DNA of 6,102 nucleotides. Source: a virus. Below the pieces are notes generated by a model that had not been told where the DNA came from, searched no databases, and worked only from the letters and a program-made list of their open reading frames with translations. Location of the stretch: the IMG/VR virus record IMGVR_UViG_3300045988_009452, positions 1-6,102 of that record; one strand, given 5' to 3'. Position numbers and translations under genes: made by a program. The stretch's first letter is position 1; every line of letters starts with the position of its first letter. Below are positions 1 to 6,102 of this stretch, one piece after another.

Positions 1-85
1 CTTTTTTTTCAGTGTAAACTAATGGCGCTCCGTCTTTTATCGGTTCTTTGTTTACTGTGATTCTTTTTACTTTCGTTTCAATTAA
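1..85. repeat. Terminal direct repeat, copy 1 (assembly overlap of a circular genome)
   Basis: Base-by-base identical to 6018-6102 (cttttttttcagtgtaaactaatggcgc...cgtttcaattaa). Confidence 0.97.
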
Positions 86-157
86 TTCACCTTCGTAGGC
101 GTCAATTTTTCTGATGCCTTTAATTTTTCTGTCTTGATATATGTGTTTTCTTATCAT
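1..157 (-). CDS. 5' part of a 106-aa hypothetical protein between VP1 and VP2. The ORF wraps the circular junction and continues at 6017 down to 5854.
   Basis: The ATG at 157-155 lies 4 nt after the VP1 stop (164-162). Hand translation across the junction gives 106 codons with no stop in an AT-rich genome: MIRKHIYQDRKIKGIRKIDAYEGELIETKVKRITVNKEPIKDGAPLVYTEKKEGVLPQFNIRTDKWDLVLEKMEAGNKQKLLKAKGMEPKKTDTPTEPDEAEVPST. It is absent from the ORF track only because the window edge splits it. Function unknown; its position would suit a scaffolding or packaging protein, but I cannot support that from sequence. Confidence 0.6.
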   Translation of the reverse strand, partial: MIRKHIYQDRKIKGIRKIDAYEGELIETKVKRITVNKEPIKDGAPLVYTEKK

Positions 158-161
158 AATA

Positions 162-2078
162 TTACATAATTGGAATTTGTTTTGCACTCATTACTCTACG
201 GGCATTAATTCTGAATCCTATTTGAACCCAGAAGTCCTGATTGCTTAGTTCATTAGTTGCGAATGTTCCAGTGAATTCTTTCGGATTGATGTAGGTTGTT
301 GTATTCTCTATCTCTCCGTCTATTCCTACCGTGTAAATTCTGTTAAGACACATATAGCTTTCACTACCTCCTACTGCAAAGTTTCCATATGACTTATTAT
401 AGTTTGTCATGTAATTAATCCATGCTACGGTTTTTCCTACTGCTGCATTTTCGTTTGCATCTGCGTGCATCCATTTTTGCATAAGGTCTTGGTAACCTAT
501 TCCGTCTAATTGAGGCTTGTGCAGGTCGTCTAATGTGTCTAAGTCGTTGTCCCAGTCATTACCCTGCGAGTAGTCTACTCTTGGAGTAATGCTTGCCAGT
601 CCTATTATATAACACGGCTCGCTTACTTTGATTGTTACCGTACCCCCTTTAGGGTTGCTGTTGTAGCCTTTTCCTCCTAAACTACCTAGTGGTTCGTTGT
701 TGTTTATCTCTGTAGCTGATGTACTTACTACCTCTGAGAATTCAATTTCTCCGGATAATCCACCCTCGTAAACGGGTGTCTCTGCTCTAAAATAGTAGTC
801 TGTAGTCCATACCGTTTGAATCCATGATTTGTAGTCCCCACCTGATATCGCTATTCTGTTTAGTAAGTTGTAGACTTTTTCCGTTAAGTTTAATGTATCG
901 ATAGTAAATGAGCCTCCGCTTGTGTCGATAGCTGTTACTGCTGATATTCCGTTATCTCCGTCAACCCATTCTTTATCTACCCAGTTGTTAAATATGTCAC
1001 TGAAGTGTGTTTTTAACGGTAAACCGTATAAAGCTCCTGAACTATTGACTCTTGTTACCAATTTGTTCATGAAGTCTATCTTGCAATTACCGCCTTCTCC
1101 GATTACGTATTCCTGTTTCTTAACTGATAGGATTTCTTCTCTTAGATTGTCTATTTCTTCGAGTTTGATTGCTTCTAACCTTATTCCTGTGTTTGCTTCC
1201 AGACTAATTCCGCTTACCTTAATTGTTCCTTGGTCGTTGTTAACCGTTTCACTCCATCTGAATTTTGCTGAATTAGGGATAGTAACATATAGTTCACCGT
1301 TGATTGATTCTAGTTTAACTGCTGCTTCTGATAGTGTCAACTCGCCTTTGATAAACTCCATGTTTTGTTCTCCTACCCAGTCAACACATCTGAATGTTAT
1401 TGTTGAATTAGCTGGTACTATAGCGTCAGGCGCTATTTCTGTCCTTACCTTAAATGTATACTCTGAACCTGTTTGTCCGGTACTTATGCTTTGTGCTGCC
1501 CATAACAGACCCTCTTGATTTTGGTCTTCATCCCATACGTATATACTATTAGTTTCTACTTCATTGTTGATTATGTAGAAGTCTTTCTCTTGCTTGTTTG
1601 CGTAGTAATTCTTAAATATGTCGAATATTGCTAATGTTGGAACTGCATTTACTTTTTTCCCTTTTTTGAATTTTTTTACCCCTAGATAATTAAATATACT
1701 GCTGTTACTTGTTTTCGCATCTGAATTAAGAAGTAATTTTGGTAACTTCACCTTGCTCATATCTAGTCCTATGTTTAACGCGTTGTTGTGTAACATAGCA
1801 TTATATAGTCTTATCGGGCATGTGAATACATCCATCTGGAACTTATAGCTCCCAAATAATGGTCCCAGTGTTGGGTGTGTCATTATTTTTTCCGCTGATT
1901 CTATTGTAAACGTGTCTCCGGGTTCCGCTAGTATCTTTAAACATGGTACTAGTGTACCGATTCCCATACTACTCCTCCAGGCAAATGATAAATCGTGTGT
2001 ACTTCTTTCATATTCTCTTAGGGAAACCGACATTTTGTCGGAATCCCCTAATGTGTTTTTCCCTATGTTTACTTTCAT
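162..2078 (-). CDS. VP1: Major capsid protein, Microviridae F/VP1 family (638 aa)
   Basis: The N-terminal block STHDLSFAWRSSMGIGTLVPCLKILAEPGDTF, followed by GPLFGSYK and the CPIRLY region, is the signature of microvirus F/VP1 capsid proteins. The size fits the large-capsid non-phiX lineages. The start overlaps the upstream ORF stop as ATGA (2078-2075). Confidence 0.95.
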   Translation of the reverse strand: MKVNIGKNTLGDSDKMSVSLREYERSTHDLSFAWRSSMGIGTLVPCLKILAEPGDTFTIESAEKIMTHPTLGPLFGSYKFQMDVFTCPIRLYNAMLHNNALNIGLDMSKVKLPKLLLNSDAKTSNSSIFNYLGVKKFKKGKKVNAVPTLAIFDIFKNYYANKQEKDFYIINNEVETNSIYVWDEDQNQEGLLWAAQSISTGQTGSEYTFKVRTEIAPDAIVPANSTITFRCVDWVGEQNMEFIKGELTLSEAAVKLESINGELYVTIPNSAKFRWSETVNNDQGTIKVSGISLEANTGIRLEAIKLEEIDNLREEILSVKKQEYVIGEGGNCKIDFMNKLVTRVNSSGALYGLPLKTHFSDIFNNWVDKEWVDGDNGISAVTAIDTSGGSFTIDTLNLTEKVYNLLNRIAISGGDYKSWIQTVWTTDYYFRAETPVYEGGLSGEIEFSEVVSTSATEINNNEPLGSLGGKGYNSNPKGGTVTIKVSEPCYIIGLASITPRVDYSQGNDWDNDLDTLDDLHKPQLDGIGYQDLMQKWMHADANENAAVGKTVAWINYMTNYNKSYGNFAVGGSESYMCLNRIYTVGIDGEIENTTTYINPKEFTGTFATNELSNQDFWVQIGFRINARRVMSAKQIPIM

Positions 2079-2332
2079 TGCTCCTTGTCTTTAGTTGATA
2101 ATTCAATAGCCCTCCCGAATGCTCCTGCTACTATCTTGCACAATCGTTGAATTGTGATACTACTCAGGTTATCTATGAGTTCTTCCTTGGTTCCAAAGAA
2201 TCCGTCAGATACGAGCTGGTTTCCTACTGTTCCAAACCATACCTCATGTTCTTCGACTTTTCCTTTTCTCAGCATGATTATTCCAGCATATTGCTCTGTA
2301 TAATCCAGTCTTTCTTCTTTTTCTTCTTCCAT
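2075..2332 (-). CDS. Hypothetical protein, 85 aa
   Basis: Same strand as all the genes. Its start lies 1 nt after the stop of the 66-aa ORF, and its stop overlaps the VP1 start (ATGA), which suggests translational coupling. No recognisable motif. Confidence 0.55.
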   Translation of the reverse strand: MEEEKEERLDYTEQYAGIIMLRKGKVEEHEVWFGTVGNQLVSDGFFGTKEELIDNLSSITIQRLCKIVAGAFGRAIELSTKDKEQ

Positions 2333-2333
2333 G

Positions 2334-2534
2334 TCAATTCACCTTAAAGTTAAACATTGTACTGTCATTTTCTTGATTAGCGCTTGCATTCTGGTCTACT
2401 TTCTGCTCGCTGTTGCTGTTGTTTTTTTGAATGTTCAGGCTCACTACACATCCTCCAAGTGTTGCTGCCAATGCCCATGCCACTACTAGTAGCCTAATTA
2501 GTTTTCTTTCCTTGTCACTTTTAACATTCTCCAT
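2334..2534 (-). CDS. Small putative lipoprotein / membrane-targeted protein, 66 aa
   Basis: It has a charged N-region (MENVKSDKERKLIR), a hydrophobic core (LLVVAWALAATL) and a lipobox-like L-G-G-C with Cys at residue 29. The predicted mature part is 38 aa, polar and N/Q/S-rich. Confidence 0.6.
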   Translation of the reverse strand: MENVKSDKERKLIRLLVVAWALAATLGGCVVSLNIQKNNSNSEQKVDQNASANQENDSTMFNFKVN

Positions 2535-2674
2535 GACTTTTTATTCATTTCTGTTAAATACTTTCCTAACTCCTTGTAGCTTCCACAGGTAGTAGTTAAG
2601 GTTACCACCTGTCCTGTTTCTTCGTTAACGAATTCAATGTCAAATATAATAAATAATTTTGCTCCCTGTTCCAT
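2498..2674 (-). CDS. Hypothetical protein, 58 aa (below the ORF-track cutoff). It overlaps the start of the 66-aa ORF by 37 nt in another frame.
   Basis: Hand translation from the ATG at 2674: MEQGAKLFIIFDIEFVNEETGQVVTLTTTCGSYKELGKYLTEMNKKSWRMLKVTRKEN, stop TAA at 2500-2498. It fills an otherwise unexplained 150-nt gap in a packed operon, starting 12 nt after the 73-aa ORF stop. No homology evidence is available. Confidence 0.35.
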   Translation of the reverse strand: MEQGAKLFIIFDIEFVNEETGQVVTLTTTCGSYKELGKYLTEMNKKSWRMLKVTRKEN

Positions 2675-2686
2675 CTCGTTTATTTT

Positions 2687-2908
2687 TTATTTTTTTACGA
2701 CTTGACCCAATGTCCAGATTACTTCCCATTTTTTTCTCTTTTCTTCTATAACACCGCCTATATATTCATCGGGGAATAACTTTCTCATAGTCGCCACTGT
2801 TTCCAAAGCTATGCCTTGTCTGTAGAATCTTTCAACTATTACCTCATCCTTCATGATAATTGTAATTCTGTAATTCTGTCTTTTCTTGATGTTCGCTTTT
2901 TCTTCCAT
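2687..2908 (-). CDS. Hypothetical protein, 73 aa; first gene after the putative promoter
   Basis: Same strand, and the ATG lies 33 nt downstream of a TAnnTTTG motif. No recognisable motif in the protein. Confidence 0.55.
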   Translation of the reverse strand: MEEKANIKKRQNYRITIIMKDEVIVERFYRQGIALETVATMRKLFPDEYIGGVIEEKRKKWEVIWTLGQVVKK

Positions 2909-2941
2909 AACTGTAATATTAATTGGTTTATTTCTGTATTA

Positions 2942-2972
2942 CAAATATACGCATTTTTTTTCAAAACACAAA
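2942..2972 (-). promoter_or_regulatory. Candidate Bacteroidota-type promoter (-33 TTTG / -7 TAnnTTTG)
   Basis: The minus strand reads TTTG (2972-2969), then 19 nt, then TATATTTG (2949-2942). This matches the published Bacteroides sigma-AB consensus TTTG-N19-TAnnTTTG. It sits in the AT-rich region just upstream of the first ORF of the gene string. Confidence 0.4.
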
Positions 2973-3056
2973 ATTTTGAGCATTTTTTTACTATAATCAT
3001 ATAATATTTTTTCTATTAAAAATAAATCTATATATGATAATAATAGCCTGTTGAAA

Positions 3057-3158
3057 CTGTTCATAACTATGTTAATTCATTTATTTACAGTTATTTATCC
3101 TGTTCATAACTTTGTTCATAACTTTTCATTTATTTATTTGCATTGTTCATAACTTTTC
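3057..3158. repeat. Iteron cluster: 4 direct copies of TGTTCATAACT
   Basis: Copies at 3058-3068, 3101-3111, 3113-3123 and 3144-3154. The 15-mer TGTTCATAACTTTTC occurs at 3113-3127 and 3144-3158. TTCATTTATTTA occurs at 3076-3087 and 3125-3136. Confidence 0.85.
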
Positions 3159-3203
3159 TCCGATAGTAGAACATTTTAATATTCCAAATTTTAAGGCATT
3201 TTT

Positions 3204-3267
3204 TTATCAACAAGTTATCAACAGGTTTATTAACCGATTTTGATAGGTTATCAACAAGTTATCAACA
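3204..3267. repeat. Iteron cluster: 20-mer TTATCAACAAGTTATCAACA twice, giving 4 direct TTATCAACA boxes (DnaA-box-like)
   Basis: Boxes at 3204-3212, 3215-3223, 3248-3256 and 3259-3267. Spacing is 11 bp within a pair and 44 bp between pairs. An inverted half-site TTGATA lies at 3240-3245. The box differs at one position from the DnaA box TTATCCACA. Confidence 0.85.
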
Positions 3268-3269
3268 CC

Positions 3270-3470
3270 CACAAGGCGAATACTTGGAGCCTTGCACATA
3301 GTTGGCAGCGTGACAACTCGGGAGTGCTGTCCCGAGTAGCGAGCTAGCCTCGCGTAGTCACGTTAATAATCGCGGCCTATGGCCGCCTACCTTCTAGTCA
3401 CTCAAGGATGGCGAAGCTAGCGAAGCTTTCGAGACTTTCGAAGCTCTAGCCTTGCCTTGCGCATTCTGGC
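3270..3470. other. G+C-rich, hairpin-dense non-coding module A at and beyond the rep 3' end
   Basis: Helices seen: CAAGGC 3272-3277 with GCCTTG 3289-3294. A three-way junction has outer stem AGCGTGAC 3307-3314 with GTCACGTT 3357-3364 (one G:T). It encloses ACTCGGGA 3316-3323 with TCCCGAGT 3330-3337, and GCGAG 3339-3343 with CTCGC 3349-3353. GCGGCC tat GGCCGC lies at 3372-3386. CGAAGCT occurs 3 times (3412, 3421, 3439), with GCTAG 3416-3420 pairing CTAGC 3446-3450 inside the last rep codons. Hand-counted G+C is about 55 percent. Confidence 0.6.
3372..3386 (-). terminator. Possible weak intrinsic terminator after rep
   Basis: On the minus strand, GCGGCC-ATA-GGCCGC is followed by GAUUAUUAA, 30 nt past the rep stop. 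The stem is short and the U-tract poor. Confidence 0.25.
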
Positions 3471-4376
3471 CAACCTTTTCTTTTGCTTCTCTATTTCCCA
3501 TTGCACTGGATTTATTCTCCATACATTTTCGCTAATTCCTTGGTAGTAATTAGTTAAATTGGCCCATGTTTCTTCGTCATCCATCATTACTTTTTCGCCG
3601 CCTATATACCTGTAACCTCGCTCTTGTTTTTCAATCCATAGTTTTTCTTTTTCTTCATCTGTGTAGATGTAGTTCCTGTAGTATTGAGGTAATGGTATCT
3701 CTGTGCCGTTAGGCAGCTTGTAATTTTCATTAGTTTCGCATGGCACATATCTGTTCCTTCTTGCATTATAACTTTTCCAGTATTCTTTGCCTATACCTTT
3801 TGAAGCCATTACCTTACCTATGAATTCAGGGTTTTTTTCTGGCATCTTTAGCATGTACTTGGTGATGTAATTGATGGTCTTTTCATTGACATAGTCACCC
3901 TTGTACCAGTAACCGTACTTCCATAGTCTCAACAGTGAAGCATCTCCCCACAATATGCCGTGCATGTGTATTCTTTCGAAGTCTTCACCTAGTTCTGTTA
4001 TGAACCAGTATTTAGGATATTTCCCGTTGTTGTATTTTCTGTACAACTCCATGAAGTGCCGCAATGCATAATAGCACATCTGATTTTGTTCTTCGTAGTT
4101 TGGCTTTTTCTTTATTGCCAGCTTCTCACCTATATTATTAAGCCATTCATCTGAAAACGTGAATGTTACAAATGTTGCTGGAACTGTTGCATTCTTCATC
4201 TCTTCATTAAGCCTGATGCACCAGTTTCTTTTCTTTTCCTTACGGCATTCTATGCAGACACCACATGATGCTGGTACATACCTTAGCCTCTCGTCCGTGC
4301 AGACTGGAGGATTATAGTCATTTTTCTTGCTAGGTATATACTTTGGATTCAATATATATTTCGTATATAAACACAT
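3417..4376 (-). CDS. VP4: Replication initiation protein, HUH rolling-circle endonuclease (Microviridae VP4 / gpA-like), 319 aa
   Basis: RCR motif I FVTFTF, motif II HUH as IHMHGILW, and motif III tyrosine block YITKYMLK, plus the N-terminal Cys cluster CGVCIECRKEKKRNW typical of VP4. I place the start at the ATG at 4376 (MCLYTKYILNPKY), the usual VP4 N-terminus. The track ORF starts 13 codons further upstream. Confidence 0.93.
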   Translation of the reverse strand: MCLYTKYILNPKYIPSKKNDYNPPVCTDERLRYVPASCGVCIECRKEKKRNWCIRLNEEMKNATVPATFVTFTFSDEWLNNIGEKLAIKKKPNYEEQNQMCYYALRHFMELYRKYNNGKYPKYWFITELGEDFERIHMHGILWGDASLLRLWKYGYWYKGDYVNEKTINYITKYMLKMPEKNPEFIGKVMASKGIGKEYWKSYNARRNRYVPCETNENYKLPNGTEIPLPQYYRNYIYTDEEKEKLWIEKQERGYRYIGGEKVMMDDEETWANLTNYYQGISENVWRINPVQWEIEKQKKRLARMRKARLELRKSRKLR

Positions 4377-4390
4377 AATTATAAAATTTT

Positions 4391-4660
4391 GGTTATAAAT
4401 AATGAGAGGTCGCAACCTCCCTGCTTGGTTGTTACTCCTTCAGGTGGTTCGACCTCTCGTTGTTTATGACCCTAGCCGCGCGGCGATTGCGCGCCACATA
4501 GTAGCGAATTCTGCATAGCGCGTTAGGGATTGCAGGCGAGTATGCCCGTAGGGCATTTGTTTGAGCCGGAAAGCCCGACCCCTTTAGGGGTAACGCCCAA
4601 AATATAGTCACCCACGTATTCCGTGTGCGTATTATTGCGCGCGCGTTGATACGTGTGACA
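4391..4660. other. G+C-rich, hairpin-dense non-coding module B between VP2 and rep
   Basis: A 22-nt imperfect inverted repeat spans 4391-4412 and 4450-4471 (19 Watson-Crick plus 3 T:G on the plus strand; perfect 9-bp core GAGAGGTCG/CGACCTCTC). Other helices: GCGCG 4478-4482 with CGCGC 4490-4494; CTGCA 4511-4515 with TGCAG 4531-4535; ATGCCC gta GGGCAT 4542-4556; ACCCC ttta GGGGT 4578-4591. GTCAC-cc-ACGTAT 4607-4619 pairs with ATACGTGTGAC 4649-4659, enclosing CGTGTGCGT 4622-4630 paired with GCGCGCGCG 4637-4645. Hand-counted G+C is about 54 percent. Confidence 0.6.
4596..4659 (-). terminator. Possible intrinsic terminator/attenuator after VP2
   Basis: On the minus strand, an 11-bp bulged stem (4659-4649 with 4619-4607) begins 4 nt after the VP2 stop and is followed directly by UAUAUUUUGGG (4606-4596). 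The loop is large, so this is atypical. Confidence 0.35.
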
Positions 4661-4663
4661 AGT

Positions 4664-5731
4664 TTATTTCTTTGTGAAAAAGTACTTTATAATTCCAAGC
4701 AACAATTTGCTATATTTACTATCCGCTCCAAGCTCGTTAAGCAGGTCTCCGAACGCTTTATCATTCTTCAGGTTCCAGTCCATTTCTTCATACTTCTTGG
4801 TATTGACTTTGTAGCCGTCTGTTTCGCCTTTTACAATTTCTTCCAGATTGTTAAACAGTCCTACGATTTTGTTTTGTTCGAAATCCGCTTTGTCAAACTT
4901 CATTCCAAGCTCTTTGAGTTCTGTTTTTAGTCCTTGTAACTCTTTCATTCCGAACAATTGTTCGTATGTTAGTTTGGCTCCATTTTGCTGTATTTCTGCG
5001 GCATTTCTCTTTATGTCATTAATCCATACCTGAAACTCTGCTAATTTGTTTTCGTTTTTCAACTTGTTGATTTGTTCGTCTATCTGTTCATTTGTCTTCT
5101 TTAGGTTGTTGATTTCTTGTTCTGCTTTTCCCGTGTTGACCTTTGTCGCATTGTTAGCTAGGTTCTTGGCTATAAGATCCAAACCTGCGCTAGCCATGTC
5201 TGTCGTTACTTTCTTCATAGTATCTGCTTTGATTGAGTTAGTCTGCGCTTTAGTTAACTCTATCTGTGCCTTTTGTGCTTCTGCTTGCAGTGCTACTTGT
5301 ATTCCCATCGGTTGCATCGGTGTTACTGCCGGCATCTGTCCTCCTGATGATGTAGCAGCTGTTGAACTCCCGCCTGCTCCTCCGCCACCATATAGTAACG
5401 CTGGATTCAGTCCTGCTGCTTCGTACCTTTCCTTTTCTGCTGTTGGGTTGTTGTATTCGTTCTGCTTGTCAAACGTATAGTCATACATTTCCCTTGCTAG
5501 GTTTTGGTTATATGCTGCGGTCTGTTTGTTGTAGTCGAATTGAAGGCCCATTCTTGCAAGTTCAGCTTCGTTTTGTTTATTGAACATCTCTCTCCCATAT
5601 TCAAACGCTTCTTGTTGCATTTTCCTTTGTTGGCGTGCGTTAATTCCTTGTCCTATAAGGCCCATTCCTCCGCCTAATACACCGGATAATAGGTTTGAAC
5701 CGCCACCTTTTAAAAAATCTAGAAATCTCAT
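4664..5731 (-). CDS. VP2: Minor capsid / DNA pilot protein, Microviridae VP2 (gpH-like), 355 aa
   Basis: It has a Gly-rich N-terminus, the ERYEAAGLNPALLYGGGGAGG block characteristic of microvirus VP2 proteins, and a long coiled-coil-like Q/K/E/N-rich C-terminal half. Its position between capsid and rep also fits. Confidence 0.85.
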   Translation of the reverse strand: MRFLDFLKGGGSNLLSGVLGGGMGLIGQGINARQQRKMQQEAFEYGREMFNKQNEAELARMGLQFDYNKQTAAYNQNLAREMYDYTFDKQNEYNNPTAEKERYEAAGLNPALLYGGGGAGGSSTAATSSGGQMPAVTPMQPMGIQVALQAEAQKAQIELTKAQTNSIKADTMKKVTTDMASAGLDLIAKNLANNATKVNTGKAEQEINNLKKTNEQIDEQINKLKNENKLAEFQVWINDIKRNAAEIQQNGAKLTYEQLFGMKELQGLKTELKELGMKFDKADFEQNKIVGLFNNLEEIVKGETDGYKVNTKKYEEMDWNLKNDKAFGDLLNELGADSKYSKLLLGIIKYFFTKK

Positions 5732-5739
5732 ATTTTTCG

Positions 5740-5849
5740 CGCTTTTTCTGAAAAAGCGATAAACTTTAACTTGATATATATGTACAGTTGCGTAAAACTA
5801 CGCAACCAACTTTGTTGTAATAGTATTAAGGGGAGCATAAACTCCCCTT
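5740..5849. promoter_or_regulatory. Three perfect 8-bp hairpins in the ORF106-VP2 intergenic region
   Basis: H1 is CGCTTTTT ctg AAAAAGCG at 5740-5758, ending 8 nt before the VP2 ATG. H2 is GTTGCGTA aaac TACGCAAC at 5787-5806. H3 is AAGGGGAG cataaa CTCCCCTT at 5828-5849, starting 4 nt after the ORF106 stop. Function not determined. Confidence 0.6.
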
Positions 5850-5853
5850 TTCT

Positions 5854-6102
5854 TTATGTACTCGGAACCTCTGCTTCGTCAGGTTCCGTCGGCGTATCCG
5901 TTTTTTTCGGTTCCATTCCTTTAGCTTTTAGAAGTTTTTGTTTGTTTCCTGCTTCCATTTTTTCTAACACCAGATCCCATTTGTCTGTTCTGATATTGAA
6001 TTGTGGTAATACTCCTTCTTTTTTTTCAGTGTAAACTAATGGCGCTCCGTCTTTTATCGGTTCTTTGTTTACTGTGATTCTTTTTACTTTCGTTTCAATT
6101 AA
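5854..6102 (-). CDS. 3' part of the same 106-aa junction-spanning ORF (6018-6102 duplicates 1-85)
   Basis: Frame continuity checked: position 6102 equals position 85 and is a codon first base. Stop TAA at 5856-5854. Confidence 0.6.
   Translation of the reverse strand, partial: LIETKVKRITVNKEPIKDGAPLVYTEKKEGVLPQFNIRTDKWDLVLEKMEAGNKQKLLKAKGMEPKKTDTPTEPDEAEVPST
6018..6102. repeat. Terminal direct repeat, copy 2 (assembly overlap of a circular genome)
   Basis: Identical to 1-85. It is coding sequence of the junction-spanning ORF, so it is an artefact of linearisation rather than a biological repeat. Confidence 0.97.

Follow-up and report, generated by a model that had tools for sequence, protein, structure and literature searches.

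A folded, optional element beside rep, common to distant microviruses, is a candidate single-strand DNA initiation signal

Background

The 3' end of the replication initiator gene (rep) of a microvirus is followed by a short, G+C-rich and strongly folding segment, which raises the question of what such a segment does there. The DNA analysed, 6102 bases long (the window), is the whole circular genome of a small gut microvirus, with about 100 bases repeated between its ends, and all its genes run on the minus strand; the host of the phage probably belongs to the Bacteroidales. A preliminary description of the window had named a rolling-circle origin, a terminator or a single-strand origin as the roles expected of a structured element next to rep and the iterons. 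To our knowledge, complementary-strand origins have been defined experimentally only for a few coliphages; we know of nothing comparable for the abundant gut microviruses and of no priming signals in Bacteroidales.

Results

The rep gene of the window is flanked by two G+C-rich islands, which we call module A (about 3250-3450) and module B (about 4400-4650). The main features are the following.

162-2078, minus strand: major capsid gene
3196-3264: repeat array, GTTGATAAC four times on the minus strand, including two copies of AACTTGTTGATAA
3265-3409, both strands fold as DNA: module A core, a folded element of 145 nt (alignment, consensus fold, pair counts, models R1 and R2)
3410-3452, minus strand: end of rep and 9-nt repeat, with the basic tail RKARLELRKSRKLR, the stop codon at 3417-3419 and the repeat AGCTTCGCC
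3417-4376, minus strand: rep, VP4-type rolling-circle initiator (Pfam REP_ORF2-G2P)
4391-4660: module B, the second G+C-rich island, upstream of rep, with a 62-nt core at 4519-4580
4664-5731, minus strand: pilot-like gene

The likely start of rep is the ATG at 4376, and its relatives align from residues 7-14 onward. We detected a single Bacteroides-type promoter in the window, at 2972-2942 on the minus strand. G+C content in 100-nt windows is 0.52-0.58 over 3250-3449 against 0.17-0.26 over 2950-3249, which bears out the G+C-rich segment reported at the 3' end of rep; the abrupt border with the AT-rich iteron region, first placed near 3269, is real and lies at about 3265. A window-type phage genome of about 5.3 kb, partly missing, was also observed fused to bacterial DNA in contig L105 (1-55 and 5392-12617). 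Its junctions lie inside a truncated sodium:solute symporter gene, with CATT at each, and represent either an illegitimate integration or an assembly chimera.

The fold of module A is made up of three main parts and one tentative helix.

3266-3300: 3' hairpin, 6-bp core at 3272-3294, conserved 11-nt loop (TCCAAGTATTC on the minus strand)
3304-3391, minus strand: tentative closing helix GGTAG/CTGCC (3387-3391 with 3304-3308), predicted in the consensus fold
3309-3362: three-way junction, a 9-bp outer stem and two inner hairpins
3372-3386: GC-only 6-bp triloop hairpin, 4 of 6 pairs changed on both sides in the copy of contig L108

The GC triloop hairpin, the three-way junction and the 3272-3294 hairpin, all of which had been noticed from the sequence alone, were recovered in single-sequence folds. 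Compared with shuffled sequence, the fold has z-scores of -3.3 (RNA, minus strand), -4.0 (DNA, minus strand) and -4.6 (DNA, plus strand), and as DNA the two strands are equal in energy (-31.6 vs -31.5 kcal/mol). Searches of Rfam with the window and L108 (E up to 10) gave zero matches in module A, and ARAGORN found no tRNA or tmRNA. Neither a sigma-70-like promoter nor a -35/-10 pair was found within 3265-3409, and the module is bordered by neither terminal repeats nor a target duplication. The proposed role as a terminator found no footing either, since a hairpin followed by a T-run is absent from module A on both strands; terminator-like sites occur only in module B.

Pattern scans of viral and metagenome contigs yielded 13 distinct copies of module A after removal of duplicates, and a covariance model was built from the minus strand. 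The helices held up across these copies, with 98.7% of cells paired, a value that drops to 30-44% once the partners are slid. Compensatory changes on both sides were found in 13 of the 42 base pairs, most of the double changes being contributed by the diverged L108 copy, and none of 500 shuffles reached the observed values. In the outer stem of the junction (3309-3317 paired with 3354-3362) three pairs have double changes, and in the inner hairpin 3318-3335 four; the other inner hairpin (3339-3353, GCGAG-GCTAG-CTCGC) is invariant. The middle base in the triloop of the GC-only hairpin is free to vary (ATA, AAA, AGA, ACA). The tentative closing helix, which would surround both the GC hairpin and the junction, does not vary within the window family, has one mismatch in L108 and shows zero covariation. 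Between two clades the 129-nt core is 92% identical, whereas the preceding 600 nt of rep are only 59% identical.

The L108 copy has rewritten stems, including a replaced stem in the 3' hairpin, while its loops and linkers are identical to those of the window copy. The unchanged parts are GAAGG, TTATTAAC, the GCGAG-GCTAG-CTCGC hairpin, GCTGCCAAC and the loop TCCAAGTATTC. Compensatory stems together with identical loops indicate that the fold is real and that particular unpaired sequences matter. The fold of module A is under selection. Its ligand would be sequence-specific and other than Rep, given that the L108 loops are identical though the Rep of that phage barely aligns with the Rep of the window (E = 0.08).

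In window-type genomes, module A is always found between the rep stop and the repeat array, 0-40 nt past the stop on the sense strand, as a single copy at a constant place. Genomes that carry it have in common the basic Rep end MR(K/Q)ARL(K/R)(S/Y)RK(L/S)R, and between this tail and the core lie 0-4 copies of the 9-nt repeat. A comparison of Rep C-termini, suggested to separate protein from structure, showed the tail to be conserved as protein and the following repeat to be variable in number. The CGAAGCT x3 stretch was likewise correctly described as encoding the basic tail, but it belongs to no conserved structure: predicted folds of the stretch 3410-3470 differ between relatives. The plus, T-rich strand has GCGAAGC twice within the 9-nt repeat beside the core (3411-3417 and 3420-3426). 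This motif forms an exceptionally stable DNA mini-hairpin.

Searching viral contigs with Rep identified three close relatives of the window, one with module A (L002) and two without (L001 and L003). In the latter two, window positions ~3257-3452 are missing and about 28 nt stand in their place, and rep continues through the repeats (...RVNNSRKSVDNSTKSVNKPVNNLLIK). Both are nested among module-bearing genomes in the Rep tree, and every outgroup carries the module, so that its absence represents a loss. Module A is therefore dispensable, which excludes it as the Rep nick site. The repeat array, a putative Rep-binding or origin region, is retained in relatives without the module. Within the array, AACTTGTTGATAA (3204-3216 and 3248-3260, minus strand) resembles the phiX174 origin core CAACTTG|ATATTAATAAC, which makes it a candidate for the site nicked on the gene-sense strand; L001 and L003 retain the second copy.

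Most of the microviruses searched are without module A. Compared by BLAST with phage and plasmid collections, the module and the entire structured block of L108 had no match, and module A was found neither in the plasmid collection nor in the Bacteroides plasmid that has the module B core. Models R1 and R2 detected no copy in 64 + 12 bacterial genomes, and R2 gave nothing in 42 further microvirus loci, among them that of the Bacteroides plasmid. In 401 genomes from the order of the best Usp match, the invariant hairpin pattern was no more frequent than expected by chance. A scan of genome contigs for the GC hairpin pattern returned 79 matches, nearly all unrelated and mostly from G+C-rich taxa; of two checked with the model, L078 scored just 14.7 bits and L083 gave nothing. 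Judged by sequence comparison, module A is evidently a rare cassette, transferred between microviruses that are only distantly related.

The distant copy is on the Bacteroidaceae contig L108, where it is flanked by Bat, PAP2 and Usp genes; those relatives of Usp that have a source name come from Phocaeicola and Bacteroides. The insert is a microvirus prophage of 6.4 kb, and a strain with identical flanks (L111) shows the empty site. The prophage sits between usp and a tRNA cluster of a Phocaeicola-like chromosome. It is bounded by a 29-nt repeat within a dif-like site (ATTAAACATAA-TGCGGA-TTAT...; L123 4898-4926 and 11309-11337, L115 12168-12196), and integration at dif-like sites is known for Bacteroidetes microvirus proviruses (PMC3091885). 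The VP1 capsid protein of the prophage is 29% identical to that of the window over 171 aa. Module A lies between the last gene of the prophage and the attachment site, in a structured block of 420 nt and opposite to the gene strand; the block ends with a long hairpin and then a T-run on the same strand as the copy. Module A is absent from 29 relatives of the L108 phage and from its sister prophage L114. We also considered a host RNA gene as the source of the module and rejected it, since the L108 copy is inside the prophage and the empty site has nothing similar.

Silent sites were compared in all genes of the window (162-5731) and in L001-L019, L123, L129-L146 and L158-L165. At fourfold-degenerate sites the coding strand is 41-77% A in the window and all its Rep relatives (L001-L019), and 48-79% T in phiX174, Chp2, SpV4, the alpavirus-like lineage and the prophage lineage. 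The non-coding stretch 2909-3256 is also T-rich on the plus strand. The preference of single-stranded DNA phages for T-ending codons has been attributed to C-to-T deamination of the single-stranded genome (PMC3278643), and we infer that the T-rich strand is the packaged one. The cultured phage phiMH2K has an A-rich coding strand as well, so the skew is no proof of which strand is packaged; for the window lineage, the silent-site data support, without proving, packaging of the non-coding strand. The phiX174-like motif AACTTG...ATAA is found in the window repeats on the minus (gene-sense) strand, and L123 is without it, which makes the motif uninformative; a nick at this motif would make the gene-sense strand the one that is packaged.

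In the two lineages available, module A keeps one orientation with respect to the T-rich strand but not with respect to the genes. A role at the level of the message predicts a fixed orientation relative to the genes, which is not observed, as the prophage copy is opposite. The coupling of module direction to strand polarity favours a DNA-level, replication-linked role.

The same T-rich-strand rule is followed by the core of module B, which is present in unrelated microviruses and in Bacteroides uniformis plasmids and is opposite to the genes in five alpavirus-like contigs. With the core set as on the plus strand of the window, mar49 and ON840019 have their genes on the minus strand and are A-rich or A/G-rich; bajarodmic virus 65 has its genes on the plus strand and is T-rich, and mar63 is likewise, more weakly. 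We tentatively consider, as a doubtful reading, that the orientation of modules A and B marks the packaged strand, in which case the Rep clade of the window would consist of negative-sense microviruses that package the complement of their message. What is read would then be the folded plus-strand DNA of module A in the window; together with module B, module A would bracket rep, and priming, perhaps also rep expression, could begin directly on the incoming DNA.

Further observations concern module B itself. Its core (window 4519-4580; L124 4001-4062) is 87% identical to an intergenic stretch of the B. uniformis plasmids pBUN1 and NZ_CP072237, a few kb from traN and traM. Consensus folds of this core gave no clear preference for either strand. 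The 3' part is homologous between the window (4391-4500), L114 (7570-7690) and L108 (4030-4115). In this part a long hairpin (GAGAGGTC...GACCTCTCATTA) comes after a short GC hairpin, with A+T-rich sequence on either side, and the arrangement looks like a two-way terminator. In the prophages it begins directly after the stop codon of the last gene.

Discussion

We propose, as a candidate reading from sequence to which we give a probability of roughly 0.45, that module A is an accessory signal of the SSO/ssi kind for initiation on single-stranded DNA. Module A would be a folded single-strand DNA signal, optional and exchanged horizontally as a cassette, and its probable reader would be a host enzyme acting on the strand exposed in single-stranded form. 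There module A may start or assist complementary-strand synthesis, as do the SSO/ssi signals of rolling-circle plasmids and those of G4, phiX174 and M13. The ligand would be a host priming enzyme (primase, RNA polymerase or a PriA-type protein), and relatives without module A may use other signals, such as module B. Of the earlier expectation for an element beside rep and the iterons, the conserved structure is truly there and the single-strand origin fits best among the roles offered, while the nick origin and the terminator do not stand.

Rolling-circle plasmids have single-strand origins (ssoA, ssoU, ssoT and ssoW) that are non-coding, 150-200 nt long and rich in conserved intrastrand pairing. 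Located next to the double-strand origin and read by host enzymes, they pass as cassettes from one replicon to another unrelated one, and a replicon survives their loss. Module A has extensive conserved intrastrand pairing, is dispensable and cassette-like (lost in two close relatives and common to the window and a distant prophage), and adjoins the repeat array as these origins adjoin the double-strand origin. It differs in resembling none of the known ssi or SSO signals in sequence and in being carried by a phage rather than a plasmid. The RS_B and CS-6 elements of ssoA (TAGCGT/A in a terminal loop) do not have counterparts either: TAGCGA at 3337-3342 on the plus strand is part of stem and junction.

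The G4, St-1 and alpha3 origins and the PriA hairpin of phiX174 likewise bring stable hairpins together in a non-coding microvirus spacer. Mini-hairpin motifs of the GCGNAGC/GCGNNAGC type occur at the primase start sites of G4, St-1 and alpha3 (PMC13037366), and two GCGAAGC copies flank the module A core on the plus strand. However, the G4-type origins have three tandem hairpins where module A has a three-way junction and two hairpins, and the GCGAAGC copies here range in number from 0 to 4, overlapping the rep tail. The reekeekee- and roodoodoo-microviruses have conserved hairpins near rep with compensatory substitutions, which were proposed, without proof, as initiation sites for the negative strand (PMC9865509). 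Theirs are single or paired simple hairpins within one clade, whereas module A is a 145-nt multi-branch element, optional, common to very distant lineages and flipped relative to the genes. The Frpo and ssiD promoters of IncF and IncI plasmids are likewise folded signals on DNA that enters the cell single-stranded, and in L108 module A is accompanied by pieces of module B. Unlike Frpo, which is a long imperfect hairpin bearing -35 and -10 elements, module A is without promoter-like hexamers. What is new about module A is that it is multi-branched, has been deleted naturally, has passed between distant lineages and is coupled to strand polarity.

The main rival, which we consider rather improbable, is that module A is a structured RNA. 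For the window lineage this would mean a 3' untranslated end of the rep message that acts by stabilising it or binding protein, and for the prophage lineage part of an independent non-coding RNA of about 400 nt transcribed towards the end of the phage operon. The place of module A just past the rep stop on the sense strand in all window-type genomes agrees with this, and transcription from the promoter at 2972-2942 would put it last in a genome-length transcript. RNA energies are better for the gene-sense strand by 3 kcal/mol, and on that strand alignment positions 55/96, 113/148, 116/145 and 117/144 alternate between G.U and Watson-Crick pairs, which keeps an RNA reading alive; the long hairpin and T-run that close the L108 block are on the strand of the copy. 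The prophage module, however, is opposite to the genes and has no recognisable promoter, and an RNA role does not predict that orientation tracks strand composition. Terminator signature and Rfam family are both absent, close relatives live without the module, and complementary targets for the conserved 11-nt loop matched only at chance level in phage genomes.

A related but unlikely explanation is that host RNA polymerase makes an RNA on the incoming packaged strand from a single-strand promoter (module B or an equivalent), with module A as its folded end, serving as primer or first rep message. In both lineages G.U pairs favour the strand complementary to the T-rich one, and modules B and A bracket rep, as such an RNA would have it. 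The explanation nevertheless requires packaging of the template strand in the window lineage, promoter hexamers were not identified, and L108 is without the module B core.

We regard it as very unlikely that module A is a palindromic insertion, selfish or neutral, that does nothing for the phage. The patchy distribution and the insertion/deletion difference between close relatives would suit such an insertion, yet the module is far more conserved than the flanking coding sequence, combines invariant loops with compensatory changes, and occurs once per genome at a constant place with borders free of terminal repeats or target duplication. A viral-strand rolling-circle origin with the Rep nick site, as first envisaged from the closeness to rep and the repeat array, is highly improbable: L001 and L003 have deleted module A with rep and repeats intact, and it is common to phages whose Reps barely align. 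Equally improbable is an accessory part in a Xer/dif-type attachment site for integration, an idea that the L108 copy about 260 nt from the dif-like junction of an integrated microvirus might suggest, but no dif-like site of the 28-bp kind present at the L123 prophage ends, with two arms and a 6-bp spacer, was found in the window, and the related prophage L114, integrated at the same site, is without the module.

Conclusions

As a possible single-strand initiation signal, module A is a compact candidate with clear borders, and it can be compared with a diverged copy and with genomes that have lost it naturally. Because its orientation, like that of module B, follows the silent-site bias rather than the genes, the assumption that every microvirus packages the coding strand becomes testable. 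Our results suggest that phages exchange single-strand DNA signals with one another and that, for module B, this exchange extends to Bacteroides plasmids.

Follow-up and report, generated by a model that had tools for sequence, protein, structure and literature searches.

A folded intergenic module on the strand opposite the genes of a gut microvirus, shared with Bacteroides conjugative elements and the Frpo units of plasmid F

The window (the whole stretch of DNA analysed here, 6,102 nt, from IMG/VR record IMGVR_UViG_3300045988_009452) represents a complete microvirus genome, circular and 6,017 nt long, with positions 1-85 repeated at 6018-6102. By gene calling and family searches, every recognisable gene lies on the minus strand, among them:

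162-2078, minus strand: MCP, the major capsid protein gene (Pfam Phage_F, phrog_514).
3417-4376, minus strand: rep (PF23343, phrog_942), with its ATG at 4376.
4664-5731, minus strand: the gene for the DNA pilot protein VP2 (phrog_8689), with its stop codon at 4664-4666.

The spacer between VP2 and rep (4377-4663) has no supported ORF, as a first-pass annotation of this DNA had claimed: a 59-aa ORF (4432-4611) and a 101-aa ORF within it match no known family, and both are rejected as coding on this ground and because their frame is broken by indels in relatives, whose spacers differ by 1, 2, and 56 nt. The same annotation put the spacer at about 54% G+C, close to the 0.53 computed for 4391-4660 (0.384 genome-wide); its further statement that all other spacers are extremely AT-rich fails for 3280-3416, which is 55.5% G+C. 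The latter falls in a second G+C-rich structured island at 3280-3480, on the other side of rep, which is common only to close microvirus relatives (by BLAST) and in which a covariance model of the module described below (R1) finds no second copy. An AT-rich iteron region (2901-3280) is conserved more than the module is. When the spacer is compared with microviruses by BLASTN, it aligns with unannotated intergenic DNA of otherwise unrelated genomes, at 82-93% identity, while the rest of the genome gives no BLAST alignment to GenBank phages.

Both strands of the spacer fold better than dinucleotide-shuffled controls, with z = -8.4 (+) and -4.8 (-) by RNA parameters, and -6.6 (+) and -4.3 (-) by DNA parameters. 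The structure is optimised for the plus strand, antisense to all genes, rather than for the gene strand considered at first. Outside the core, three elements can be distinguished:

4391-4471, plus strand: 81-nt hairpin (inverted repeat I1), with 22-nt arms at 4391-4412 and 4450-4471, 86% complementary.
4472-4519, plus strand: linker with a small G+C hairpin (CGCGCGG.../...GCGCGCC), common to type A and type D microviruses.
4607-4659, plus strand: 53-nt 3' hairpin, found in both RNA- and DNA-parameter folds.

The coordinates of the 81-nt and 53-nt hairpins are as first described, the one ending 14 nt from the rep ATG (and lying between the module and rep), the other starting 4 nt from the VP2 stop. 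In the 81-nt hairpin, all three arm mismatches read as T.G on the plus strand; the folded 5' flank has 4-5 G.T pairs on the plus strand and 0 on the minus strand in the window and in the related L001, L259, and L040; and there are compensatory changes in L003, a close relative. By BLAST, this hairpin is limited to close (type A, clade-1) microvirus relatives. The 53-nt hairpin, common only to the nearest relative, similarly has 3-4 G.T pairs on the plus strand vs. 0-1 on the minus strand, where the hairpins of the spacer have A.C mismatches instead. It is accompanied by T-tracts on both strands, and may also act as a VP2 terminator on the gene strand: by eye, UAUAUUUUG follows the 4659-4607 hairpin there. 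A terminator scan did not call this hairpin; it called 4421-4404 on the minus strand, just before rep.

What is widely conserved is about 85 of the 270 nt, a module of five helices that runs from 4520 to 4606 with its tail. Its parts are as follows:

4520-4596, plus strand: core module, P1 to P1 (from covariation, R1, and the DNA-parameter minimum free energy fold).
4520-4524/4592-4596, plus strand: helix P1 (RNAalifold).
4526-4531/4571-4576, plus strand: helix P2, with a conserved A.G (RNAalifold).
4532-4534/4568-4570, plus strand: 3x3 internal loop, G-N-A/G-G-A.
4535-4537/4565-4567, plus strand: helix P3 (RNAalifold).
4538-4539/4559-4564, plus strand: asymmetric internal loop.
4540-4558, plus strand: hairpin hp1, with a GTA triloop at 4548-4550.
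4578-4591, plus strand: hairpin hp2.
4597-4606, plus strand: conserved tail CCCAAAATAT(A) after P1 (alignments).

The DNA-parameter minimum free energy fold of the plus strand reproduces this architecture, and RNAalifold, run on an unfitted MAFFT alignment, returns three nested helices, P1-P3. Covariation in related sequences bears the helices out. With 40 sequences (MAFFT, unfitted), 96.3% of the pair cells are paired, compared with 33-53% when partners are slid along the alignment and with none of 500 shuffles reaching the observed value; with 92 distinct sequences (model-fitted), the corresponding figures are 96.6%, 35-50%, and again 0 of 500, the shuffle controls overstating significance in both cases since the sequences are related, while the slide controls and RNAalifold are independent of kinship. 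Two of the alignments (A4 and A6) were fitted to the model; the unfitted one (A2) agrees with both. An alignment of 16 sequences, chosen to represent every context, has 96.4% of its pair cells paired, with P1 and hp2 formed in all 16. Both outer helices show clean double-sided changes: in the 40-sequence alignment, a P1 pair appears as C-G (23 sequences) or U-A (17), and a P2 pair as U-A (24) or A-U (15). One-sided substitutions in the core (3 T.G vs. 2 A.C) are too few to indicate a strand polarity.

The copies share invariant blocks (YAGGGATWG.AGGCGAGTAT; ATWTGTYTGAGCCGGAWAGCCCG; RACGCCC) separated by hairpins of variable sequence. R1 has a single match in the window, at 4508-4622 (+), with 107.9 bits. 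The first impression that this belongs to no recognised RNA family was right: a cmscan of the whole window against Rfam at E<=10 gave just two chance matches, both elsewhere, and ARAGORN found no tRNA or tmRNA genes. Of the hairpin loops, 27 of 45 are C(GNA)G triloops, which are exceptionally stable in DNA and are a hallmark of stable DNA mini-hairpins. A K-turn was considered for the GA/GA asymmetric loop, and was not adopted.

The spacer is a composite, with a widely shared core set among lineage-specific hairpins. This is evident from the restriction of the flanks to close relatives and from L003, in which a 56-nt deletion has removed most of the core and left the flanking hairpins in place. 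The module is dispensable, which weighs against the role proposed below: besides the deletion in L003, the Rep relatives L004-L012 have no module, and R1 at E<=1e-3 finds none in the reference microviruses phiX174, G4, Chp1, Chp2, SpV4, and phiMH2K.

About 130 further copies came from pattern scans of IMG/VR and public metagenomes; overall, 92 distinct copies were gathered, and the module is present in about 100 gut microvirus contigs. It is always intergenic, with varying neighbours (after MCP, after the pilot protein gene, before or after rep), and its identity is 80-95% across genomes whose proteins are less than 50% identical. Its orientation varies as well: 57 microvirus contigs have it antisense to the genes, and 41 have it sense (21 and 15 clusters, respectively, at 70% identity of the largest protein). 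It does so by a rule: in 98 of 98 microvirus contigs, and in both gene orientations, the module is carried by the T-rich strand. At 4-fold degenerate sites of the coding strand, the sense group has 11-19% A and 32-72% T, and the antisense group (the window and all its Rep relatives) has 40-75% A and 7-20% T, the mean compositions of the two groups being mirror images. A unit of about 125 nt is common to sense and antisense genomes, and near-identical subtypes (type B, and the subtype of L015 and L018) occur in both groups, so that the module must have crossed between them at least twice, keeping the T-rich rule each time.

This bears directly on the possibility that the conserved product is a structured RNA, either a small RNA gene on the plus strand or a cis-regulatory element of rep on the gene strand (a leader, attenuator, or terminator). 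A covarying multi-helix fold with conserved junctions is reminiscent of riboswitches and ribozymes; on the gene strand there are a U-tract after the 3' hairpin past VP2 and a terminator-like hairpin before rep; and, in microviruses of the sense type, a gene follows the module at a distance of 60-260 nt. An RNA, however, would lose its function if reverse-complemented, yet the 57:41 split in orientation follows strand composition, not transcription, without exception. The tandem attenuator originally proposed to throttle read-through into rep would have to form on the gene strand, while the G.T wobbles pair only on the opposite, non-coding one, and a core that occurs in both gene orientations and in varied intergenic positions is not what such a device would predict. 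The structured non-coding RNA also suggested at first fares no better. It has no Rfam family at E<=10, GNA triloops predominate among its loops in place of GNRA or UNCG, the copies examined have no conserved promoter or terminator around the module, and, as described below, the module is found on the transferred strand of conjugative plasmids. We judge an RNA role of either kind to be very unlikely.

The regularity suggests instead that orientation follows the packaged strand. Among reference microviruses of known polarity, the packaged strand is T-rich at 4-fold sites in phiX174, G4, Chp1, Chp2, and SpV4; phiMH2K, with a coding strand that is A-rich and G-poor, is the exception, so the rule of T skew fits five of six. 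From this skew we infer that the T-rich strand is the encapsidated one in microviruses of the window type as well, which would then probably encapsidate the template (non-coding) strand.

The module is not confined to viruses. Some two dozen of the metagenomic copies are on long human-gut contigs whose genes are of ordinary bacterial composition, and which are Bacteroidetes-type conjugative elements, with TraG, TrbL/TraJ, TraM, TraN, a BfmA/BtgA mobilisation protein, and a MobB relaxase. The module is also present, at 94-96% identity, in two plasmids from cultured Bacteroides uniformis. In one of these, pBuniCL06T06-1, the order read along the module strand is: the genes for the coupling protein and the relaxase, with the mob genes; some 1.2 kb free of ORFs, which is probably the oriT; a block of about 9 kb; the module; and the tra operon. 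Almost all of the block is templated by the module strand, and its genes encode DNA-binding proteins, an orphan N6-methylase, DUF2958, PcfM, and ParB; in other variants, the first gene past the module encodes a PD-(D/E)XK nuclease or a PAPS-reductase-like protein. In MT836100 too, the module lies upstream of genes for which its strand is the template. By gene order and annotation, the Bacteroides block appears to have both the geometry and the gene content of a plasmid leading region. That of plasmid F has a like geometry and similar content, its methylase, antirestriction, ssb, ParB-family, and psiB genes sharing a strand with the tra operon, and it is by analogy with F that an oriT and a transferred strand are proposed for the Bacteroides elements.

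A more distant copy was found in a MOBF plasmid of Moraxella ovis (R1 match of 49.8 bits), adjoining an antirestriction gene. It has the same P1, P2, hp2, and tail, with a 103-nt hairpin in place of the inner domain, and its folding as ssDNA also differs by strand (z = -6.2 vs. -2.8).

Distribution among conjugative elements is informative about a further possibility, that the module is the viral-strand origin (the Rep nick site, or dso) or a packaging signal. Either would be strand-specific, would explain an orientation that follows the packaged strand, and would be in a natural place next to rep, as in the window. The module is, however, lacking in most microviruses, close Rep relatives included, and partly deleted in L003; it is present in plasmids and integrative elements that have unrelated relaxases and a putative oriT of their own several kb away; and in the window the AT-rich iteron region at 2901-3280 makes a better candidate origin. 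Such a role seems extremely unlikely.

There are also matches in plasmid F, where R1 identifies two loci on the transferred (template) strand: 58,067-58,184, upstream of ssb (35.1 bits, E ~7e-11), and 63,455-63,572, upstream of ygeA/ygeB (22.2 bits, E ~7e-6), these E-values being rough, as the calibration of the covariance model was shortened. The two are 5.4 kb apart, with hok/flm between them, which is the published arrangement of Frpo2 and Frpo1 (PMC9849209). They are about 92-95% identical to each other over some 300 nt, the identity stopping right after the module tail, and in a DNA fold of the whole F unit the module forms a 3' domain of its own, with the same architecture. The F-type module is found in 4,266 plasmid records (enterobacterial plasmids), of which 77% are conjugative. 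The GCCC-A-rich tail motif has been kept throughout, in microviruses, Bacteroides plasmids, the Moraxella plasmid, and F.

Identity of the module with Frpo itself was considered and rejected: the published Frpo and ssiD fragments (ssiD, ColIb-P9 Frpo) end before the module, which lies 40-90 nt further 3', and only some of the longer candidate regions of Samuel et al. extend into it. The F promoter boxes are in another hairpin. This makes the module a conserved companion at the distal end of the Frpo units, distinct from the promoter hairpin on which earlier work was done.

The F loci also help in weighing the idea that the module is selfish or neutral mobile DNA: a non-autonomous, MITE- or PATE-like element spreading via ssDNA, or a recombination hotspot, of no benefit to its carrier and with its orientation set by the mechanism of insertion. 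Its varied intergenic positions and both orientations relative to genes would fit, as would its high identity between genomes with dissimilar proteins, the unit shared by sense and antisense genomes, and the loss of most of the core from L003; so would L297, a hybrid in which a microvirus 5' half is joined to an ICE 3' half within the module. An IS200/IS605-type element or MITE, which the variable position and orientation bring to mind, was rejected for want of repeats, duplications, and multi-copy behaviour. There is exactly one copy per microvirus genome, with no sign of proliferation, and there are no target-site duplications or terminal repeats at the boundaries of homology. Nor was a bacterial chromosomal copy found: among the matches listed, the 120 chromosomal stretches sharing a 16-mer are chance matches. 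Junction nucleotides that are invariant across phyla, and a fixed place at the end of the Frpo unit in thousands of plasmids, point to selection, and we consider the selfish alternative unlikely.

As another alternative, the module might serve as an ssDNA decoy or shield against host defence or repair systems that sense or cut incoming ssDNA, with no role in priming or as a promoter. It is common to replicons that enter as ssDNA, and its plasmid neighbours are of anti-defence type (antirestriction, orphan methylase, ParB). In F, though, it is physically part of a duplicated Frpo unit and so more likely to contribute to the process that this unit serves. A decoy function has very little probability in our view.

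If the module is instead used by a host enzyme, one sequence within it suggests which:

4556-4563, plus strand: octamer TTTGTTTG, spanning the 3' arm of hp1 and the asymmetric loop (column tabulation).

At this position, 54 of the 92 distinct copies read exactly TAnnTTTG, and so does every copy from an ICE or Bacteroides plasmid whose sequence was read. TAnnTTTG is the -7 promoter consensus of Bacteroidetes sigma-ABfr (PMC7366714). Among otherwise invariant positions, substitutions fall only at the two "n" positions of the box, half of which is predicted to lie in the unpaired loop, in the manner of a pre-melted promoter. The window octamer has one mismatch to the consensus, a change from A to T at the conserved A, and the column tabulation shows no -33 TTTG. 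For these two reasons, RNA polymerase as the partner of the Bacteroides/microvirus variant is only moderately supported by the sequence. A scan for sigma-70-type promoters around the spacer gave results no better than those for shuffles. Neither F nor Moraxella has conserved the inner domain in which this box lies.

Taking these observations together, we think it reasonably probable that the module is a cis element on entering ssDNA, of the Frpo/ssi/sso kind, which starts complementary-strand synthesis or early transcription. After entry of the DNA, the strand would fold, and the module with its 5' hairpins would be recognised by a host enzyme; RNA polymerase is favoured here, because of a Bacteroidetes -7 box half-melted in the asymmetric loop, with a primase or primosome as the alternative. 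This enzyme would make an RNA running 3' to 5' along the module strand, and the RNA would prime synthesis of the complementary strand. In the window, it would head toward 4391 and into rep, in the rep sense, making it a candidate for the first rep transcript. The geometry read from the sequence suits this: the module strand is the rep template strand, rep is the first gene met 3' to 5' along the plus strand from the module, and its ATG is about 145 nt away.

A broader version of this proposal, which we offer tentatively and think somewhat more apt to fail than to hold, is that the whole clade, including all Rep relatives examined, might consist of "negative-sense" ssDNA phages, in which host RNA polymerase would transcribe rep from virion DNA before any dsDNA is made, and that the module might be a pan-bacterial signal of ssDNA entry exchanged with conjugative elements. 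That is what Frpo does in conjugation for the genes of the leading region. The Microviridae are generally accepted to be positive-sense, and packaging of the non-coding strand, if true, would be surprising. Given the orientation of the module and the mirror-image skews at codon sites, it can be tested directly which strand some microviruses package.

Whatever the mechanism, the host phylum, the carrier (a phage), and, even in F, the definition of the module are new. A search of the open-access literature found neither the module nor any ssDNA promoter of Bacteroidota or negative-sense microvirus described. If the proposal is right, it would connect ssDNA phages for the first time, as far as that literature shows, with the single-strand promoter/initiation units of conjugative plasmids, and would supply the first such element for Bacteroidota. 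In thousands of clinically important plasmids, a compact, covarying module forms the end of the Frpo unit and lies beyond the fragments on which past work has focused. The module also provides a sequence-based host link, to Bacteroides/Bacteroidales, for the uncultured microviruses of the window type.

Several known systems invite comparison. The complementary-strand origins of coliphages are likewise intergenic clusters of hairpins at which the second strand is started on an incoming strand; the G4 oric is used by primase, the phiX174 PAS by PriA, and the f1/M13 minus-strand origin by RNA polymerase. These origins are on the coding (packaged) strand, whereas the window element is on the non-coding one; the module is shared with plasmids, and R1 has no match in G4 or phiX174. 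Of the roles proposed for the spacer at the outset, a complementary-strand (single-strand) origin, like that of G4 or the sso of rolling-circle (RCR) plasmids, comes closest to the evidence. It needs amending in its kinship, which is with Frpo/ssi units and not with the G4 oric, in its extent, which is the module and not the whole 270 nt, and in its strand.

The sso elements of RCR plasmids and of ICEBs1 offer a second likeness, one of description: each is a non-coding, highly structured, orientation-dependent cassette, dispensable yet advantageous, that is exchanged among unrelated replicons with an ssDNA stage and is common to ICEs and small RCR replicons. The sso of ICEBs1 was found by its similarity to those of RCR plasmids, and such cassettes can be shared between ICEs and small rolling-circle replicons (PMC4595007). 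They belong to Firmicutes, and the module to Bacteroidota and gut hosts, where the small replicon is a virus.

The nearest relatives are the Frpo/ssiD elements of IncF and IncI1 plasmids. Masai and Arai are said to have described Frpo/ssiD in 1997 as single-stranded DNA promoter units. Frpo/ssi elements are folded ssDNA that the host RNA polymerase uses as a promoter, and Frpo serves both transcription and the synthesis of primer RNA (PMC11541004, PMC12672017). Their site of action is the strand that enters the cell single-stranded, where they precede genes for which it is the template, and they form stable strand-specific stem-loops, which folding also reveals in the window spacer. The scaffold of the module (P1, GCGTY/RACGC; P2, GGGAT./.AGCCC, with its A.G; the G-N-A linker; hp2; and the GCCC tail) matches the 3'-terminal domain of both F Frpo units. 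The microvirus version differs in its inner domain, which bears the Bacteroidetes -7-like box, in its size (a core of about 85 nt, or 270 nt with flanking hairpins, vs. more than 400 nt), and in its carrier, which in the window is an ssDNA phage.

Beside rep lies a second structured, G+C-rich island:

3280-3480: downstream of rep and overlapping its 3′ end; 55% G+C

It folds with a z-score of about -3.3, both strands alike, and is 79-97% conserved, this conservation being limited to microvirus relatives of types A and D. The possibility that it is a second copy of the conserved five-helix module was considered and rejected: it is not a copy. It adjoins a long non-coding stretch of quite different composition:

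2901-3280: AT-rich non-coding region with iterons; 23% G+C
3101-3155: iteron TGTTCATAACTT, three copies
3204-3267: iteron TTATCAACAAGTTATCAACA, two copies, equivalent to four of TTATCAACA

The TTATCAACA unit in 3204-3267 is one mismatch away from the DnaA box consensus, TTATCCACA. Identity over 2901-3280 is 82-92% among relatives; in a megablast search against GenBank phages, none of the window's coding regions aligned at a level of at least 85%. The stretch may be an origin or may have a regulatory role. In type E genomes, it comes immediately after the module. More hairpins lie in the spacer that precedes the pilot gene:

5735-5763 and 5795-5850: small perfect hairpins (TTTCGCGCTTTTTC/GAAAAAGCGATAAA, GTTGCGTAAAACTACGCAAC, AAGGGGAGCATAAACTCCCCTT)

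These are without strand polarity, and may be terminators.

The module itself can be lost in part. A close relative (L003, IMGVR_UViG_3300045988_001793, 3790-3914; Rep identity 82%) has a clean 56-nt deletion within it, which removes P1-5′, P2, P3, and hp1 but leaves hp2 and the tail in place, along with the flanking hairpins. In a metagenome contig of 1,979 nt (L297, 1550-1665), the module's 5′ half, with the flank upstream of it, is of microvirus type B; from hp2 through the tail and into the downstream flank, the sequence is of ICE type F. This contig is either a true recombinant whose crossover fell within the module or a chimera that arose in assembly via the shared sequence. Several module-bearing microvirus genomes of the T-rich (“sense”) kind (L242, L261, L276, L277, and L213) lie on long contigs of 21-129 kb, which suggests either integrated, Alpavirinae-like prophages or chimeric assemblies.

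Two database records for module-bearing elements call for comment. In plasmid F (L310), each of the two Frpo repeats ends in a conserved module about 105 nt long (58,067-58,184 and 63,455-63,572), which falls outside the deposited ssiD/Frpo fragments; a RefSeq “hypothetical protein” CDS on the opposite strand (57,807-58,163) overlies one of the copies, and may be spurious. GenBank MT836100.1 (L305; 18,894 nt) is labeled “Bacteriophage sp.” but is not a phage. It encodes a Bacteroidetes conjugative-transposon tra operon (TraG, TraJ, TraM, and TraN), together with a BfmA/BtgA mobilization protein, a MobB relaxase, and Mfa-like fimbrillin and BACON-domain proteins.

At 4-fold degenerate sites, the coding strand is 43-75% A in the window (1-6017) and loci L003-L012, and T makes up 40% of the window's + (non-coding) strand overall. 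This A-rich skew of the coding strand is common to all Rep relatives, whether or not the module is present. The reference microviruses phiX174, G4, Chp1, Chp2, and SpV4 are the mirror image, with 47-69% T at these sites. The Bdellovibrio phage phiMH2K (L205) differs from them as the only one of six reference microviruses with an A-rich coding strand, which is also very G-poor (A 0.45, G 0.07 at 4-fold sites): either the rule that the T-rich strand is the packaged one breaks down there, or the polarity of phiMH2K merits re-examination.
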